In this document: positions 1 to 64,000 of the stretch, in pieces
Layout: each line of letters begins with the position of its first letter
Numbering within the stretch: the stretch's first letter is position 1
Assembly: GCA_965263035.1 (NCBI GenBank)
Contig: OZ253580.1
Span: 3,008,001 to 3,072,000, forward strand
Direction: 5' to 3'
DNA: 64,000 nucleotides
Origin: Acidobacteriota bacterium
GTDB lineage: Bacteria; Acidobacteriota; UBA6911; RPQK01; JAJDTT01
The notes under the pieces: model-generated
What the model saw: only the letters and a program-made list of their open reading frames with translations
The model's database searches: none
Told to the model about the DNA's origin: nothing
Program-made: the position numbers and the translations under genes

Positions 1-1141
1 CGCTCAGCTCCGCGGAGACGGTGTAGACGCCTTCTTCCAGTCCGGTGGAGTCGAATCGGGCCGAATCGGGCTGCAGCGATACGGCGCCCCCGCTGGCAAT
101 CCAGGCAATACTCAGGACGTCGTCGTCAGGATCTATGGCGTGGACCTGTATTTTGGCCGATTCCCCTGACTTCACCGTCTGGCGAAACGGACGGCAGCGG
201 ATGACGGGAGGGCGGTTGATCTTTCTCTGGATGACCAACTGGGCCGTCCATCCGTGTCTTCCGGCGTCCGAAATCCCGAGCTGGTCAGGACTTGCGTGGT
301 TGAGATTCAGACTGTACCCGGCCGAGAGTTGGAACCAGCGTCGAGCAAGGAGTCTCATCCCGAGGTGCAGTTCAAGAGGTGTCTCGAACCCGGAACCGCC
401 GAAGCGGGTGCCGAACAACTCGGCGACGAGGGTGGTCTCACGACCCAGTGGGAAGTCCAGACCCACGCCGTAGTCGAACTGGTGTCCGGGGATCGATTCC
501 GGTCCGTCGCCGGAGTAGAGGAAGCCTCCGTTGACGGTGAGTCTCACGGATGTGGAGACCTGACGCGAGATGAGAACATCCAGTCCCAAGCCCGGTCCCG
601 CCGGGGTCAATTCGGGGAAGGCGGATGGGAATCCGGCCGAAGTGGAGATTCGCATCTTGGGCTGGAGAGCGAGTCCTACGGGATGCCCATGGCTGGGCGA
701 CCACAGATTCAGCTTCAGTCCGGCCCACAGGTCCCCGGAATCCGCCGCGGACGAAAGGTCCGGATGGGCGGAACGGTTGAACAGGGTCGAGTTGCCGCCG
801 GGGAGCCGGCTTTCGGCGAGGATCCCCATCGAATTCGAGCGCAGCCACTTCCGAGCCTTCCAGGAGAGGAAGCTCTCCAGGTAGTCGCGGAGTCCCAACG
901 TGAAGGAGACGGGAAACCGGGTGATTCGGGCTTGCCCGGCCACCCCGTGGAACCGGGCGTGATGGAGTCCGAAGCTGAACTCACCGGTTCGCAGGGTCTC
1001 GGGGGTAGCCAGGTTGAAGAGTCCGGTCGACCCCTTCCAACTGGGACGCAACTGCTTGATTCTGTTGCGTTCGGTGGCATCTACGGTATCGGGAAGCAGG
1101 ATCACGAAGCCCAAGGCTGCCAGCATGACGCGTCTATCCAT
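1..1141 (-). CDS. Exported/outer-membrane protein with Ig/PKD-like domain, possibly OmpA family (runs off window edge)
   Basis: Manual translation from ATG 1141: MDRRVMLAALGFVILLP signal-like start, beta-rich middle, then NRPPVIRC...AIDPDDDVLSIAW...FDSTGLEEGVYTV. Frame stays open to position 1; not in the ORF track because no stop falls in the window. Confidence 0.65.
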   Translation of the reverse strand, partial: MDRRVMLAALGFVILLPDTVDATERNRIKQLRPSWKGSTGLFNLATPETLRTGEFSFGLHHARFHGVAGQARITRFPVSFTLGLRDYLESFLSWKARKWLRSNSMGILAESRLPGGNSTLFNRSAHPDLSSAADSGDLWAGLKLNLWSPSHGHPVGLALQPKMRISTSAGFPSAFPELTPAGPGLGLDVLISRQVSTSVRLTVNGGFLYSGDGPESIPGHQFDYGVGLDFPLGRETTLVAELFGTRFGGSGFETPLELHLGMRLLARRWFQLSAGYSLNLNHASPDQLGISDAGRHGWTAQLVIQRKINRPPVIRCRPFRQTVKSGESAKIQVHAIDPDDDVLSIAWIASGGAVSLQPDSARFDSTGLEEGVYTVSAELS

Positions 1142-1233
1142 GCCTGCAACAGTCGATCGGCACGCCTCCCAGGCGCTCCGGAATCGGTGGGGCCGACGAG
1201 TAGGCCGCGAATTCCGGTGAGAATTTGGGGTTA

Positions 1234-1394
1234 GGAGCCTGCGCCGCAGAAATTGAGCTACTGCGAAAGCGGTAGAATCGGTCCATATTTCCCCGATTTC
1301 TCGGCGAATAGAACAACTATGCACCTCCAAATCGAGAAAATCCGGCCTCGATTCCCCACTTTCTCGCTACGATCATTTCTACCGCGCAGACTCC
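1234..1394 (+). mobile_element. 161-bp MITE-like element, copy 1
   Basis: Imperfect terminal inverted repeats GGAGCCTGCGCCGCAGAAAT / ATTTCTACCGCGCAGACTCC; near-identical to copies at 19305, 29483 and 54714. Confidence 0.9.
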
Positions 1395-1567
1395 TGGATC
1401 CCGGCATCCTCCTGCCCGCCGTCTCCGTTGACTTTGTAATCGTTCATGTCGGCGTAATCGTCGAAGTAATCCGCTTCCTCTTCGTAGTCTTCAAAGTCGT
1501 CGTATTCGTCCTCGTCCTCGAACTCGTCGTACAGATCGTCTTCCTGTGCCAAGATGCTTGCAGTCAT
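1379..1567 (-). CDS. Small, highly acidic protein (62 aa)
   Basis: GGAG RBS before ATG 1567; 26 of 62 residues are D/E; last codons and stop lie inside MITE copy 1. Confidence 0.55.
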   Translation of the reverse strand: MTASILAQEDDLYDEFEDEDEYDDFEDYEEEADYFDDYADMNDYKVNGDGGQEDAGIQESAR

Positions 1568-1812
1568 CGATTTTGTCTCCAGCGCGATTATCCGCCGCCC
1601 GACCAACCCAGTTCAACCACTCGAATGGGCAGAGTGGAGAGTGGAAAGAGGAAAGCTCTTCCACCGGCAAGGGTCCGGCGCAGTCCGGACAGAAACGCGA
1701 TTCGCGTGGGAGCGACGGTTTCCAACCGCCGAACTCCGGTGGAGCCCGGGGACGAGGAGGTACGGGGGAAAGGAATCTCCCCTTTCCTATTCCGTAGTAG
1801 AGTGGTTTTGAA

Positions 1813-2496
1813 GTGAGGTCTCTGGGCGCGCTTTTGGAAGTGGTTGCAGTGGCTGTGGGCGGCTTGGTCCTGGCGCCGGCCGGGGTCAGGCTGCTGGGCC
1901 TGTCAGCTCAGGACGTCTATGGAGACGTGTCTCATCTCGTCCTCTATCTGACGTTGGAGTCGTCGCTGACGCTGGGCATCATTCTGATCCTGTTGTGGGC
2001 GGGAGGCCGGCGTCTCCGAGACCTGGGGTGGGCCAAACAGGGCTGGTGGAGGGAGTCGTTTGCCGGGGTGTCCGTCGTGCCGCTCCTCTTCGGCGCCACG
2101 ATTCTGGTGGGGTTTCTCTTCCGGATCTTGCTGCCGGAATATGTCTCGGAAACGAATCCGCTGCTGGAGATGATCCGGGACGGGACCGACCTGGGGTTGC
2201 TGCTGTTCAGCAGCGTCTTTGTCGGCGGGATCAAGGAAGAGGTTCAGAGAGCCTTCATTCTGGTCCACTTCCGAAACCACCTCGGAGGCGCGGTTCCGGG
2301 ATTGATCCTCTGGAGCGCGTTCTTCGGCGCGGGGCATTCCTTCCAAGGCGTCGATTTTGCCGTGGCCGCGGGTGTCCTGGGGCTGCTCTTCGGTCTCCTC
2401 TATCTGTGGAGAGGACATCTGGCGGCGCCCGTCGCGGCCCATGCCCTCTATGACGTGGTCACCCTCTTGATCTTCTGGGGATTGCTCCGCGCCTGA
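1813..2496 (+). CDS. CPBP/CAAX-family intramembrane metalloprotease
   Basis: Multiple hydrophobic segments; EEVQR, FGAGH and AHALYD motifs. Confidence 0.85.
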   Translation: MRSLGALLEVVAVAVGGLVLAPAGVRLLGLSAQDVYGDVSHLVLYLTLESSLTLGIILILLWAGGRRLRDLGWAKQGWWRESFAGVSVVPLLFGATILVGFLFRILLPEYVSETNPLLEMIRDGTDLGLLLFSSVFVGGIKEEVQRAFILVHFRNHLGGAVPGLILWSAFFGAGHSFQGVDFAVAAGVLGLLFGLLYLWRGHLAAPVAAHALYDVVTLLIFWGLLRA

Positions 2497-3286
2497 TCGA
2501 GTTCTGGAGCAGGTCCAGTTCGGCGAGAGCCAACTGTGCGGCCTTCTGTTCGGCCCGTTTCTTCGACGTGCCCTGGGCTCGGGCCAAGACCCGGTTCAGA
2601 CCTCGCACCTCGATCAGGAAGGTCTTGGAATGCTGCGGACCCGACTCCCGGATCACCTTGTAGCTCGGTTCTCGTCCTCCCAGCACATGCAAGCGCTCCT
2701 GGAGCCGGGATTTGTAGTTTCCCAACTCAAGTTCGTCACGGTCATCCTGTTTCAGATGATCTCGAAACTGGTTCAGAATGAAGGATCGGGCCGCCCCCAT
2801 ACCGCCATCCAGATAAATGGCGGCGATGACACTTTCGAAGGCGTCAGCCAGGATGGTCTTTCGACTTCGCCCTCCTGTCTTCTCTTCGTTGTCGCTCAGC
2901 CTGAGATACCGCCCCAGACCCAAGCGTCCGGACAGGTCGGCCAACTCGGACCTGGAGACGAGAAAGGAACGGGTCTTGGAGAGCTCTCCTTCGGATCGAT
3001 CCGGGTTGGCGAGGTACAGGGACTCACTGATGATCAGTTCCAGAACCGAGTCCCCGAGAAACTCGAGAGACTCGTAGTGTTGTCCCGGCGTTTCAGCTTC
3101 GTGAGCGAAAGATCGGTGGGTGAGAGCCCGCTCCAGAACACGTATCCGGCGAAACCGGTGACCCAGGCGGCCCTCCAGACTCTTGAGATCTCTTCGGCGG
3201 GGGTCCGACGGAAGGCGGCAATGAGATCGAACTTGGGCCCGGAAGCGGGCCAACAGCCCGGACCATGAAAGTAAGTGTCTTTTCAA
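2459..3286 (-). CDS. rnc: Ribonuclease III
   Basis: ALTHRS, ESLEFLGDSVL, ADAFES, C-terminal dsRBD (YKSRLQE...SKKRAEQKAA); start uncertain. Confidence 0.95.
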   Translation of the reverse strand: MKRHLLSWSGLLARFRAQVRSHCRLPSDPRRRDLKSLEGRLGHRFRRIRVLERALTHRSFAHEAETPGQHYESLEFLGDSVLELIISESLYLANPDRSEGELSKTRSFLVSRSELADLSGRLGLGRYLRLSDNEEKTGGRSRKTILADAFESVIAAIYLDGGMGAARSFILNQFRDHLKQDDRDELELGNYKSRLQERLHVLGGREPSYKVIRESGPQHSKTFLIEVRGLNRVLARAQGTSKKRAEQKAAQLALAELDLLQNSIRRGAIPRRSRG

Positions 3287-3340
3287 GTACCGACCCGGGA
3301 CGCAGTTTCCGTCTTCTGTCTGGAATGAACCGAAATGGTG

Positions 3341-4318
3341 TCAGGGAGTTTGTGTCTGAGGGGTCTCTCCCGCTTCCGGAAGAATGAACTGCTGCATCTC
3401 CTGATTCTGGAGTTCTTGCAGCGCCGCTTCCCTGGCGGCCTTTTGCTGCGTCAGGTACTCACGCTGCTGTTCGACGAGTTCCTCGATGCCGTCCGTCTTC
3501 TTGTGAACGAAGGTGTAGAGCTGATCGAGCTGCTCCCGTGCGATCTCAGCCGTCATTCCCCCGATGGCAGCCGCGCGGGCATAGGCTTCGAGGGCCTTCT
3601 CCGCATTCCGCTTTCCGAGGTAAGCACGCCCCATGCGCAGATAGGCTCGATCGTGGTCCGGTTCCAGTTCGATCACTTTGGAGAAATGTTCGACGCAACT
3701 GTCCAGGTGCTGGGCTTTCGTCGGGCCGCTTTTCATGGACAGGTGCAGATTCGCCAGTCCCAGGGCGTAGTGGGCATCCGCCACCAGGCGCTCTTTCTGG
3801 CGAGTCCATTCCACCAGGCTCAGTTGTCCGGGCCGTTCTGCCGCCGTGGCGCCATCCAGTCCCTGTTGAGCCTTGGCCAAGGCCTTCTGCACCTCGGACC
3901 TTTCGGCGTATCCCACGGCCAGTTCGATCAGGAGGACGTAACTGGAGGGTAGCTCCGCGATCGCCTTCTCCCCGTGATCCACGAACCTCTCGTACTCATT
4001 CTGCTGTTGGAAGAAGAGAGCCAAAAGCTGGTGGGCCAGCGGCGTCAGACCACTCTTCGGATGATTCTCCAGGAAGTCCATGGCCAGTTCGGCCTTCTGC
4101 TGCAGTTCTTCGGTCTGATCGATGGCCGTCCAGGCGTCGTACTCTTCCTTGGTCTGGGCTTGTCCCACGACCCGGACTACCTCGGGTGGAGCCACCAGGG
4201 GTTCTTCTTTTTCGTCCAGGAGGAACCCTTCGTCTTGCTGTCCCGTGTTCTGAGCGGCGGCCCAGTCCCAGGTGGAGGACAGGCTTAGGAGAGCAACAGT
4301 GGCGAGAACCTGTTTCAT
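3341..4318 (-). CDS. Secreted TPR-repeat protein
   Basis: Signal peptide; TPR-like helices (AHYALG, AYLRMG). Confidence 0.75.
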   Translation of the reverse strand: MKQVLATVALLSLSSTWDWAAAQNTGQQDEGFLLDEKEEPLVAPPEVVRVVGQAQTKEEYDAWTAIDQTEELQQKAELAMDFLENHPKSGLTPLAHQLLALFFQQQNEYERFVDHGEKAIAELPSSYVLLIELAVGYAERSEVQKALAKAQQGLDGATAAERPGQLSLVEWTRQKERLVADAHYALGLANLHLSMKSGPTKAQHLDSCVEHFSKVIELEPDHDRAYLRMGRAYLGKRNAEKALEAYARAAAIGGMTAEIAREQLDQLYTFVHKKTDGIEELVEQQREYLTQQKAAREAALQELQNQEMQQFILPEAGETPQTQTP

Positions 4319-4410
4319 TCTTTTTCTCCGATTTCCATGAAAAAAAGACCGCCTCGATCAGGAGACTGGACAACGGCCATTGTGGCACAAAAGGTTGGCG
4401 AAATCACGGA

Positions 4411-4460
4411 AGAGTGAGGAGTGAGGAACGAGGAAATAGAAAAGAGGAAATGGAAAAGAA
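4411..4460 (+). repeat. Degenerate purine-rich heptamer tandem repeats
   Basis: GAGTGAG GAGTGAG GAACGAG GAAATAG AAAAGAG; related tracts near 1632-1655 and 6246-6276, complementary tracts near 4630-4662 and 23100-23138. Confidence 0.6.
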
Positions 4461-4629
4461 TGAAGACAGGCAGGTAGTTTACGCGTAGCGGTGCGTAGAA
4501 CGGAGAATGGTCTCGTCAAGGAGATCTGAGCCAAATAGACTCGCTGTCCTGTTCCTCCCCTGACTACGCCGGGCTCTGGCCGGTGGGTGAGCCACCAACA
4601 GATTTACCCCTGCATCTCCTCGTCTTTCT

Positions 4630-6216
4630 CTACTCTTTCCTCGTTCCTCTTTTCTCTTTCCTTTCCGGACCCAGGGCTTCGATCAGCTCGGCCGCCTCTT
4701 TCCCGGCCCCCTTCAGATCTCCTTCCAGACCCAGGATCTGCTGAAAGTGTTTTCTGGCTTCGGCCATGGACCCCTGGGAGGCCAGGATGCGGCCCATGCG
4801 GACAAGGGACAAGCCCCGGACCCACACGGGGGCGTTCGAATTGGAGACTCTCTCGTAGTAGACGAACGCCCGCTTCAAGTCTCCCGTCTGAGACGAAACC
4901 TGAGCCATGTAGAAGAGGCCGTTGGTGTTGCCGGGATCTTCCCGGAGGAGCTCTTCCAGGCGTTGCCCGGCCTCTTGAAACTGCTTCTGAGCCATCAGTT
5001 TTCCGGCCTCGTTGAGGAGCAAAATGATGCGGTTCTTCCGCTCCACCCGCTGCCGGTCGCGTGCTTGGGCTTCCTGAAGCTTGCTCTCTTCTTCCGCCAG
5101 CGATTCCTCCATGGCCGCGATGGCGGATTCCGCCTCCTTCAGGCTGTCCTCGCCCAGGTCCTGGAGGAGCAGTTCGGCGTAAGCCGGAAAAGAAAGCAGC
5201 CCGCTGCTCTCATATTCGACCAGATGCCGGTAAAAGGATGGGAGGGCCACCAGGCCCCGTCGAAAAAACCCGACGATCTTCCGCTTGGGGTCGTCGGGCG
5301 GGTGCATCCTCAGGATCAGGCTTTCGATCATCGACTCGGCCAGGATGAGCAAAATCCGGTCCTGGTACTCGGGCTTCAATTGGGGCTGTTTGTTGGCCAG
5401 CCGCAAGAGGTTCGCGTCCTCGTCCATCCGGGCCACGTACTTCTCGATCAGAGGATCGATGAGGACGTGGAGGTACTCGTGCTGGAGAGCGACGTAATTC
5501 TCCGCAGGGTCGTCCGCGGGCCCCACGATGACGTAGTAGACCCGTTCCAGATTCCGTGCATTCACGGTGTCCTTGGCATTGAGGAGGTCCGGAATGAAGA
5601 TGATGGTTCGATCCAGGACTCTGCGGGGACCGATTCGGAAGTAGCGGAGCGTCTGATGGATCAAATTCTCGAGCACGGGACGGTAACGTTCGACTTCGAG
5701 TTCATAGCGCTTTATGTAGCCGGACCAAAGCTCGGCGACGCGGGCGGGAGCATAGAGTTCCCGCACCAAGTCGGCGAAGCCTCGCAAGGGGAGGATGCCT
5801 GCCGGAAGGTGGTCGGTCTCTTCCGGGAAGGTCAGGTCCGCGACGTCCGACAGGAGAAGCGCCAGGGAGATGTAGTCGGCGCTCTCTCGACCCTCGTCCC
5901 GGTATCGGCGGTGGGATTCGTAGTACGTCTTCAGACGAAGAATCAGATCCGGATCGACTCCCTCCAGCTGCTGCCGGACGGCCTGGCGCTCCGGCGAGAG
6001 CGTTTTCCCGGCTCTCTCGTAGTCGAATCCGGCGGCGTTGAGCGCGGTCATGACGGCGAACACGCGCGCGTCGTTCTTGAACGTGATGTTGACCAGATCT
6101 TCCAGCGCGGGCTGCGAATCTTCCAGTGCCGGTTGCGGATCCTCCGCAGGGGTCTCCTCACACCTGCCCGGTGTCGAAAACAACAAAAAGAAGGCGAGAC
6201 AGCGGATTGGCATCAT
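4630..6216 (-). CDS. Exported protein with HExxH motif and C-terminal TPRs
   Basis: Signal peptide, LQHEYLHVL motif, C-terminal TPR helices. Confidence 0.75.
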   Translation of the reverse strand: MMPIRCLAFFLLFSTPGRCEETPAEDPQPALEDSQPALEDLVNITFKNDARVFAVMTALNAAGFDYERAGKTLSPERQAVRQQLEGVDPDLILRLKTYYESHRRYRDEGRESADYISLALLLSDVADLTFPEETDHLPAGILPLRGFADLVRELYAPARVAELWSGYIKRYELEVERYRPVLENLIHQTLRYFRIGPRRVLDRTIIFIPDLLNAKDTVNARNLERVYYVIVGPADDPAENYVALQHEYLHVLIDPLIEKYVARMDEDANLLRLANKQPQLKPEYQDRILLILAESMIESLILRMHPPDDPKRKIVGFFRRGLVALPSFYRHLVEYESSGLLSFPAYAELLLQDLGEDSLKEAESAIAAMEESLAEEESKLQEAQARDRQRVERKNRIILLLNEAGKLMAQKQFQEAGQRLEELLREDPGNTNGLFYMAQVSSQTGDLKRAFVYYERVSNSNAPVWVRGLSLVRMGRILASQGSMAEARKHFQQILGLEGDLKGAGKEAAELIEALGPERKEKRGTRKE

Positions 6217-6286
6217 CGTCCGAGACCATCGTAATGCAGAATTCGAGGAACGAGAAGTGAGGAACGAGGAGTGAGAGCGGAGTGGG

Positions 6287-7276
6287 TTAGCCGAAGTGGT
6301 CGAAACCGATGAACGGACCCGCCTCGGCGCCGCCGTCCGCGCCTGGCTCGCGGAGTGATCCGAGCTGCCGCCATTCGGGCAGGTGCCCCGGATACTCGGT
6401 TCGAAGGCGCTCCAGCCGGTTGCCGGGAATCGCGGCCAGGAGAGCGTAGTCCTCTCCGCCGGCCAGGGCGGTTTCTCTGGTGATGTGGGCGGTCAACCTG
6501 GGTTCAAGTGAGATCCGGGGACCGGGCTCGTAGCTTAGGCGGCTGTCGCCGGCCAAGCGCTGGAGGTCGATGCTCAATCCGTCGCTCACGTCGATCATGG
6601 CGCTGGCAAAGCCGTTGCGGCGAAGCCAATCTCCCGCCTGAATCTGCGGAGTCGGAAGGAAATGGGCTTTCAGGCAGCGCCAGCGGAAGGGATCGCCGGC
6701 CCAGGCGGCCAACTCCTCCTCTTTCCGGAGGGACGACAGTTCCGTCGGGTCTTCGCGCTCCAGGAGATTCAAACCGGCCGCGGAGAGGCCGACGTCTCCC
6801 ACCAGAACGACGGCGTCGCCCTCGGCGGCCGTGGACCGGTACACGGGTTCTCCAGCTTCCAGGTGGCCCCAGATGGTGACGCCGACGTGGACCGAGGAAC
6901 CCCGGGAAAGGTCTCCTCCCACCAGAGGGGTTTTCCACCGCCGCGCCTCCTCCAGAAAGCCGTCCATGAACGAACGGAAAAAGCCGCCGGTGAGATCGGG
7001 GGGAAGAGTCAGGGTGAGTAGACAGGCGGACGGCAGGGCCCCCATGGCCGCCAGGTCGCTCAGATTGACCAGCAGCGCCTTGCGCCCCAGGAAGTAGGGA
7101 TGCATCCACCGCCGCCGGAAGTGAACTCCTTCCACCAGGACGTCGGTGCTCACCACCAGCCGGGATTGCAGTGTGGGATCCAAAACGGCGCAATCGTCTC
7201 CCACGCCCTTGAGAACGAAGGGAGACTTATCCTGTTTCTGATTCCGTAACCAACGGATCAACTCAGATTCGGTCAT
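6287..7276 (-). CDS. thiL: Thiamine-monophosphate kinase
   Basis: GVGDDCA, VNLSDLAAMG, GGD, IDVSDG and GGEDY motifs. Confidence 0.95.
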   Translation of the reverse strand: MTESELIRWLRNQKQDKSPFVLKGVGDDCAVLDPTLQSRLVVSTDVLVEGVHFRRRWMHPYFLGRKALLVNLSDLAAMGALPSACLLTLTLPPDLTGGFFRSFMDGFLEEARRWKTPLVGGDLSRGSSVHVGVTIWGHLEAGEPVYRSTAAEGDAVVLVGDVGLSAAGLNLLEREDPTELSSLRKEEELAAWAGDPFRWRCLKAHFLPTPQIQAGDWLRRNGFASAMIDVSDGLSIDLQRLAGDSRLSYEPGPRISLEPRLTAHITRETALAGGEDYALLAAIPGNRLERLRTEYPGHLPEWRQLGSLREPGADGGAEAGPFIGFDHFG

Positions 7277-7618
7277 GTTTCCAAACCACAGTCTCTTGCC
7301 GTCCCAAATGGCGGAGTTGGAAATATATTAGTTCCTTGCTCCCAACATTTTGTGCAAGTGGGCGAAAAAATATTGGTTCCGTCTATGCCGGGATGCAGAC
7401 TCGGTCGAATGCCGCGACGACTTTTGCCACGGGCTGTTATGGTCCCCACTACATCCTCCCATCCACCCGCCAGCGACTGTCCGCCCGGATGCCGTGAACT
7501 TTCAAGGCCTATGACGCCGGTGTTCAGACGGCGTAGAAGTTCTGGTTCCGGTTATGCTGGGTTGGGAGGGCCCCCGGTAGTCTCGAGATCATCTGGCAGG
7601 TGGAGGAAATGAAAGGCC

Positions 7619-8305
7619 ATGGGTGAATGTGTCGTTGCCTGTGCCATGAAGAAGGAGTCCAAGATCCTCCAGGAGCGGCTGGGGACCAGGTGCACTCACT
7701 TGGTGACCGGCCTGGGAATGAACCGGACGCGAGCCACTCTTGAATCCTACTTCCGGACGCAGCGGCCCTCGATACTGGTCTTTACCGGCACCGCCGGGCA
7801 GCTGGATCCCGGGTTGAAGATGGGCGACGTCGTCTTCCCGAGACGTTGGTGCCTGCAAACTGGAGGATGCTTCGAATCAGATCCGGCATTGGTGGACTTC
7901 CTCAGGAATCATCGAGTGCGAATCTCCGGCGCCGGAGTCACGGTCCGGGTTCCGGTCATCAAGAAGCAGGATCGGGAACGCTTGTACCGGAGTCAGGGTG
8001 CTTCCATCTGCGACATGGAGAGTGCCGCCGTCCTGGAGACGGCCCTGAGCCACGGAGTGCCCGCAGTGGCTCCCAAAGTCATTTCCGACACGGCGGAGAC
8101 GGGAATCCTGGGATTCCGGAGGGAATTCGAAGCCAACCTGATCCGGCTGAGCCACTATCTGGAAGGCCTGCTCCGGATCGGAGCCGAGTTCAAGCCCGAG
8201 GCCGGCGGAGATGGAAGAAGGTTTCCCGATTCCCCTTCCGGCCTCGGACCGGGGAGGGATACTCCGCCTTCAGTTGATATTCGGAGGAGGAAACGAAGTC
8301 CTTGA
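7619..8305 (+). CDS. Nucleoside phosphorylase / MTA-SAH nucleosidase-like (PNP_UDP_1)
   Basis: TGLG, FTGTAGQL, CDMESAAV and KVISD motifs. Confidence 0.8.
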   Translation: MGECVVACAMKKESKILQERLGTRCTHLVTGLGMNRTRATLESYFRTQRPSILVFTGTAGQLDPGLKMGDVVFPRRWCLQTGGCFESDPALVDFLRNHRVRISGAGVTVRVPVIKKQDRERLYRSQGASICDMESAAVLETALSHGVPAVAPKVISDTAETGILGFRREFEANLIRLSHYLEGLLRIGAEFKPEAGGDGRRFPDSPSGLGPGRDTPPSVDIRRRKRSP

Positions 8306-8927
8306 AGCGGCTCAGGATCTCGCGCCGTTTCTCCGGACTCCGGATCACGCCCCCCGCCTCGACTTCGCCTTGGAAAGCTTCGAACTGGGGCTTGACCAGA
8401 AGCAGGAGCTCCAGTTCCCGAAAAAGCTCCAGGCGGGGGAGAATGAGGCGGAGTGAGATGAAGGACAGGTCTGCCGTTGCCAGTTCCGGCGATCGAGGCA
8501 GATGGCCGGGGGACAGGAAGCGAGCGTTGATTCCTTCCAGGACCACCACCCGGGGATCCTGCCTCAGCTTCCAGTCCAGCTGGCCTTTGCCCACGTCCAG
8601 GGCGAACACCTCCCGGGCTCCGTGCTGGAGCAGGCAGTCGGTAAACCCGCCCGTTGAGGCGCCCACGTCCAGGCAGACCCGGTTCCGGACCCGGATCTGA
8701 AGCGCGGCCAGCGCGGCCTCCAACTTGAAGCCGCCCCGGGACGCGTAACGGGGTGGAGCATTCCGCAGCTGGATCCGTTCTCCGGCCGCCACGAGCGTCC
8801 CGGGTTTGTCCAGGCGCCGCTGGTCCAGGAAGACCCGCCCGCTCAGGATCAACGCTCCGGCCGTTCTGACGTCGGGCGCCATGCCTCTGGACACCAGTAA
8901 CCTGTCGAGCCGGATCTTTTTCGTCAT
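8190..8927 (-). CDS. tlyA: TlyA-family rRNA methyltransferase
   Basis: S4-like RLDRLL, YASRGGFKL, LDVGASTGGFTD, LVKPQFE. Confidence 0.93.
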   Translation of the reverse strand: MTKKIRLDRLLVSRGMAPDVRTAGALILSGRVFLDQRRLDKPGTLVAAGERIQLRNAPPRYASRGGFKLEAALAALQIRVRNRVCLDVGASTGGFTDCLLQHGAREVFALDVGKGQLDWKLRQDPRVVVLEGINARFLSPGHLPRSPELATADLSFISLRLILPRLELFRELELLLLVKPQFEAFQGEVEAGGVIRSPEKRREILSRFKDFVSSSEYQLKAEYPSPVRGRKGNRETFFHLRRPRA

Positions 8928-8973
8928 GCGCTGGGCGACCCGGTGGCAAATGTGAGTTTGACCCAAGTCGGTG

Positions 8974-9900
8974 TCAATAGCGCCGGCTTGAGATGAAGGC
9001 GGCGATTCCCACCAGCATCCTGGCCCTGGAGCCCAGGAAGGAGATTTCCTGCGTTGCCTGACGCATCAGCTGATCCGCAATCTCATGGCTCCGGGAGACC
9101 CCCAGCAGGGCGGGGTAGGTGGCCTTCTCCAACAGGACATCCTTTTGGGAGCCCTTCCCCAATTCCTTTCGGGAGCCTTCCACGTCCAGCAGGTCGTCCA
9201 CGATCTGGAAGCAGAGGCCGATGTGCCGGGCGTAGGCGCTCAAACTCTGACGGGCGCTTCTGGGGGCCATGCACAGGAGGGCGGCAGTGGACACGGAGGC
9301 CTCGATCAGGGCTCCGGTCTTGCAGGAGTGGATGTACCGGACCTCCCTTTCCGTGTAGCTCTTGCCCTGTGAGGCCAGATCCATGATCTGGCCGCCGATC
9401 AGACCGGTGGAGGTGCCGATGGCGCGGCACAGATGGGTGATGATCCGAAGCTTTACGGAATCCGGAACTGCTGCTCCCGGCATCTCCGCCAAGAGCTGGA
9501 AGGCCAGGTTCATCAAGCCGTTTCCGGCCAGAATCGCGATGCCTTCCCCGAACTTCCTGTGGGCCGTCGGTACCCCCCGTCGGTAATCGTCGTCGTCCAT
9601 GGCCGGAAGGTCGTCGTGGATCAGGGAGTAGGTGTGGATCAACTCCAGCGCGCAGGCCAGTTGCAACGAAGTTTCTTCGTCCCCGTCCAAGGCTTCCGTT
9701 GTGGCCAGGGCGAGAGCCGGGCGAACCCGCTTGCCCCCGGCGAAGAGGCTGTAGCGCATGGCTTCGTGAACGACCTCGGGATAGGTGTCCGCAGGCGGCA
9801 CCAGGATCTCCAACTGGTCGTCGACCCTTCGCTGCTGCTGCCGGAGATAGGTCTTGACCTCCGCCGAGTCCGCCTCCGCTGGCACCGGGCGCCGCATCAC
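8974..9900 (-). CDS. ispA: Polyprenyl (farnesyl/geranylgeranyl) diphosphate synthase
   Basis: GGKRVRP, IHDDLPAMDDDDYRRG, FQIVDDLLD; follows xseB. Confidence 0.93.
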   Translation of the reverse strand: MMRRPVPAEADSAEVKTYLRQQQRRVDDQLEILVPPADTYPEVVHEAMRYSLFAGGKRVRPALALATTEALDGDEETSLQLACALELIHTYSLIHDDLPAMDDDDYRRGVPTAHRKFGEGIAILAGNGLMNLAFQLLAEMPGAAVPDSVKLRIITHLCRAIGTSTGLIGGQIMDLASQGKSYTEREVRYIHSCKTGALIEASVSTAALLCMAPRSARQSLSAYARHIGLCFQIVDDLLDVEGSRKELGKGSQKDVLLEKATYPALLGVSRSHEIADQLMRQATQEISFLGSRARMLVGIAAFISSRRY

Positions 9901-10136
9901 TCCTCCTTCTGCCCGGAGAGTTGGTAGGGACCCGCTTCCAGATCACCCTCCTCGTTCCTGGTCAAAATCTCCACCTTCCGCTCCGCCTCCGCCAAGACGC
10001 GTGCGCAGTAACGTGAGACCTGAACCCCTTCCTCAAAAAGCTTCAGAGCCTCTTCCAGCGAGAGATCTCCGTCCTCCAGGTCCCCGACGATCTTCTCCAA
10101 ACGGGACAGCGCCTCTTCGAATTCCCTATATTTCAC
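9897..10136 (-). CDS. xseB: Exodeoxyribonuclease VII small subunit
   Basis: FEEALSRLEKIV...LEEALKLFEEG. Confidence 0.95.
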   Translation of the reverse strand: MKYREFEEALSRLEKIVGDLEDGDLSLEEALKLFEEGVQVSRYCARVLAEAERKVEILTRNEEGDLEAGPYQLSGQKEE

Positions 10137-11430
10137 GTTCGTCCTCGCGTCTGGCCATGAAGCTGCCGCGTCCGGTTCGGACCTGAACCAGCTCGCGGTC
10201 AGAAACCTGAGCGGCTTCTCGAACCACCTGCCCGGTGCTGGTCGTGATTATAGCGTAGCCTCGCTCCAGGACCGCCAGCGGTGAGTAGGCCTGAAGCCGT
10301 CCCGCGGTTTCTCCCAGTCGGTGTTTCAACTCCTTCAGGTAAAGGTTCATCGCAGGTTCGAGGGCGGAGGTCGATCGCTCCAGTCGAGTCCCGATGGGCG
10401 CCAGGAAAGCAGGGAGCGCCTTCCGGAATCTCCCGTGGAGCTCGTCCAGGCGTTGCAGGAAAAATTTGAGACGAGTCTCGGCGTCCACGAAGCCGCGGCT
10501 GCCGGTGAGTGTGCGCAGCCGCTCCTGTTTCTTGTGGAGGATCAGCGACATGGCCTGCAGGGCGCGTTTTTCCAGATGCGCCGTCTGTTGAGCGAGTTCC
10601 TCCCGGGCCGCGGAGACGGTTTCGGCCGCGGCCGACGGGGTCGGCGCCCTCACGTCGGCGACGAAGTCCGCGATGGTGAAGTCGGTCTCGTGACCAACAG
10701 CCGAGATCACCGGGACCCGAGATTCGAAAATGGTTCTGGCCAGGGCCTCGTCGTTGAACGCCCACAGGTCTTCCGACGATCCTCCTCCGCGAGCGATGAT
10801 GATCGCGTCCACGTCTCCCCGCCGGACCAGCTCCCGGACGCCTTCGGCGATTTGCGGGGGGGCCGTGGGTCCCTGGACCGTGGCCGGGTAGATCAGGACA
10901 CCGACCCGATCGTTCCGTTCATAAAGGACGCGAAGAATGTCCCGCAAGGCTGCGCCGCTGGGGGAGGTCACCACCCCGACCTTGGTGGGAAACAACGGCA
11001 GCTTCAACTTGTGGGCGGGGTCGAACAGACCCTCCTTGGAGAGCCGTTCCTTGAGTTGTTCGAAGGCCATCTGGAGCGCGCCGCGGCCCAAAGGCTCCAG
11101 ATGACTCACCATCAGTTGGACCTGTCCTCTCGGGGCGTAGACCGAGATCGAGCCCCGAGCCAGAAGCTCCATTCCGTCCTCGGGTAGAAATTTCAGATAG
11201 CGGCGCCGCATCCGGAAACAGACGCCCGGGATCTGCGACTCCGAGTCCTTGAGGGTGAAGTAGAGGTGGCCGGACGGAGGAATTCGCAGGTTGGAGACCT
11301 CGCCTTGGACCCAGACGTCTCGAAACCCGGTCTCCAATCGGGACTTGATCTGGTGAACGATCTGCGAAACGGACAGGATCCGGCGTTCTCCCAACTCTCC
11401 GAAAATTCCCATCATGTCGAGTTGCTTCAT
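10126..11430 (-). CDS. xseA: Exodeoxyribonuclease VII large subunit
   Basis: SGHLYFTLKD, ARGGGS, SAVGHETD, PTPSAAAE. Confidence 0.96.
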   Translation of the reverse strand: MKQLDMMGIFGELGERRILSVSQIVHQIKSRLETGFRDVWVQGEVSNLRIPPSGHLYFTLKDSESQIPGVCFRMRRRYLKFLPEDGMELLARGSISVYAPRGQVQLMVSHLEPLGRGALQMAFEQLKERLSKEGLFDPAHKLKLPLFPTKVGVVTSPSGAALRDILRVLYERNDRVGVLIYPATVQGPTAPPQIAEGVRELVRRGDVDAIIIARGGGSSEDLWAFNDEALARTIFESRVPVISAVGHETDFTIADFVADVRAPTPSAAAETVSAAREELAQQTAHLEKRALQAMSLILHKKQERLRTLTGSRGFVDAETRLKFFLQRLDELHGRFRKALPAFLAPIGTRLERSTSALEPAMNLYLKELKHRLGETAGRLQAYSPLAVLERGYAIITTSTGQVVREAAQVSDRELVQVRTGRGSFMARREDEREI

Positions 11431-11526
11431 CCGGATTCCGGCCTGTTCCCGCGGAACGCGTGATTAGATTAGCACTCCGCGGGTTTCTGAAAAACACGTC
11501 GGAGCGCCCTCTATCGTCCTCTGAAG

Positions 11527-11586
11527 AGGGGGGACTTCCAGTCCCCCCCTATCCTCCTGGAGCGGCGACAAGAAAATCGCCGCTCC
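11527..11586. repeat. Pair of REP-like palindromes
   Basis: GGGGGAC-TTCCA-GTCCCCC and GGAGCGGCGA-CAAGAAAA-TCGCCGCTCC; same family as 19249, 33861, 58861 and 59604. Confidence 0.65.
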
Positions 11587-11600
11587 GCTATGATGGCGTC

Positions 11601-12461
11601 ATGGCTTGGTTCAAGCGGGAAAAGAGACCGTTTCTGGCTCTGCCGGAAGGAGATCGCCGAGTTCGAGCCGAGGGGGTCTTCACCAAGTGTCCCGATTGCG
11701 GCAGCATCATCTGGAACAAGGAGTTGGCAGAGAACCTCCTGGTCTGCCCCCGCTGCAGCCACCATTTCAAGATCGGCGCCCGGAAGCGGCTGGAACTGCT
11801 TCTGGACGATTCGGAATATGAAGAATTTGCTGCCGAGATTCGTTCTTCCGATCCGCTCGACTTCGAGGACAAGAAAATCTACCGCGATCGGATCGAGGCG
11901 GCCCGCCGTTCGACCGGACTCAACGAGGCGGTCATCAGTGCCGAAGGCTTGTTGCGCGGTCATCGGGTCGTGTGCGCCGCCATGGAATACAGCTTCATCG
12001 GCGGATCCATGGGGTCGGTCGTCGGTGAGAAGATCACCTTGGCGGTGGAGCGCTCCCTGGAGCGAAAGATCCCCCTGATCATCGTTTCCGCCAGCGGTGG
12101 CGCGCGCATGATGGAAGGGGTGCTCTCGCTGATGCAGATGGCCAAGATCAGCTCCACCCTCTCCCGCCTGGACCGGGAAGGGCTTCCCTATATCTCGCTT
12201 CTGACGGATCCCACCACCGGGGGCGTCACCGCCAGTTTCGCCATGCTGGGAGACCTGAATCTGGCCGAGCCCAAGGCTCTGATCGGATTCGCCGGACCCC
12301 GGGTCATCGAGCAGACCATCCGTCAGCGGCTGCCCGAGGGGTTCCAGAGAAGCGAATTCCTCCTGGAGCATGGAATGTTGGATGCCGTGGTCCAAAGGAA
12401 GGATCTGAGAGCGCTCATCGGAGATTGGCTCGTCTTCATGAACCATGCTCAGAACCAGTGA
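11601..12461 (+). CDS. accD: Acetyl-CoA carboxylase carboxyltransferase beta subunit
   Basis: KCPDC...CPRC zinc finger, GGSMG, SGGARM, PTTGGVTASFA, FAGPRVIEQT. Confidence 0.96.
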   Translation: MAWFKREKRPFLALPEGDRRVRAEGVFTKCPDCGSIIWNKELAENLLVCPRCSHHFKIGARKRLELLLDDSEYEEFAAEIRSSDPLDFEDKKIYRDRIEAARRSTGLNEAVISAEGLLRGHRVVCAAMEYSFIGGSMGSVVGEKITLAVERSLERKIPLIIVSASGGARMMEGVLSLMQMAKISSTLSRLDREGLPYISLLTDPTTGGVTASFAMLGDLNLAEPKALIGFAGPRVIEQTIRQRLPEGFQRSEFLLEHGMLDAVVQRKDLRALIGDWLVFMNHAQNQ

Positions 12462-12493
12462 CGACTGACCGCGGGACGCGCCTCCCCTACAAC

Positions 12494-13795
12494 ATGGATT
12501 ACACCGAGTGCCTCGCCTATCTTCGGAGGCTGGGGGACGAAGTGCTCACCATGCGCGTCGGTCTGGAGCCCTTTCGGGTTCTTCTGGAGCAGTTGGATCA
12601 CCCTCATCTCAGATTTCCCTCGGTCGTGGTCGCCGGGACCAACGGCAAGGGGTCCGTCACCCGGTGTCTGGGATCCATCATGTCTTCCTGTGGTTTCCGG
12701 ACCGCCGTCTACACGTCGCCTCATGTCATCCGGCTGGAGGAGCGGTTCGTGGTGGACGGGAGACCGATATCCCAGCGAGAATTTGCCGTCTGCTTCAGCC
12801 AGGTGGCCAAGGCCATCCGGCCGGCGGAGTTGCGATTCCATCCCACCTATTTCGAGACCGTGACCGCGACGGCGTTCCAATACTTCGCCCGCCGCCAGGT
12901 CGATCTGGCCATCCTCGAAGTGGGGATGGGCGGCCGGCTGGACAGCACTAACGTGGTGGACCCCAGACTCTCCATCATCACCCGGATCGGACTGGATCAT
13001 CAGGCGCAGTTGGGGGACACGGTGGAGCAGATTGCAGTCGAGAAGGCGGGGGTGCTCAGGCCCGGAACGCCGGTGCTCCTTTCTCCCCAGAGGGAGGAAG
13101 TGAGACGGGTGTTGGGAGAGCGGGCGGCCCACGTGGGCGCCCCGGTTCACGATCTGGATCTGCCCGCATTACGTCCGTTGGAGGAACTGCAGGGCAGGTA
13201 CTCCTTCTCGTACCGAGGGACGAATTACCGTCTGGGCGTGCACGGGAGGCATCAGATCGAGAATGCGGGAGTGGCCATCCAGGCATCGGAAATCCTGGAG
13301 CGGCAGGGATTCGGCCGCCACCGGACGGGGGTCCGGAAGGGAGTCGAGAAAACGAACTCTCTGGGAGTGCTGCAGAAGATCGAGGGTCGTCCGGAGGTCT
13401 ACCTGGACGGGGGGCACAATCGAGACGCCGTGGCCAACCTGGCCGCCTTCCTTCAGGCCCACACGACGGCGCCCCGATCACTTGTCTTCGGGATCATGCG
13501 GGACAAGGAGATCGAGGTCGTGCTTCGGCTTCTGGAGCCGCTGTTCGAGCGGATTTATCTGGCTTCCTTCACCTCGGCCCGGGTGGAGGCTCCGGCGCGG
13601 TTGAAGACGGTCTGTCCCCGGGGTGTGGTGGTGCCGGATCCCGTAGGCGCGCTGAATCGGGCTCTGGAGGCGGGAGCGACAACGGTCGTGGCCGGATCCT
13701 TCTACCTGGTGGGCGAGATCCTGGCGGGAATCGAGGCGGGGATGGTCAATTTGGATCGTCCAGCTCCAACTCGAAGAGGAGATCTCCCGTGCTGA
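12494..13795 (+). CDS. folC: Folylpolyglutamate/dihydrofolate synthase
   Basis: VAGTNGKGS, YTSPH, EVGMGGRLDSTNV, LDGGHN; alternative GTG start at 12458. Confidence 0.94.
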   Translation: MDYTECLAYLRRLGDEVLTMRVGLEPFRVLLEQLDHPHLRFPSVVVAGTNGKGSVTRCLGSIMSSCGFRTAVYTSPHVIRLEERFVVDGRPISQREFAVCFSQVAKAIRPAELRFHPTYFETVTATAFQYFARRQVDLAILEVGMGGRLDSTNVVDPRLSIITRIGLDHQAQLGDTVEQIAVEKAGVLRPGTPVLLSPQREEVRRVLGERAAHVGAPVHDLDLPALRPLEELQGRYSFSYRGTNYRLGVHGRHQIENAGVAIQASEILERQGFGRHRTGVRKGVEKTNSLGVLQKIEGRPEVYLDGGHNRDAVANLAAFLQAHTTAPRSLVFGIMRDKEIEVVLRLLEPLFERIYLASFTSARVEAPARLKTVCPRGVVVPDPVGALNRALEAGATTVVAGSFYLVGEILAGIEAGMVNLDRPAPTRRGDLPC

Positions 13796-14285
13796 CGCTC
13801 GTGTCCTCGCGAACGTGGCAAGCCTGAATCGTCCCGGGCCCCGGGGCGCCGATCTGGTTCTGCATCTTCATGGCTTCGATCACCACCAGCCCCTCGCCGG
13901 CCGCGACCCGTTCACCCGGCCGACGCAGAATTCGGACCACTTTACCGGGCATCTTGGCTCTCAGGGTCGAATCCCCGGATCGGCCGCTGGTGGAGCCTCG
14001 GCGCCGGAGCCGGTCCCTCGGGTCCCGAGCCTGCACCGTGACGGTCCGGCCCAGCCAGGACACGAGAATCTCTCCGCCACGCCGCCACGAGGAAATTTCC
14101 TGGATCCGTCCGTCCAACTCCAGGAGCCAGCCTGCGGCGGTTCGGCCCAGTAGCCGCGCCGTCAGTGCTCGGGAGAATTTACCGGGTCCTTCCAGCCGGA
14201 TCCGGAATTCGGGAACCGAACCGCTCCGGACGCGATCGATCTCGGCCTGGAATGTTTCTTCCTGGTATTGGAGATCCAGCTTCAC
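13746..14285 (-). CDS. Biotin carboxyl carrier (biotin/lipoyl attachment) protein
   Basis: MPGKV...IEAMKMQN biotinylation motif; GTGA overlap with the upstream stop. Confidence 0.9.
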   Translation of the reverse strand: MKLDLQYQEETFQAEIDRVRSGSVPEFRIRLEGPGKFSRALTARLLGRTAAGWLLELDGRIQEISSWRRGGEILVSWLGRTVTVQARDPRDRLRRRGSTSGRSGDSTLRAKMPGKVVRILRRPGERVAAGEGLVVIEAMKMQNQIGAPGPGTIQACHVREDTSVSTGDLLFELELDDPN

Positions 14286-15802
14286 GTTCGAGACCAACCC
14301 CCTCGCAGGCCGGAAAAGGGTCCCCGAGACTTCCAGGCGCTGCACGAGGCGGTAGCAGGCGCCTTCTTTTCCCCCGCTTCCAGTATTCGGTGAATTGCGG
14401 CGGCCACCAGAGGCACGACCGGCTCCGCGACTTCCTTTTGGTGGCCGGGAAGGGCCATCAACTCGTCCACCAGACCCGTATCCAGGTCTCCCCCAACGAA
14501 GCGGGAGTTCTCCAGCAGGGATCTGAAAAAAGGAATGGTGGTGGTCACGCCGGCGATCCGGTATTCGTCCAGGGCCCGCCTCATTCGGCGCAGAGCTTCC
14601 CGACGGTCCGGTCCGTAGGTTATCAGCTTGCTGATCAGGGGGTCATAGTGGACGGGAACCTCGAACCCCGCACAGACACCGGAATCCACCCGGACTCCGG
14701 GACCGCCCGGTTCCAGCAGATCTCGGATGCGGCCGGGCGCCGGCAGGAAATCGTTGCTGGGATCCTCAGCGTAGATGCGGCATTCGAGTGCGTGTCCTCT
14801 TATCCGGATGTCCTCCTGTTGCAGTCTCAAGGGCTCCCCGGCGGCGATTCGTATCTGCTCCCGGACCAGATCGATTCCGGTGACCAACTCGGTCACCGGA
14901 TGCTCGACCTGCAGGCGGGTGTTCATCTCCAGGAAGTAGAAGCGCCATCCGGTCGCGCGGTCCCGTTCGAGCAGGAACTCCACGGTCCCGGCGTTGTAGT
15001 ATCCCGAGGCTCGGGCGACCGCCACGGCGGCCCGGCCCAGTCTGGCCCTCAATTCGGGTGTGACCACTGGAGAGGGGGACTCCTCGATCAGCTTCTGGTG
15101 CCGGCGCTGGGTCGAACACTCTCTTTCGCCCAGATGGATCAGGTCGCCGTTCCGGTCTCCCAGAACCTGCACCTCCACGTGGCGCGGCTGTTCGAGGTAC
15201 TTCTCGAGGAACACCCGCGAGTCCTGGAAGGATGCATGGGCCTCACTACCGGCGATGCGGAGGGCGGGCTCCAGGTCCTCCTCGCGAGGGACCACACGGA
15301 GTCCCTTGCCGCCACCTCCGCCGCTGGCCTTGACCATGATGGGAAAACCGATCCGGCGGGCCGCCCGGACCGCTTCGGCCGGGGATCGAACCGGGTCCGG
15401 CGTTCCGGGAATCACCGGAACCTCGACCTCCTCCGCAATTCGGCGGCTTGCGATCTTGTCTCCCATGAGCCGCAGGGACGAAACCGAGGGTCCAATGAAG
15501 ACCAGGCCGGCGTCCTCGCAGGCGCGTGCGAATCCGGCGTTTTCCGAGAGGAACCCGTAACCGGGATGGATGGCGTCGGCCTCGGCCGCTTTGGCTGCGG
15601 CCAGCACCCTTTCCACCGACAGGTAGCTTTGGTCGGCCCGGGCCTCTCCGATGAAGTGCGCCTCGTCGGCCAATCGGACGTGGAGAGAGTCCAGATCCGC
15701 CTCCGAGTAGACGACGGCCGCCGGAAGTCCCAGATCGCGGCAGGCCCGCAGGATTCGTACGGCGATCTCGCCCCGGTTGGCGATCAGGACCTTTTTGAAC
15801 AT
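14282..15802 (-). CDS. accC: Biotin carboxylase subunit of acetyl/propionyl-CoA carboxylase
   Basis: LIANRGEIA, HPGYGFLSEN, GGGGKG, FLEMNTRLQVEH. Confidence 0.93.
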   Translation of the reverse strand: MFKKVLIANRGEIAVRILRACRDLGLPAAVVYSEADLDSLHVRLADEAHFIGEARADQSYLSVERVLAAAKAAEADAIHPGYGFLSENAGFARACEDAGLVFIGPSVSSLRLMGDKIASRRIAEEVEVPVIPGTPDPVRSPAEAVRAARRIGFPIMVKASGGGGGKGLRVVPREEDLEPALRIAGSEAHASFQDSRVFLEKYLEQPRHVEVQVLGDRNGDLIHLGERECSTQRRHQKLIEESPSPVVTPELRARLGRAAVAVARASGYYNAGTVEFLLERDRATGWRFYFLEMNTRLQVEHPVTELVTGIDLVREQIRIAAGEPLRLQQEDIRIRGHALECRIYAEDPSNDFLPAPGRIRDLLEPGGPGVRVDSGVCAGFEVPVHYDPLISKLITYGPDRREALRRMRRALDEYRIAGVTTTIPFFRSLLENSRFVGGDLDTGLVDELMALPGHQKEVAEPVVPLVAAAIHRILEAGEKKAPATASCSAWKSRGPFSGLRGGWSRT

Positions 15803-15809
15803 GACCAGG

Positions 15810-17384
15810 TCAGAGAGGGATGTTGCCGTGTTTCCTGGGCGGATTGGTGTCGCGCTTGTTGGCGCTCATCTCCAGAGCCCGGATCAGCTTGGGCCGGGTC
15901 TGGCTGGGCTCGATGATCTCGTCCACGTAGCCTCGCTCGGCGGCCACGTAGGGGTTTGCGAACTTGCTGCGAAATTCCCGTGTTTTCCGCGACTTGAAGT
16001 CTGGAGGCTGCGAATCGTCCCGGAGCTCCCTCCGGTAGAGGATCTCGACGGCCGCTTCCGGGCCCATGACGGCAATCTCGGCGGTCGGGTAGGCGAAGTT
16101 CAGATCGGCCCGGATCTGTTTGGACGCCATGACGCAGTAGGCGCCGCCGTAAGCTTTCCGCGTGATGACGGTGATCTTGGGTACGGTGGCCTCCGCAAAC
16201 GCGTACAACAGCTTGGCGCCGTGGCGGATGATCCCCCCATGTTCCTGATCCACGCCCGGGAGAAACCCCGGCACGTCCTCGAATACCACCAGCGGTAGAT
16301 TGAAGGCGTCGCAGAAACGGACGAATCGGGCTCCCTTGACCGACGAATCGATGTCCAGGGTCCCGGCCAGGACGGCGGGCTGATTGGCCACGATGCCGAC
16401 GGGGCGACCCTGGAAGCGAGCGAAGCCCACGACCAGATTGGGGGCGAAGCCGGCCTGGACTTCGAAGAAGTAGCGGTCGTCCGCCACGGTCTGAATCAGA
16501 TCCTTGATGTCGTAGGCCTGGTTCGGTTCGGCCGGGATCAGGTGATTCAATTCCTCCGAGGTCCGGTCGTCCGGGTCCGAGGTCTCGAGCCGGGGAGGGT
16601 CGTCGACGTTGTTGGAGGGCAGGAAGGAGATCAGCTCTCGAATCTGAGCCAGGCATTCCTCCTCCGTGGAACTGGCGAAGTGGGCGACGCCGCTCACGTT
16701 GTTGTGGGCCGTCGCTCCCCCCAACTCGGATTTGGTCACCTCTTCGTGAGTCACCGCCCGGATCACGTCGGGACCGGTGATGAACATGTAGCTGGTCTTT
16801 TTCACCATGAAGATGAAGTCGGTGATGGCGGGAGAATAGACGGCCCCGCCTGCACAGGGACCCAGAATGGCGGAAATCTGCGGGATGACGCCGCTGGCCA
16901 AGGTGTTGCGGAGGAAGATGTCGGCGTAACCGGCCAAACTGACGACGCCCTCCTGGATCCGGGCGCCGCCGCTGTCGTTGAGGCCGATGACCGGAGCCCC
17001 CATCTTCATAGCCAGATCCATGATCTTGCAGATCTTGGCTGCGTAGGTCTCGGAGAGGCTGCCGCCGAATACGGTGAAATCCTGAGAAAAGACGTAGACC
17101 AGCCGGCCGTCGATCCGTCCATGGCCGGTGATCACGCCGTCTCCGGGGACCCGGCGCTGGTCCATGGAGAAATCGGTGCAACGATGGACGACGAACTTGT
17201 CCAGCTCCTGGAACGAGCCCTCGTCCAGAAGCAAGGCGAGCCGTTCCCGGGCAGTCAGCTTTCCCGAGTCGTGCTGGCGTTGGATTCGAGCCGCGTCGTG
17301 ACCCTTCTCGGCCTCCCGGTTTCGCCGTCTCAGCTCCTCAAACTGTTCCCGGGTGTCCATGGCGGCAGACGCTTCCGCGGGCAT
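15810..17384 (-). CDS. pccB: Acyl-CoA (propionyl-CoA) carboxylase carboxyltransferase subunit
   Basis: [35 protein letters not shown]-terminus. Confidence 0.92.
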
Positions 17385-17402
17385 CTCCCCTGCTTCGGCG
17401 CT

Positions 17403-18053
17403 TCAGGCCGGAGTCTTTCGCTGGTTCCAGTCGGCCAGGAACTTTTCCAGGCCGATGTCGGTCAAGGGGTGCTTCATGAGTTGCTCCAGCACCTTGGACG
17501 GCAGGGTGGCGATGTCGGCGCCCATCTTGGCCGCCTCCACCACGTGGACCGGGTTTCGAACGGAGGCCACCAGGACTTCGGTGCCGAAGTCGTAGTTCTC
17601 GTACATGAGCAGGATTTCGGAAATGAGTCCCATTCCTTCCTGGGAGATATCGTCGAGCCTTCCGATGAACGGGCTCACGATGGCCGCTCCGTTCTTGGCC
17701 GCCAACAGCGCCTGACCCGGACTGAAGATCAAGGTGACGTTGACGGAAATGCCTTCCTGGGAGACCACGTGGAGCGCCTTGAGACCTTCGCGGATCATGG
17801 GAAGCTTGACATAGACGTTCTTGTGGAGGCCGGCCAGGTAGCGCGCCTCGTGGATCATGTCTGCCGCGTCGGTGGAGACGACTTCCAGGTTGACGGGTCC
17901 GTCCACCAGTCCACAGATCTCCAGGGCCAACTCCTCGATATCCCGTCCTTCCTTGGCGATCAGGCTGGGATTGGTGGTGATCCCGTCGACCAGACCCAGT
18001 TCGACTCCTCTTCGGATCTCTTCTACGTTGGCGGTATCGAGGAAAAACTTCAT
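17403..18053 (-). CDS. tal: Transaldolase / fructose-6-phosphate aldolase family
   Basis: [31 protein letters not shown]. Confidence 0.92.
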
Positions 18054-18068
18054 GAGACCTCCTTCCCC

Positions 18069-19079
18069 TCAATTCAGGATGGTGACGCCGGCCTCCCGCG
18101 AGGGCGGGCTTTCATTGTCTGACTTGTCCACGGCGGAGACGCGGTACCGATAGGCCTCGCCGTCCTTGACCGTGGTGTCCTTGAACATTCGACCCTGCAA
18201 CAGAGGCGAAATCCTGCGGACCGTTCCGCCTGTCCTATCCCGGTACACGAAATAGCCTGCCAGGTCCGCCTCGCGGTTCGGGTCCCAGTAGACTCGGACC
18301 TCACCCTCCCAGTAGATCGCCGTGACATTCCGGGGAGCCCCCGGAGCGAACGAGTCTTCGGGGAAGGTGGTCAAAGTATCACTGGCCCGGCTCAGAATCA
18401 AAGGATCGGCAGCGCGGCTGATGGCCTGAACGCTGTACCGCTTGGGGTGACCGAAGCGGAACTCCGGGTCCCGAAACACTTCGGTGGCAACACGATGCCG
18501 GGAATTGACCAGGTATCCGGCGACGTTGGCCGGACGGCTCCCGTCGAAGTTCGACCGGGGGCGGTCCCACTCCAGCCGCAGGTGGTCCGGGTTGACTTCA
18601 CAGCGCAGATTCCGGGGCGCTGCCGCCGCTTTGACGGAGGACGCCCGGACCAGGTTGGAAGGCGGAGAAAGGCGGTCGTCCGAGTCCAGGAATCGTAGGT
18701 AGTAGCCGCATGGGTCTTCATCATCCGGCAGCTTCCGCTCCACCAGAAACTCGGCACCGTCATTCCGTCCCCGGAGCTGCCCTCTGTCCAGTAGCATCAC
18801 CGGCTCCTGGGGGCCCTCCCCTCCGGGACACTGGCGATAGATTTGAACCTGGACAACGTCGCGGGAAGCCAGGGGAAAGTGCAGTTGAATCCGGTCGTCC
18901 ACCTGGACCAGCTTCAGGTTTCGAATGGTGGGAGACGGTTGGGAGAGCGGGGGAAGCGGATCTCCCACCTTGGCGCATCCCGGGCCGGCGATCTGCCCGA
19001 TGAGCGAGATCAGGACGAGGGATCGCGCCCAGTTATGACCGGACTGACGCTCCAGTTCCAACGGCATGGAGGGCCTCAT
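18069..19079 (-). CDS. Probable lipoprotein with fibronectin type III domains
   Basis: GCAKVGDPLPP lipobox-like segment; FN3 motifs (LAGYFVYR, YRYRVSAVD...ESPPS); start uncertain. Confidence 0.75.
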   Translation of the reverse strand: MRPSMPLELERQSGHNWARSLVLISLIGQIAGPGCAKVGDPLPPLSQPSPTIRNLKLVQVDDRIQLHFPLASRDVVQVQIYRQCPGGEGPQEPVMLLDRGQLRGRNDGAEFLVERKLPDDEDPCGYYLRFLDSDDRLSPPSNLVRASSVKAAAAPRNLRCEVNPDHLRLEWDRPRSNFDGSRPANVAGYLVNSRHRVATEVFRDPEFRFGHPKRYSVQAISRAADPLILSRASDTLTTFPEDSFAPGAPRNVTAIYWEGEVRVYWDPNREADLAGYFVYRDRTGGTVRRISPLLQGRMFKDTTVKDGEAYRYRVSAVDKSDNESPPSREAGVTILN

Positions 19080-19304
19080 CCTACACGATCTTCCGCGCCG
19101 TGAGAGCGGGTCGCCGGGCGTGCCATAAAAAGTTCTTAAAACCTTTTCCGGTGCAACGGCATCAAACTTTGCAGGGAGTGGGATCAGGGGTATTCTTCCC
19201 TCCTTACAAGTCCCGACAGGACACGCCAACCCTGGTTCCACTCCCGATGGAGGAGCGATTTCCAATCGCCCATTCCTCTTTTCACCTGTACGCTCGTTCC
19301 CCAA

Positions 19305-21916
<2,612 letters not shown>

Positions 21917-21986
21917 CGGCAGGAAACCTCGCCGGTCCAACACGCCGCCGGCTGCCGCCGGGAGCGTCCGGTCCGCGTCGAATCGA

Positions 21987-22226
21987 ATGGGATTTGTTGT
22001 GAAACCTGATCGCAAGTCTGCACCTGAAGCCCTGGAGGCCTGTCCGGAGTGCCGGTATACCTTGAGTCGGCGCAGCACCTGGTGTCCCTACTGCGGGGTT
22101 CAGCTCACCCATCCTCCCTGGAAGAAGGTCGGCGCCTGGATTCTGCTGGTGCTGATCGTCTACGGTCTGGTCCAGTGCCACCTGCGTCTGCTGGATGGCC
22201 CTGACGCCTTGAATTCGTTGCCTTGA
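21987..22226 (+). CDS. Small zinc-ribbon membrane protein
   Basis: CPEC...CPYC followed by one hydrophobic helix. Confidence 0.65.
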   Translation: MGFVVKPDRKSAPEALEACPECRYTLSRRSTWCPYCGVQLTHPPWKKVGAWILLVLIVYGLVQCHLRLLDGPDALNSLP

Positions 22227-22238
22227 GAATTCCTGAGG

Positions 22239-22967
22239 ATGAAGACTCCCGGCTACCGGCACCATTGCTTGACTCACGTGGGCCGGGTGCGTCCCGTGAA
22301 TGAAGACACCTTGATCGAGTCTCCCGAACATCATCTGTTCGGAGTGTGTGACGGAATGGGAGGACATGCCGCCGGAGAAGTGGCCAGCGCACTGGCGGCT
22401 GTAGTCTTCCGGCGGTCGATTGCACGAGGAATCCTGTCCCCGGCAGCGGCCTTGCGCGAGGCCATCCGCCAGGCGGACGAGGAGGTTTACAGGGACCAGA
22501 TGGTCCACCCGGCGCATGAGGGAATGGGAACGACTCTCAGCGCGCTCCTTCTCTCCGGGCCGGGGCCGGAAAAGGCTTGGATCGGACATGTGGGCGACAG
22601 TCGCGTGTATCGGCGCCGGGACCGGAAGCTGGATCAGCTGACCGCGGATCACTCGCCGGTATTCCGGCTCTATCGGAAGGGTCTTCTCTCCAAGGAGCAG
22701 GCTCGCCGGCACCCGCACAAGCATATCGTGGAACAGGCGCTGGGGCTGAGCCCTCCGGTCGAGACGGATATATTGGCCGTGGACGTTCGAGCTGGAGACC
22801 TATTTCTGCTCTGTACGGACGGGTTGACCGATCAGCTCGGAGATGGTGAGATTGAAGACGGTTGCCGATCCGGGTCCTTGCGCGGCATGGCTCGTCGTTT
22901 GGTGGACGCAGCCAACTCCAAGGGTGGATCGGACAATGTCTCCGTGGTCCTCATTCAGATCCTGTAA
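22239..22967 (+). CDS. PP2C-family Ser/Thr phosphatase
   Basis: GRVRPVNED, CDGMGGH, MGTT, HVGDSR, LCTDGL, GGSDN. Confidence 0.93.
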   Translation: MKTPGYRHHCLTHVGRVRPVNEDTLIESPEHHLFGVCDGMGGHAAGEVASALAAVVFRRSIARGILSPAAALREAIRQADEEVYRDQMVHPAHEGMGTTLSALLLSGPGPEKAWIGHVGDSRVYRRRDRKLDQLTADHSPVFRLYRKGLLSKEQARRHPHKHIVEQALGLSPPVETDILAVDVRAGDLFLLCTDGLTDQLGDGEIEDGCRSGSLRGMARRLVDAANSKGGSDNVSVVLIQIL

Positions 22968-23153
22968 TGGATAGGAAAGCTCCCCCACCGGCCCGGTCCG
23001 GCGGACGCGTAGGAGAAACAGGTATCGAGTTCATCCGGCTTCGGCGTCCTCGAGGAGACCATCTCCCCTGCCGAGCCCGCTGGGCGGAAACAACCAGCCT
23101 GTCTTCACTCTTTTCTCTTTCCTATTTTCTCTGTTTCTCAGAAGGGGAGTGTC

Positions 23154-24068
23154 ATGAAACCGAATGACGCGCACTGCCATTTCTTTTCCCGGAACTTTAT
23201 CCGGACGCTGGCTGGTGAGAGAGGAATCCGGGGGGACGACCCCGTGGGCGATGCATGCCGAATTCTGGCATGGGATCCGCCCGGCTCCAACGGAGAGTTG
23301 GCTGACCGTTGGGTCGCGGAGTTGGATCGCCACCAGGTCGGCCGGGCGGCGATCATCGCCAGTGTCCCGGAAGACGAAGAATCTGTGGCGGCGGCCCTGG
23401 ACCGGCATCCGGGGCGCTTTGTCGGCTTCTTCATGGTGGACCCGACGCGGCGGGCGGCCGCGGAACGGGTGACCCGGTCGGTCACGGAGCTGGGGCTCCG
23501 CTGTGCCTGCCTGTTCCCCGGGATGCACGGGTATGAGCTCTCGGACCCGCGGGTGCTTCGCCTGGTGGAGCGGTTGGCGTCCGTGCCCGGCACGGCGCTA
23601 TTCGTTCATTGCGGTGTACTGACGGTCGGGGCCAGGAAGAAGCTGGGACTACCGGCCCGATTCGACCTCAGATATTCCAATCCTCTCAACGTTCATCCGT
23701 TGGCGCTGGCCTATCCCGATCTGCCGTTCATTCTCCCTCATTTTGGGGCCGGGATGTTCCGCGAAGCCCTGATGCTGGGAGATCTATGTCCCAATGTCCA
23801 TCTGGACACGTCCAGCTCCAATTCCTGGATTCGATACTCCGGGCTGACCCTGGAGCAGGTCTTCGCCCGCTCTCTCGAGATCCTGGGTCCGGACCGGATT
23901 CTGTTTGGAACCGACTCTTCATTCTTTCCGCGGGGCTGGCAAAGCTCGCTCTGGGAAGAGCAGTCTCGGATCTTGAAGCACGTCGGCTTGGACCGGGCCA
24001 GCCGCCGCAAGATTCAGTCCGCCAACTTCGAGCGGCTCTTCCCCGTCAAAGATTCCCCAGCAGTCTGA
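23154..24068 (+). CDS. Amidohydrolase-family protein
   Basis: DAHCH, FVHCG, PHFG, LFGTDS. Confidence 0.87.
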   Translation: MKPNDAHCHFFSRNFIRTLAGERGIRGDDPVGDACRILAWDPPGSNGELADRWVAELDRHQVGRAAIIASVPEDEESVAAALDRHPGRFVGFFMVDPTRRAAAERVTRSVTELGLRCACLFPGMHGYELSDPRVLRLVERLASVPGTALFVHCGVLTVGARKKLGLPARFDLRYSNPLNVHPLALAYPDLPFILPHFGAGMFREALMLGDLCPNVHLDTSSSNSWIRYSGLTLEQVFARSLEILGPDRILFGTDSSFFPRGWQSSLWEEQSRILKHVGLDRASRRKIQSANFERLFPVKDSPAV

Positions 24069-24510
24069 GCAGAAACGCTCTGGCCCGGTCGTAAACGCCG
24101 GGACTGGAGCTCTCCCTGGGACCGGCCACGTTCAGAACCTGGATCCGGTGCCGCCGGATCCATTCCATGGCCGGTTCGGTTCCGAATTCCTGGTCCAGAT
24201 CAACCCGCCGGCATGGCCTTCCTCGCCGCCGGGCTCGGTCCCAGGTGAGCCGGGTGCCGCCGTCCACTCGGGTCCGGAACAGGATGAGAGTCCCGTTCGA
24301 ATCTCGAACGTTCCAGTCGGTTCTCTGGTCGTATCGACAAAGAGGCGTCTCCCGGAGCGGATAGCAGTCATCGAGAGGACCGTCCTCGGCGCGGCGGTCC
24401 CTCGGGCACCAGCCGCCGCAATCGAGCGATAGCTCCAGAGCCACGTCCAGAGCCGCGCGGTCGACTCCCGTTTGTCCTCCCGAGACGATGCGATTCGGTC
24501 GGCCTTCCAC
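24046..24510 (-). CDS. Putative molybdenum cofactor carrier protein
   Basis: IVSGGQTGVDRAALD, GGWCP, RTxWNVRDS, LNVAGPRES. Confidence 0.87.
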   Translation of the reverse strand: MEGRPNRIVSGGQTGVDRAALDVALELSLDCGGWCPRDRRAEDGPLDDCYPLRETPLCRYDQRTDWNVRDSNGTLILFRTRVDGGTRLTWDRARRRGRPCRRVDLDQEFGTEPAMEWIRRHRIQVLNVAGPRESSSPGVYDRARAFLLRLLGNL

Positions 24511-24835
24511 GTTGCGCCTGCGCTCTCGTACACCGGGTCACGCACCGGTTCGAATGGATCGACGATACTATCCGCGACACCTCAACCTGCCATCCGCCCC
24601 GGGCTTCCCCGAATACCACCGGAGGATGTCGAGTATACGCGCGAGCGTCCGCCAGCCCGGCGATATCGAATCCGCAGTGTTTCTCGGACTCCATTTCGGA
24701 TGTGAAGTGTGTCCGGAAATGGCCTCGTCAATTTTTTGTCAGGGGTCCAAGAAGAAAAAATCGGAATTTAAAACAACCATATCGGTATAATTCAGTCTTA
24801 CGAAGATGCTCCTGAAAAAACTGCGAGGATGGGTT

Positions 24836-24942
24836 TGTGGGGCGATTTCAAGGGCATGTGGACAAGGTGTGGATAAATTGTGACTGTGTGAGCCATAAGT
24901 GAAGTTACAATTGCGGATAGGGGTTTGCAGCCGAAATCCACA
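24836..24942. promoter_or_regulatory. Cluster of DnaA-box-like 9-mers
   Basis: Perfect TGTGGATAA at 24868-24876, TGTGGACAA at 24857-24865, TGCGGATAG at 24912-24920, inverted AAATCCACA at 24934-24942, in locally AT-rich DNA. Confidence 0.5.
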
Positions 24943-24976
24943 AGAAAAAAGCTCAAATTCTTGGTGAAATTTCTGG

Positions 24977-25004
24977 TTGAGCGGTTCCGAGAAAGGCATA
25001 AAAT
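24977..25004 (+). promoter_or_regulatory. Sigma70-like promoter for the candidate large RNA
   Basis: TTGAGC-16 bp-TAAAAT; predicted +1 about 25011-25012. Confidence 0.55.
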
Positions 25005-25011
25005 CGTCCTC

Positions 25012-25478
25012 GTCCCAAGGGGTAGACGCAAGTTGGCCCCGAGGCGGCGCCGGTCGCAAGCGGTTGATCCAGCTCCAGGGTTTCGGCCTTGAAGGTGGGG
25101 AGGCGGCCAGTGGCGGGCGGGCGAGTTCCTCAGCCGGTCTCGGTCGGTTGAGGGGCAAGCGCCGAAGAGGCGCGCCGGATCTGTCGGAGCCTTCGGGCGA
25201 GGGCAGCGAAGGCGGGCGTTCAGAGGCTGCTATCAGGGTTGCGGCTCCAGGGCGGCGGGTTGCTTCGGATTGGCGTGAACCGGTGTTACCGGTGATCCTC
25301 AATGAAGGACGGTCCCCCTGGAGAGGAGTGGAAGTCGTCAGGGGCAAGGGCAGGTTCCTTCGGGAGCTTGGCTGAACATGGCGGCAGATGCTCCACTTGG
25401 GGGCGCGGAAACTGGCCCCACTCGGGTCGGGAGAAAGTGCCTTCCGAGGCAGCGCAGCTTGCGAATATCACTTGGGAC
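25012..25478 (+). ncRNA. Candidate large structured ncRNA (~470 nt), class unknown
   Basis: Closing helix GUCCCAAG/CUUGGGAC, several UUCG/GCAA-capped hairpins with G-U pairs, upstream promoter, downstream T-run. Confidence 0.55.
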
Positions 25479-25657
25479 ACTTTTTTTCTTCCGGGCGCTC
25501 ATTCCCAGCCACCACGGGTTCCTTCCCGCGCAGTGAGTGTTTACTTGCTGCGGGCCATTCCAATCTTTTTCCGGCGTCGCCGATAGCGTGATCGTTGGAT
25601 CTCCCGCGACGGATTCGGGGTATATTACGGTTTCTTGAAATTGGGCGAGATGACGGT

Positions 25658-27040
25658 GTGATCGTACTCAAGTTCGGTGGGACGTCAGTTCAAGACACGG
25701 ACGCGGTGACGCGGGCAGTCCAGGTCATTCGGCGCCAATTGTCCCGGGGGGAGGTCGTGGTCTTGTCCGCCATGGGCAAGAGCACCAATGGACTGCTGGA
25801 GATGGCTCGAACCGCCTTGTCCGGGGATATCGATTCCGCCTGGTCGATACGGGATCAGTTGTCGGGGTTGCACCGGACGGTGGCACGTGAGCTCCTCCCG
25901 GGCCGCCGATGGAAGAGTGTGGAATCGTCGCTGGCTGCCCTCTTCCAGGAGATGACCGATATCGTTCAGGGACTCCATCTGCTGGGGGAGACCAGTCCCC
26001 GGAGCATGGACCGTGTCGCCTCCTTCGGCGAACGTTTGAGCACGCTGATTTTCTTTGAAGTCCTCCGGGAGAACGGAATCCCCGCCGAGCTGGTGGACTC
26101 GCGAGATCTGATCCGAACCGATGACCACTTCACGAAGGCCGCCGTCTTGCAGGAGCTCACCCGGAGTTGCATCCGGGAACAGCTCCTGCCCCGGCTGCGG
26201 GCGGGAAAAGTGATCGTCGCGCCGGGATTCATCGGCTCCACAGTCGACGGGGTCACGACCACCATCGGGCGGGGAGGGTCCGATTACACGGCCTCCCTGA
26301 TCGGAGCCGCGCTGGATGCCGAGGATATCCAGATCTGGACCGATGTTCCGGGCGTTCTCACCGCAGACCCCCGCATCGCTCCGGACGCCTACAAGATTCG
26401 CGCCATCTCCTTTGCGGAAGCAGCCGAGTTGGCCTACTTCGGGGCCAAGGTGCTCCATCCCAGCACGCTGACGCCGGCCATCAACCGCGACATCCCCGTG
26501 CATGTCTGCAACTCCAGGCAGATCGACGAGCCGGGAACCTTCATTTCCGCGGCCCCCGTCTCCTCCTCCAGTCCCATCAAGTCCATTGCCTGCAAGCGGG
26601 GCATCACCATCGTCAACATCCTGTCCACCCAGATGCTGCTCTCCTATGGCTTCCTGCGCGGGATCTTCGAGGTGTTCGAGACTCACGAAACGGTGGTGGA
26701 CGTGGTGGCCACTTCCGAGGTCAACGTCTCCCTGACGGTCGATTCCTCGCAGGAGCTGGAGGCGATCTGCAGCGATCTGGCGGAGTTCGGCGAGGTCCGG
26801 GTGGCGCCCGACATGGCCATCATCTGCACCGTGGGCGAGGATGTGAAGGAAACCCCGGGGATCGCGGCGCGGATCTTCGGGGCTCTGGAGGGAATCAACG
26901 TTCAAATGATCTCCCAGGGCGCGTCCCGTATCAACATGACATTTCTGGTTGCGGAAGAGACAATGGAAGAGGCCGTCCGGCTGCTCCACAATGAGTTTTT
27001 CCGGCAGCCGGACCCGGAGTTGTTCGAGCCCGTCAAGTAA
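25658..27040 (+). CDS. lysC: Aspartate kinase
   Basis: VLKFGGTSV, GRGGSD, WTDVPG, GAKVLHP, two ACT domains. Confidence 0.95.
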   Translation: MIVLKFGGTSVQDTDAVTRAVQVIRRQLSRGEVVVLSAMGKSTNGLLEMARTALSGDIDSAWSIRDQLSGLHRTVARELLPGRRWKSVESSLAALFQEMTDIVQGLHLLGETSPRSMDRVASFGERLSTLIFFEVLRENGIPAELVDSRDLIRTDDHFTKAAVLQELTRSCIREQLLPRLRAGKVIVAPGFIGSTVDGVTTTIGRGGSDYTASLIGAALDAEDIQIWTDVPGVLTADPRIAPDAYKIRAISFAEAAELAYFGAKVLHPSTLTPAINRDIPVHVCNSRQIDEPGTFISAAPVSSSSPIKSIACKRGITIVNILSTQMLLSYGFLRGIFEVFETHETVVDVVATSEVNVSLTVDSSQELEAICSDLAEFGEVRVAPDMAIICTVGEDVKETPGIAARIFGALEGINVQMISQGASRINMTFLVAEETMEEAVRLLHNEFFRQPDPELFEPVK

Positions 27041-27093
27041 GGGCTGGCCGCGGCTCCGGCGTCCTTTGACTTTTGAGAAAGTCCGGGGTGGAC

Positions 27094-27792
27094 ATGAACA
27101 TCACGTTGATCGGCTACGGAAAGATGGGAAGGGCCATCGAGGCGGCCGCACAAGAGGCGGGAGACGAGATCGTCTACTGGATGGATATCGACGAGAATCC
27201 GCTGGAGGCGGGCTTCTCGGGCGATTGGATCGCCCGGACGGACGTCATCATGGATTTCTCGACGGCGCACATCGTTCCGTTGAACGTGGCCAACGCCGTA
27301 CGCTGCGGGATTCCCATCGTCGTGGGCACGACCGGATGGTACGACCAGATCGACACGGTTCGGGATTCGGTGATCCGGGGCGGCGGCGCGTGTGTCTACG
27401 CGGGCAACTTCAGCCTTGGCGTGCAGATCTTCTTTCAACTGACTCGCCGCGCGGGGGAGATTTTCTCGAGGTTCGAGGAATACCATCCGTACCTGGCGGA
27501 GACCCACCATGTCCAGAAGCTGGACGCGCCCTCGGGCACCGCAGTCACCATGGAGAACATACTGGCCGAGTGCTACGGTCGTCCCGTGAACGCCGTCAGC
27601 GTCCGGGCAGGATATTTCCCAGGGATCCACGTCGCCGGTTTCGACTCGGCGGTGGATACCATCACGCTGGAGCACCAGGCGCGCAGCCGGGACGGATTCG
27701 CCCGGGGCGCGCTCTTCGCCGGTCGATGGATCCAGGCCAAGCAGGGCTTCCATGCCTTCGAGGATGCCGTTTTCGGAGAGGAAAATGACTGA
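27094..27792 (+). CDS. dapB: 4-hydroxy-tetrahydrodipicolinate reductase
   Basis: GYGKMG, VGTTG, ETHHVQKLDAPSGTA. Confidence 0.95.
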   Translation: MNITLIGYGKMGRAIEAAAQEAGDEIVYWMDIDENPLEAGFSGDWIARTDVIMDFSTAHIVPLNVANAVRCGIPIVVGTTGWYDQIDTVRDSVIRGGGACVYAGNFSLGVQIFFQLTRRAGEIFSRFEEYHPYLAETHHVQKLDAPSGTAVTMENILAECYGRPVNAVSVRAGYFPGIHVAGFDSAVDTITLEHQARSRDGFARGALFAGRWIQAKQGFHAFEDAVFGEEND

Positions 27793-28681
27793 CATCAAAG
27801 GCTGTGGAACCGCCCTGGTCACCCCCTTCACATCTCAGCGTGATGTGGACCTGGCCGCGTACCGCAAGTTGGTGGAGTGGCAGATCGAATCGGGAATCGA
27901 CTTCCTGGTGCCCTGCGGGACCACCGGCGAGAGCGTCACCCTGACTGAGGAGGAGTATTCCCAGGTCATTCGGGCCTGTGTGGAGACGGCGTCGGGAGCG
28001 GTTCCGGTGGTGGCCGGAGCGGGGACCAACGACACGCTTTACGCTGTCCAACTGGCGCATGTCGCTCAGGAAGAAGGCGCGGACGCCATCCTTTCGGTGA
28101 CTCCCTATTACAACAAGCCGACCCCCGAGGGAACTTTCCTGCATTTTTTCGAAGTCGTCCGTTACCTGGACATCCCCCTGGTGTTCTACAACGTCCCGGG
28201 GAGGACCGGCACCAACATCTCGGTGGATACCCAGCTTCGCCTGGCCGGAGTGGACAACATCGTAGGAGTCAAGGAGGCCAGCGGGAATCTGGATCAGATC
28301 ATGGATCTGCTGAGGCGGCGGCCCGACGGGTTCCTGGTCCTTTCGGGCGATGACAGCCTGGCCTTTCCCATGGCCTGCCTGGGCGCCGAAGGTGTCATCT
28401 CCGTGGCCAGCAACGTGATCCCGGCCGAGATGTCCCGCATGATGGCCCTGGTCCGGGAGCAGGAGCTGGCCGAGGCGCGGGCCTTGCACCACCGCTATCT
28501 CAATCTCATGAACCTCAATTTTGTGGAGTCCAACCCCATCCCGGTCAAGTACGCCCTGTCCCGAATGGGCCGCCTGACCGAGTCCTATCGATTGCCCCTC
28601 TGCCCCATGGTTGCGGGAAACAAGGAGAAGATAGACCGGGAGCTGGACCGCCTCGAGTTGTGCCATGTCGGAAGCCATTGA
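27785..28681 (+). CDS. dapA: 4-hydroxy-tetrahydrodipicolinate synthase
   Basis: [32 protein letters not shown]. Confidence 0.96.
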
Positions 28682-29483
28682 GCGCCTTTTCGAAGCCGAG
28701 GAATTCACTCCGCAGGATCGAGTCACCCTGGACGCCTTCCTGGACGACCTGGATTCGGGACGGGTTCGGGCGGCCGAGAAGGTGGACGGGGAGTGGAGAG
28801 TCAACGGCTGGGTCAAGAAGGGCATACTCGCCGGCTTCCGGATGGGAGTTCTCACCGACGTCTCCATCAATGACGGGTTCCGATACTTCGACAAGGACAC
28901 GTTTCCCCTGAAGCGGTTCTCGCTTTCCTCCGGTGTGCGCATCGTGCCGGGGGGCTCGTCGATCCGCCGCGGTTGCCATGTGGCCGCAGGGGTGACCTGC
29001 ATGCCCCCCATGTACATCAACGCCGGCGCCTACGTGGACGAGGGGACCATGGTCGATTCCCATGCCCTGGTCGGATCCTGTGCCCAGATCGGGAAGCGGG
29101 TGCACCTCAGCGCCGGATGCCAGATCGGCGGCGTGCTGGAGCCGGTGGGGGCCCTTCCTGTGATCGTGGAGGACGATGCCCTGGTGGGTGGCAACACAGG
29201 AGTCTACGAGGGCACCATCGTCGGGCGGGAAGCGGTCTTGGCCGCAGGTGTCATTCTGACGGGCTCGACCCCGGTCTACGATCTGGTCCATGAGACCGTC
29301 TACCGGTCCGCGCCCGGTTCTCCTTTGAAGATTCCTCCCGGCGCAGTCGTCGTGCCCGGATCCCGGCCCGTGCGCAAAGGCTTCGGGAGGCAACATGGCC
29401 TGTCCCTTTACGCTCCGGTAATCGTCAAGTACCGGGATCCCAAAACCGAGGGGTCGGTCCAACTCGAAGACCTGCTCCGCTAG
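28665..29483 (+). CDS. dapD: Tetrahydrodipicolinate N-succinyltransferase
   Basis: [22 protein letters not shown] hexapeptide repeats; the G of the TAG stop is the first base of MITE copy 3. Confidence 0.94.
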
Positions 29484-29643
29484 GAGTCTGCGCCGTAGAA
29501 ATGATCGTAGCGAGAAAGTGGGGAATCGAGGCCAGATTTTCTCGATTTGGAGGTGCATAGTTGTTCTATTCGCCGAGAAATCGAGGAAATATGGACCGAT
29601 TCTACCGCTTTCGCAGTAGATCAATTTCTGCGGCGCAGGCTCC
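29483..29643 (-). mobile_element. 161-bp MITE-like element, copy 3 (inverted)
   Basis: Reverse complement of copy 1; flanked TA/TA. Confidence 0.9.
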
Positions 29644-29705
29644 TAACGGCCCGTGGTGATGGTCGCCGCGGATCGGCACGTTCGTCCCTTTCCCGCCGGT
29701 TCCCC

Positions 29706-30854
29706 ATGAGTCCCAGATTCGCCCGACGCCTGGACGGTATCGAGATCTCGATGATCCGCCAGATCATGTCCCGGGCCGCGGGCTGCGTGAATCTGGGACT
29801 GGGTGAGCCGGAGTTCGCCGATCCCCCATTGGTCCGGGAACAGGCTCGCCGGATCTTGGAGGGCGGACGGATCGGATACTCCCCCAACGCCGGGGTCCCC
29901 GAGCTCTGCCGCCGAATCCACGAATACCACGGCGGCCGCGACGATCATTCGGTCTGTGTGACCAACGGAAGCCAGGAGGCACTGTTCGACGTCGTGTTCG
30001 CCCTGGTGGGACCGGGGGACGAAGTTCTGGTTCCCAATCCCGGGTACGTCACCTACCCGACGGCGGTCCGCTTGGCCGGGGCAACGCCGGTCCCTTATCC
30101 CTTGAGGGCAGGCAACGGCTTCCAGTTGGATCTGGATGAGCTCGCGGCCCTGGTCTCACCTCGAACTCGGGCGTTGATCCTCAATTCGCCTTCCAATCCG
30201 ACGGGCCGGAGCCTCAGTCTGAAACAACTGCAGGGTGCGGCGCGTCTGGCCGACGAGAGAGACCTGGTGCTCGTCAGCGACGAGATCTACCGGGAGACCT
30301 ATTTCGGGTCGCCACCGCCGTCGGCCATGGACGCGGCAAACGACGCCGTCGTCATCTGCGGGCTCTCCAAGGCGGCCGCCATGACCGGGTGGCGACTGGG
30401 GTGGGCCTGCGGGTCCCAGGCCATCATCGACAAGGTGACGGTGCTTCACCAGAACACCTCCATCTGTGCATCCACGTTGACTCAAAGGGCGGCTCTGACG
30501 CTGTTTACGTCGGAAGGCAGGAACGAGATCGACCGGATGCGGCGGCGAATGGTGCGGAATTTCCGATTTACCTGCCGTTGGCTCGACCAGCGGATGGGAC
30601 AGCCATTCGTTCGGCCCGACGGAGCCTTCTACGTCATGGTCTCCATCGAGGAAACGGGTCTCGACAGCCTCTCGGCGAGTCTGGCGCTGCTCCAGGACAA
30701 GGTGGCCACGATTCCCGGTGCCGCCTTCGGCTCCGAGGGAGAAGGCTACCTGAGGCTTTCGTTTGCCTGTCGGCCCGAATCGCTGGAACGTGGGCTCCGG
30801 CGGTTCGAGGCGGGCATCAACAGGCTCATTCAGAATCGGAAACAGTGCAGGTGA
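29706..30854 (+). CDS. PLP-dependent class I/II aminotransferase
   Basis: NLGLGEP, NSPSNPTG, SDEIY, SKAAAMTGWRLG. Confidence 0.92.
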   Translation: MSPRFARRLDGIEISMIRQIMSRAAGCVNLGLGEPEFADPPLVREQARRILEGGRIGYSPNAGVPELCRRIHEYHGGRDDHSVCVTNGSQEALFDVVFALVGPGDEVLVPNPGYVTYPTAVRLAGATPVPYPLRAGNGFQLDLDELAALVSPRTRALILNSPSNPTGRSLSLKQLQGAARLADERDLVLVSDEIYRETYFGSPPPSAMDAANDAVVICGLSKAAAMTGWRLGWACGSQAIIDKVTVLHQNTSICASTLTQRAALTLFTSEGRNEIDRMRRRMVRNFRFTCRWLDQRMGQPFVRPDGAFYVMVSIEETGLDSLSASLALLQDKVATIPGAAFGSEGEGYLRLSFACRPESLERGLRRFEAGINRLIQNRKQCR

Positions 30855-30858
30855 TCCC

Positions 30859-31662
30859 ATGGCCTCCCCACCCATCATCACCTTCAGCAGCGATTTCGGG
30901 AGCAGCGGCCCCTACGTCGGCGCGGTCAAGGGAGCCATCCTGCAGATCTGTCCTCAGGCCCGGATCGTAGATATCAGCCACGAGATCTCCTCCCACAACA
31001 TTCTCGAGGCCGCATTCAATCTGGCCTGCAGCTATTCCTACTTCCCGGCCGGGACCATTCACTTGGCCGTGGTCGATCCGGGGGTGGGCTCGGAGCGGCG
31101 AGGCATCGTCGTCTCCACGGAACGGTATCGCTTCGTGGGCCCGGACAACGGTCTATTCACGCTGATCTATCGGCGGGAGAAGGTGAAACAGGTCATCTCC
31201 ATCGAGTCGGCGAGGCATTGCCGAGAAACGGTGTCGGCCACCTTTCACGGGCGGGACGTCTTCGGCCCCGCCGCGGCCTGGCTGGCCTGCGGTTTGGAAC
31301 CGGATCAACTGGGGCCGGAGGTGACGGATTGGCACCGACTGCCGCTGACCCTTCTGCAACGGGAGGAGTCGGGCCGAATCCGCGGAGTGGTGCTGCAGGT
31401 CGACCGGTTCGGCAACGTCATCACCAGCGTCCACGACCGCGAACTCCGAGATCTCCTGGGTTATCAGCCACAATTGGTGGAGTTTTCGGCCGGGGGCCGA
31501 AGAATCGGCCGGCGTTGCCGCACCTACGCCGAGGCGCCGCCGGGAGAACTCGTCTATCTGAAGGGGAGCAGCGGGTACTACGAGATCGCCGTCTCCGAGC
31601 GGTCGGCAGCCGAGATTCTAGGCCTGACGGTGGGAGACCCGGTCCAGGTCACGGTTCGTTAG
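30859..31662 (+). CDS. SAM hydroxide adenosyltransferase / chlorinase-fluorinase family (DUF62)
   Basis: SDFG, VVDPGVG, GPDNG, TFHGRD, VDRFGN. Confidence 0.9.
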   Translation: MASPPIITFSSDFGSSGPYVGAVKGAILQICPQARIVDISHEISSHNILEAAFNLACSYSYFPAGTIHLAVVDPGVGSERRGIVVSTERYRFVGPDNGLFTLIYRREKVKQVISIESARHCRETVSATFHGRDVFGPAAAWLACGLEPDQLGPEVTDWHRLPLTLLQREESGRIRGVVLQVDRFGNVITSVHDRELRDLLGYQPQLVEFSAGGRRIGRRCRTYAEAPPGELVYLKGSSGYYEIAVSERSAAEILGLTVGDPVQVTVR

Positions 31663-32008
31663 CCCGCAGAGCTTTGCGAAGGACGTCCACGGCCAGGTCC
31701 GCAGCATGCAGCTTGTGGGAAGGCAGCCCTCCCAGGTAGTCCAGGATCGATTCGGCCGTGATTTTCCGGCACTCCCGGCTCCGGCGATTCCGGCACATTT
31801 GGGTTACAGCGGCGGAGGCGGCGATGGCGGCCGGGCAGCCATAGGTCTCGAAGCGGCTGTCCACCACGATGTCCTGCTGCAGCTTCAGATAGAGATGGGT
31901 GATGTCGCCGCAGATCGGGTTCTCGGCTCGGGCCGTATGGGTGGCGCCGGCAAGGCTTCCCCGGTTGGGAAGCTCACGAATGAGTTCTTTGGCCTTCTCG
32001 CTGTACAC
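31649..32008 (-). CDS. iscU: IscU/NifU-N-like Fe-S scaffold
   Basis: NPICGD, YGCPAAIAS; third Cys position reads KLHA. Confidence 0.8.
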   Translation of the reverse strand: MYSEKAKELIRELPNRGSLAGATHTARAENPICGDITHLYLKLQQDIVVDSRFETYGCPAAIAASAAVTQMCRNRRSRECRKITAESILDYLGGLPSHKLHAADLAVDVLRKALRANEP

Positions 32009-33176
32009 GGTCTCGACTTTCCCGGTAGAGAGGAGAGAGCTCCCGCATCCTCCGGATGGTTCGCGGGAGCACTTCCAGAGCCGTCGTGATCTCTTCCTCG
32101 GTGGTCATCCGGCTGAGGCTGAGCCGAAGCGCACTCTCGACCCTGCGGTTTTCGAACCCCATGGCCTTCAAGACGTGAGAAGGCTCCAACGATCCCGAAG
32201 AGCAGGCCGCACCCGTTGAGACGGCAATCCCCTGAAGGTCCAATGAAATGAGAAGAGCTTCTCCCTCGACGCCTCGAAAACTCAAGTTGGTGGTGTGAGG
32301 CATCCTTCGGCGCGTCGATCCATTGATCCGGGTCTGGGGAATACGCTCCAGGAGTCCCGTCTCGATCCGGTCGCGAAGGGATCGGACCCGGAGGTCGAAA
32401 TCCGCCAGGCCTTCCCTAGCCAGGGCGACCGCCTTGCCCAGGGCGACGATACCCGGCACGTTCTCGGTGCCTCCCCGGCGTCCCCGTTCGTGAGAGCCAC
32501 CCAGGAGCAGAGATTTCATCTGCACACCGTGGCGAAGGTAGAGGGCCCCGACTCCCTTGGGCCCGTGGATCTTGTGACCCGATAGTGAAAGCAGGTCCAC
32601 CCCCAGGTCGTTCACGTCCACGGGGATCTTGCCGGCCGACTGGACCGCGTCGGTGTGGAAGAGGATTCCCTTTTCCCGGGCAAACCGTCCCACCGCGCGC
32701 AATTCTTGAATCGCACCGGTCTCGTTGTTGGCATGCATGATCGAGATCAGGATCGTGTCCTCACGAACCGCCGCGTGCAGGTCCTCGAGGCGGATCAGCC
32801 CCTGACGGTCCACCGGCAGGTAGGTCACCTGGAATCCTTCCTCCTCCAACTGCTCCATGGTCCGCAGGACCGCGGGATGCTCGATGGTGGTGGTGATGAG
32901 GTGACGGCCGTTTCCGGGGTGGCTGGCGGCGATACCCCGGATGGCGGTGTTGTCCGACTCGGTCCCCCCGCTGGTGAAGATGATCTCCTTGGGCAGGCTT
33001 CCGACGAGATCGGCAACCGCCTGCCGGGCGGTCTCCACCGCCTCGCGGGCCTGCTGGCCGAATTCGTGAATCGACGAGGCGTTGCCGAAGTCCTGGAGAA
33101 AATGAGGCGACATGACCTCCAGCACCCGAGGATCCACTCGTGTCGTGGCGTTGTTGTCCAGGTAGACTCGCCTCAC
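31974..33176 (-). CDS. iscS: Cysteine desulfurase
   Basis: YLDNNATT, FTSGGTES, SGHKIHGPKG, STGAACSS. Confidence 0.94.
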   Translation of the reverse strand: MRRVYLDNNATTRVDPRVLEVMSPHFLQDFGNASSIHEFGQQAREAVETARQAVADLVGSLPKEIIFTSGGTESDNTAIRGIAASHPGNGRHLITTTIEHPAVLRTMEQLEEEGFQVTYLPVDRQGLIRLEDLHAAVREDTILISIMHANNETGAIQELRAVGRFAREKGILFHTDAVQSAGKIPVDVNDLGVDLLSLSGHKIHGPKGVGALYLRHGVQMKSLLLGGSHERGRRGGTENVPGIVALGKAVALAREGLADFDLRVRSLRDRIETGLLERIPQTRINGSTRRRMPHTTNLSFRGVEGEALLISLDLQGIAVSTGAACSSGSLEPSHVLKAMGFENRRVESALRLSLSRMTTEEEITTALEVLPRTIRRMRELSPLYRESRDRVQREGQRTHS

Positions 33177-33339
33177 TGCCGTCCCTTCTCCCGTTCCGCT
33201 CTACTTATTTCCCAAGACTCGGAGCCGTTCACGCCGCTTCCGGCCATCGACCTTGACAGCCCCTGGAACCGATCTTACTAGAACAATGGCTAGCCAAGAA
33301 GGAACAAACAAAACGATTGATATGACGAGGAGGTCAACA

Positions 33340-33783
33340 ATGAGTCTCATCAGAGTAACGCCATTCGCAGGCATCAACGGATTGCACCGGTTGATGGATC
33401 ATTTCTGGCGCGACAGCCGTTTCCTGGCTCCCGCCGACAGTGAGGAAATCCAGCCGGTACGCCGGCCCATCTCGGACGTGTACGAGACCGGAGACAGCCT
33501 GGTCTTCACCATGGAGCTGCCCGGATTCGACAAGAGCGAGATCGAGGTCACCGTCAACAACGGCTATCTGGAAGTCAAGGGCGAGCGCAAGGCCCAGGAG
33601 AAGAAGGATCGAACCTACCGCCAAGTCCAGAGATGGCACGGGCGTTTCCAACGGTCCTTCCGGCTTCCCCGCAGTCTGGATCGGGACAAGGTCTCGGCCG
33701 AACTGAGGAATGGAGTCCTCAGCATCGGGATCCCCAAGTTGGAAGCGGCGAAACCCAAGCAGATCGCGGTCCGAGTCAACTGA
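33340..33783 (+). CDS. Hsp20 small heat-shock protein
   Basis: ELPG, GRFQRSFRLP, NGVLSIGIPK; GAGGAGG RBS. Confidence 0.93.
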   Translation: MSLIRVTPFAGINGLHRLMDHFWRDSRFLAPADSEEIQPVRRPISDVYETGDSLVFTMELPGFDKSEIEVTVNNGYLEVKGERKAQEKKDRTYRQVQRWHGRFQRSFRLPRSLDRDKVSAELRNGVLSIGIPKLEAAKPKQIAVRVN

Positions 33784-33796
33784 AGTCCCAGGCTCG

Positions 33797-33830
33797 AGGG
33801 CCCCGGAACCTCCCCCCTCCGGGGCCCTTT
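33797..33830 (+). terminator. Hairpin terminator after hsp20
   Basis: AGGGCCCCGGA...TCCGGGGCCCT followed by a short T run. Confidence 0.6.
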
Positions 33831-33860
33831 CCACTTCGTCGAAAGACATTAGGAGCAAAC

Positions 33861-33888
33861 TAGGAGGGGGGACATCCTTGTCCCCCTC
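33861..33888 (+). repeat. REP-like palindrome
   Basis: TAGGAGGGGGGAC-ATCCTT-GTCCCCCTC; same family as the intron target at 58861. Confidence 0.65.
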
Positions 33889-34145
33889 TTCATCGCCGAC
33901 CCGGAACCACCGGCTGCAAAGCCTCCGCTCCGATGCCCCCCTTGTTTCTGGGCGGATTGGGTGGGCCCGCAGCCGGTCGGAGACTTCTTGGAAACTACGA
34001 ATCCCGAATTCCAAATCACCAACAAGTCGCAATTTTTCAGGATTTAGAGTGGCGGCGGCGCCATCAATGCTGCCGCGACGACCAACAGCGGGTTGCTCTC
34101 GCGGTTCGGCTTCATTTTTCGGGGCAACGCTTGGTCGGGCCTTTC

Positions 34146-34173
34146 TTGCAGGCCTCACGGGTTCTGGTAGAAT
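34146..34173 (+). promoter_or_regulatory. Sigma70 promoter of tRNA-Phe
   Basis: TTGCAG-16 bp-TAGAAT with extended -10 TG. Confidence 0.6.
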
Positions 34174-34189
34174 ACACACCTTTTCGAGA

Positions 34190-34262
34190 GCCGGGGTAGC
34201 TCAGTCGGTAGAGCAGGGGACTGAAAATCCCCGTGTCGGCGGTTCGATTCCGTCCCCCGGCA
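34190..34262 (+). tRNA. tRNA-Phe(GAA), CCA not encoded
   Basis: GCCGGGG/CCCCGGC acceptor stem, D-arm, CTGAAAA anticodon loop, GGTTCGATTCC T-arm. Confidence 0.97.
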
Positions 34263-34512
34263 CCCCTCCACGAAGTCGCCTTCTCCCACTTTCTTCTTCC
34301 GTCCGCAGACGGAGCATTCGGTTCCCTGCGCCCCCGTCAACCCGCAACGTCGCGGAGCGCATCTCGATGTGAAGGCGGAGCGAGCGCCTGTTGCTCACGG
34401 AAGGGGCGTCGAGCCGGCTCAGCAGAAAATAATCTCCATCCCGTCCAGTCGCCCCTTGCAGCATGATCTCGATTAAACTCAGTTTATTGGACTAAGTCTT
34501 CAGGAGGATTGT

Positions 34513-34758
34513 ATGCGCACCGTCAATATGCACGAAGCCAAGACGCACCTTTCGCGTCTCGTACAGGCTGCCGCCCATGGTGATCCGTTCATCATCGCCC
34601 GGGCCGGCAAGCCGATGGTCAAAGTCGTCGCGGTAGAGGCGCCGGATCCCGGAGCAGTGTGCCGAATCGGGTTTCTGGCCGGCAGAATCTCGGTGCCGCC
34701 CGACTTCGACTGTATGGGCGCTGACGAGATCGAGGCATTGTTCGAAGGTGGAGCGTGA
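34513..34758 (+). CDS. Phd/YefM-family antitoxin
   Basis: VNMHEAKTHLSRLV...IARAGKP; operator-like palindromes at 34474-34498. Confidence 0.92.
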   Translation: MRTVNMHEAKTHLSRLVQAAAHGDPFIIARAGKPMVKVVAVEAPDPGAVCRIGFLAGRISVPPDFDCMGADEIEALFEGGA

Positions 34759-35141
34759 GTTTCCTCCTTGACACTCATGTCCTGCTCTGGGCCTCGGGCG
34801 TGCCGGATCGGTTGCCGCCCGATGCGCGCACGCTGATCGAAAACCCTGCGACGGAGTTGATCTATAGTGTGGCATCGCTCTGGGAGGTGGCCATCAAGAA
34901 CGAGTTGGGGCGCGCGGATTTCAGCGTCGATCCAAGCCTGCTGCGCCGGGGGTTACTGGAGAATGGTTACACGGAATTGGCCGTGACCGGCGCCCATGCA
35001 GTGGTTATGCATGGGCTGCCGCCGATCCACAAGGATTCATTCGACCGCCTCCTGGTCGCACAGGCTCTGATGGAAGGGGTGACGCTGGTGACGGTGGATG
35101 AAGTCGTGGGGCGCTACCCGGGGCCGATCCGGGTACTTTGA
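34755..35141 (+). CDS. vapC: VapC/PIN-domain toxin
   Basis: LLDTHVLLW, SLWEVAIK, HKDSFDRLLVAQA. Confidence 0.92.
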   Translation: MSFLLDTHVLLWASGVPDRLPPDARTLIENPATELIYSVASLWEVAIKNELGRADFSVDPSLLRRGLLENGYTELAVTGAHAVVMHGLPPIHKDSFDRLLVAQALMEGVTLVTVDEVVGRYPGPIRVL

Positions 35142-35151
35142 CGGCTATCGT

Positions 35152-35177
35152 GAAAGTAAGTGACTGTCCCCTTCTCG
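35152..35177 (+). repeat. 26-bp junction repeat, copy 1
   Basis: GAAAGTAAGTGACTGTCCCCTTCTCG. Confidence 0.85.
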
Positions 35178-35365
35178 GTTCTCCATTCACTCATGGCGGT
35201 CTCTCCTTGCCTTCAAGTCGATCCATCGATCTGGATCGGGTTCGTGCGGCCACGGATCGCAGTCGGGAGCCGGGTCGAGGACGTCGTGATTCTCAGGCCG
35301 ACATGATTAAGCCTCCTATAGGACCTGTATTAGACTGCAATAAGACCCCAACGGCCGCAACGAGC

Positions 35366-35677
35366 CTATTCGCTTTCTCCAAATCGAATTCGTCTCCATC
35401 TGCCCTTTGGTCCACGACTGCCCCTTGGTCCACGATCAGTTGACTTCGCCAAACCGCGATCACGCAACCCCGCCAAGGATCGTTTGATCGGCCGTTCGCT
35501 GTCATCAGATACCACACGAGCGACAATCTCGCGCAACGCTAAGCTATTCTCCGCGCCGGTAGAAGATGCGGGCGATCGGCGGATTCCAGCGCAGAGAAAG
35601 AAAGTGACTTTCCCCTTCTGGGCCGTCCGCGAATTCTCGCTGTTGGCAATGCGTTCGAGAAGTTCCACCCTGTTCAT
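35366..35677 (-). pseudogene. Mosaic fragments of an AlbA_2/ATP-binding/HTH-type gene
   Basis: N-terminus MNRVELLERIANSENS cut at repeat copy 2; WNPPIARIFYRRG in another frame; HTH-like C-terminal piece LALREIV...LRDRGL. Confidence 0.55.
35596..35621 (+). repeat. 26-bp junction repeat, copy 2
   Basis: GAAAGAAAGTGACTTTCCCCTTCTGG. Confidence 0.8.
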
Positions 35678-35684
35678 TGCCGGT

Positions 35685-35744
35685 CACTCATGCCGGCCTC
35701 CCCACGATTTCTCCGTTTCCGGGGACGTAGGACCTTCCTATCAT
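35685..35744 (-). pseudogene. MazF toxin N-terminal remnant
   Basis: ATGA overlap with the mazE stop; MIGRSYVPGNGEIVGGRHE* resembles the MazF start YVPxxGDIV. Confidence 0.55.
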
Positions 35745-35977
35745 GCCTCATTGCCTTGGGCTGGCCCAGCGTCCACCTCGGGATGCAGATTCTCGTCCGT
35801 CACAGTCGCCAGCATGTCGGCCAAGCTGTCGGTTTTCTTGCGCAGCAAGACTTCGTTGCCGCGCAAGACCATCTCGATGGCGGAGCCCTCACGCACCCCC
35901 CACTGCTCGGCGATGGGCTTGGGGATACGGACGGCCAGGCTGGACCCCCACTTGCAGATCTGCGATGTCGCACCCAT
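35741..35977 (-). CDS. mazE: AbrB/MazE-family antitoxin
   Basis: KWGSSLAVRIPK...LADMLATVTDENLHPEVD...GNE. Confidence 0.9.
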   Translation of the reverse strand: MGATSQICKWGSSLAVRIPKPIAEQWGVREGSAIEMVLRGNEVLLRKKTDSLADMLATVTDENLHPEVDAGPAQGNEA

Positions 35978-36349
35978 GGACAGTCTCCTTTTGGATCTAC
36001 GAAATATATCTTCTCCCGTGATGTGATCAAGGCACTTCCGCTGAACGTTGTAACGAACGAGCGTGACAGCCTGGGCCGGGGCCTCCCCGATGGCATCGTC
36101 GCCATTGGCGCCGGCTTTGGGTTGGCGTGCCGACTCGGGGGTGATGCGTTGGCTGTTTGGTGTCAGGATATCCTTTACAGTTCAGCCTTGAACAACGATC
36201 CTGGGGACCCCTCTACAGTGGCGTCGCCCGTGCACAGGATCCGTTCTCGCTTCGGGTTGCGGCGGTTCGAATGGGTGGAGGAGCGGGGAATATTGATGAC
36301 CGCTCGCAATCGGGAGGACGTGCAAGGCGTGCGACAAGGCGCCGGACGG

Positions 36350-36375
36350 GAAAGCAAGTGACTGTCCCCTTCTCG
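36350..36375 (+). repeat. 26-bp junction repeat, copy 3
   Basis: GAAAGCAAGTGACTGTCCCCTTCTCG. Confidence 0.85.
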
Positions 36376-36587
36376 CGGGGCGCTAGCTCGAAACCGGCGA
36401 AAATCTCGCGCAACGCCACGCCATCCTCCGTGCCGTCGAGCAGCGCCAGAATTGGCTCTTGCCGCTCGATCACGGCATCCCATTTACCTCTGAGCGGAAC
36501 ATAGTCTGCACGTCGGAAGCGTATCGTCACGCAATCGCCGCGTTCCTCGATCTCGTGCCGGGGCAGACAAGGAACCGATCGATTCAT
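36376..36587 (-). pseudogene. Fragment of an ATP-binding/HTH protein C-terminal region
   Basis: EIEERGDCVTIRFRR...ERQEPILALL...ALREI; ends at repeat copy 3. Confidence 0.45.
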
Positions 36588-36653
36588 TATCAGGTTGACG
36601 AAGAAACGGTCGTTTTCTTAAATTGAAGCGCAGGAAAGGGGCGCTTCGCAATC

Positions 36654-37835
36654 GTGGCTCGCCAGACCGGTCAATACCGCATCACCAGCACCCTCGGAGA
36701 AGAGGTGCGCGCGTTCGTCCCCTACCCGCTTCCTCCGGTCGATCCGCCTCTGGTCCTGGACGGCGTGGCCGCCGAGCTCCATGCCGCCGCCATGACCGCG
36801 TTGGCCCGACTTGCCGTAGCGGGGTCGATGGTGCCGAGCACCGACTGGTTCCTTTACGGATTCGTCCGCAAGGAGGCGGTCGTCACCTCGCAGATCGAAG
36901 GCACGCAGGCAACGCTCCGCGACGTGCTCACCTTCGAAGCCACGCACCGTAGCGACCGTCCGGACGACGTCCGCGAGGTCTGCAACTATGTGGACGCGCT
37001 CGCCCACGCCCGCGCGCGAATCGCAGATCCCAAGGGGCTGCCGCTCAGCATCCGCCTCCTGTGCGAGGCGCACCGTATCCTGATGGCGGGTGTACGAGGC
37101 GAGTACATGCAGCCCGGCGAAATCCGCCGCTCACAGAACTGGATCGGTGGCAGGCGGCCCGGCAACGCCCGCTTCGTGCCCCCTCCGCCGGAGGAGGTGC
37201 CGGGCGCGCTCGGTGCGCTGGAACGGTGGCTGCACCAGGACAGCGATCTCCCGTCGCTGGTCCGGGCGGGTCTCGCGCACGTCCAGTTCGAGACGATCCA
37301 TCCCTTCCTCGACGGCAACGGACGCATCGGCCGGTTGCTGATCGCGCTCCTGTTGGATCACTGGGGGCTGCTCGATCTGCCTCTTCTCTACATCAGCCTG
37401 GCATTCAAGCGGAACCAGCCGGAGTACTACGCTCGGCTCGCGGCCGTGCGTAGCGCTGGCGATTGGGAGGGTTGGACCCAGTTCTTCCTCGAATGCGTGC
37501 GCGAGGCTGCCGATGACGGCGTTTGGGTCGCTCGGAAGCTGCATACGCTTGTCGGGCGCGACCGTGGCCGCGTTCTGGCCCACGAGCGTTCGACCGTGAC
37601 CGCCATCCGGCTGATCGAGCGCCTGCCGTCCCGTCCGGTCGTTACCGTCGCCGCGGCGTCAGACCTGCTCGGCCTCACGGCGCCGCCGACCCGCAAGGCC
37701 GTGGGGTTGCTGGAGAGTCTTGGCGTGCTGCGCGAGATCACGGGAAAGCGGCGCGGGCGCGCCTACTCCTACGACGAATACCTTCGCATCCTGACGGACG
37801 ACGAGCCCCTTCGAAGAACCAGTCCTGGTGCATGA
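36654..37835 (+). CDS. Fic-family protein
   Basis: Intact HPFLDGNGRIGR motif, SQIEGT, C-terminal HTH. Confidence 0.93.
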   Translation: MARQTGQYRITSTLGEEVRAFVPYPLPPVDPPLVLDGVAAELHAAAMTALARLAVAGSMVPSTDWFLYGFVRKEAVVTSQIEGTQATLRDVLTFEATHRSDRPDDVREVCNYVDALAHARARIADPKGLPLSIRLLCEAHRILMAGVRGEYMQPGEIRRSQNWIGGRRPGNARFVPPPPEEVPGALGALERWLHQDSDLPSLVRAGLAHVQFETIHPFLDGNGRIGRLLIALLLDHWGLLDLPLLYISLAFKRNQPEYYARLAAVRSAGDWEGWTQFFLECVREAADDGVWVARKLHTLVGRDRGRVLAHERSTVTAIRLIERLPSRPVVTVAAASDLLGLTAPPTRKAVGLLESLGVLREITGKRRGRAYSYDEYLRILTDDEPLRRTSPGA

Positions 37836-37855
37836 CGGCAATCCGCATTTGGATT

Positions 37856-38155
37856 TCAGGCGTGAGCGTGTTCGTTCGCAAGCATTGGCAGGGTCTTGAG
37901 CTCCCTGCTGGCTTTCTTCTCGGCAACGCGCAATTCATAGATCTTTTGAAGATTTAGCCAAAATTCGGGACTGGTGCCGAAGTAGTGCCCCAGGCGCAGG
38001 GCCGTATCGGCGGTAATGGCCCTTCGTCCGTTCAGAATCTCAGTGATGCGGTTCGTAGGAACCTTGAGCTTTCGCGCAAGCGCGGCGGCACTCATATTGA
38101 GTTCTTTCAGTTCTTCGGCGACATGTTTGCCGGGATGGATTGCGGGCACAGCCAT
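37856..38155 (-). CDS. higA: HigA antitoxin
   Basis: IHPG, RITEILNGRRAITADTALRL, FWLNLQ. Confidence 0.92.
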   Translation of the reverse strand: MAVPAIHPGKHVAEELKELNMSAAALARKLKVPTNRITEILNGRRAITADTALRLGHYFGTSPEFWLNLQKIYELRVAEKKASRELKTLPMLANEHAHA

Positions 38156-38167
38156 AGCGGTTCGCCT

Positions 38168-38351
38168 GGTGGTAATCGACAATCTCTACATTCTCGGGTC
38201 CGAGGGATCCTTTGGGCCATTCGAAGCAAATCCGCTACTGGTTGTTGATGCGGATGCTGTACTGGCCTTCGCGGTCACCTTTGAGGGCTTCGAAGCGGTT
38301 GCCGGGCAAAGCGGCAAGGTCCTGAAGGGCGGTTGCCGCTTCTAGCGGATC
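38168..38351 (-). pseudogene. higB: HigB toxin pseudogene
   Basis: [30 protein letters not shown]...EIVDYH; TAG at 38235-38237 where Trp is expected; 5' part missing. Confidence 0.85.
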
Positions 38352-38358
38352 GGGCGTC

Positions 38359-39873
38359 TCACCGGAACCGAAACGAATAGATATCCGCGTCCTTCATGAC
38401 GAAGCGGAGCCGGATCGGCCTTTCCGCCAGCCGGTCGAATCTCATGGGGTCGGTGGGTAGGAAACCCGGGCGACTCCACCGGATCCTTCTCTGAATGTGA
38501 TCGCCGAAGATGACCGGCGATTCCTCCAGTGTAAAACCTGGAATGGGTTGCCCGTCCTCGTCCTGGACCTCGATTCGGATGCTCCCCACGGCCGAGGTCG
38601 AGAAGTTGAGGACCAGATCCCGTCCCTCGAAGCGGAATGGCTTGGTGACGAATTCCCCGCCGGAGTAGGGAGCCTTGATGGAAGTGAAGCCGTCGGTGCG
38701 CAGGACGAAACGCTCCAGGTAGGTGGACGGGTAGGTGTAGTTGCGAGACGTGTAGATCGAAATCTCATCCGGGGCCGTCGGGACCACACCCACGGCCGTG
38801 CTGTTGGTTCGGTGGATCCAGTTTCGTTCCTGCCGTCCCGGCCGGATGAAGGCCTCCGGAAAGGGGTTCCAGTCGATCCCGTCACGGCTGGTCATGAAAA
38901 CGGTCTCGGAGATGCCGGGCCGGGGAGCATCGTCGTGGATCTGCCGCAAGGGCTGGAAGCGCTTGGGAAACCCCAGATAGATATGAGGGGCCCGGAAATA
39001 GGGCGTGGCCGCATTGGTGTAGAGGTGATCTACCGGCCGGGCCCTGCCGTTGAAGGTGCAGGGAACCTGCTCCGTCCAGTTGAGGAGGTCCTTGGACGTG
39101 GTCCGGGCGAAGGTGCGCACGTCCTGGAGCATGTACCGGAAGTAGAAGACGTACTGTTTCTCCCATTCGGACCAGAAGAGGACGTTGACGGAGTCGAAGG
39201 CATTGGGCAACGAGGTGACGAAAAGAGGGTCCTCCCGCCACTTCTTCCAGCGGAGCCCGTCGGGCGAGACCCAGAGCACCAGGCCGATGGAGCGTTCGGT
39301 GGCTTGGCCGAATCGGGGATTGATGCCCACTCCGCCCGGCGACTTGAAGCGGACCGCCGGGTCGACTCCCGGCCGGGTGTCCAGCAGGGGCGCTCCCCCA
39401 GCGTGGTCGGTGACGATGTTGTTTTCGGTGGATCCGTTGAACTCGTAGAGGCCCAAATTGGGCCGCGTCCAATGGATTCCGTCCCGGCTTTCGGCGTAAC
39501 AGAGGAAGTTGGGATGCGGAGGCGTGAGCTTCTCGTCCGGAGTCAGTCCCGCTTTCCGCGCATAGTCCGGCGCGGTGCGCCCCATGTAATACATTCGGAA
39601 GAGGTCGCCGTCCTTGAAGACGCTCAGCTGCCAACTGGTGTTCCCCTCCCAGGGCCGATCGAATTCCAGGACCGTGCCGCCGGACCGGGGTGGGTGAAGG
39701 CGGATCTCCACACCCTCCATCTTTGCGATCAGATGGTCGTCAGCGAACAGTTCCAGCCGGGAACCGATGTCAACGGCTTCCATGGAAGTGGCCTCCCCCG
39801 CCGAAAGAAAGGGACCGGTCCAGGCCGTGAAACCGGCCAGTAGCGTCAAGCCTCGAAACCAGGATACGCGCAT
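38359..39873 (-). CDS. Secreted beta-propeller glycoside-hydrolase-like protein
   Basis: Signal peptide; repeated SxDGxxW motifs; LRTDGF...ADIYSFRF C-terminal domain. Confidence 0.7.
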
Positions 39874-40027
39874 GATTCATTCCTCCGTCCCAAATTAGAA
39901 CCGGTGTCTCGCAGGTTGTCACGTGGGTGCGATGAAATTCAATTGTGTCCGTATTGAAAATGCAATCGAGTGAGGATACGTTTCCTATGCGATTCTCGCC
40001 AAGGGCTGCCAAGAGGAGGGGTTGTGA

Positions 40028-41092
40028 ATGAGCCAGAATAAGGAATTCGATTTCGACAGCTTGCCCGAGACCAGCAAGGAAATCTACGAGCTGCAGTTGA
40101 AGGCACCCGACCTGACCCATCTGGCCAGCCTCGTTCGGATGACCTGCGGCGACACGATTTTCCCGGACGCGATTTCTGACGCCATTGCGGCGCGGTTGGA
40201 TGCCGGTTCGCTGTCGATCCCCGTCCTGGCGGTGAAAGGCGCCGGCCAGGGAAAGACTCTGGTGGCGACGGCCGGAGTTCACGGGGACGAATATGAGGGC
40301 ATGGAAGCCATCTTTCGCACCTTCGAAGCCCTGGACCCTTCCAACCTGTCCGGGACCTTCGTCGCCGTGCCGGTGGTGACGCTTCCTGCGTTCTGGCAGG
40401 CGACGCGGGCGAATCCCGTAGACGGCCTCAACATGGCCCGTATCTTTCCAGGGTCCCCGTCGGGGAGCATGAGCGAGCGGCTGGCCGCTCTGATGCTGGA
40501 GAAGGTCTTCCGGCATGCCGACCTCTACATCGACCTGCACAGCTCGGGCCGGAACAACGCCATGATGACTCTGGTCGGCTACGCGGCCCTGGGCCGGCAG
40601 GCCGAGACGGCCCGGGCGGCGGCGGAGTGCTTCGGAGCCCCCATGATCTGGGAACATCCCAAGGTCTCTCCCGGACGCACGTTGACGGAGACCCTGAAAT
40701 TGGAGATTCCGTCCCTCTACACCGAGGCGCGGGGAGGGGGCCGTGCCCATCCCGACGATGTGGATTGCTACACCCGGGGGCTTGCCAATCTGCTGGCGTT
40801 TCTCGATATGGCGCAACTCCCCGCTACCGGGCTGGAAGCGGACTACGAGCCGCTGCGGCTCTGCGGCGACGGCGATGTGGACGTTTCCATGAAGTCTCAG
40901 AGCAGCGGGCTCTTCTTCTCAGGCGCCCGTGTGGGGATGCGGGTTCGCGAAGGGGACCTGCTGGGAATGATCCGGGACCTGGACGGAACGCCGTTGGAAG
41001 AAGTCCGAAGTCCTCAGGACGGGGTCCTGGTGATGATCCGGACCAATCCCCGCATCTTCGCCGGCGAAGTCCTCCTGGTCATCAACGCCTGA
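40028..41092 (+). CDS. Succinylglutamate desuccinylase/aspartoacylase (M14) family
   Basis: AGVHGDEYEG, NMARIFPG, IDLHS, C-terminal RSPQDG. Confidence 0.88.
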   Translation: MSQNKEFDFDSLPETSKEIYELQLKAPDLTHLASLVRMTCGDTIFPDAISDAIAARLDAGSLSIPVLAVKGAGQGKTLVATAGVHGDEYEGMEAIFRTFEALDPSNLSGTFVAVPVVTLPAFWQATRANPVDGLNMARIFPGSPSGSMSERLAALMLEKVFRHADLYIDLHSSGRNNAMMTLVGYAALGRQAETARAAAECFGAPMIWEHPKVSPGRTLTETLKLEIPSLYTEARGGGRAHPDDVDCYTRGLANLLAFLDMAQLPATGLEADYEPLRLCGDGDVDVSMKSQSSGLFFSGARVGMRVREGDLLGMIRDLDGTPLEEVRSPQDGVLVMIRTNPRIFAGEVLLVINA

Positions 41093-41250
41093 GCCGGCGC
41101 CATCACCGCACCCGTTCCTCTTAGTGTCCGGAGAGGCGGTTCAGTCCAGCCTTTTGATCTTGATGTTCCGGAACCAGACCGGATCGCTGTGGTCCTGCAG
41201 GACGATGTGACCCACGTCGGCGAGCCCATAGTGGGGGAGATCCTTGAATT
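40857..41250 (+). repeat. 394-bp diverged direct repeat, left copy
   Basis: Aligns at constant offset 1867 with 42724-43117; contains the 3' ends of the desuccinylase and DUF1080 genes. Confidence 0.9.
41141..41250 (-). pseudogene. 3' fragment of DUF1080 gene
   Basis: FKDLPHYGLADVGHIVLQDHSDPVWFRNIKIKRLD*, paralogous to the end of 43008-43742. Confidence 0.85.
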
Positions 41251-41252
41251 CA

Positions 41253-41278
41253 GAAAAAAAGTGACTGTCCCCTTCTCG
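41253..41278 (+). repeat. 26-bp junction repeat, copy 4
   Basis: GAAAAAAAGTGACTGTCCCCTTCTCG, 2 bp after the end of the 394-bp repeat. Confidence 0.85.
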
Positions 41279-41346
41279 AAGCCAGTGACTTGGGGATAGA
41301 TTTCTGTAGGATGGGCGCCGATTTTCCGTTAAGCTGATAAAGGTCA

Positions 41347-42168
41347 ATGTCGCTAGGCGTGGTCGTCAAGGGCCCCGAGGGGGCAGTACTGGCAGCGGAT
41401 ACCCGAGTGACTGTTACTGGTCGACGTCGTAATGGTCCTGAGATACCTGTCAACTTCGACAATGCGACCAAACTCCTTACGTTCGACGAACCGCACAACT
41501 GGGTCGCCGCAGTAACGTATGGGATCGCGGTCATCGGCACGAGAACGGCTCATAGCTTCATGCCGGAGTTCGGACTGGAACTGGGCAACGATCGGCTGTC
41601 GACTAGCGAGTACGCATGCCGCCTGAGCGAATTCTTCAGACGTCAATGGGAAGAGGCCGGAATGCCGAGGCAAGGGTCGGAGTCAGGAGGAATGACTTTC
41701 GTCGTCGCCGGGTATGATGCCGACAAACCGTATGGAAGCGTGCATCTCTTTAGTATTCCCAACTCTCCGGACCCGCAGCCGAGAAACCCGAATGATTTTG
41801 GTATGACTTGGGGTGGGCAATTACAGATAGTGAGTCGCATAATTCACGGATTTGACCCTAACCTGCTTGGATTGCTGCGTCAGCGATTCAATTTGTCAGA
41901 TTCTCAGACTCGGGAGTTTGCGAACGCTCTCAGACTAAATTTGGAGTACACGATCCCCTATAGCGTACTTCCACTTCAGGACTGCGTCGATCTCGCGACC
42001 TTCCTGATCAGAACCACGATGACCGCCCAGAGTCTTGCCGTTGGATTACGAGGTGTCGGTGGTGCCATCGACGTGGCGACGATAACCCGAAGAGACGGCC
42101 TGAAGTGGGTCCAGAAAAAAAGAATACGCGGAGAGAATCGCCATGTCAGACCAAACTTCGACCACTAG
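41347..42168 (+). CDS. Proteasome-subunit-like Ntn-hydrolase
   Basis: (M)SLGVVVKGPEGAVLAADTRVT...ATKL, FVVAGYD, VGGAIDVATIT; lower GC than flanks. Confidence 0.65.
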   Translation: MSLGVVVKGPEGAVLAADTRVTVTGRRRNGPEIPVNFDNATKLLTFDEPHNWVAAVTYGIAVIGTRTAHSFMPEFGLELGNDRLSTSEYACRLSEFFRRQWEEAGMPRQGSESGGMTFVVAGYDADKPYGSVHLFSIPNSPDPQPRNPNDFGMTWGGQLQIVSRIIHGFDPNLLGLLRQRFNLSDSQTREFANALRLNLEYTIPYSVLPLQDCVDLATFLIRTTMTAQSLAVGLRGVGGAIDVATITRRDGLKWVQKKRIRGENRHVRPNFDH

Positions 42169-42460
42169 CATGAAAAGCTGGATGCGTTCTGGGTGGAGGA
42201 TTCTTCCTGGTAACATCCTCGCAGAAAGTGAAGCGTTGATACCCCCTGCGCCTGCGGCGACCATGGACATATTCGATGAACGAGATAAATCGGAAAATCT
42301 GCTGCAAGAGAATCACGACTCCAATTGCGATTGGGAGCTCTTGGAAGATCTGGCCGATGCACAAAAAGCGTTGGAAGAGTACGACGCTGTAGGTATCGAG
42401 GGCACTATCCCTTACAGCGAGTACCGAGCAAAGCGACTTGGTTCGAAATACCGAGTATGA
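42143..42460 (+). CDS. Putative antitoxin (acidic C-terminus)
   Basis: Overlaps the RelE gene; ELLEDLADAQKALEE...TIPYSEYR resembles RelB-type tails. Confidence 0.55.
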   Translation: MSDQTSTTSMKSWMRSGWRILPGNILAESEALIPPAPAATMDIFDERDKSENLLQENHDSNCDWELLEDLADAQKALEEYDAVGIEGTIPYSEYRAKRLGSKYRV

Positions 42461-42704
42461 TGTTCGGCTAACCCCTCATGCCGAGCGCGATCTTCAGCGC
42501 CTGTCCGCTACGGACTTTCGTCGAGTCGATAAGCGCATCGTATCGTTGGCGCAAGACCCGCGTCCCCACGGTGTTCGAAAACTTTGGCAAAAGGCCCATC
42601 GGTTACGCGTCGGTCCTTGGAGAATCATCTACATCATCGATGACTCCAAGGGAATCGTTCTGGTAAACAAAGTCGTTCGCCGAGAGAAAAATACCTACCG
42701 CTGA
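42438..42704 (+). CDS. RelE/ParE-family toxin
   Basis: YDVRLTPHAERDL, LAQDPRPHGVRKL, RLRVGPWRIIY, RREKNTYR. Confidence 0.88.
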   Translation: MVRNTEYDVRLTPHAERDLQRLSATDFRRVDKRIVSLAQDPRPHGVRKLWQKAHRLRVGPWRIIYIIDDSKGIVLVNKVVRREKNTYR

Positions 42705-42723
42705 ATTGACCACGTAAATGCGG

Positions 42724-43117
42724 GGCTTTGCGGCGACGGTGACGTGGATGTCTCCATGCGGTCCGGATGCAGCGGACTGTTCTTCTCGGACGCCCGCCTG
42801 GGCATGCGGGTTCGGCAAGGGGATGCGCTGGGAATGATCCGGGATCTGGACGGCACGCCCTTGGAGGAAGTCCGGAGCCCTCAGGATGGGGTGCTGGTGA
42901 TGTTCCGAACCAATCCCCGCATCTTCGCCGGCGAGATCCTGCTGGTCGTCAACGCCTGATCCGGCACCTCGGGCGTGGCCGTTCCTCTTTGGGCTCCAAG
43001 GGACGGTTCAGTCCAACTTTCTGATCTTGAGGTTCCGGAACCAGACCGGATCGCTGTGGTCCTGAAGGACGATGTGACCCATGTCCATGAGCCCGTAGTG
43101 GGAGAGATCCTTGAACT
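42724..43117 (+). repeat. 394-bp diverged direct repeat, right copy (includes orphan 3' fragment of desuccinylase gene, 42724-42959)
   Basis: LCGDGDVDVSMRSG...RIFAGEILLVVNA* paralogous to 40857-41092. Confidence 0.9.
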
Positions 43118-43742
43118 TGCTGGCGGCCACCCTCTGTTTCCAGTCCTCGCTGCGCAGCTCGTACTCCACGATCTTCTCGCCGTTCATCCAGTGCTCCACG
43201 TGGTTGCCGTGGGCGACGATTCCCACTTGGTTCCACTCGCCGGCCTTTCGAACCACGTCCTTTGCGGGGGGATGAAGAGCGTAGTTGGCGCCGGCGCTGG
43301 TCTCCCGCTTGGCGCCGTCGCGGTGGCCGGCATCGTCCAGAACCTGCATCTCCGGTCCCGTGAACCAGAGGCTTTCGAAGTCCTCGCTGGCCCGAAAGAA
43401 AATGCCGCTGTTGCCGGCCTCCAGGACCTTCCATTCCAGCCGCAAATCGAAGTTGCCGTACTCTTCCCGCGTGATGATGTCCCCGGCCCGGACCTTTCCG
43501 GCGTAGTGGATGGAGTCGTCGTTGACTTCCCACCCTTTCGGAACCTCCTGGCTCCTGAAACCTCGCCACTGATCCAGGCTCTTGCCGTCGAAGAGCAACG
43601 TCCAACCTTCGGCCCGCTCCTCCTCGGTCAGGGTGTTCAACATCGGGGCCGCCTCCTCCTCCATCGCCGGCTCGGAGTCGGGTGCGGCGCAGGAGGCGAA
43701 GCAAACCAATATTCCCGAAAGCAGGGTTTTCGTTCTTGTCAT
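43008..43742 (-). CDS. DUF1080 (3-keto-disaccharide hydrolase family) lipoprotein
   Basis: FASC lipobox, GWTLLFDGKSLDQW, NSGIFF, EMQVLD, GHIVLQDH. Confidence 0.88.
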   Translation of the reverse strand: MTRTKTLLSGILVCFASCAAPDSEPAMEEEAAPMLNTLTEEERAEGWTLLFDGKSLDQWRGFRSQEVPKGWEVNDDSIHYAGKVRAGDIITREEYGNFDLRLEWKVLEAGNSGIFFRASEDFESLWFTGPEMQVLDDAGHRDGAKRETSAGANYALHPPAKDVVRKAGEWNQVGIVAHGNHVEHWMNGEKIVEYELRSEDWKQRVAASKFKDLSHYGLMDMGHIVLQDHSDPVWFRNLKIRKLD

Positions 43743-43777
43743 GATGGTCTCCATCAAGGTCCGGGAAGAGAGGAGCC

Positions 43778-44629
43778 TCACACCCGGACGAATTTGGTCA
43801 GGCTGCCGTTGACGCCCACCTCGCCGATGTAGAGGTCGCCCCGGCTGTCCCCCCAGATGGCGTGGGGAAAGCCTGGGAACTGCCCGGGACCGTCCCCCTT
43901 TTCGCCCCAGCGGGAAAGCAGCCGGCCGTCTCGGCTCAGAACGCTGACTCGGTGTTCGATTTCCGAAACGAACACGGTCTCGTCCGGATCGAACCAGACG
44001 AAATCGGGTTGGAGCAGATCGGTCCACTCCCTCAAGTAGTTTCCGTCGCCGTCGAAGATCTGAATCCGGTTGTTGGAGCGGTCGCAGACATAGACCAGAT
44101 AATCGGAATCGACCCAGACGTCGTGAACCAGATCGAATTGCCCGGGTCCCGTGCCCGGCTCGCCCCAGCTCTTCAGGAGCACGCCGTCCGGCGAGAACTT
44201 GTGCACTTTGGCGTTGCCGTAACCGTCGCTGACGAACAGGCAACCGTCGGGGGCGATGGCGAGATCCGTGGGCAGATTGAAAGGCAGACCCGGAGGACGG
44301 GGGACGCCAGGCGTGCCCAAGGTCCACTGGAGCTCTCCGTCTGACGTGAGCTTGTGGACGCAGTGGCTCCTCCACTCGGTGCAGTAGAGGTTGTCTTCCG
44401 CGTCGATGCGGAGGCCGTGCGCGTTGTGCAGCAGATCCTCGCCCCAGGAGGTGAGGAAGTTTCCGTCCCGGTCGAAGACCACCATGGGGTGCTCGCTTCG
44501 GCTGTGGACGTAGACTCGGTCCCGGCTGTCGACGGCGATGGCCGGAATCCAGCCGAAGCTCCAACCCGACGGAAGCTTGGCCCAATCGCGCACCGGTTCG
44601 TATTGGTAGTCACCTTGTCCCACCCGCAT
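43778..44629 (-). CDS. NHL-repeat protein (PAL-like beta-propeller)
   Basis: FNLPTDLA, SDGYGN, WGEPGTGPGQF, DRSNNRIQIFD. Confidence 0.88.
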   Translation of the reverse strand: MRVGQGDYQYEPVRDWAKLPSGWSFGWIPAIAVDSRDRVYVHSRSEHPMVVFDRDGNFLTSWGEDLLHNAHGLRIDAEDNLYCTEWRSHCVHKLTSDGELQWTLGTPGVPRPPGLPFNLPTDLAIAPDGCLFVSDGYGNAKVHKFSPDGVLLKSWGEPGTGPGQFDLVHDVWVDSDYLVYVCDRSNNRIQIFDGDGNYLREWTDLLQPDFVWFDPDETVFVSEIEHRVSVLSRDGRLLSRWGEKGDGPGQFPGFPHAIWGDSRGDLYIGEVGVNGSLTKFVRV

Positions 44630-44778
44630 CTGGTCTTCTCCCTGATTGGAGTGGAATTGGAACACCCGCACCTAGCGCTGTCAACCGGCGGGCGTTCCGT
44701 ATTTCCCACGTTGCTCTGAAAGTCAAAGGCGACTCCGCCTGGATCTTCTCGGAGCATCTCCTTGAAGGTGAAGTTCAG

Positions 44779-45588
44779 CTACGGGTCGGCCAGCAGCCGC
44801 AGGAGAACGTCCCTGGAAATCAGAGCCATGTCCTGTCTCCGTTCCAGAAATGGCGAAACGTCCCGAAGAGCCTGTTCCCAGTCAATCGTGTTCAGTTTGT
44901 CCCTGATCAGCTCTCGCCAGTTCGCCGGTGTGACGACGGGTGCGTCCCTACCCGACTGCCGGAGGGCGTTGTTCAACTGAACCAGGTTCGGAGCCGGCCA
45001 AGTGGGATCAGCAAGGTACCAACCCAAGTCATACAGGTCACGCCCCTTCGTATACTTGCGAGTCAGCACTGCATGCAGCTTGCCGGCCAGTAATGAGGGC
45101 CGGTCGTAGTGAAGGAGATTCAACCAGACGAAGCGACGCACCAAGCGCGTCGTTGTGCGCGCACCGCGGGGAGGGCGTGTGTCGATTTCAACCTTCACCA
45201 TGATCACTTCGTTGGGGTGGGGAGACAGCCCGATCTCGTATAGGAGTCCACGCATCTTTATCGCGGCGGTTGCCACCGGGGGGCGCGGGCGGGACAGTAT
45301 CTCCACGTCATATCCCTCCAGCGCAAGATCCCTGCCGACGGACTGAATGTGCTTTTCGAATCGGGCATTCTCTCCCGGCGTAGCGAGGGAGAAATCGAGA
45401 TCCTCGGAATAGCGGGGAAGCTGGAACAGGAACCGCAGGGCCGTACCTCCGACAAAGGCCCACTCGCTGAAGGCCCCAGCGTCCTGAAGGGCCAGAAGAA
45501 TTCGCGCCTGCAAGTATTCCCGGGCGGTGCTGCGCCGCCGGAAATCATCAACCTGATCCCGGAGGATCTCCAACAGAAGGGGTTTCAT
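44779..45588 (-). CDS. AbiEii nucleotidyltransferase toxin (type IV TA)
   Basis: FVGGTALR, RYSEDLDF, KLHA, KGRDLYD. Confidence 0.9.
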   Translation of the reverse strand: MKPLLLEILRDQVDDFRRRSTAREYLQARILLALQDAGAFSEWAFVGGTALRFLFQLPRYSEDLDFSLATPGENARFEKHIQSVGRDLALEGYDVEILSRPRPPVATAAIKMRGLLYEIGLSPHPNEVIMVKVEIDTRPPRGARTTTRLVRRFVWLNLLHYDRPSLLAGKLHAVLTRKYTKGRDLYDLGWYLADPTWPAPNLVQLNNALRQSGRDAPVVTPANWRELIRDKLNTIDWEQALRDVSPFLERRQDMALISRDVLLRLLADP

Positions 45589-46214
45589 CTCGGATCTCGA
45601 TTCTCCCAGAGTTCCAGAAGCCGCTCCACGGCGCGTTCGATCTTGGCGGATCGACACCTCTCAACGACGGCGTGGAGGCCTTCCAGGTCGAGTCCACGGG
45701 GCCTTTCAAGCCGAAGTTCCCACAGGTATTCGACGCGGTCGCTGTGCGGAGTCAGGTAGAGCAGGTCGACCAGCGCCTTTTCCGGACTGGCAAGCAATGC
45801 CATCTGGTCTCTTGCGATTTCCGTTTCCCCAAACCCGAAGAGAAGAGGGATGCGGACATGCCGGAACTGGAAACGTCCTATGGGCGTCGAAAGCTCTTCC
45901 GGACGGCCGGTCGTGACGCTGGTAGTGACCGGAACGTATTCCGGGATCATGCCGTGGTGGGCCAACGCGGATTGCAGACTGACGTAGGAGGCTTTCTTGA
46001 GCGCGTTCGCCACCGTGAAGGGATGAGCCGACGTCTTGGAGTAGAGATCCGACAGCAGGTACACGCCGCGCCTCAACCGGATGACTCGTTCGCTCTTGAC
46101 CCATCGGTCCAGTTGCCGCCTGACATGGGCAGGCGAGGTTTGCCCAGCGAGAATCTGGCCCGTTCTGAATACCCCATTGGGAGGTGCTACTGTGAGCAAG
46201 TCTCCGAATTTCAT
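45585..46214 (-). CDS. AbiEi-like antitoxin / transcriptional regulator
   Basis: IRLRRGVY, SYVSLQSALAHHGMIPE, ASPEKALVD; ATGA coupling to the toxin. Confidence 0.87.
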   Translation of the reverse strand: MKFGDLLTVAPPNGVFRTGQILAGQTSPAHVRRQLDRWVKSERVIRLRRGVYLLSDLYSKTSAHPFTVANALKKASYVSLQSALAHHGMIPEYVPVTTSVTTGRPEELSTPIGRFQFRHVRIPLLFGFGETEIARDQMALLASPEKALVDLLYLTPHSDRVEYLWELRLERPRGLDLEGLHAVVERCRSAKIERAVERLLELWENRDPR

Positions 46215-46400
46215 AGCGCCAAATTGTCATATTTGTCTATTTATTGCAACGAAATACGATCACAGATAAATACGTTGAAGTTTCTCCCAATTGATATTAA
46301 CCTTTGTTGGCGGTGGCCGGTATCTGATGAATCGGCCGTCGAGAGACGCAATTCAGAGATCAAGGTGCCACCGGGCGCCAAAGCTCAGAAAGGATGAATC

Positions 46401-46727
46401 ATGAGAAAACCCGTCTTCGCAATCGCCTACGTCGTCGTTCTGCTGGCAGCCGCGGGTCTCGTCATGGGTGCCCACCATGTCAAGACCCTCAAGGGTGAAG
46501 GCACCTGCGCCAAGTGCGGCTTGGGCGAAACGGCTTCCTGTCAGAATGCCATCCAGGTGAAGAAGGATGGGAAGACCGTCACCTATTACATGGTCCACAA
46601 CGACGTTGCCAAGAAGTTTCATGGCAACGTCTGCCAGGGCAGCAAGAGCATCAAGGCCAAGGGCACCGTGGCCAAAGAGGGCGGAAAGATGATGCTGACC
46701 GCCTCCTCGATCAAGGTGGTCGAATAG
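46401..46727 (+). CDS. Small secreted Cys-containing protein (DUF6370-like)
   Basis: Signal peptide; GEGTCAKC...CQNAI...HGNVC. Confidence 0.7.
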   Translation: MRKPVFAIAYVVVLLAAAGLVMGAHHVKTLKGEGTCAKCGLGETASCQNAIQVKKDGKTVTYYMVHNDVAKKFHGNVCQGSKSIKAKGTVAKEGGKMMLTASSIKVVE

Positions 46728-46908
46728 AGGGGTTCACCCTCCACGGCTCGCAATCTCGCATTCTCACGTCAGTCCGACACTCTACCGGAGTCGGACTGGC
46801 GTGGATCGTGCGGGCTCTTGAGCCTCGTTCCCTATCTTTCAGGCGACGCAGGAACCGGGCGGCTCGTACCAGTCGCCCGAATGAGCCGTAGTCGAAGGCT
46901 CAACTCCC

Positions 46909-47175
46909 ATGTCTGCCCCTTCCAAGCTCCTGGTTCTGCTTGGGGTAGTTCTTTTTGTGGGCTACCTCCTGTATTCCAGTCTGAGTCTCCGCAAGTTCAG
47001 TTGCGAGGTCTGTGTCGAATTCCGAGGCCAGACCGTTTGCCGCACGGCGGCCGGGGCGACTCGGGAAGAAGCCCAGAGAACGGCTGTAGAGCTCGCCTGC
47101 GCCGTATTGTCCTCGGGCCGGACGGAGAGCATGCGGTGCAACGAGACGCCACCCAAGAGCGTTCGCTGGAAGTGA
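46909..47175 (+). CDS. Small membrane-anchored Cys-rich hypothetical protein
   Basis: N-terminal TM helix; CEVC...C...C...C. Confidence 0.7.
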   Translation: MSAPSKLLVLLGVVLFVGYLLYSSLSLRKFSCEVCVEFRGQTVCRTAAGATREEAQRTAVELACAVLSSGRTESMRCNETPPKSVRWK

Positions 47176-47221
47176 GGTCCAATCTTCGATTCCCTCGGTT
47201 TTCGAATCTGGCGGGAAGACA

Positions 47222-47608
47222 ATGCACGTAGAAGTCCGAAACCTGGAGGATGTGATCCTCGTCGATCTGGAAGGCCGCCTGGTGGCGGGGGTCGGGGATC
47301 AGATGCTCCGGGACGTCATGAATGAGCTGATCGCCGAGGGTTGGCAGAAGATCCTGTTGAATCTCTCCGGCGTCTCCTGGATCGACAGTTCCGGCATCGG
47401 TGAACTGGTTGCCGGAATCCGTCTGGCCAAACGTTTCAACTGCTCGGTGAAGCTCCTGAGAGCGGGCGACCGGGTCAGGCACGTTCTCTCTCTCAGCCAA
47501 CTCCTGCCCCTTCTGGAGATCTACGAGACCGAGCAGGAGGCCCTGGACCGGTTTCGCGGTGAAAACCCGTCTCCTCCGCCGGAAGGGACCGGTTCAGATC
47601 GGCAGTGA
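47222..47608 (+). CDS. STAS-domain anti-sigma factor antagonist
   Basis: LNLSGVSWIDSSGIGELV. Confidence 0.9.
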   Translation: MHVEVRNLEDVILVDLEGRLVAGVGDQMLRDVMNELIAEGWQKILLNLSGVSWIDSSGIGELVAGIRLAKRFNCSVKLLRAGDRVRHVLSLSQLLPLLEIYETEQEALDRFRGENPSPPPEGTGSDRQ

Positions 47609-48796
47609 GTCTCCGGGTGCGAGAATGGGGGGAGAGCAGGACACGGACTCCGGGTATTTGAGTCCGGATCCGGTGTTGAGAAGAAGCACCCTCTCGCCGG
47701 GCCGGATCCATCCTGATTGACTCAGTTTCCGCGCCGCGGCCAGAGTGGCCGCCCCCTCCGGACAGATGAAAGTTCCCTCGCTACGGGCCAGCAGCCGTTG
47801 TGCCTGAAGGATCTCCTCGTCCGAGGTCTCGACGGCGCAGCCCCCTGTGTCATACAGAGCGTCCAGAACCAGAAAGTCACCCAAGGCCTTCGGGACCGTG
47901 ATCCCGAAAGCGACGGTCTTGGCACCGGTCCAGAACTCCGATTCCCGGCGGCCGGACTCCCAGGCGCGGACAATGGGAGCGCAGCCGCTGGATTGGACGG
48001 CCACCATTCGGGGAAAAGGCCGATCCAGCCATCCCAGCTCCCGGAGTTCCCGGAAGACTTTGTGAATGCCGATGAGCCCCACGCCGCCCCCGGTGGGGTA
48101 AATGATCACGTCCGGGAGCTGCCACCGGAACTGCTCTGCCAACTCCAGTCCCATGGTCTTCTTGCCCTCGATCCGGTAGGGCTCCTTCAGGGTCGAGGCG
48201 TCATACCAGCCGTGCCGCTTCACGCCGCCGGCCACCTGACGACCCGCGTCGCTGATCAAGCCGTCCACCAGGTAGAAGGTCGCACCCGTCACGGCGCACT
48301 CCTTGCGGTGGATCAGGGGAGCATCCGTGGGCATGACGATGACGCATTCGATGCCGGCGGCTGCGCTGTAAGCTGCCCACGCGGCCCCGGCGTTGCCGTT
48401 GGTGGGCATGGCCAGGGCATCGACCCCAAGCTCCCGGGCTCGAGAGACGCCGACGGCGGCGCCCCGGGCCTTGAAGGTCCCGGTCGGCAATAGGCCTTCA
48501 TCCTTCATGTAGAGCCTGGAAATCCCGACTTGGGCACCGGCCCGGTGCAATCTCAACAGCGGTGTCATCTGCTCTCCCAGGGAAACCCGCGCATCCGGGT
48601 CGCGGAGGGGAAGCAGTTCCCGATACCGCCAGAGGTTCTGCTCACGTCCTCCGAATTCCGCCGGGTGCACCGTCTCCCGAACACGATTCAGGTCGTAACG
48701 AACCAGAAGCGGTCCGCCGCAGCCGCAGAGGTGGGCCCGCTTATCGCAATCGTGGGTAGCCTTGCAGCGTGAGCACTCCAAATGGGTAAAAAACAT
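47594..48796 (-). CDS. thrC: Threonine synthase family (PLP)
   Basis: N-terminal Zn motif, KDEGLLPTGTFKARG, EGKKT, PTGGGVG, NTGSGLKY. Confidence 0.88.
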   Translation of the reverse strand: MFFTHLECSRCKATHDCDKRAHLCGCGGPLLVRYDLNRVRETVHPAEFGGREQNLWRYRELLPLRDPDARVSLGEQMTPLLRLHRAGAQVGISRLYMKDEGLLPTGTFKARGAAVGVSRARELGVDALAMPTNGNAGAAWAAYSAAAGIECVIVMPTDAPLIHRKECAVTGATFYLVDGLISDAGRQVAGGVKRHGWYDASTLKEPYRIEGKKTMGLELAEQFRWQLPDVIIYPTGGGVGLIGIHKVFRELRELGWLDRPFPRMVAVQSSGCAPIVRAWESGRRESEFWTGAKTVAFGITVPKALGDFLVLDALYDTGGCAVETSDEEILQAQRLLARSEGTFICPEGAATLAAARKLSQSGWIRPGERVLLLNTGSGLKYPESVSCSPPILAPGDSLPI

Positions 48797-48932
48797 GGAT
48801 CTCCTCTTTCTCCAGGGGCCGGAAACCCCGGCGACCGCACCGGGACATTATAATTTGACCGTATCGTCGTCGGCTCCGGTTCCCTTCATAATCGCCGATG
48901 GCTCGCGTGGCTGGCCGGAAGGAGCGCATGAC

Positions 48933-50051
48933 ATGTTGGTTCCCAAGGACGACTTTATCGGTCTTGACGATGTGGTCCATCTCTGCGCCGGGGGTGAGAC
49001 TCCCATTCTGAGAAGTCATCAGGACGCTGTGGCCCGTTTCTTCCGCGACAAGGCCAGGGGAGACGACGGCCGGCAACGGTTCGAAGAGACCTATCTGGAG
49101 TGCAAGGATAAGGCAGGGAGGCTCCTGAACGTCTCCCCGGAAGAAATCGGGTTTCTCTCCTCCACTTCGGAAGGGGTCAACCTGTTGGCTCACGGTCTGG
49201 ATTGGGAGCCGGGCGACAATGTGGTGGTGGCCGACCTGGAATTCCCTTCCGACGTCCTTCCCTGGACTCGCCTGGAGCGTCAGGGAGTGGAACTTCGCCT
49301 GGTGCGGCATCGCAATTGGCGGGTTTTCGTGTCTGATCTGGAATCGCATATCGACTCCAGGACCCGTGTGGTCGCGGTCAGCCTGGTGAGCTTTCTGACC
49401 GGGCAGCGGCAGCTGCTCAGTGAGCTCTCTCAACGGGTCCGGTCCACCGGGGCGCTTCTCAGCGTGGACGCGACCCACGCGGCGGGCGTCGTCCCGGTGG
49501 AAGCGGGCCTCGCCGACATCCTCATGAGCAGTTGCTACAAGTGGCTGCTGGGAACCCACGGGGTTTCCATCTTCTACTGGAATCGAAGTCGCCTGCCCGA
49601 CCTGAAGCCTCCGTTCCTGGGTTGGCACACTCCGGCCAGTCTCACCGGTTGGCGCCATCCTACCCGTTACGAGTTGCGGCCCGGCGCCGCCCGCTTTGAG
49701 GCCGGGAATCCAGCTTATATCTCGGTCTACATTCTGGACAACGCGCTGGACTACCTCTCCCGCGTGGGTCTTCCCGAGATCGAAAGCTATGTGTTGGATC
49801 TGAGCGAAAAGGTGTTGCGTGGACTCACCGAACTCGGCTTGGAGATCATGACTCCGTCCCGGCCCCAGGAACGCGCCGGCAATGTCTGCTTCGTCGCCCC
49901 CCAGGAGCGGGCCGTGATGCAATGGTTTGAACAGCGCGGAATCCTGATCTGGGGAGATTCCCGGCGGATTCGGGTGTCCACTCATCTCTACAACACCGCT
50001 GACGACGTGGAGAGATTGCTCGAAACTTTGAAGGACTGTCCTCTGGTCTGA
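48933..50051 (+). CDS. Class V aminotransferase / PLP-dependent enzyme
   Basis: STSEG, EFPS, VDATHAAG, SCYKWLLG, RVSTHLYN. Confidence 0.88.
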   Translation: MLVPKDDFIGLDDVVHLCAGGETPILRSHQDAVARFFRDKARGDDGRQRFEETYLECKDKAGRLLNVSPEEIGFLSSTSEGVNLLAHGLDWEPGDNVVVADLEFPSDVLPWTRLERQGVELRLVRHRNWRVFVSDLESHIDSRTRVVAVSLVSFLTGQRQLLSELSQRVRSTGALLSVDATHAAGVVPVEAGLADILMSSCYKWLLGTHGVSIFYWNRSRLPDLKPPFLGWHTPASLTGWRHPTRYELRPGAARFEAGNPAYISVYILDNALDYLSRVGLPEIESYVLDLSEKVLRGLTELGLEIMTPSRPQERAGNVCFVAPQERAVMQWFEQRGILIWGDSRRIRVSTHLYNTADDVERLLETLKDCPLV

Positions 50052-50054
50052 ACC

Positions 50055-50915
50055 ATGGCTGATCGTCCCGTGAATCTGGGTCCTCGGCAATTGGGAACGG
50101 GTACCGGATTCTCCCGGCCCGCCCCCCGCTGTCTCATGCTCCAGACGGAACATCCGCAGCTTGTGCGCGCAGCTGTGGAAAAGCTGAGGAAATCGAACCA
50201 GTATCCTGGATGCAGGGTGCTTCTGGTGTGCCGGCAGGAGGATCTCGGGTCTTTCCACGATCTTCCGGACGTGGAGTTTCTGACCTATGCCCGGTCGCGG
50301 GGCGATCGGTTCTCCGATCTATGGCGGGGGATGTCCGGTTTCCGTGCGGATCTGGTCTGTGGCGTCTTCAGCGGTCGTCCCGTCTTCCGGAAGCAAAAGC
50401 TTCTGTTCTTCCTGCTTCCCGTCCGGCGCCGGCTGATTTTCGATGCGCGGGCTCAGCCCCACCCGTTGCGGCTCCGGAACCTCCCCCAGATTCTCCGAAG
50501 GAGCCGGCACCAGGAGGCTCTTCCCGAGATGGGAGCGACGATCCTGTATCTGCCCACCGAAGAGGATTCTATTGCTCTGGATGTCCTGAGGAGGCTGCAA
50601 GACCGGAAGATCGTGGGTCCCGGCCGGATTCTGGTGTTCTGCTCAGACGTGAAGAAAATCTTCTACGAGTCGCGACCGGAAGTGAGCGAAGTGGTCACCT
50701 ATGGACTCAGGCAGAGCCTGAGAAACATGCGAACCGTCCTGAGACTGGCCAGGATGAAGGTCGACGTCATCGTGGCCATCCTATCGGGACGGCCCATATT
50801 CCGGGCCCACAAACGGCTGTTTTTTCTGCTCCCGGCTCGATCCCGACTGGTGTTCAACGAGCACGGGGACTGCCACTACGTCAAGCGGAACCTGTGCGAC
50901 CTGCTCGGTCTTTGA
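50055..50915 (+). CDS. Hypothetical protein with internal duplication; possibly truncated by a premature TGA
   Basis: Two copies of SGRP(V/I)FR...LFFLLP.R.RL.F; frame reopens to 51122. Confidence 0.6.
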   Translation: MADRPVNLGPRQLGTGTGFSRPAPRCLMLQTEHPQLVRAAVEKLRKSNQYPGCRVLLVCRQEDLGSFHDLPDVEFLTYARSRGDRFSDLWRGMSGFRADLVCGVFSGRPVFRKQKLLFFLLPVRRRLIFDARAQPHPLRLRNLPQILRRSRHQEALPEMGATILYLPTEEDSIALDVLRRLQDRKIVGPGRILVFCSDVKKIFYESRPEVSEVVTYGLRQSLRNMRTVLRLARMKVDVIVAILSGRPIFRAHKRLFFLLPARSRLVFNEHGDCHYVKRNLCDLLGL

Positions 50916-51133
50916 CGCACCCCGCCCCTGCCCAAGATCGAACCCTACCGGCGCATTTCGGGAAGAGAGTTCCGCTTCAGCGCGTCAATCCTGATCAAGG
51001 CAGTCCTGTTTCTTCCCCGTTATCTTTTCTTGATCCTGTGGCTGCGCCTGGGCAGCTTGAGGAAGGGCGGGTCGAAGCGTCTCACCGTTTTCAGAAAGGG
51101 GAGCTTCGGATCGCGGAACTAGTCAACCGCTAG

Positions 51134-51742
51134 TCAGGAACCGAAGCGCGCCGCCACGGCATCCCAGTTCACGACGTTCCACCACGCCTTGATGTAGTCG
51201 GGCCTTCGGTTCTGGTAGCGAAGATAGTAGGCGTGCTCCCAGACGTCGACACCCAGAAGAGGAACCTGCCCGGCCATGATGGGCGAGTCCTGATTGGCGG
51301 TGGAAAGGACCTCCAGCGATCCCGACGCGTTCTTCACCAGCCAGGCCCATCCCGATCCGAACCGACCCACGCCGGCGCCAGCGACGGCCTGCTGAAACTG
51401 GGCAAAGCTGCCGAAAGTGGAATTGATGGCGTCGGCCATGGCGCCGCTCGGTTCGCCTCCGCCTCCGGGTCCCATCAGGGTCCAGAACAGGGAGTGATTG
51501 GCGTGGCCGCCGCCGTTGTTCCTGACCGCAGTCCGAATACTCTCGGGAACGGCGGCGCAGTTGTCGGCCAGCAGTTGATCCAGGCTCAGGCCGGCCAACT
51601 CCGGATGCGAGGACAGGGCATTGTTCAGGTTGCCCACGTAGGCGGCGTGGTGCTTGTCGTGATGGATCCCCATGGTGGTGGCGTCGATATGGGGCTCCAA
51701 GGCGTCATTGGCGTAGGAAAGGGACGGCAATTCGAATGGCAT
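51134..51742 (-). CDS. sodA: Superoxide dismutase, probably Mn type
   Basis: [37 protein letters not shown]. Confidence 0.95.
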
Positions 51743-51887
51743 GAGATCTCCTTTCGATGTTCTTGGGTGAGCGGGGCACCCGCTCGGCAAAAAAGATACC
51801 AGTCCGGGTCGGATACGGCAAGGGATCCCATCGGCTTGGGAGGTGTCATCGTAGTAGACTGGAGCGGGAGTCGATCGGGAGCGTGGC

Positions 51888-53198
51888 ATGCATTTTCCTG
51901 AAAGCCGGTGGCTGTTTACGCCCGGGATTGTAGTCATTTTTCTGCTGGCCGAAATCTGCGCACAGGTTCCGCCGGCTTCCGATTCGGAGACCGAGTTCGT
52001 CGTCATCGTCACCGGACGAGAGTTGCTGGAAGGCGCGTACGCCGATGCGCACACTCAGTTTCTGGCGCGAACGCTCCGGCCCCTCGGAGGCCGATGCGTC
52101 GGGTCGGTGACCGTTACGGACGATGAGCAGGAGATACGGCGGGCCGTCGACTACGCCTCCCGGCGGAGCCGGATCGTCATCGTCACCGGAGGGCTCGGAC
52201 CCACCGGCGACGACATTACCCGCCAGACTCTGGCCAAGCATACGGGTATCCCTTTGCAGGAATCGCCCCAGGTGATCGATGAGTATCGGCGCCGCTACGG
52301 AGACCGGGCATACCGTCCGAACCTCCGGCGACAGGCTCGAGTTCCGTCTCGTGGCACCTATTTGAAGAATCGGGTTGGAAGTGCCGTGGGGTTGGTCTTC
52401 GACGATGGTGAACGCGTCATCGTGGCGCTGCCCGGCCCGCCGCGGGAACTCCGGCCCATGGTCCGGGATGAACTGATTCCTTTTCTGGCCCGCCGCTTCG
52501 GAATCCAGTCGTCGGTCGAGTCGGTTACCCTGCGTTTCGTCGGGATCGGCGAGTCGAGCATCCAGAGCGTCATCGACGAGCACCTCGACCTTCCTTCCGA
52601 GGTGAGCGTCGCGTCCACCTTCGAAGCGGGACGGGTAGACCTCACTTTCTACGGCCGCTCCAGCTTGCCTGGAACTCGAGAGAAGCTGCTGGGGTTGCGG
52701 GACCGGATGCTGGACCTGCTCGGAAAACATGTCTACTCCATTGACGGGTCGACGCTCGAGGAAACGATTGTGCGGCTTCTGACCGATCGCAAGACGAAGC
52801 TGGTCGTGGCCGAGGTGGCGACGGGAGGTGGTCTCTCGTCTCGATTGACCGGGACTCCCTCCGCGTCGTCGGTGCTGTTCGGCAGCTACGTGGCCGCCAG
52901 CAGCCCGGGATTGAAGGCATTGCTGGAGCCTGACGTCGTGGGGACTTCCGAGCCGGCTGGCGGAGAGAACGAGCTGGTCCTCGATCTGGCCCGCAAGGTG
53001 GCGGGTGATCAACGGGATCGATGGGTGCTGCTGGTGGCTGGACCGGAGAACCAGGGCGCCAACCGGATCACCCTCTGTGCCGGGTCCCGGACACAAGGAT
53101 TCGAAATCGAGTCGGTCGGATTCAGGCCCGGCAGATCGGGACGCGAGCGCCTCATCACGCGTGCCCTTGATTTCCTCAGGAGAAGACTGGCTCAATGA
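51888..53198 (+). CDS. CinA-like protein (MoCF-binding domain plus degenerate PncC domain)
   Basis: [39 protein letters not shown]. Confidence 0.82.
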
Positions 53199-54085
53199 GC
53201 TCTGAACCGGGAAGGGGCTGCAAGAGTCGGATGGGCTGGATGATGCGTTTGAGTTGGCTGCTGTGCCTGGGGCTGGGCTCCCAGATTCTGGCCCTCGATT
53301 TTCCGCACCGGGCCCGGGTGGTCGAGATCACGGACCTGACCCACGACGTGAAGCGGGTGCGGCTGGTCCTGCTGAATCCGGGCGGGTTCGGGTTCAAGCC
53401 GGGACAATTCGTCTTCCTCAAAGTCCCGGAAGAATTCGTCCGGGAGTGGAACGCTCGATACCAGACGACGCATGGTTCGGTCTTTCGACCCTACTCCTTT
53501 GCCTCCTCGCCCAGCCGGCTCCCGGAATTCGACTTCATCATCAAGCACTTCCGGGCGCCGCGCGGCAAGGACGTGCCGCCGGGCGTCGCGTCGACCTACG
53601 TCCACACCCGTCTCCGGCCCCAAGATGTTCTCCACCTCAGCGATCCCACCGGCACTCTCTACCTGGGCCAGGACAGCGACCGTCCCATCCTGGTGGTGGC
53701 CGGCGGCAGCGGCGCCGCCCCTTTCGTCGGTTTGTTGGAGTACTGGTTCGAAGAGGGGATGAACCGGACCCGGAAGATCCACTTTTTCTTCGGTGTCCGG
53801 AGCCGGAGGGATCTTCTGCTGCACGGCCTGTTCACCCAGTGGTCCGCCGAGAAAGAGAACTTCACCTACACGCCGGCACTCTCCGCACCCCGTGAAGGGG
53901 ACGACTGGCACGGTGAGACCGGTTATATTCAACTCTCGGTCGACAAGCATGTGGAGGCCCCGTCCGAGGCGGAAGCCTATTTGGCCGGTCCGCCCATAAT
54001 GGTGAAGATGGTGACGAAGGTCCTGCAGGCAAAGGGGCTCCCGGACAGTCGCATTTTTTTCGATCAGATTCTTGCCAGGGAATGA
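53195..54085 (+). CDS. FAD/NAD(P)-binding FNR-like oxidoreductase
   Basis: FKPGQF, RPYSFAS, GVASTY, VAGGSGAAP, YLAGPP. Confidence 0.87.
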   Translation: MSSEPGRGCKSRMGWMMRLSWLLCLGLGSQILALDFPHRARVVEITDLTHDVKRVRLVLLNPGGFGFKPGQFVFLKVPEEFVREWNARYQTTHGSVFRPYSFASSPSRLPEFDFIIKHFRAPRGKDVPPGVASTYVHTRLRPQDVLHLSDPTGTLYLGQDSDRPILVVAGGSGAAPFVGLLEYWFEEGMNRTRKIHFFFGVRSRRDLLLHGLFTQWSAEKENFTYTPALSAPREGDDWHGETGYIQLSVDKHVEAPSEAEAYLAGPPIMVKMVTKVLQAKGLPDSRIFFDQILARE

Positions 54086-54095
54086 GGTGTTGAAC

Positions 54096-54650
54096 ATGGA
54101 GACTCAAACGATCGTGGCTGTGGTTTCGTTTCTGGCTCTGGCGTCGGGCCTGCTGGCCCTCAGGTCGGCTTCCGCAGCAAAGAGCCGGACCCGAACGCTG
54201 GAGCGGAAGCTCGAGACCCTGGAAGAGGACGTTTCCAGGGCGGGTTCCCAACAGAAGGAGCAGCTCGAGAATCAGGGGCAACTGCTCCGGAGGGTGGCCC
54301 AGGGAAAACATGTGACGGAAGCCGTCCTTTCCGGCGGCCTTTTCGACGAAGTCGACGGTGAAGAAGCCATGGAAATGCTTCGCCGGCATCCGGATACCTT
54401 GATCATCGATGTCCGGGAGCCCCATGAGCACGCCGCAGTCCGGATCCCCGGCGCCAAGCTCATCCCCCTCGGAGAAGTTGGCGGCCGTACTTCCGAGATT
54501 CCGCGAGACGCCGACCGCATCATCATGCATTGCGCCGCCGGAGGCCGGTCGGCCCAGGCCTGCGCCCAACTGGGTGTCCAGGGATACGTCAATCTCTACA
54601 ATTTGGCCGGTGGAATCGGACACTGGCCCGGAGAAGTCCGGAGGGGATAG
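54096..54650 (+). CDS. Membrane-anchored rhodanese-domain protein
   Basis: IDVREPHE, HCAAGGRS, LAGGIGHW; N-terminal TM and coiled coil. Confidence 0.88.
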   Translation: METQTIVAVVSFLALASGLLALRSASAAKSRTRTLERKLETLEEDVSRAGSQQKEQLENQGQLLRRVAQGKHVTEAVLSGGLFDEVDGEEAMEMLRRHPDTLIIDVREPHEHAAVRIPGAKLIPLGEVGGRTSEIPRDADRIIMHCAAGGRSAQACAQLGVQGYVNLYNLAGGIGHWPGEVRRG

Positions 54651-54713
54651 TCGGAATCCAGCTGACCTCTTGATCCCAAGAATTACAGAACTTCCGGTGA
54701 GAAATGCGGGCTC

Positions 54714-54874
54714 GGAGTCTGCGCGGTAGAAATGATCGTAGCGAGAAAGTGGGGAATCGAGGCCGGATTTTCTCGATTTGGAGGTGCATAGTTGTTCTAT
54801 TCGCTGAGAAATCGGGGAAATATGGACCGATTCTACCGCTTTCGCAGTAGCTCAATTTCTGCGGCGCAGGCTCC
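54714..54874 (-). mobile_element. 161-bp MITE-like element, copy 4 (inverted)
   Basis: Reverse complement of copy 1; ends 4 bp before the next GTG start. Confidence 0.9.
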
Positions 54875-54878
54875 TAGT

Positions 54879-57182
54879 GTGAACAATCCGACGCATTTTA
54901 TCTTGAGCTGGACGAGTTCCTCTCTGCTCTTGCTTCTGGCGTTCCTGCAGGGAGGTCCACATCTGCTGGAAGCCGCCCCCGGTAGGCCAAGCATGAAGGC
55001 CTTTCGCGTGTCGGAGCCGCCGACGCTGGACGGCGTGGTGGATTCCTCCTGGATGTCCATGGCGCCGGCGACCGGTTTCATCCAACAGCTCCCGGAAACG
55101 GGAGCCCCCGCGACCGAACGGGTGGAGGTCAGGATCGGATTCGACCGCGACACCCTTTTCGTCGGCGTCATCTGCTTCGATTCCCGGCCGGAAGCCATCG
55201 TCTCCACCCAGGCCCGGCGAGACGGGGTCCTGGACGAGACCGATTCGTTCGAGGTTCTCCTGGATACCTACGACGATGACCAGAGCGGATACATCTTCGC
55301 CACGACTCCCGCCGGCATCGAATTCGACGCCCAGATCATCCATGGCGGCCGGAGCCGCGCCGGCGGCGGACCCGCCCGAGCGGGGTCCGTAGGCGGCAGC
55401 GGCTTCGGCGGGGCCCAAAGGGGCGGTGCGTCTGCTTTCAACTTGAACTGGGACGCGGTCTGGACGGTTCAGGCCAGGATCACTTCCCGTGGTTGGGAGG
55501 CCGAGTTCGCGATTCCCCTCAGGAGCCTGCGTTACAAACCCGGAACCGATCGCACCTGGGGGATCAACTTCAAACGGAACCTGCGCCGGAAGAACGAACA
55601 GTCCTTCTGGGCTCCAGTGACCCGGGGATTCGAGATCCATCGCGTCTCTCTGGCCGGGGAACTGACCGGTCTGGACCTGGATTTTCGACCCAGCCGCCAA
55701 GTCATTCCCTACGTCAAGGGCGGATTCCTCCACGATTACCGGGGATCCGATCCATTGAAAGACGGGATTCTGGATGCCGGCGTGGACATGAAATTCACGC
55801 TCACGCCGACTTTGACGTTGGACGCGACCGTGAACACCGACTTCTCCCAGGTGGAGGTGGACGAGGAGCAGGTCAACCTGACCCGCTTCGATCTCTTCTT
55901 CCCGGAGAAGAGACCCTTCTTCCTGGAAAATGCCGGGTATTTCCAGGTCGGCAGTCCCCGCCAGGCGGAACTCTTCTTCAGCCGCCGCATCGGGATCGAC
56001 CCCAGCGGAGTCGAGGTTCCCATCCTGGGGGGCGCCCGTCTCACCGGGAAGCTGAATCGTTTCAACCTGGGTGTCCTCAACATGCAGACCAATGAAGTGG
56101 AGGACGTGACTCCGGCGCACAACTTCACCGTTCTGCGCATGGCCCGGGAGGTGGGTTCCCGCAGCGGATTCGGCGCCATCTTCATCAACAAGGTGGCCAC
56201 CGGCTCTGCGGCGGCGCCGAACGAGTTCAACCGGACCTACGGCGTGGACGCCAACATCGGACTGGGGGAACGCTGGACCTTCTTCAACTACGCCGCCCGC
56301 ACCGAGACGCCGGGTCTTGACGGGCGTGATCATGCCGCCAGCTCGTCGGTGAGCTACAACACCGATTTCTTCAACTGGGACGTGGGTTATCTGGAGGTGG
56401 GAGAGGATTTCAATCCGGAGGTGGGATTCGTGCCCAGGTCAGGCTACCGGAGGCCCTCCTATGGGATCTTCTTCAATCCCCGCCCCAAGAATCATCCTAT
56501 TTTCCGCCGTTTCTGGCCGCATCATTCCTGGCGCGGACATTATCGCTTCGACGGTTCCCGCGAGTCGGGTTGGCGTCACAACGATATGCGTGTCTTTTTC
56601 CAGAACGGCGGGTCGGTGGGGTTCGCGTTCAACCAGAACTTCGAACAGCTCTTCGAACCCTTCGAGATCTTCGACGACATCGTTCTGCCGAAGGGAATCT
56701 ACCGTTTCAACAACTGGCTGTGGACTGTCGAATCGGACGAAAGCGCCAATCTCTTCGGCGTCGCCAACTATTCCTGGGGAGGATTTTACTCGGGTCATAT
56801 CAAGACCTTGAGCCTCCGGGCAGGATTCCGAGTGGGAGCCGAGTTTCTGGTGGCCGCCCGCTACGTGCACAATTCGGTGGACCTTCCCGAGGGGCCCTTT
56901 CACACGAATCTGGCCATGGTTCAGGTGAATTATTCCTTCACTCCCAAGAGCTACATTCAGTCTCTGATCCAGTACAACAGCACCGAACGGGAGATCGGGG
57001 CCAACGTCCGATTCGCCCTGCTTCGCACCGGCAGCACCGGATTCTTCATCGTCTACAACAGCCATTTCGATCCCACGGGTCTCGATCCTCACGAAGGACC
57101 GATGGTGCCGGGTCCGTACGGGACGCGGCGAACCCTGGACCGGACGATCCTGGCCAAGTTCACCTATCTGCTGGATTTCTGA
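54879..57182 (+). CDS. DUF5916 / CBM9-like outer-membrane protein
   Basis: PTLDG, GWEAEFAIP, TVNTDFSQVEVD, FPEKRPFFLE, terminal Phe. Confidence 0.82.
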   Translation: MNNPTHFILSWTSSSLLLLLAFLQGGPHLLEAAPGRPSMKAFRVSEPPTLDGVVDSSWMSMAPATGFIQQLPETGAPATERVEVRIGFDRDTLFVGVICFDSRPEAIVSTQARRDGVLDETDSFEVLLDTYDDDQSGYIFATTPAGIEFDAQIIHGGRSRAGGGPARAGSVGGSGFGGAQRGGASAFNLNWDAVWTVQARITSRGWEAEFAIPLRSLRYKPGTDRTWGINFKRNLRRKNEQSFWAPVTRGFEIHRVSLAGELTGLDLDFRPSRQVIPYVKGGFLHDYRGSDPLKDGILDAGVDMKFTLTPTLTLDATVNTDFSQVEVDEEQVNLTRFDLFFPEKRPFFLENAGYFQVGSPRQAELFFSRRIGIDPSGVEVPILGGARLTGKLNRFNLGVLNMQTNEVEDVTPAHNFTVLRMAREVGSRSGFGAIFINKVATGSAAAPNEFNRTYGVDANIGLGERWTFFNYAARTETPGLDGRDHAASSSVSYNTDFFNWDVGYLEVGEDFNPEVGFVPRSGYRRPSYGIFFNPRPKNHPIFRRFWPHHSWRGHYRFDGSRESGWRHNDMRVFFQNGGSVGFAFNQNFEQLFEPFEIFDDIVLPKGIYRFNNWLWTVESDESANLFGVANYSWGGFYSGHIKTLSLRAGFRVGAEFLVAARYVHNSVDLPEGPFHTNLAMVQVNYSFTPKSYIQSLIQYNSTEREIGANVRFALLRTGSTGFFIVYNSHFDPTGLDPHEGPMVPGPYGTRRTLDRTILAKFTYLLDF

Positions 57183-57250
57183 CCGGTTCTGAATCATGCT
57201 ATGAGCGTTCGGAGCAACGCCGGAAACGGGTAAACGCCAGCGCCGGAATC

Positions 57251-57718
57251 ATGACCTACCTGACGCGTTTGACCGCAGCCATCAGCAAGGAGTTGGAGCA
57301 GGGTCGACTGGGAACTCCGGTTTACGTGCGTCTGGTGATCGTGGCGTCTTCAGACCACGGGCACCTGGTCCCCGTCTCCGTGGCGGGCATGCAGTTGATC
57401 CAGGAGCTTCTTGGCCCGGCGATTGTCGAGATCTTCGTCGCCGGCAGCGTCGAGTCCGGGAACCTGTCTCTGCAACTGCATCTGGAGGGTGGGCGGACCG
57501 GTCAGGTCGTGGTGATCCTCAAGCGGGAGGGTCCGCCGGGAGCGGATCTGCTCCTGGTCGGGAACCATGGCACCCTGCGGCATGATCTGGCGGAAGCGCA
57601 TCTCGCCGGTGAGACCGGGGAACGACTCTGGAGGACGGACTCCAGCGCGGTTCGAGGGGAGTTGGTCGAGGCGGTGGAAGAGTCGTTGCGAAAGAGAAAC
57701 CCGGTGCGGCTCGGATAG
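57251..57718 (+). CDS. Hypothetical protein resembling a Gfo/Idh/MocA C-terminal domain
   Basis: GRLGTPVYVR...LLVGNHGTL; precedes the oxidoreductase. Confidence 0.6.
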   Translation: MTYLTRLTAAISKELEQGRLGTPVYVRLVIVASSDHGHLVPVSVAGMQLIQELLGPAIVEIFVAGSVESGNLSLQLHLEGGRTGQVVVILKREGPPGADLLLVGNHGTLRHDLAEAHLAGETGERLWRTDSSAVRGELVEAVEESLRKRNPVRLG

Positions 57719-57729
57719 CGGAGCGATCC

Positions 57730-58863
57730 ATGAGCAAAACCTACGGGGTCCTTCTGGTGGCCGGAGACTTGACCCACCAGGAGAATTACGGCGCGGCGTT
57801 CGGTCGAGACCCGCGTTGCCGTCTGGTGGCGGTCACCGACGAGCCTGACGTTCCGGAACGCCGGGATCGATTGAATCGGTCGCTGGCCCGGCGCTTTGGC
57901 ATTCCTTTCATCCCTGATCTGTCGGATGCGCTGAAGCGCAGTGACGTCCAAGTCGTGAGCGTCTGCGTCGAGTTCGAACGCCGCGCCCGGGTGGCCGCGC
58001 TCTGTGCCCGAGCGGGCAAGCACGTCTACGTGGACAAGCCTCTGACCGTCTCCAACCGGGAGGCGTCCTCGTTGGTGTCCGAGGTCCGAAAGGCCGGAGT
58101 TCGAAGCCAGATGTTCAGCATGTTCCGAAACCCCTGGGCTCAACGGGCCCGGCGGCTCACCGACAGCGGTGCCCTGGGGGAACTGGTGAGCATGCACAGC
58201 GACCTTCTGTTCTCCAAGGGCCACACCGGAACCGCTGATCTGGACCGTCCCCGCCAGGAGCATTTCCCTCCCCGAAGGTTCACCTATATCGACTCGAAAC
58301 GGGAACTCTTCACCATGGGGGTCTATTCCATCGGGATCATGCGTTGGCTCACAGGCCGTTCGGTGAAACGCGTCTATGCTCGTACCGCCAATTATTTCTT
58401 CCAGGAACACCAGAAGAACGACGTGGAAGATTTCGCGGCCCTGACCATGGAGTTCGAAGGCGGACTGGTGGGGACCTTGAGCGGAGGGAGAATCGGCTGG
58501 CTGAGTCATCTGGCCGGGGGAGTTTCGGGGATCTTCCTGGCCGGGACCCGGGGTTGCCGATTCATCGATGGCGCGCGGCCCCGGTTCGAAGTCGCCTGCG
58601 ACGCGCCTGCCTGGCGGCCCGGGCCGCCGCATCCCGAAGATCCCATGGGGTTCTGGAGAAGCAGCACCCGGGAGGCGGGCGGGGTCCACAAATTCACCTG
58701 GCATTCGGTCCCCGAAGCGACCCAGTCGGACGAGTCCTTCTTCATCGACTGCATCGAGCAGAATCGCGAGAGCGACATGAGCATCGCGGAAGCGGCCGAG
58801 GTGCTGAAGGTGCTTCTGGCCGGCTACGAGTCGGCCGCCACCGGCAAGGTCGTCTCCATTTAG
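57730..58863 (+). CDS. Gfo/Idh/MocA-family oxidoreductase
   Basis: AGKHVYVDKP, GALGEL, VEDFA, AGYESAATG. Confidence 0.9.
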   Translation: MSKTYGVLLVAGDLTHQENYGAAFGRDPRCRLVAVTDEPDVPERRDRLNRSLARRFGIPFIPDLSDALKRSDVQVVSVCVEFERRARVAALCARAGKHVYVDKPLTVSNREASSLVSEVRKAGVRSQMFSMFRNPWAQRARRLTDSGALGELVSMHSDLLFSKGHTGTADLDRPRQEHFPPRRFTYIDSKRELFTMGVYSIGIMRWLTGRSVKRVYARTANYFFQEHQKNDVEDFAALTMEFEGGLVGTLSGGRIGWLSHLAGGVSGIFLAGTRGCRFIDGARPRFEVACDAPAWRPGPPHPEDPMGFWRSSTREAGGVHKFTWHSVPEATQSDESFFIDCIEQNRESDMSIAEAAEVLKVLLAGYESAATGKVVSI

Positions 58864-58874
58864 GAGGGGCGACT

Positions 58875-59516
58875 GTGCGCCAGGCTAACTGGCACAAGAT
58901 AGGCGGTGAAAGTCCGCTGAAACGAAGGACTAACCATCCACGTTTCTCCGCGAGCCGTGCGTGGGCACCCGTGAGGGTGTCGGCGAAGCGTCGGTAGCGG
59001 TGCGTATGGGCAGGCTATTGAGCATCGAAAGCTCCCTGATCGGAAGTGCCGAGGCTGTAGTCGCGGTCGAAGGCAACACCGGCTGGACCGCCAGGGTGAG
59101 GGGCAGCCGGGCTCTGCGGTGTCAAAGAACCCATGCACGTACGTACATCTGGTGTCGGGACCTGGGAGGGCTTACTCTCTCCCCGGCGAAAGCCGGGGCC
59201 TTGTGGGAAAGGGGAAAGCCGTAACCCATGAGGGGAGAGAGGAAGCAATCGGATTCACCCATAGTAGTGATGAAGCGGGCGAACAAGGAGGGGGAACTCT
59301 CTGCGGAGTCGGTGGAGCGAAGGGGTGGAACCAAGGGGAATTCGGCTCACCAAAGTACGGACCGGACTCAGAGCCGGGCTACCGTGACACAGGCGGGGGT
59401 CGGATACGGCGGGCGTCGCGACCTGCCGTCATTACCTGAGGTAGGAGCCGTGTGCCTTAACGGGCACGCACGGATCTGCGCGGGGGGCGCTGGGCAACCG
59501 GCGTCCCTACCGCGAC
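58875..59516 (+). mobile_element. ORF-less group II intron (IIB-like, 642 nt)
   Basis: 5' GTGCG; domain V GAGCCGTGTGCC-TTAAC-GGGCACGCACGGATC; 3' CCCTACCGCGAC; EBS1 AGUCGC (59059-59064) complementary to exon GCGACT (58869-58874). Confidence 0.9.
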
Positions 59517-59948
59517 TTCTTGTCGCCTGCTCTTCTGTACTGCCATGCAATTCCGTGGCCGGAATGTGTAGAGTGGGGACTCCGTCCCCCCTGCCCCCCT
59601 AACCGGCGGCAAGAAAGCCGCCGCTCGTGCGCCCGACATGGGCTGTATCTAAGGGATGAAAGATCCCAAGGGAGGTGATGGGACCAACCCTAGCCGAACC
59701 GCAAGGCGTAGCCGCGAGGTGAAGCTGAAGGAAGCGGAAGGCAAACCCACGACCGCAGGAACACGAACCGGCAGCGAGGCCGGGTGCGGGCGGTGAGCTG
59801 GCGAGCAACAGCGAAACCCGAACCCCATCCAGACGTACCAGGTAGAGCCGGGCGGCCCGGGGGGAAAGATGCAGCACCTTACTCGGGGAGTGGAGTTGAC
59901 CCGCTTTCGTGGACACATCCAAAGTAGGGGAGTAAGGAGGGATCCACG

Positions 59949-60263
59949 ATGGCAAGAAAGCAGAGACGGTATCCGCCGGAGTTCCGGCGGGAGATCGTAG
60001 GGCTGGTGCGCTCGGGGCGATCGCCGGAGGCACTGGCGCGGGAGTTCGAGCCCTCGGCTTCGGCGATCCGGAAGTGGGTCAAGCAGGCCGATCTGGACGA
60101 GGGGCACCGGAGCGACGGGTTGACGAAGTTCGAGCGCCAGGAGTTGCGTCAGGCGAGGCGGGAGATCAAGCGCCTGCGGATGGAGCGGGACATCCTAAAA
60201 AAAGCCGCGGCTTGGTTCGCCCGGGAGAGCGACTCGATCCCAGGAAAGGATTCGAGTTCGTAA
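59949..60263 (+). CDS. IS3 transposase OrfA
   Basis: RRYPPEFR HTH, LRMERDILKKAAAWFA; A7G slippery site 60197-60204. Confidence 0.93.
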   Translation: MARKQRRYPPEFRREIVGLVRSGRSPEALAREFEPSASAIRKWVKQADLDEGHRSDGLTKFERQELRQARREIKRLRMERDILKKAAAWFARESDSIPGKDSSS

Positions 60264-61102
60264 AGGCGCACCGGGCCCAGTTTCCGATTCGGGTGATGTG
60301 CCGCGTGTTGGGTCTCTCCCCCAGTGGGTACTACGCCTGGTTGAAACGTCTGCCCTCGAACCGGGCTCGCCAGGACCAGGCGCTTCGGGAAAAGATCGTG
60401 CAGATCTGGAACGAGAACCGGAGAGTTTACGGTCGGCCTCGTCTGCATGCCGAACTGAGAGCTCGAGGGGAACGGACGAGCCCGAAGCGTGTGGGCCGAT
60501 TGATGCGGGAAGCGGGAATTCAGGGGGTGAGCCGGAGGCACCGGAAGGCCGGGCTCACCCGGAGGGACCGGAAGGCGCGTCCCGCACCGGACCTGGTGAA
60601 CCGGAACTTCGCGGCTGAGGGACCGGATCAGCTCTGGGTGGCGGACCTGACGTATGTTCGCACGCAGGCGGGCTGGTTGTATGTGGCCGTGGTCCTGGAC
60701 GCCTGGAGCCGAATGGTCGTGGGCTGGGCAATGGAGACCCATCTGCGGTCCGAACTGGTCGAGAATGCGCTCGCCATGGCGGTGATACGGCGACAGCCGA
60801 AGCAGGTGATCCACCACTCGGACCAGGGGGCACAATACACCTCGACGGCCTTCGGGAAGAGATGCCGGGAGGCCGGGGTGCGGCCGTCGATGGGCTCGGT
60901 GGGGGACGCTTACGACAACGCGATGTGCGAGAGCTTCTTCGCGACGCTGGAATGCGAGTTGCTGGACCGTCACCAGTTCCGGAATCCGAATCAGGCGAGG
61001 CGGACCGTCTTCGACTTCATTGAGGGATTCTACAACCGGCGCCGCCGACACTCGGCGCTGGGCTACGAGTCGCCGGTCCGCTACGAGCAGCAGGCAGCGT
61101 AG
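60203..61102 (+). CDS. IS3 transposase OrfB (DDE), reached by -1 frameshift
   Basis: WVADLTY, HHSDQGAQY, DNAMCESFF, YNRRRRHSALGY. Confidence 0.93.
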   Translation, partial: SRGLVRPGERLDPRKGFEFVKAHRAQFPIRVMCRVLGLSPSGYYAWLKRLPSNRARQDQALREKIVQIWNENRRVYGRPRLHAELRARGERTSPKRVGRLMREAGIQGVSRRHRKAGLTRRDRKARPAPDLVNRNFAAEGPDQLWVADLTYVRTQAGWLYVAVVLDAWSRMVVGWAMETHLRSELVENALAMAVIRRQPKQVIHHSDQGAQYTSTAFGKRCREAGVRPSMGSVGDAYDNAMCESFFATLECELLDRHQFRNPNQARRTVFDFIEGFYNRRRRHSALGYESPVRYEQQAA

Positions 61103-62030
61103 GACCCACGGCGTCGTCGAAACTCGATCCGGACGACGAGATCCTCGATTCGTGCTCTCGCCGAGTGCAGTGATGACCTGCTGGGGTCGTCTTTCCTGCC
61201 TCCAATGCCGGTCCTGCGGGCCGGGAGGCTCAGAAGGACTGACGCCGCCTCACGAACCGGTTCGTTTTCGCGCTGCTCGACCACGAAGCCAGCACCATCA
61301 CCGTCGCACCAAGCGTCGCGCGCGACACGATTGAAGAGGGCAGGGGGGCGCTGCCCCCCTGAGACCCCCGGATGCAAAGAGATACACACCACTCTTAAAT
61401 CCCTGGAAAGAAAGCGCCGAGGCCCCCTCGTTACGCGGTATCCCATTGTGGAAAATCAGAGATTTCCCACAACGTGAGCCCTTTTGCTGACGCCTCCATC
61501 AGTCCCCCCACAGAAGAAAGAACGCTCTGTCAATGGTCAAAACCCTGACATTTTCTATGGCCATTGACATTCAGCGGGAGGAAGTCTTGCTCCCCAACGA
61601 CAGAAGGAGTATTACAACCTAGACCAACGTAAACCGCACTAATAAACCGTCCACGAAAACGGGACACCTTCAGAGAGCCTTTGAGAAGTCAGCAGAGGTC
61701 ATAGTAGCGAAGAAGCCGGATAATGCCGGTGGAGCGAAGGACCGAAGGAGTCGGACGGGCCCTATGGTGGACTCGTCAGCGGGATCGCAAATACCTCCGA
61801 AAACGGGGCGGGGGGAGGCCCCTCGGACCCGGCACGGAAGGCCCAAGGGTGGAACCCGTCAAGCCGGAAGGGCGGAGATCAAGTCCCAGCGGCGGCGAAA
61901 ACCGGAAAGAAAGGCCCTTTACGAGGCTCGAAAGAGCCTCGAGTGACTCCAACCGCCGGATACTGAAAACGGTACGTCCGGTGGTGTGGGAGGGTGCAGG
62001 GGCGCAATCCCCTGCGCCCGACCCGATCTT

Positions 62031-63077
62031 TCAAAACCACGCGTTCTTGTCGACCACGTTCTTGACCGGCCGGCTGGCGGCGTATCGCCGGACGTTGTCC
62101 ACTACCACCTGAGCGAAACGATCAGGGATCCTGGGGGATCGGGCGGCGCAGTGCGGCGTCAGGATGACGTTCTCCATCCGCCAGAGAGGATGCTCCGGGG
62201 GAAGCGGCTCGATTTCGAACACGTCGAGGCCGGCGCCGGCGATCTCCCCCGCCTCCAGCGCCGCGACCAGATCGTTCAGGTCGACGATGACTCCGCGGCC
62301 GATGTTGATCAGAAAGGCGGTCCGCTTCATCTGCCGGAATTGGGGCCGCCGGAACATCTTGACCGTTTCCGGCGTATGAGGCGCGGAAATCACGACGAAA
62401 TCGCTCTCCACCAGCAGGTCTGCCAGCCGTTCCGGCTTCCAGAGCGACTCCACGCCCGGCGGACATTCCTCTCGCTTGGGGTCGACCGCCAGCACCCGCA
62501 TCCCGAAGGCCAGGCCTCGGCGGGCCACCTCCGATCCGATGCTGCCCAGACCGACCACGCCCAGAGTGGTGTCCGAAAGGTGGATGTGGGCCCAGTCGCT
62601 GGGAGCGACGTCTCGCAGGCTTCGCACGAAGTCGGGGACTTTCCAGCTAGGGTCTCCAACCACCTCCCAAGTTCTTTTCGCCTGGTTGCGGATGTAGTGG
62701 TGCAGGTTCCGGGCGAAGCAGAGGATGAAACCGAAAACGTGTTCGGCGATGACGTCCGAGAAGATCCCTCGCATGTTGGTCACGATCGCGGGGTGATCCA
62801 CCAGGGCGGGGAAGAGATAGTGTTCCATGCTGGCGCTGCCGGCCTGAATCCAGCGCAACCGGGTTTCCGCTGCCAGTAGCTTGGGCGTCATCTTGCCGAA
62901 AAAAGCGTCGGCGTCCACCAGGGCAGCGGCTGCGGCGTCCTCGTCGGGTGCGTTCACCACGGTGCCGCCGTCACCCGCAGCTTCCACGATCGCGGCGAGG
63001 CGGTGAGCATCCACGGCGGGATAGATCACCAGCTTGAAGATTCGCTTCGGGCTTTGGTTTTGGTGTTCCGTTGTCAT
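62031..63077 (-). CDS. D-2-hydroxyacid dehydrogenase
   Basis: GLGSIG, INIGRG, LDVFEIEPLP, LTPHCA. Confidence 0.92.
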   Translation of the reverse strand: MTTEHQNQSPKRIFKLVIYPAVDAHRLAAIVEAAGDGGTVVNAPDEDAAAAALVDADAFFGKMTPKLLAAETRLRWIQAGSASMEHYLFPALVDHPAIVTNMRGIFSDVIAEHVFGFILCFARNLHHYIRNQAKRTWEVVGDPSWKVPDFVRSLRDVAPSDWAHIHLSDTTLGVVGLGSIGSEVARRGLAFGMRVLAVDPKREECPPGVESLWKPERLADLLVESDFVVISAPHTPETVKMFRRPQFRQMKRTAFLINIGRGVIVDLNDLVAALEAGEIAGAGLDVFEIEPLPPEHPLWRMENVILTPHCAARSPRIPDRFAQVVVDNVRRYAASRPVKNVVDKNAWF

Positions 63078-63078
63078 T

Positions 63079-64000
63079 TCATGCTCCCTGGGAATCGATG
63101 AGCGAACTCACTCTGGGCCTGATGACGGTGCACCCAAGGGTGCGAAAGTCTTCTTGCAGGTCGCGGAAGGTCTCGTCGGACCCGCAGATTCCGACGACGG
63201 CTCCCCCCGAACCGGCGTATTTCGCGCAGACTCCGTGGGACCGCGCCAGCTCGATCATCTCGACGTTCTTGGGGTCCAACCTGGACAGACCGGATCGAAT
63301 ATCGAAGTTCCGGTCCATCAGGCGCGCCAACTCTACTGCGTCCCCTTGCAATAGGCATTCTCTCCCCTGCCGCGCAAGATCCGCGAACTGTTCCATGGCC
63401 CGATGTACCGCTCGCTCTCCCCGGTTCCAGCGGCCTCTCAAATCGGTGTGGTAGATGCCGGAGATCTGGCCCAGGTCGTTGCGGAATGCCAGGTAGATCG
63501 GGGGCAGCAGGCCGGGATCGAGGGACTCGTAGAGTCCGTGCCCGAGGCGGCTCATGGTCTCCCGGTTGAAATCCATGTAAACGAGTCCTTCGTAGACTTG
63601 ACAGACGCGGTCCTGGAGGCCCGCGTCGATGCCGATCTCCTCCGTTTCCACCGAGAGGACGAGTCCGGGCAGAATCTCCCGGGGGATGGACACCTGGTAG
63701 AACTCGGCCAGGCCCCGCATGGCCGCGGTGATAATCGCGCTGGATCCTCCCAGGCCCACCTGGCGCGGAATGTCGGTCTCGTACCTGAGGGAAAAGTTCT
63801 GCTGAGGGAGTCGAATCTTCTCTCGCCAGCAGTATTCCGCGAAGACCTTGATCGTGGCCTTGACCAGGCGGAGACCGCCGTAGAGCCCGTTGAGCCGGAC
63901 GTCGTCCACCAGGTCCTCCAGCTGCCGGAACTCGCAGCGGTCCTGGCGGCTCAGAATGATTTCCAGTTCGGGCCACTCGTAGACGACGACCTTGGCGGAG
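63079..64000 (-). CDS. GHMP-family sugar kinase, glucuronokinase-like (5' end outside window)
   Basis: IPRQVGLGGSSA, AGLQDR, KYAGSGGA; frame open to the window edge. Confidence 0.85.
   Translation of the reverse strand, partial: SAKVVVYEWPELEIILSRQDRCEFRQLEDLVDDVRLNGLYGGLRLVKATIKVFAEYCWREKIRLPQQNFSLRYETDIPRQVGLGGSSAIITAAMRGLAEFYQVSIPREILPGLVLSVETEEIGIDAGLQDRVCQVYEGLVYMDFNRETMSRLGHGLYESLDPGLLPPIYLAFRNDLGQISGIYHTDLRGRWNRGERAVHRAMEQFADLARQGRECLLQGDAVELARLMDRNFDIRSGLSRLDPKNVEMIELARSHGVCAKYAGSGGAVVGICGSDETFRDLQEDFRTLGCTVIRPRVSSLIDSQGA

Follow-up and report, generated by a model that had tools for sequence, protein, structure and literature searches.

A structured non-coding RNA of 467 nt, real and elaborately folded, is encoded at positions 25012-25478 on the forward strand of the window, by which we mean the whole 64,000-nucleotide stretch of DNA that was analysed. 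On sequence comparison it belongs to a family not yet described, one that no Rfam 15 family matches, and this family appears to be specific to one acidobacterial order and nearly universal there. The sequence features listed in a first-pass annotation of this DNA were all located again in the window with an offset of at most 1 nt, and those of the RNA gene and its surroundings are collected in Table 1. The gene is single-copy in its host genome (G000, 97% complete, 1 contig).

Evidence for an expressed, structured RNA

The first-pass annotation had named folding stability and covariation as checks on its proposal, and both speak clearly for an RNA gene. The forward strand has a minimum free energy of -245.2 kcal/mol (z -4.62), which none of 100 shuffled sequences equalled, whereas the reverse strand (z -0.27) was equalled by 38 of 100, so that a stability far beyond that of shuffles is found on the forward strand only. 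Homologues are plentiful, with 76 unique sequences of 242-718 nt, and covariation is strong: among 21 sequences compensatory changes occur in 53 of the 95 predicted pairs, while shuffles average 32.8 and reached 53 in 0 of 500 cases, slid controls give 20-27, and the share of cells paired in the consensus is 92.7% as against 83.0%. The hairpins seen in the single sequence are all present (UUCG-capped at about 25077-25090, 25190-25199 and 25354-25369, the stem at 25127-25154, and those at 25160-25174 and 25280-25294), and most of those listed reappear in the consensus fold. Helix P3, which closes the 5' domain, has 10 pairs, 4 of them with changes on both sides and 94.8% of cells paired; in the 3' domain, helices 15 and 16 together have 15 pairs, 11 with compensatory changes, and the GAAAC that they enclose is at least 90% conserved across 31 sequences.

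Two open reading frames overlap the RNA region, one of 132 aa on the forward strand and one of 202 aa on the reverse, and they are what could be cited for the view that there is no RNA gene here, the region either coding for protein or being a GC-rich intergenic sequence that folds by chance. They had been described from the sequence as resembling no protein, and this is borne out, since a Pfam search of both gave no match and their frames are disrupted by 1-nt indels between close homologues; the coding reading was rejected on these grounds. The compensatory changes, the strand-specific stability, the conserved promoter and presumed terminator and the very high RNA depth described below likewise stand against it, and covariation and expression together have already refuted this alternative, to which we give practically no weight.

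The promoter TTGAGC-16-TAAAAT, on which the first-pass annotation had based its transcription start, is the sole sigma-70-like site in 24400-25900 (1 found by the scan, 0.3 expected), and its -10 element ends 7 nt before G25012. This distance is fixed: in 22 of 22 diverse homologous loci a -35 of the form (c)TTG.. and a -10 of the form TAnAnT end 7 nt before the first G of the RNA, and further members of the order keep the same arrangement. The A/T-rich tract upstream of the -35 would act as an UP element.

Metatranscriptome assemblies show how abundant the RNA is. Over 25037-25505 contig depth, which is a rough measure of abundance only, is 2e4-6e5 in runs X15 and X16 and 7e2-4.7e3 in runs X17 and X18, and over the flanking genes in the same runs it is 3-44, so that across the four runs of two studies the RNA stands at roughly 100 to 10,000 times its neighbours. 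The discrete transcript of 25012-25480 that had been predicted is upheld in its great abundance and in its 3' end, contigs of both studies stopping at 25471-25480, but not in its exact 5' end: most contigs start at 25028-25040 and one from X15 (depth 3,821) at 24688, 324 nt upstream of the proposed +1, so that the evidence for the 5' end is promoter conservation and not reads.

Table 1. Features of the RNA gene and its surroundings in the window (all coordinates on the window's own numbering).
Feature	Position	Strand	Remarks
A/T-rich, UP-element-like tract abutting the -35	24942..24976	+	T-rich tract in the same place in 22/22 diverse loci
Promoter: -35 TTGAGC (24977-24982), 16-nt spacer, -10 TAAAAT (24999-25004)	24977..25004	+	promoter scan, conservation
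RNA body, GUCCC...GGGAC, 467 nt	25012..25478	+	strand-specific fold, 76 unique homologues, covariation, contig depth
P1 5' strand, GUCCCAAG	25012..25019	+	pairs perfectly with 25471-25478
G9, faces A25470 in the terminal stem	25020..25020	+	covaries with C25039, third C of the CCCC run
P1b 5' strand, GGUA	25021..25024	+	pairs with UAUC 25466-25469; alternatively within hairpin H5
Tandem purine-purine mismatches, G14 A15 against A A 25464-25465	25025..25026	+	76-sequence tally
P2 5' strand	25027..25032	+	pairs with 25458-25463; consensus helix 1, covarying
G-CCCC, 3' strand of H5 (pairs with G9-U12) and start of P3	25036..25040	+	covariation
P3 5' strand, closes the 5' domain	25037..25048	+	pairs with 25226-25237; consensus helix 2
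UUCG-capped hairpin	25077..25090	+	helix 4: 5 pairs, 4 with compensatory changes
Long hairpin	25127..25154	+	helix 5: 10 pairs, 6 with compensatory changes
Central domain, nested helices 7-11	25245..25325	+	19 pairs, 13 with compensatory changes
3' domain stem, 25399-25406/25437-25444	25399..25444	+	encloses GAAAC 25408-25412 and hairpin 25412-25418/25424-25430
P1 3' strand, CUUGGGAC; with the U-tract, presumed intrinsic terminator stem	25471..25478	+
U-tract, T7, 2 nt after P1	25481..25487	+	T-run after GGGAC plus 0-2 nt in 76/76 homologues
lysC (aspartokinase), conserved downstream neighbour, outside the RNA	25595..27040	+	Pfam AA_kinase 8e-49 and ACT domains

The terminal stem and an alternative 5' hairpin

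Across the 76 unique sequences the terminal stem is almost invariant although total length spans 242-718 nt, a property that lies beyond what a reader of one sequence could see. The closing helix P1, noted from the outset as a perfect 8-bp pairing between the two ends and present as such, forms all 8 pairs in 76 of 76 sequences, with variation confined to pair 2 (U-A 67, U-G 9). The T7 that had been placed right behind it is there, but not directly, a 2-nt spacer (AC) intervening. An intrinsic terminator has a G+C-rich stem with a U-tract directly behind it; here an 8-bp helix with 5 G-C pairs, 2 nt and U7 are conserved in 76 of 76 sequences, the RNA contigs end at this point, and the 3' strand of P1 together with the U-tract is presumed to be such a terminator, which the scan passed over because its 'loop' is the entire RNA.

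Inward of P1, position 9 faces A25470 as G.A in 64 sequences, A.A in 7, G.U in 4 and G.G in 1. Six of the seven sequences with A9 have U at the third pyrimidine, and one sequence with this combination (L139) differs in it from six sisters of the same genus with G9 and CCCC. The four P1b positions are paired in 76, 76, 76 and 75 of the 76 sequences, and pair 13 covaries (A-U 59, G-C 16, A-C 1). The tandem mismatches that follow are G.A in 48 and A.A in 25 of 76 at position 14, with Watson-Crick pairs in 2, and A.A in 53 and A.G in 19 of 76 at position 15, with Watson-Crick pairs in none. Beyond them P2 covaries, pair 17 being GC in 53, AU in 14 and GU in 5 of 76 and pair 18 CG in 55, AU in 8 and GC in 4, besides others. 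The signature of the proposed family consists of the 5' end GUCCCAAG(G/A)GGU and the 3' end AUC(A/U)CUUGGG(A/G)C, which form P1 and P1b, together with the tandem purine mismatches, a covarying P2, the conserved promoter and the U-tract, and the RNA of the window has all of these.

The first-pass annotation had also drawn a GCAA-capped hairpin at 25019-25040. It exists, as the element that we call H5, but only as a local alternative that competes with two covarying helices of longer range, P1b and P2. H5 cannot form together with P1b because both need nt 25021-25023, and both covary over the 76 unique sequences. That the hairpin covaries and replaces a portion of the terminal stem is likewise invisible in a single sequence. 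The competition of H5 (G9-U12 with G-CCC) with P1b may reflect a folding intermediate during transcription, or else a switch with a function of its own.

Distribution and relation to known RNA classes

The covariance model R1, which is based on the 3' domain and spans only the last ~106 nt of the RNA, is positive in 62 of the 76 genomes that represent this order, including 43 of 52 high-quality genomes and 14 of 16 families, and in none of 61 genomes from other orders of the class; since R1 leans on the invariant 3' strand, these negatives leave room for relatives with different ends. Among the 14 negative genomes of the order are members of genus g15 with 2.4-2.5 Mb. The weak R1 matches that were re-checked, the weakest seven included, also have the 5' motif. 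Genomes have one copy of the RNA each, apart from G007 and G040 of genus g2, which have two, although for G040 the match to the second copy is a weak one (E 0.002). An exact scan for the 3' motif across the phylum found 11 of 401 genomes, a figure that understated the distribution, given what R1 finds within the order, and the classes of the phylum beyond its own were scanned with this exact pattern alone. A phage or mobile origin was rejected, there being no match in viral contigs and a single copy in the genome. IstB-like ATPase genes lie upstream of the RNA at 4 loci in two families; no transposase was seen there, and we judge this to be coincidental.

A search of Rfam 15 (4227 models, including OLE, GOLLD, ROOL, raiA, HEARO, T-box, Lysine and Acido-1) gave no match to 24977-25487 at the gathering score, and at E<=10 only four, which score 9.6-17.9 bits where the cut-offs are 39.5-47. 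Of these, two fall upstream of the RNA, another is a 14-nt hairpin and the last is on the opposite strand. The proposal of an unrecognised class is thereby strengthened. The accompanying remark that hallmarks of RNase P, tmRNA and SRP are absent also holds, as these RNAs are encoded elsewhere in the same closed genome with scores above the cut-offs (262.9, 181.1 and 66.7 bits, respectively), and so is 6S RNA, whose sole match in G000 is at C1:4068054-4068231 (56.6 bits, above the Rfam cut-off) and not at this locus.

A divergent member of a known abundant class (Y RNA, 6S/Ms1, CsrB-type sponge, RNase P, tmRNA or SRP) is therefore very improbable and already largely refuted, although each of several classes lends the RNA some feature. 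Its termini have a presumed likeness to the Ro-binding stem of Y RNAs, in that the terminal stem is invariant and contains a purine that is mismatched or unpaired, a U-tail follows at the 3' end and the interior is variable; but Y RNAs are of ~100 nt, and the present RNA, at 467 nt in a family of 242-718 nt, is 3-7 times larger. The Y RNA reading was rejected, since G000 contains no TROVE/Rsr gene (PF05731, which was positive in the controls Deinococcus and B. thetaiotaomicron) and has no match to the Y_RNA model RF00019 at E<=10. The linkers of the RNA are purine-rich. A CsrB-like sponge was rejected as well, because the genome is without CsrA (PF02599, positive in the controls E. coli, B. 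subtilis and T. maritima). The first 10-12 nt seemed to resemble part of 23S rRNA domain V, and mimicry of rRNA was rejected as the organism's own 23S has only 7 nt in common at that place. The RNA is like 6S and Ms1 in being abundant, stand-alone, closed by a helix between its two ends and syntenic with a downstream metabolic gene, but it exceeds them 2-4 times in length, its fold, both predicted and consensus, branches where 6S RNA forms a rod around a central bubble, and the host genome already has a genuine 6S RNA at another locus, as it has RNase P, tmRNA and SRP RNA.

The OLE, GOLLD, ROOL and raiA RNAs are the closest in kind, being likewise large, multi-domain, strongly covarying, restricted to one lineage and highly expressed. 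Their hosts belong to a different phylum, none of them has a sequence or structure match to the RNA in Rfam 15, and in the RNA described here it is the terminal stem, and not the internal regions, that is most conserved. OLE RNA, of ~600 nt, is part of an RNP whose protein recognises a non-canonical kink-turn element (PMC9723947); unlike RNAs of that type, the loci examined here have no conserved adjacent gene for a protein partner that we could see. No description of the RNA was found in a literature search confined to articles proper, as distinct from the motif lists in supplements of comparative-genomics papers (PMC2864571, PMC8632094, PMC11109978); two papers hit by the motif strings are unrelated. 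By occurrence counts, the main texts of the last two comparative-genomics papers are without mention of Acidobacteria.

Genomic context and possible function

The true start of lysC is likely near 25659. Among the 46 loci whose sequence continues for 1 kb or more beyond the RNA, asd, lysC, dapB or dapA lies downstream on the same strand in 27, in families f1, f3, f7 and f9 (g1 10/10, g2a 5/5, f7 9/9 including L089, the f3 locus L047, and two of f9), an association stronger than casual synteny. This operon link, too, could not have been seen by a single-sequence reader. In the other 19 loci, which include all five g2b paralogues, L043, L053, L065, L067, L074 and L097 (two of the 19, L017 and L098, had a flank of 1.5 kb only), no such gene follows.

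The main rival to an RNA acting in trans is a cis-acting attenuator, in which the RNA would serve the operon of the aspartate pathway (asd, lysC, dapB, dapA) as a giant leader or in the manner of a riboswitch, with the whole-RNA closing helix as terminator and with H5, or a bound ligand or factor, choosing between termination and read-through. Like the lysine riboswitch, T-box and attenuator leaders, the RNA is co-oriented and directly upstream of these genes in the 27 loci, ends in a stem and U-tract and has two exclusive pairings, and exclusive pairings that both covary are typical of riboswitch-like switches. At L047 the start of asd lies ~48 nt past the U-tract, leaving little space for a separate asd promoter; a scan of the RNA-to-gene spacers of the window, L126 and L010 found no promoter; and an X16 contig of 4056 nt (depth 31.6) runs from 25454 across the terminator into lysC. 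The genome is also without a canonical lysine riboswitch, RF00168 having no match in G000 and being positive in 4 control genomes.

Such a leader would always be followed by a co-oriented target gene, but in the 19 unlinked loci the RNA is kept without one, with promoter, ends and fold fully conserved, and at several of them the next gene is convergent; unlinked genomes hold one copy only, so their lysine operon has no such RNA. Known riboswitches show the opposite of the pattern seen here, in which P1 is invariant in sequence and the interior varies threefold in length, and no leader family matches over the RNA. The spacers of f7 have their own conserved TTGACA...TGnTATGGT block, which is promoter-like by eye and by eye only, as its 19-nt spacer falls outside the scan range of 16-18, and in those of g1 a conserved block that includes TATATT directly precedes lysC, whereas the terminator-adjacent stretch is variable, also by eye. 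The RNA has, moreover, 100 to 10,000 times the depth of lysC. We regard the attenuator as unlikely.

On balance, we think that this is an independently transcribed, abundant large RNA of a new, order-specific family that acts in trans as a scaffold or regulator. Action in trans is suggested by the persistence of the second paralogue of g2 (5/5 loci) and of several lineages without downstream asd, lysC or dap genes, by the promoter-like blocks seen by eye in the f7 and g1 spacers, and by the fact that trans-acting RNAs can also keep synteny: 6S RNA, which acts in trans, shares its transcript with ygfA, an arrangement that is conserved (PMC2848244), and Ms1 RNA retains synteny with a HAD hydrolase gene (PMC9130861). 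The strong, conserved sigma-70-type promoter would initiate transcription at G25012, and the transcript would adopt a multi-domain structure of UUCG-capped hairpins closed by the long terminal stem, in which the 8 bp of P1, the G.A mismatch, the 4 bp of P1b, the tandem purine mismatches and P2 follow one another. The P1 3' strand and the U-tract behind it would then serve as intrinsic terminator. The near-invariant terminal stem with its non-canonical purine pairs may be a recognition platform for a protein or RNA partner, the size-variable interior would give a compact fold, and the RNA as a whole would work in trans as a stable scaffold or regulator. Its position upstream of asd, lysC, dapB and dapA would be inherited synteny, as with 6S RNA and ygfA, and not its purpose.

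A protein-independent function, whether as a large ribozyme of a new type or as an RNA-only complex that assembles by itself, as shown for GOLLD, ROOL and OLE, seems to us improbable. The size of 242-718 nt, the multi-domain architecture with numerous covarying helices, the near-universal presence in one order and the great abundance would all fit, as would the capacity of large ornate bacterial RNAs for forming homo-oligomers (PMC12286853). But conservation is highest in the terminal helix and not in the internal junctions expected of a catalytic core. A wider possibility, which we put forward tentatively and hold to be rather doubtful, is that the RNA is a subunit of an order-specific RNP or RNA-only machine of housekeeping rank, on a par with 6S, RNase P or OLE RNA in abundance and conservation, in which the bistable H5-P1b element would couple folding to termination and to read-through into the aspartate operon.

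Large, highly structured bacterial RNAs are scarce, and each has opened a field of its own, as with RNase P, tmRNA, 6S, OLE, GOLLD/ROOL and raiA. The RNA described here has more than 50 covarying pairs in a family of 242-718 nt, is present in most genomes of an almost entirely uncultured acidobacterial order and, as far as depth as a rough measure can tell in the two metatranscriptome studies, ranks among the most abundant transcripts of sponge-associated members. It offers a testable object, with a minimal form of 242 nt, of the L047 type, an invariant terminal stem that can serve as bait for partners and a covarying two-state element. It also cleanly marks an order about whose biology, sponge symbiosis among it, little is known. 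Should its association with asd, lysC and dap genes prove functional, it would represent a new mode of controlling the synthesis of lysine and cell-wall precursors.

An expressed, strand-specific structured RNA

We propose that the element at 25012-25478 (Table) is very probably a genuine RNA of a family so far undescribed: structured, abundant, terminated and transcribed from its own promoter. The + strand folds at −245.2 kcal/mol (z −4.62), a stability equalled by none of 100 dinucleotide shuffles, while the reverse complement has a z of only −0.27 and is equalled by 38 of 100. The structure is thus strand-specific, as the first-pass annotation had argued from G-U pairs that work on the + strand only, and the hairpins it listed were all recovered to within 1 nt. 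Covariation among homologues also upholds the fold. Aligned with MAFFT, 21 sequences drawn from five lineages yielded an RNAalifold consensus of 95 pairs in 16 helices. Of these pairs, 53 show at least one compensatory double change (32.8 in shuffles), with 92.7% of cells pairing (83.0% in shuffles), and the observed values of all five covariation measures were reached by none of 500 shuffles. When the 3′ partners were slid by 1-3 columns, only 20-27 double-change pairs and 38-52% pairing were left. In this architecture a long terminal stem opens to a multi-branched interior, many of the hairpins have UUCG caps, and the threefold length range of the RNA (242-718 nt in 76 unique full-length sequences) arises from hairpins gained or lost.

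Features of the RNA and its surroundings (window positions)
Feature	Position	Strand	Remark
cpYpsA/SLOG gene	24046-24510	-	circularly permuted YpsA/SLOG-family, Pfam 3.6e-55; upstream neighbour
Promoter	24977-25004		TTGAGC-16-TAAAAT
Structured RNA	25012-25478	+	467 nt
Closing helix, 5′ strand	25012-25019		GUCCCAAG
Closing helix, 3′ strand	25471-25478		CUUGGGAC
5′ domain		 	closed by helix P3, 25037-25048 with 25226-25237 (consensus fold)
Central domain	25245-25325		consensus fold
3′ domain	25399-25444		conserved GAAAC beside covarying hairpin
T7	25481-25487		
lysC	25595-27040	+	downstream neighbour
tRNA	34190		Rfam 15
Group II intron D1-D4 domains	58909-61742	+	three matches; 165.4, 81.4 and 43.6 bits

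The promoter claimed from the sequence is present and is the sole promoter-like site in a scan of 24400-25900 (1 against 0.3 expected), with G25012 lying 7 nt beyond the end of the −10. The same layout, with a tract rich in T, a −35 of the form (c)TTG and a −10 of the form TAnAnT at constant distance from the first G, recurs in 22 of 22 diverse loci, and additional loci agree with it. The two strands of the closing helix are fully complementary, as annotated, and the T7 said to follow them exists, with two intervening bases (AC); a T-run follows the 3′ end in all 76 sequences. Directly past the U-tract, several lineages (L074, L100, L153 and other loci) carry GUCC(C), which repeats the 5′-terminal letters of the RNA, so that the GGGAC of a read-through transcript could pair with either copy. 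A TGCACA-N5-TGTGCA inverted repeat or TGTGCR half-site, absent from the window's genus, lies upstream of the −35 in many lineages, some 55-75 nt before the RNA start (L126, 1997-2013 on the - strand; L047, L048, L054 and other loci), and the repeat may be a transcription-factor operator.

The RNA is present in four metatranscriptome runs (X15-X18) from two studies. With contigs mapped to 24300-26300, summed depth over 25037-25505 was 2e4-6e5 in X15 and X16 and 7e2-4.7e3 in X17 and X18, versus 3-44 over the flanking genes, and RNA contigs end at 25471-25480 and start mostly at 25028-25040; as these are assembled contigs, the depths are rough and the ends approximate. One X15 contig (24688-25173, 486 nt, depth 3,821, five strain differences) covers the 324 nt that precede the proposed start and continues into the RNA, with no such upstream cover in X16-X18. 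This contig may derive from a longer precursor, from a different transcript or from a strain variant. One contig of X16, at depth 31.6, spans from 25454 across the terminator into lysC.

An invariant terminal stem and a competing hairpin

Pairing by index from both ends of the 76 unique sequences revealed that helix P1 (positions 1-8) is paired in every one, the sole variation being at pair 2 (U-A in 67, U-G in 9). Position 9 is G.A in 64, A.A in 7, G.U in 4 and G.G in 1, and is followed by helix P1b (positions 10-13), paired in 76, 76, 76 and 75 sequences, of which pair 13 covaries (A-U 59, G-C 16). Positions 14 (G.A 48, A.A 25) and 15 (A.A 53, A.G 19) are purine-purine, and helix P2 covaries freely. 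A helix that is invariant on both strands of an otherwise highly changed molecule points to sequence-specific recognition, a double constraint, or both.

The GCAA-capped hairpin of the first-pass annotation, here H5, is an alternative in which G9-U12 are able to pair with a G/A-CCC run at about nt 25-29. Seven sequences have A at position 9, and in six of these the third pyrimidine of the CCC run is U; one of the six, L139, differs from six same-genus sisters at exactly these two sites, and in minimum-free-energy folds the P3 partner of the third pyrimidine is identical in L139 and its sister L145. Since nt 10-12 are common to both, H5 and P1b are mutually exclusive, and one covarying pair supports each. 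H5 could represent an intermediate in folding, a genuine switch, or a tertiary contact of G9 resembling a pseudoknot.

Distribution and comparison with known families

Among 41 relatives searched by BLAST, all eight same-genus genomes gave full-length matches (86-93% identity), and for sister genus g2 (6/6) and a further two families the matches were confined to the ends, 400-480 nt apart. When one genome per GTDB species was scanned for exact occurrences of the 3′ end with its U-tract, 36 loci emerged, 34 labeled Acidobacteriota or Acidobacteria, one 'Aminicenantes' and one 'Gammaproteobacteria', the last a chance match that is missing the 5′ motif. The same pattern found 19 loci in metagenomes, two of them by chance, and none in viral contigs; across the phylum it occurs in 11 of 401 genomes, all within the order (reversed-pattern control, 0). 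R1, a covariance model built on the final ~106 nt, detects the RNA in 62 of the order's 76 genomes, among them 43 of the 52 rated high-quality, and in 14 of its 16 families (f15 0/1, f4 0/1, f6 7/16, f14 7/10; the f3 entry rests on G016, flagged unpublished), and this 3′ model finds none in 61 genomes of other orders of the class. Weak R1 matches that were fetched, including the weakest seven, have the 5′ motif 150-900 nt upstream. In family f14, R1 has no match in the 1.9-2.5 Mb members G027, G265 (genus g15) and G423, though these are 93-98% complete, and matches all seven 5.1-6.7 Mb members of that genus.

The RNA is usually present once per genome, as in the window's own (one contig, 6.2 Mb, 97% complete), and twice in g2 (genomes of ~5.7-9.5 Mb), where paralogues with identical ends and diverged interiors (L010/L021, L011/L019, L012/L020, L013/L022 and L023/L015, for example) occupy two sites, g2a upstream of asd and g2b next to a PPDK-like gene in convergent orientation. 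In three loci (L041, L090, L102) the 3′ third of an RNA of g2b type is present and the preceding 900 nt contain no 5′ motif; directly upstream stands a T-rich tract then CTTGAC, resembling the family's promoter, and these may be truncated or re-promoted copies.

No Rfam 15 family matches the element at gathering thresholds, and a search of 24850-25650 at E≤10 gave four chance-level matches (9.6-17.9 bits against cut-offs of 39.5-47). Elsewhere in the window, Rfam identifies a tRNA and three domains of a group II intron ~34 kb downstream. Membership in the RNase P, tmRNA, 6S and SRP families was rejected, and the genome encodes these RNAs at other places (262.9, 181.1, 56.6 and, for small SRP, 66.7 bits); the element likewise does not qualify as a Y RNA or CsrB-type RNA. 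Neither an Rfam match nor a description in the literature (searched apart from supplements) was found, and we rate it a new RNA class.

Genomic context and mode of action

The main rival reading, which we consider unlikely, makes the RNA a giant attenuator of the aspartate-pathway operon, with the closing helix as terminator and H5 as its competitor. LysC, Asd, DapB and DapA served as tblastn queries against 46 unique oriented loci whose downstream flank is 1 kb or longer. In 27 of them one or more of these genes lies downstream on the same strand: lysC in 10/10 loci of genus g1 (63-147 nt away), asd in 5/5 g2a loci (234-399 nt), in 9/9 loci of family f7 including L089 (100-1042 nt) and in L047 (~48-49 nt), and lysC ~2.3 kb away in L091 and L096, with a thioredoxin-NHL gene between. 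The other 19 have none, namely all five g2b paralogues, L016, L042, L043, L048, L053, L063, L065, L067, L074, L093, L097 and L103, and also L017 and L098, whose flank is only 1.5 kb. Hence the linkage is old and frequent, yet dispensable for retention of the RNA. The f7 spacers share a TTGACA...TGnTATGGT block and those of g1 a block with TATATT ahead of lysC, the terminator-adjacent part being variable; a promoter scan of three spacers called none. No canonical lysine riboswitch is present in the genome. The upstream neighbourhood, in which an amidohydrolase and a PP2C phosphatase lie beyond the cpYpsA/SLOG gene, is not conserved outside the genus. Four loci in two families (L042, L051, L074 and L049, the last with two copies) have, 244-745 nt ahead of the RNA and on its strand, a gene for an IstB-like AAA+ ATPase (Pfam 1.4e-13).

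We lean, by a little better than an even chance, toward a trans-acting scaffold or regulator recognised via the invariant terminal stem, as the RNA is intact where no cis target follows and one copy per genome is enough; that it is instead an RNA-only machine seems quite improbable. Synteny with a downstream metabolic gene, seen here in many loci, is in keeping with action in trans, as published accounts document conserved synteny or co-transcription of this kind for trans-acting 6S RNA (ssrS-ygfA; PMC2848244) and for Ms1 RNA (PMC9130861). For such a trans-acting RNA, the invariant terminal stem would be the site of recognition.

Follow-up and report, generated by a model that had tools for sequence, protein, structure and literature searches.

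Two ORF-less group II introns of different class in a single REP doublet of an Acidobacteriota genome

REP elements and their REPIN doublets are recognised by a short imperfect palindrome in hundreds of copies, inverted doublets, a RAYT gene flanked by REPs and an extragenic location. Among group II introns, a domain V triad of CGC instead of AGC marks the IIC class, and the endonuclease-less intron RmInt1, guided by EBS1 and EBS2, homes into the multicopy insertion sequence ISRm2011-2. For class C (IIC) introns, insertion sites just past intrinsic terminators or attC stem-loops have been described (Robart 2007; Leon & Roy 2009; both via Zimmerly & Semper 2015, PMC4424553). In the sections drawn on here, the same review gives specific homing sites, terminators and attC as the target strategies of bacterial group II introns, calls ORF-less bacterial introns rare and describes endonuclease-less RTs as primed at replication forks (PMC4424553). 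An intron family of Thermosynechococcus elongatus is described as having ORF-less members that are mobilised in trans (Mohr et al. 2010, PMC2882425), and HYER1 as a 637-nt ORF-less group IIC ribozyme (Liu et al., Science 2024). In addition, REPs are described as attracting insertions, a Pseudomonas putida group II intron being REP-associated in two of nine copies (Tobes & Pareja 2006, PMC1525189).

In this study, we analysed a window of 64,000 nucleotides from an Acidobacteriota bacterium (assembly GCA_965263035.1, contig OZ253580.1, positions 3,008,001 to 3,072,000). Our analyses make it very probable that two non-autonomous group II retroelements of different class were inserted by RNA guidance into one REP doublet. 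The features of the locus, in window coordinates, are these:

57730-58863, + strand: upstream gene, GFO/IDH/MocA-type oxidoreductase (ORF call; Pfam PF22725, PF01408)
58861-58863, + strand: TAG stop of this gene, overlapping the first G of the REP
58863-58874, + strand: 5' half of the sense REP, GGAG-G-GGCGAC-T (sequence; REP consensus; empty allele)
58863-58866, + strand: IBS2 of intron 1, GGAG, within the sense REP
58869-58874, + strand: IBS1 of intron 1, GCGACT, within the sense REP
58875-59516, + strand: intron 1, a 642-nt ORF-less IIB-like group II intron of RF02005 type (Rfam; genome copies; congener parents)
59032-59035, + strand: EBS2 of intron 1, CUCC, which pairs with the REP's GGAG (compensatory changes)
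59059-59064, + strand: EBS1 of intron 1, AGUCGC (DNA AGTCGC), in the terminal loop of the Rfam-aligned DI hairpin
59124, + strand: candidate EBS3 of intron 1, an A that complements the first 3'-exon base
59207-59392, + strand: part of domain IV in intron 1 that retains the 5' end of an RT frame otherwise lost (tblastn; translation)
59443-59516, + strand: domains V/VI of intron 1 (RF00029, 36.9 bits, just below the gathering score of 40)
59517-59626, + strand: REP doublet body (blastn; doublet statistics; fold of empty allele)
59517-59527, + strand: 3' half of the sense REP
59605-59626, + strand: antisense REP hairpin, GGCGGC-AAGAAA-GCCGCC, plus GCTC (sequence; genome copies)
59623-59626, + strand: IBS1 of intron 2, GCTC
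59627-59890, + strand: 5' part of intron 2, domain I (RF02001; 24 genome copies)
59803-59806, + strand: EBS1 of intron 2, GAGC, in the terminal loop of the Rfam-aligned DI hairpin (covariation)
59891-61672, + strand: IS3-family insertion sequence, 1782 nt, TG...CA ends (Pfam HTH_Tnp_1, rve; nine full copies with common ends)
59949-60263, + strand: orfA (HTH) of the IS3 element
60074-61102, + strand: orfB (DDE rve) of the IS3 element
61673-62027, + strand: 3' part of intron 2, with the RF01998 motif, domains V/VI and a shortened domain IV capped by a short hairpin (Rfam)
61951-62027, + strand: domains V/VI of intron 2, CGC triad (RF00029, 40.4 bits; gathering score 40)
62028-63077, - strand: 3' exon CTT, followed by the 2-hydroxyacid dehydrogenase gene (ORF call; Pfam PF02826)
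62031-63077, - strand: the 2-hydroxyacid dehydrogenase gene itself, convergent, stop codon 62031-62033

Excision of intron 1 joins GGAGGGGCGACT to TTCTTGTCGCC, and excision of intron 2 joins GGCGGCAAGAAAGCCGCCGCTC to CTT. An earlier note on this DNA had claimed that taking out the introns rebuilds a REP and its inverted partner; the sequence agrees, and both excised-junction sequences stand uninterrupted at the orthologous spot of a congener (G007, contig C1, locus L021), where the flanking gene is 96% identical to that of the window. Empty alleles of the orthologous region thus exist in a relative, in two versions. The note had run intron 2 to 62030; its boundary region holds, but that end takes in three exon bases, and the true end is 62027. 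The position between convergent genes, likewise claimed, is borne out by ORF and Pfam calls on both flanks, and describing the site as a safe landing pad may be a fitting interpretation of this intergenic position.

The flanks of the introns are part of a dispersed repeat family. Exact GGCGRCTTTCTTGYCGCC cores number 170 in 6.2 Mb, where an arithmetic estimate gives about 0.001 expected by chance, and the REP family as a whole, with a conserved GGAGS 5' tail, has about 220 copies (221 nhmmer hits at E<=0.1), some 200 of which are without an intron. Neighbouring REPs within 200 nt of each other comprise 51 convergent, 72 tandem and no divergent pairs. The doublet body is a dispersed unit in its own right by blastn against the genome, and its spacer of about 77 nt contains an inner GGGGAC/GTCCCC hairpin. 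The intron-free allele folds into a long stem with the outer REPs paired (z -6.6), and the inverted pair described in the note is one instance of a REPIN-like doublet architecture that is general in this family. Where examined, around intron copies, in empty alleles and at the locus in the window, REPs lay outside genes. A RAYT-like Y1_Tnp gene, matched with 34.9 bits and showing HUH and Y motifs, is accompanied by REPs on its 3' side only, none being found upstream of it, and an intron 1 copy lies in the REP downstream of the gene; a second Y1_Tnp match is truncated. Three uninvaded relatives had been proposed elsewhere in the window: that at 11564-11586 is a true antisense REP with one mismatch to the core, whereas those at 19249 and 33861 are variant GGAG-plus-hairpin elements. 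By estimate, about one sixth of antisense REPs are occupied, so finding both introns in one doublet is not improbable.

Intron 1 has the ends GTGCG...CGCGAC and splits the REP hairpin loop. The Rfam model RF02005 (D1D4-6) matches at 58909-59131 on the + strand with 165.4 bits, and domains V/VI show an AGC triad and a bulged A 8 nt before the end. Its 5' exon is paired over 6 bp by EBS1 and 4-5 bp by EBS2; since EBS2 is used beside EBS1 and the intron lies inside a loop, it does not belong to class IIC. An EBS3-IBS3 pair distinguishes IIB introns from IIA introns, which have a delta pairing next to EBS1. The candidate EBS3 at intron position 250 matches the first 3'-exon base by complementarity in 13 of 13 copies and in three states (A/T, G/C, U/A), several neighbouring columns reaching 12 of 13 through shared descent. 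In domain IV, the 62-aa RT remnant shares 69% identity with congener RTs in tblastn, and by its sequence we take intron 1 to be a deletion derivative of the congeners' RT-bearing intron of about 1.9 kb. Among solved structures, the best match of this cognate RT scores 169.6 bits, with no close relative.

The genome holds seven full copies and one fragment of intron 1, all at GC-rich hairpin-type sites. Seven of the eight sites are of REP type with the pattern GGAGS-GGCGRC-T/loop-GYCGCC (slash, insertion point), and the eighth is a degenerate version of another GC hairpin, GGGCACCC/CTTGT-GGGTGCCC, whose intact form stands at the site of a copy in G006. Across 13 copies in five genomes (G000, G002, G004, G005 and G006), five EBS1/IBS1 and three EBS2/IBS2 combinations occur, all of them complementary: a change of EBS2 from CUCC to CUAC is matched by GGAG to GUAG in two copies, and a change to CAUGC by the target GCAUG in one. 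Such covariation with the targets, together with the terminal-loop placement of EBS1, upholds the proposed complementarity of this guide to its repeat-derived exon. Three copies at different sites are 100, 100 and 99.8% identical; two further ones have common differences from those three and are apparently identical to each other. RT-bearing parents of intron 1 were found in congeners only. No cognate RT was detected in this genome, where tblastn with congener RTs returned only RTs of 33-38% identity, so that no helper for trans-mobilisation of intron 1 was found here.

Intron 2 spans 59627-62027 on the + strand (GTGCG...CCCGAT) and consists of a 630-nt ORF-less group IIC backbone split by the 1782-nt IS3-family element. 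Rfam places RF02001 at 59708-59875 (81.4 bits) and RF01998 at 61670-61742 (43.6 bits), both on the + strand, a motif pair also present in an RT-bearing copy of the intron; in the Rfam alignment of domain V, CCGCCGG stands opposite the consensus GAGCCGU. The parental RT matches the GsI-IIC RT (6AR1) over its full length with 451.7 bits (E 2.4e-134) and has RVT_1 and GIIM as its only Pfam domains, without an endonuclease domain. We assign intron 2 to class IIC because of this GsI-IIC-like RT, the 4-nt IBS1 and the position after a hairpin. The earlier note was therefore right that the two introns are of two classes, and right also that they are non-autonomous, as neither window copy contains an RT; its description of both as ORF-less needs the qualification that intron 2 carries an IS3-family element with two transposase frames. 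This element has the orfA/orfB arrangement, a slippery A7G run near 60207 and TG..CA ends, and the flanks of its nine copies fit 3-4-bp duplications. In the window, GAG stands on both sides of it and 11 nt of the intact intron are absent, contigs joining 59890 to 61673 having ATCTCAAGGGT between. The window intron 2 is without one arm of a hairpin; to judge from its sequence it was probably inactivated by the IS3 element, and this copy may be dead.

All 24 genome copies of intron 2 follow a hairpin plus GCTC. The hairpin is the antisense REP at 19 of the 24, the other five following other hairpins that share only GCTC, and no T run was visible after the stem at the sites examined. The first 3'-exon base is C in 23 copies and T in one. 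Both checks that the earlier note had set, for copies at unrelated sites and for flanks outside a dispersed repeat family, came out in its favour. EBS1 GAGC goes with GCTC in this genome and in two of two G004 copies, and GAGG with CCTC in eight of eight copies in G001, G003 and G008; this covariation, and the terminal-loop location, confirm the GAGC/GCTC pairing put forward before. Two RT-bearing copies of 1848 nt each, with identical and intact RT genes, are present in this genome and would be the obvious source of RT for intron 2; parents of the kind sought were thus found at home for intron 2, and for intron 1 in congeners only. Uninterrupted ORF-less copies outnumber RT-bearing ones 19 to 2, and in both families the ORF-less introns are clean domain-IV deletions of RT-bearing forms. 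In domain I and domains V-VI, most copies of intron 2 share 98-100% identity, compared with 75-94% for the surrounding doublet bodies, so the introns are younger than their landing sites. A search of eight congeners with a 264-nt intron 2 query gave 0-9 matches per genome among those listed, at most six of them full-length; a rise to 24 copies is thus peculiar to the genome studied here.

These observations suggest how the locus could have arisen. The ancestral gap between the convergent genes would have been a REP doublet, in which the sense REP pairs across a spacer with the antisense REP to give one long hairpin, and both introns would have reverse-spliced into it under RNA guidance, with an RT acting in trans. 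Intron 1 would read the top strand of the REP, EBS2 pairing with GGAG and EBS1 with GCGACU, and would for that reason insert one base into the hairpin loop. Intron 2 would read the bottom strand in IIC style, as a stem-loop followed by the 4-nt IBS1 GCUC, which is complementary to the GGAGC flank of the REP, and insert 4 nt beyond the stem. The IS3 element would have struck the window copy later. Both introns would presumably be removed from transcripts by splicing and may still be mobile. In addition, 19-20 of the 24 intron 2 copies and all eight of intron 1 run in the direction of replication, that direction being taken from GC skew alone and the bias being open to confounding by gene orientation and selection. 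For intron 2, the strand bias is stronger than the available targets would give, with 16 versus 4 among occupied REPs and 64 versus 137 among free ones (Fisher p 3.6e-5). Such co-orientation is what is expected of endonuclease-less RTs primed at forks, and the lagging-strand template may be the one used.

The main competitor to RNA-guided insertion by elements that may still move is that both families once homed to REPs and that the ORF-less copies, above all intron 1 here, are now immobile, the helper RT being gone or without action in trans. The missing cognate RT of intron 1 and the IS element in the window intron 2 fit such fossils, as does the statement, in the review passages used, that in bacteria an intron lacking an IEP generally does no more than splice (PMC4424553); yet the near-identity of intron 1 at three sites, the 98-100% identity of most uninterrupted ORF-less intron 2 copies at different sites and their 19-to-2 excess, all pointing to recent spread, and the two identical intact IIC RT genes lead us to hold this possible but doubtful. 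Less likely still, intron 1 could be an orphan that keeps moving through cross-class mobilisation by a resident IIC or RF02003-type RT, or through single-strand help from the REP/RAYT system; a REP hairpin that is extruded from the lagging-strand template, or nicked there, might for example offer both target and primer. It is also rather improbable that the ORF-less IIC copies are kept, in a host or defence role, as HYER-like hydrolytic ribozymes cutting DNA or RNA with the REP-derived GCTC. Size and class do match the HYERs as described, and the 24-copy expansion is restricted to this genome relative to the eight congeners; however, nothing in these data points to cleavage or to selection, selfish elements typically show bursts in copy number and IS hits, and a 4-nt guide would be very unspecific.

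Two further readings do without REPs as a chosen target. They might be passengers, carried along when a RAYT-type transposase or a segmental duplication copied the doublets; 14 of 24 intron 2 copies do follow directly on one and the same composite doublet body, and the Y1_Tnp gene exists with an intron 1 copy in its downstream REP. We consider this very improbable and largely refuted: doublet bodies beside the introns are far less alike than the intron domains of most copies, the sequences beyond the REP are unrelated between copies, five intron 2 copies follow hairpins with GCTC alone in common, and the EBS/IBS covariation reveals an RNA-guided choice. That REP-like flanks are intron parts or by-products of insertion, as their presence beside every copy might suggest, has next to no probability, being refuted by the roughly 200 intron-free REPs and the intact REPs of the orthologous empty alleles.

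RNA-guided insertion into the doublet thus remains our preferred reading, and with it one abundant REP family is a target for two unrelated intron lineages, on opposite strands and only 11 nt apart, whose guide/target pairs can be traced as co-evolving across the genus. The locus offers a natural multi-copy system for the use of structured single-stranded DNA at replication forks by endonuclease-less introns, for the reach of an RT in trans on ORF-less relatives and for the persistence of a helper-less intron family; it also adds a defined natural target for a HYER-like ribozyme.

Compared with the HYERs as described, intron 2 is similar in its 630-nt protein-less IIC backbone with a short guide in the EBS1 loop, a likeness by size and class alone, and it differs in being multicopy behind a single defined repeat of the genome and in having its RT-bearing parents alongside it there. 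Like the class C introns of the reviewed accounts, it lies a few nucleotides past a DNA stem-loop and has a 4-nt IBS1 and an endonuclease-less GsI-IIC-like RT; unlike them, its stem-loop is a dispersed REP read on the antisense strand, with no visible T run. As in the T. elongatus family, so far as its published description is used here, ORF-less derivatives proliferate beside RT-bearing relatives in one genome, although other intron classes are involved, ORF-less copies of intron 2 stand against RT-bearing ones at 19 to 2, and intron 1 is without a cognate RT. Intron 1 resembles RmInt1 in its guidance by EBS1 and EBS2 and in a homing site that is itself a repeated mobile element, whereas its target is a 25-nt REP hairpin with insertion in the loop, and its RT is lost. 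Set against the P. putida case as reported, REP association is found here in 7/8 and 19/24 copies, is explained base by base and concerns two intron classes on opposite strands. Both introns therefore belong to known kinds, a HYER-like ORF-less IIC intron and a IIB-like deletion derivative; what is new here is the shared, strand-specific use of one REP family by two unrelated intron lineages.

The Rfam search of the window revealed two group II introns in this region, both on the + strand, between two convergent genes recognised from their open reading frames and Pfam domains; elsewhere in the window a tRNA gene was found at 34190-34262 (+ strand, 71.5 bits). The limits of both introns were set from the sequence.

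Features of the intron region
57730-58863, + strand: GFO/IDH/MocA-type oxidoreductase gene
58875-59516, + strand: intron 1, 642 nt, GTGCG...CGCGAC
58909-59131, + strand: intron 1, RF02005 match, 165.4 bits
59443-59516, + strand: intron 1, domains V/VI match, 36.9 bits, slightly below the threshold of 40
59627-62027, + strand: intron 2, GTGCG...CCCGAT
59708-59875, + strand: intron 2, RF02001 match, 81.4 bits
59891-61672: IS3-family element inside intron 2, 1782 nt; ends TG...CA, HTH_Tnp_1 and rve frames, A7G slippery run
61670-61742, + strand: intron 2, RF01998 match, 43.6 bits
61951-62027, + strand: intron 2, domains V/VI match, 40.4 bits
62031-63077, - strand: 2-hydroxyacid dehydrogenase gene

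The targets of introns 1 and 2 are opposite strands of one short dispersed palindromic repeat (REP). The REP core GGCGRCTTTCTTGYCGCC occurs exactly 170 times in the genome, a GGAGS tail is conserved 5' of it (G 148, G 161, A 165 and G 138 of 170), and a profile search of the genome gave 221 REP copies at E<=0.1. Intron 1 uses the top strand, with exon targets GGAG (IBS2) and GCGACU (IBS1), and its sites read GGAGS-GGCGRC-T/loop-GYCGCC (slash, insertion point) at all but one divergent copy. Intron 2 uses the bottom strand, where its target GCUC is the complement of the same GGAGS tail. A hairpin and then GCTC precede every one of its 24 copies, the hairpin being GGCGRC-AAGAAA-GYCGCC in 19/24, another GC-rich hairpin of the same style in 4/24 and unrelated in 1/24, and the 3' exon begins with C in 23 copies and with T in one. 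The two insertion points lie 11 nt apart on the repeat. Three sites that the earlier note had listed as uninvaded relatives turned out to be real, one a true REP and two variants. The idea that the presence of both introns in one doublet (sense REP, spacer, antisense REP) is a signal was discarded, as the observed occupancy makes it expected by chance.

Covariation between the intron guides (EBS) and the exon targets shows that the pairings of both introns are real. Intron 1 changes EBS1 together with IBS1 among this genome (G000) and its congeners.

EBS1/IBS1 pairs of intron 1
AGUCGC / GCGACU: most copies
AAUCGC / GCGAUU: congener G005
AGUCCC / GGGACU: congener G002, full-length
GGGUGC / GCACCC or GUGCCC: congener G006 and the divergent G000 copy
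GGAUGC / GCAUCU: congener G004

EBS2 of intron 1 likewise covaries with IBS2 (CUCC/GGAG, CUAC/GUAG, CAUGC/GCAUG), and one column, a candidate EBS3, is complementary to the first 3'-exon base in 13/13 copies, a count confounded by descent. For intron 2, a GAGC loop pairs with exon end GCTC in this genome and in both G004 copies, and a GAGG loop pairs with CCTC in 8/8 copies of G001, G003 and G008.

Seven full copies of intron 1 (92-100% identity) and one 67-nt 5' fragment were identified in the genome. All copies here are devoid of the reverse transcriptase (RT), and the intron retains 62 initial codons of the lost frame. Full-length relatives with an intact RT, 1912-1917 nt long, were found in two congeners, G002 and G004. 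Searches of this genome by blastn, RF02005 and tblastn with the congener RTs found no cognate RT for intron 1; the nearest RTs by tblastn, at only 33-38% identity, were the IIC RT and that of a third, RF02003-type intron family. In a PDB sequence search, the congener RT of intron 1 was distant, with similar scores to IIC, IIB and IIA RTs, and intron 1 is accordingly given no class. An RT-bearing intron of RF02003 type lies at genome 5841894-5843436, ending ~200 nt upstream of a 23S rRNA gene start, and has three more copies, one broken by a ~2.2-kb insert. Further group II pieces were noted at genome 340877-340952 and 2513011-2513270, namely a strong domain V/VI match (52 bits), with no recognised domain I motif nearby, and an RF02003-type domain I (83.8 bits). 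In addition, genome 1808601-1812359 (minus strand) holds a 1253-aa open frame that matches RVT_1 weakly (30.7 bits) and is unrelated to the introns; it may represent an RT fusion of a stand-alone, defence type.

Whole-genome blastn (6.198 Mb, single contig) recovered 24 copies of intron 2 with a 5' end. Nineteen are uninterrupted and ORF-less; 18 of these measure 630 nt, such as the copy at genome 2447241-2447870, and the other measures 632 nt. Two are full-length and RT-bearing (each 1848 nt, with an RVT_1+GIIM frame), and three are interrupted: the window copy, another struck by the same IS, and a third that contains a large insert. Compared with the full-length form, the ORF-less form, 630 nt when uninterrupted, lacks ~1.2 kb of domain IV, with a short hairpin closing the gap. 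The earlier description of intron 2 as ORF-less thus holds for its backbone and fails for the window copy, which carries the IS3-family element. Full-length copies encode an RT that matches the GsI-IIC RT across its entire length (451.7 bits), and domain V has CGC in place of the consensus AGC; together these features assign intron 2 to group IIC. ORF-less and RT-bearing copies share 99-100% identity in domain I and domains V/VI and only ~84% in the domain II-IV stretch; the two forms may have split long ago and later undergone gene conversion, or recombination may be responsible.

Nine further full copies of the IS3-family element have identical ends and 3-4-bp duplications. A copy of this element spans the start of the circular record (genome 1-215 and 6196519-6198070). 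The window element has GAG on either flank, and the interrupted intron lacks 11 nt that form one arm of a small hairpin in intact intron 2; public-run contigs linking 59890 to 61673 contain precisely those 11 nt.

The orthologous gap was retrieved as six loci from five congener genomes. In G007, one locus has the window's spacer together with three sense REPs and the antisense REP followed by CTTTCA, neither insertion point being interrupted, and the other has a 30-nt gap filled by a single REP. The G002 and G004 loci have a short gap with other hairpin repeats, and at the G001 and G005 loci the downstream gene was not found beside the upstream gene. Relatives of intron 1 were present in 8/8 congeners searched and in 0/6 sister-genus genomes, and those of intron 2 in 5/8 congeners, where they likewise sit behind antisense REP-type hairpins. 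Each congener had 0-9 intron 2 matches listed, no more than 6 of which covered the 264-nt query in full, so that, against the eight congeners compared, a burst to 24 copies sets this genome apart.

The introns arrived later than the repeats they occupy, because domain I and domains V-VI of intron 2 show 98-100% identity in most copies, against 75-94% identity to the window's for the doublet bodies hosting it. The 110-nt stretch separating introns 1 and 2 is itself a dispersed unit. REP neighbours within 200 nt comprise 51 convergent, 72 tandem and 0 divergent pairs, and in the empty allele of a congener the outer sense and antisense REPs form a ~22-bp stem (-52.2 kcal/mol free energy; z -6.6, with 0/200 equally good shuffles). 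Doublets of this form have been described as REPINs. RAYT-like Y1_Tnp genes occur full-length at genome 2482816-2483529 (minus strand) and truncated at 3478063-3478461. REPs were found only downstream of the full-length gene, and the first, directly after its stop codon, is invaded by intron 1; one-sided REPs at a single such gene are insufficient for calling the repeats RAYT-dependent.

Judged by GC skew, replication starts near 2.87 Mb and terminates near 5.5-5.8 Mb, and on this basis intron 2 is oriented along fork movement in 19-20/24 copies and intron 1 in 8/8. The required REP orientation was seen in 64/201 free versus 16/20 occupied REPs (Fisher p 3.6e-5), with gene orientation a possible confounder. 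This bias fits insertion into the lagging-strand template, described for endonuclease-less introns in the accessible text of Zimmerly and Semper (2015, PMC4424553). Intron-free REPs are strand-biased too, with the sense strand on the leading strand in 137/201; transposition of these repeats as single strands would be in line with this.

We infer splicing, mobility and a helper RT for these introns. Contigs of four runs, three of them metatranscriptomes, covered 58300-62400 and gave no joint across 58874/59517 or 59626/62028; contigs of repeats, as used here, cannot decide splicing. A single strong joint, linking 59890 to 61673 through 11 intervening nt, was rejected as splicing evidence, as it stems from copies of the intron elsewhere that lack the IS. 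In two RNA contigs the alignment breaks off at 58874, leaving 15-16 more letters, from which no conclusion was drawn.

In the accessible portions of the cited papers, IIC insertion behind stem-loops is classical (Zimmerly and Semper, 2015, PMC4424553), ORF-less derivatives exist alongside RT-bearing relatives in the cyanobacterium Thermosynechococcus elongatus (Mohr et al., 2010, PMC2882425), and REPs are known insertion-sequence targets with one weak intron association, 2/9 copies (Tobes and Pareja, 2006, PMC1525189). REP-directed intron homing appears in no title or abstract opening of the openly accessible papers retrieved by searches on group II introns together with REPs or REPINs. New here are the convergence of two intron lineages on opposite strands of a single REP family, an EBS1/EBS2-guided intron inserting within a hairpin loop, the co-evolution of guides and REP variants traceable across one genus, and a multicopy ORF-less family, intron 1, without a cognate RT in the genome. 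Intron 2, in its size and ORF-less IIC class, resembles the HYERs, a name given to ORF-less IIC introns of such size.
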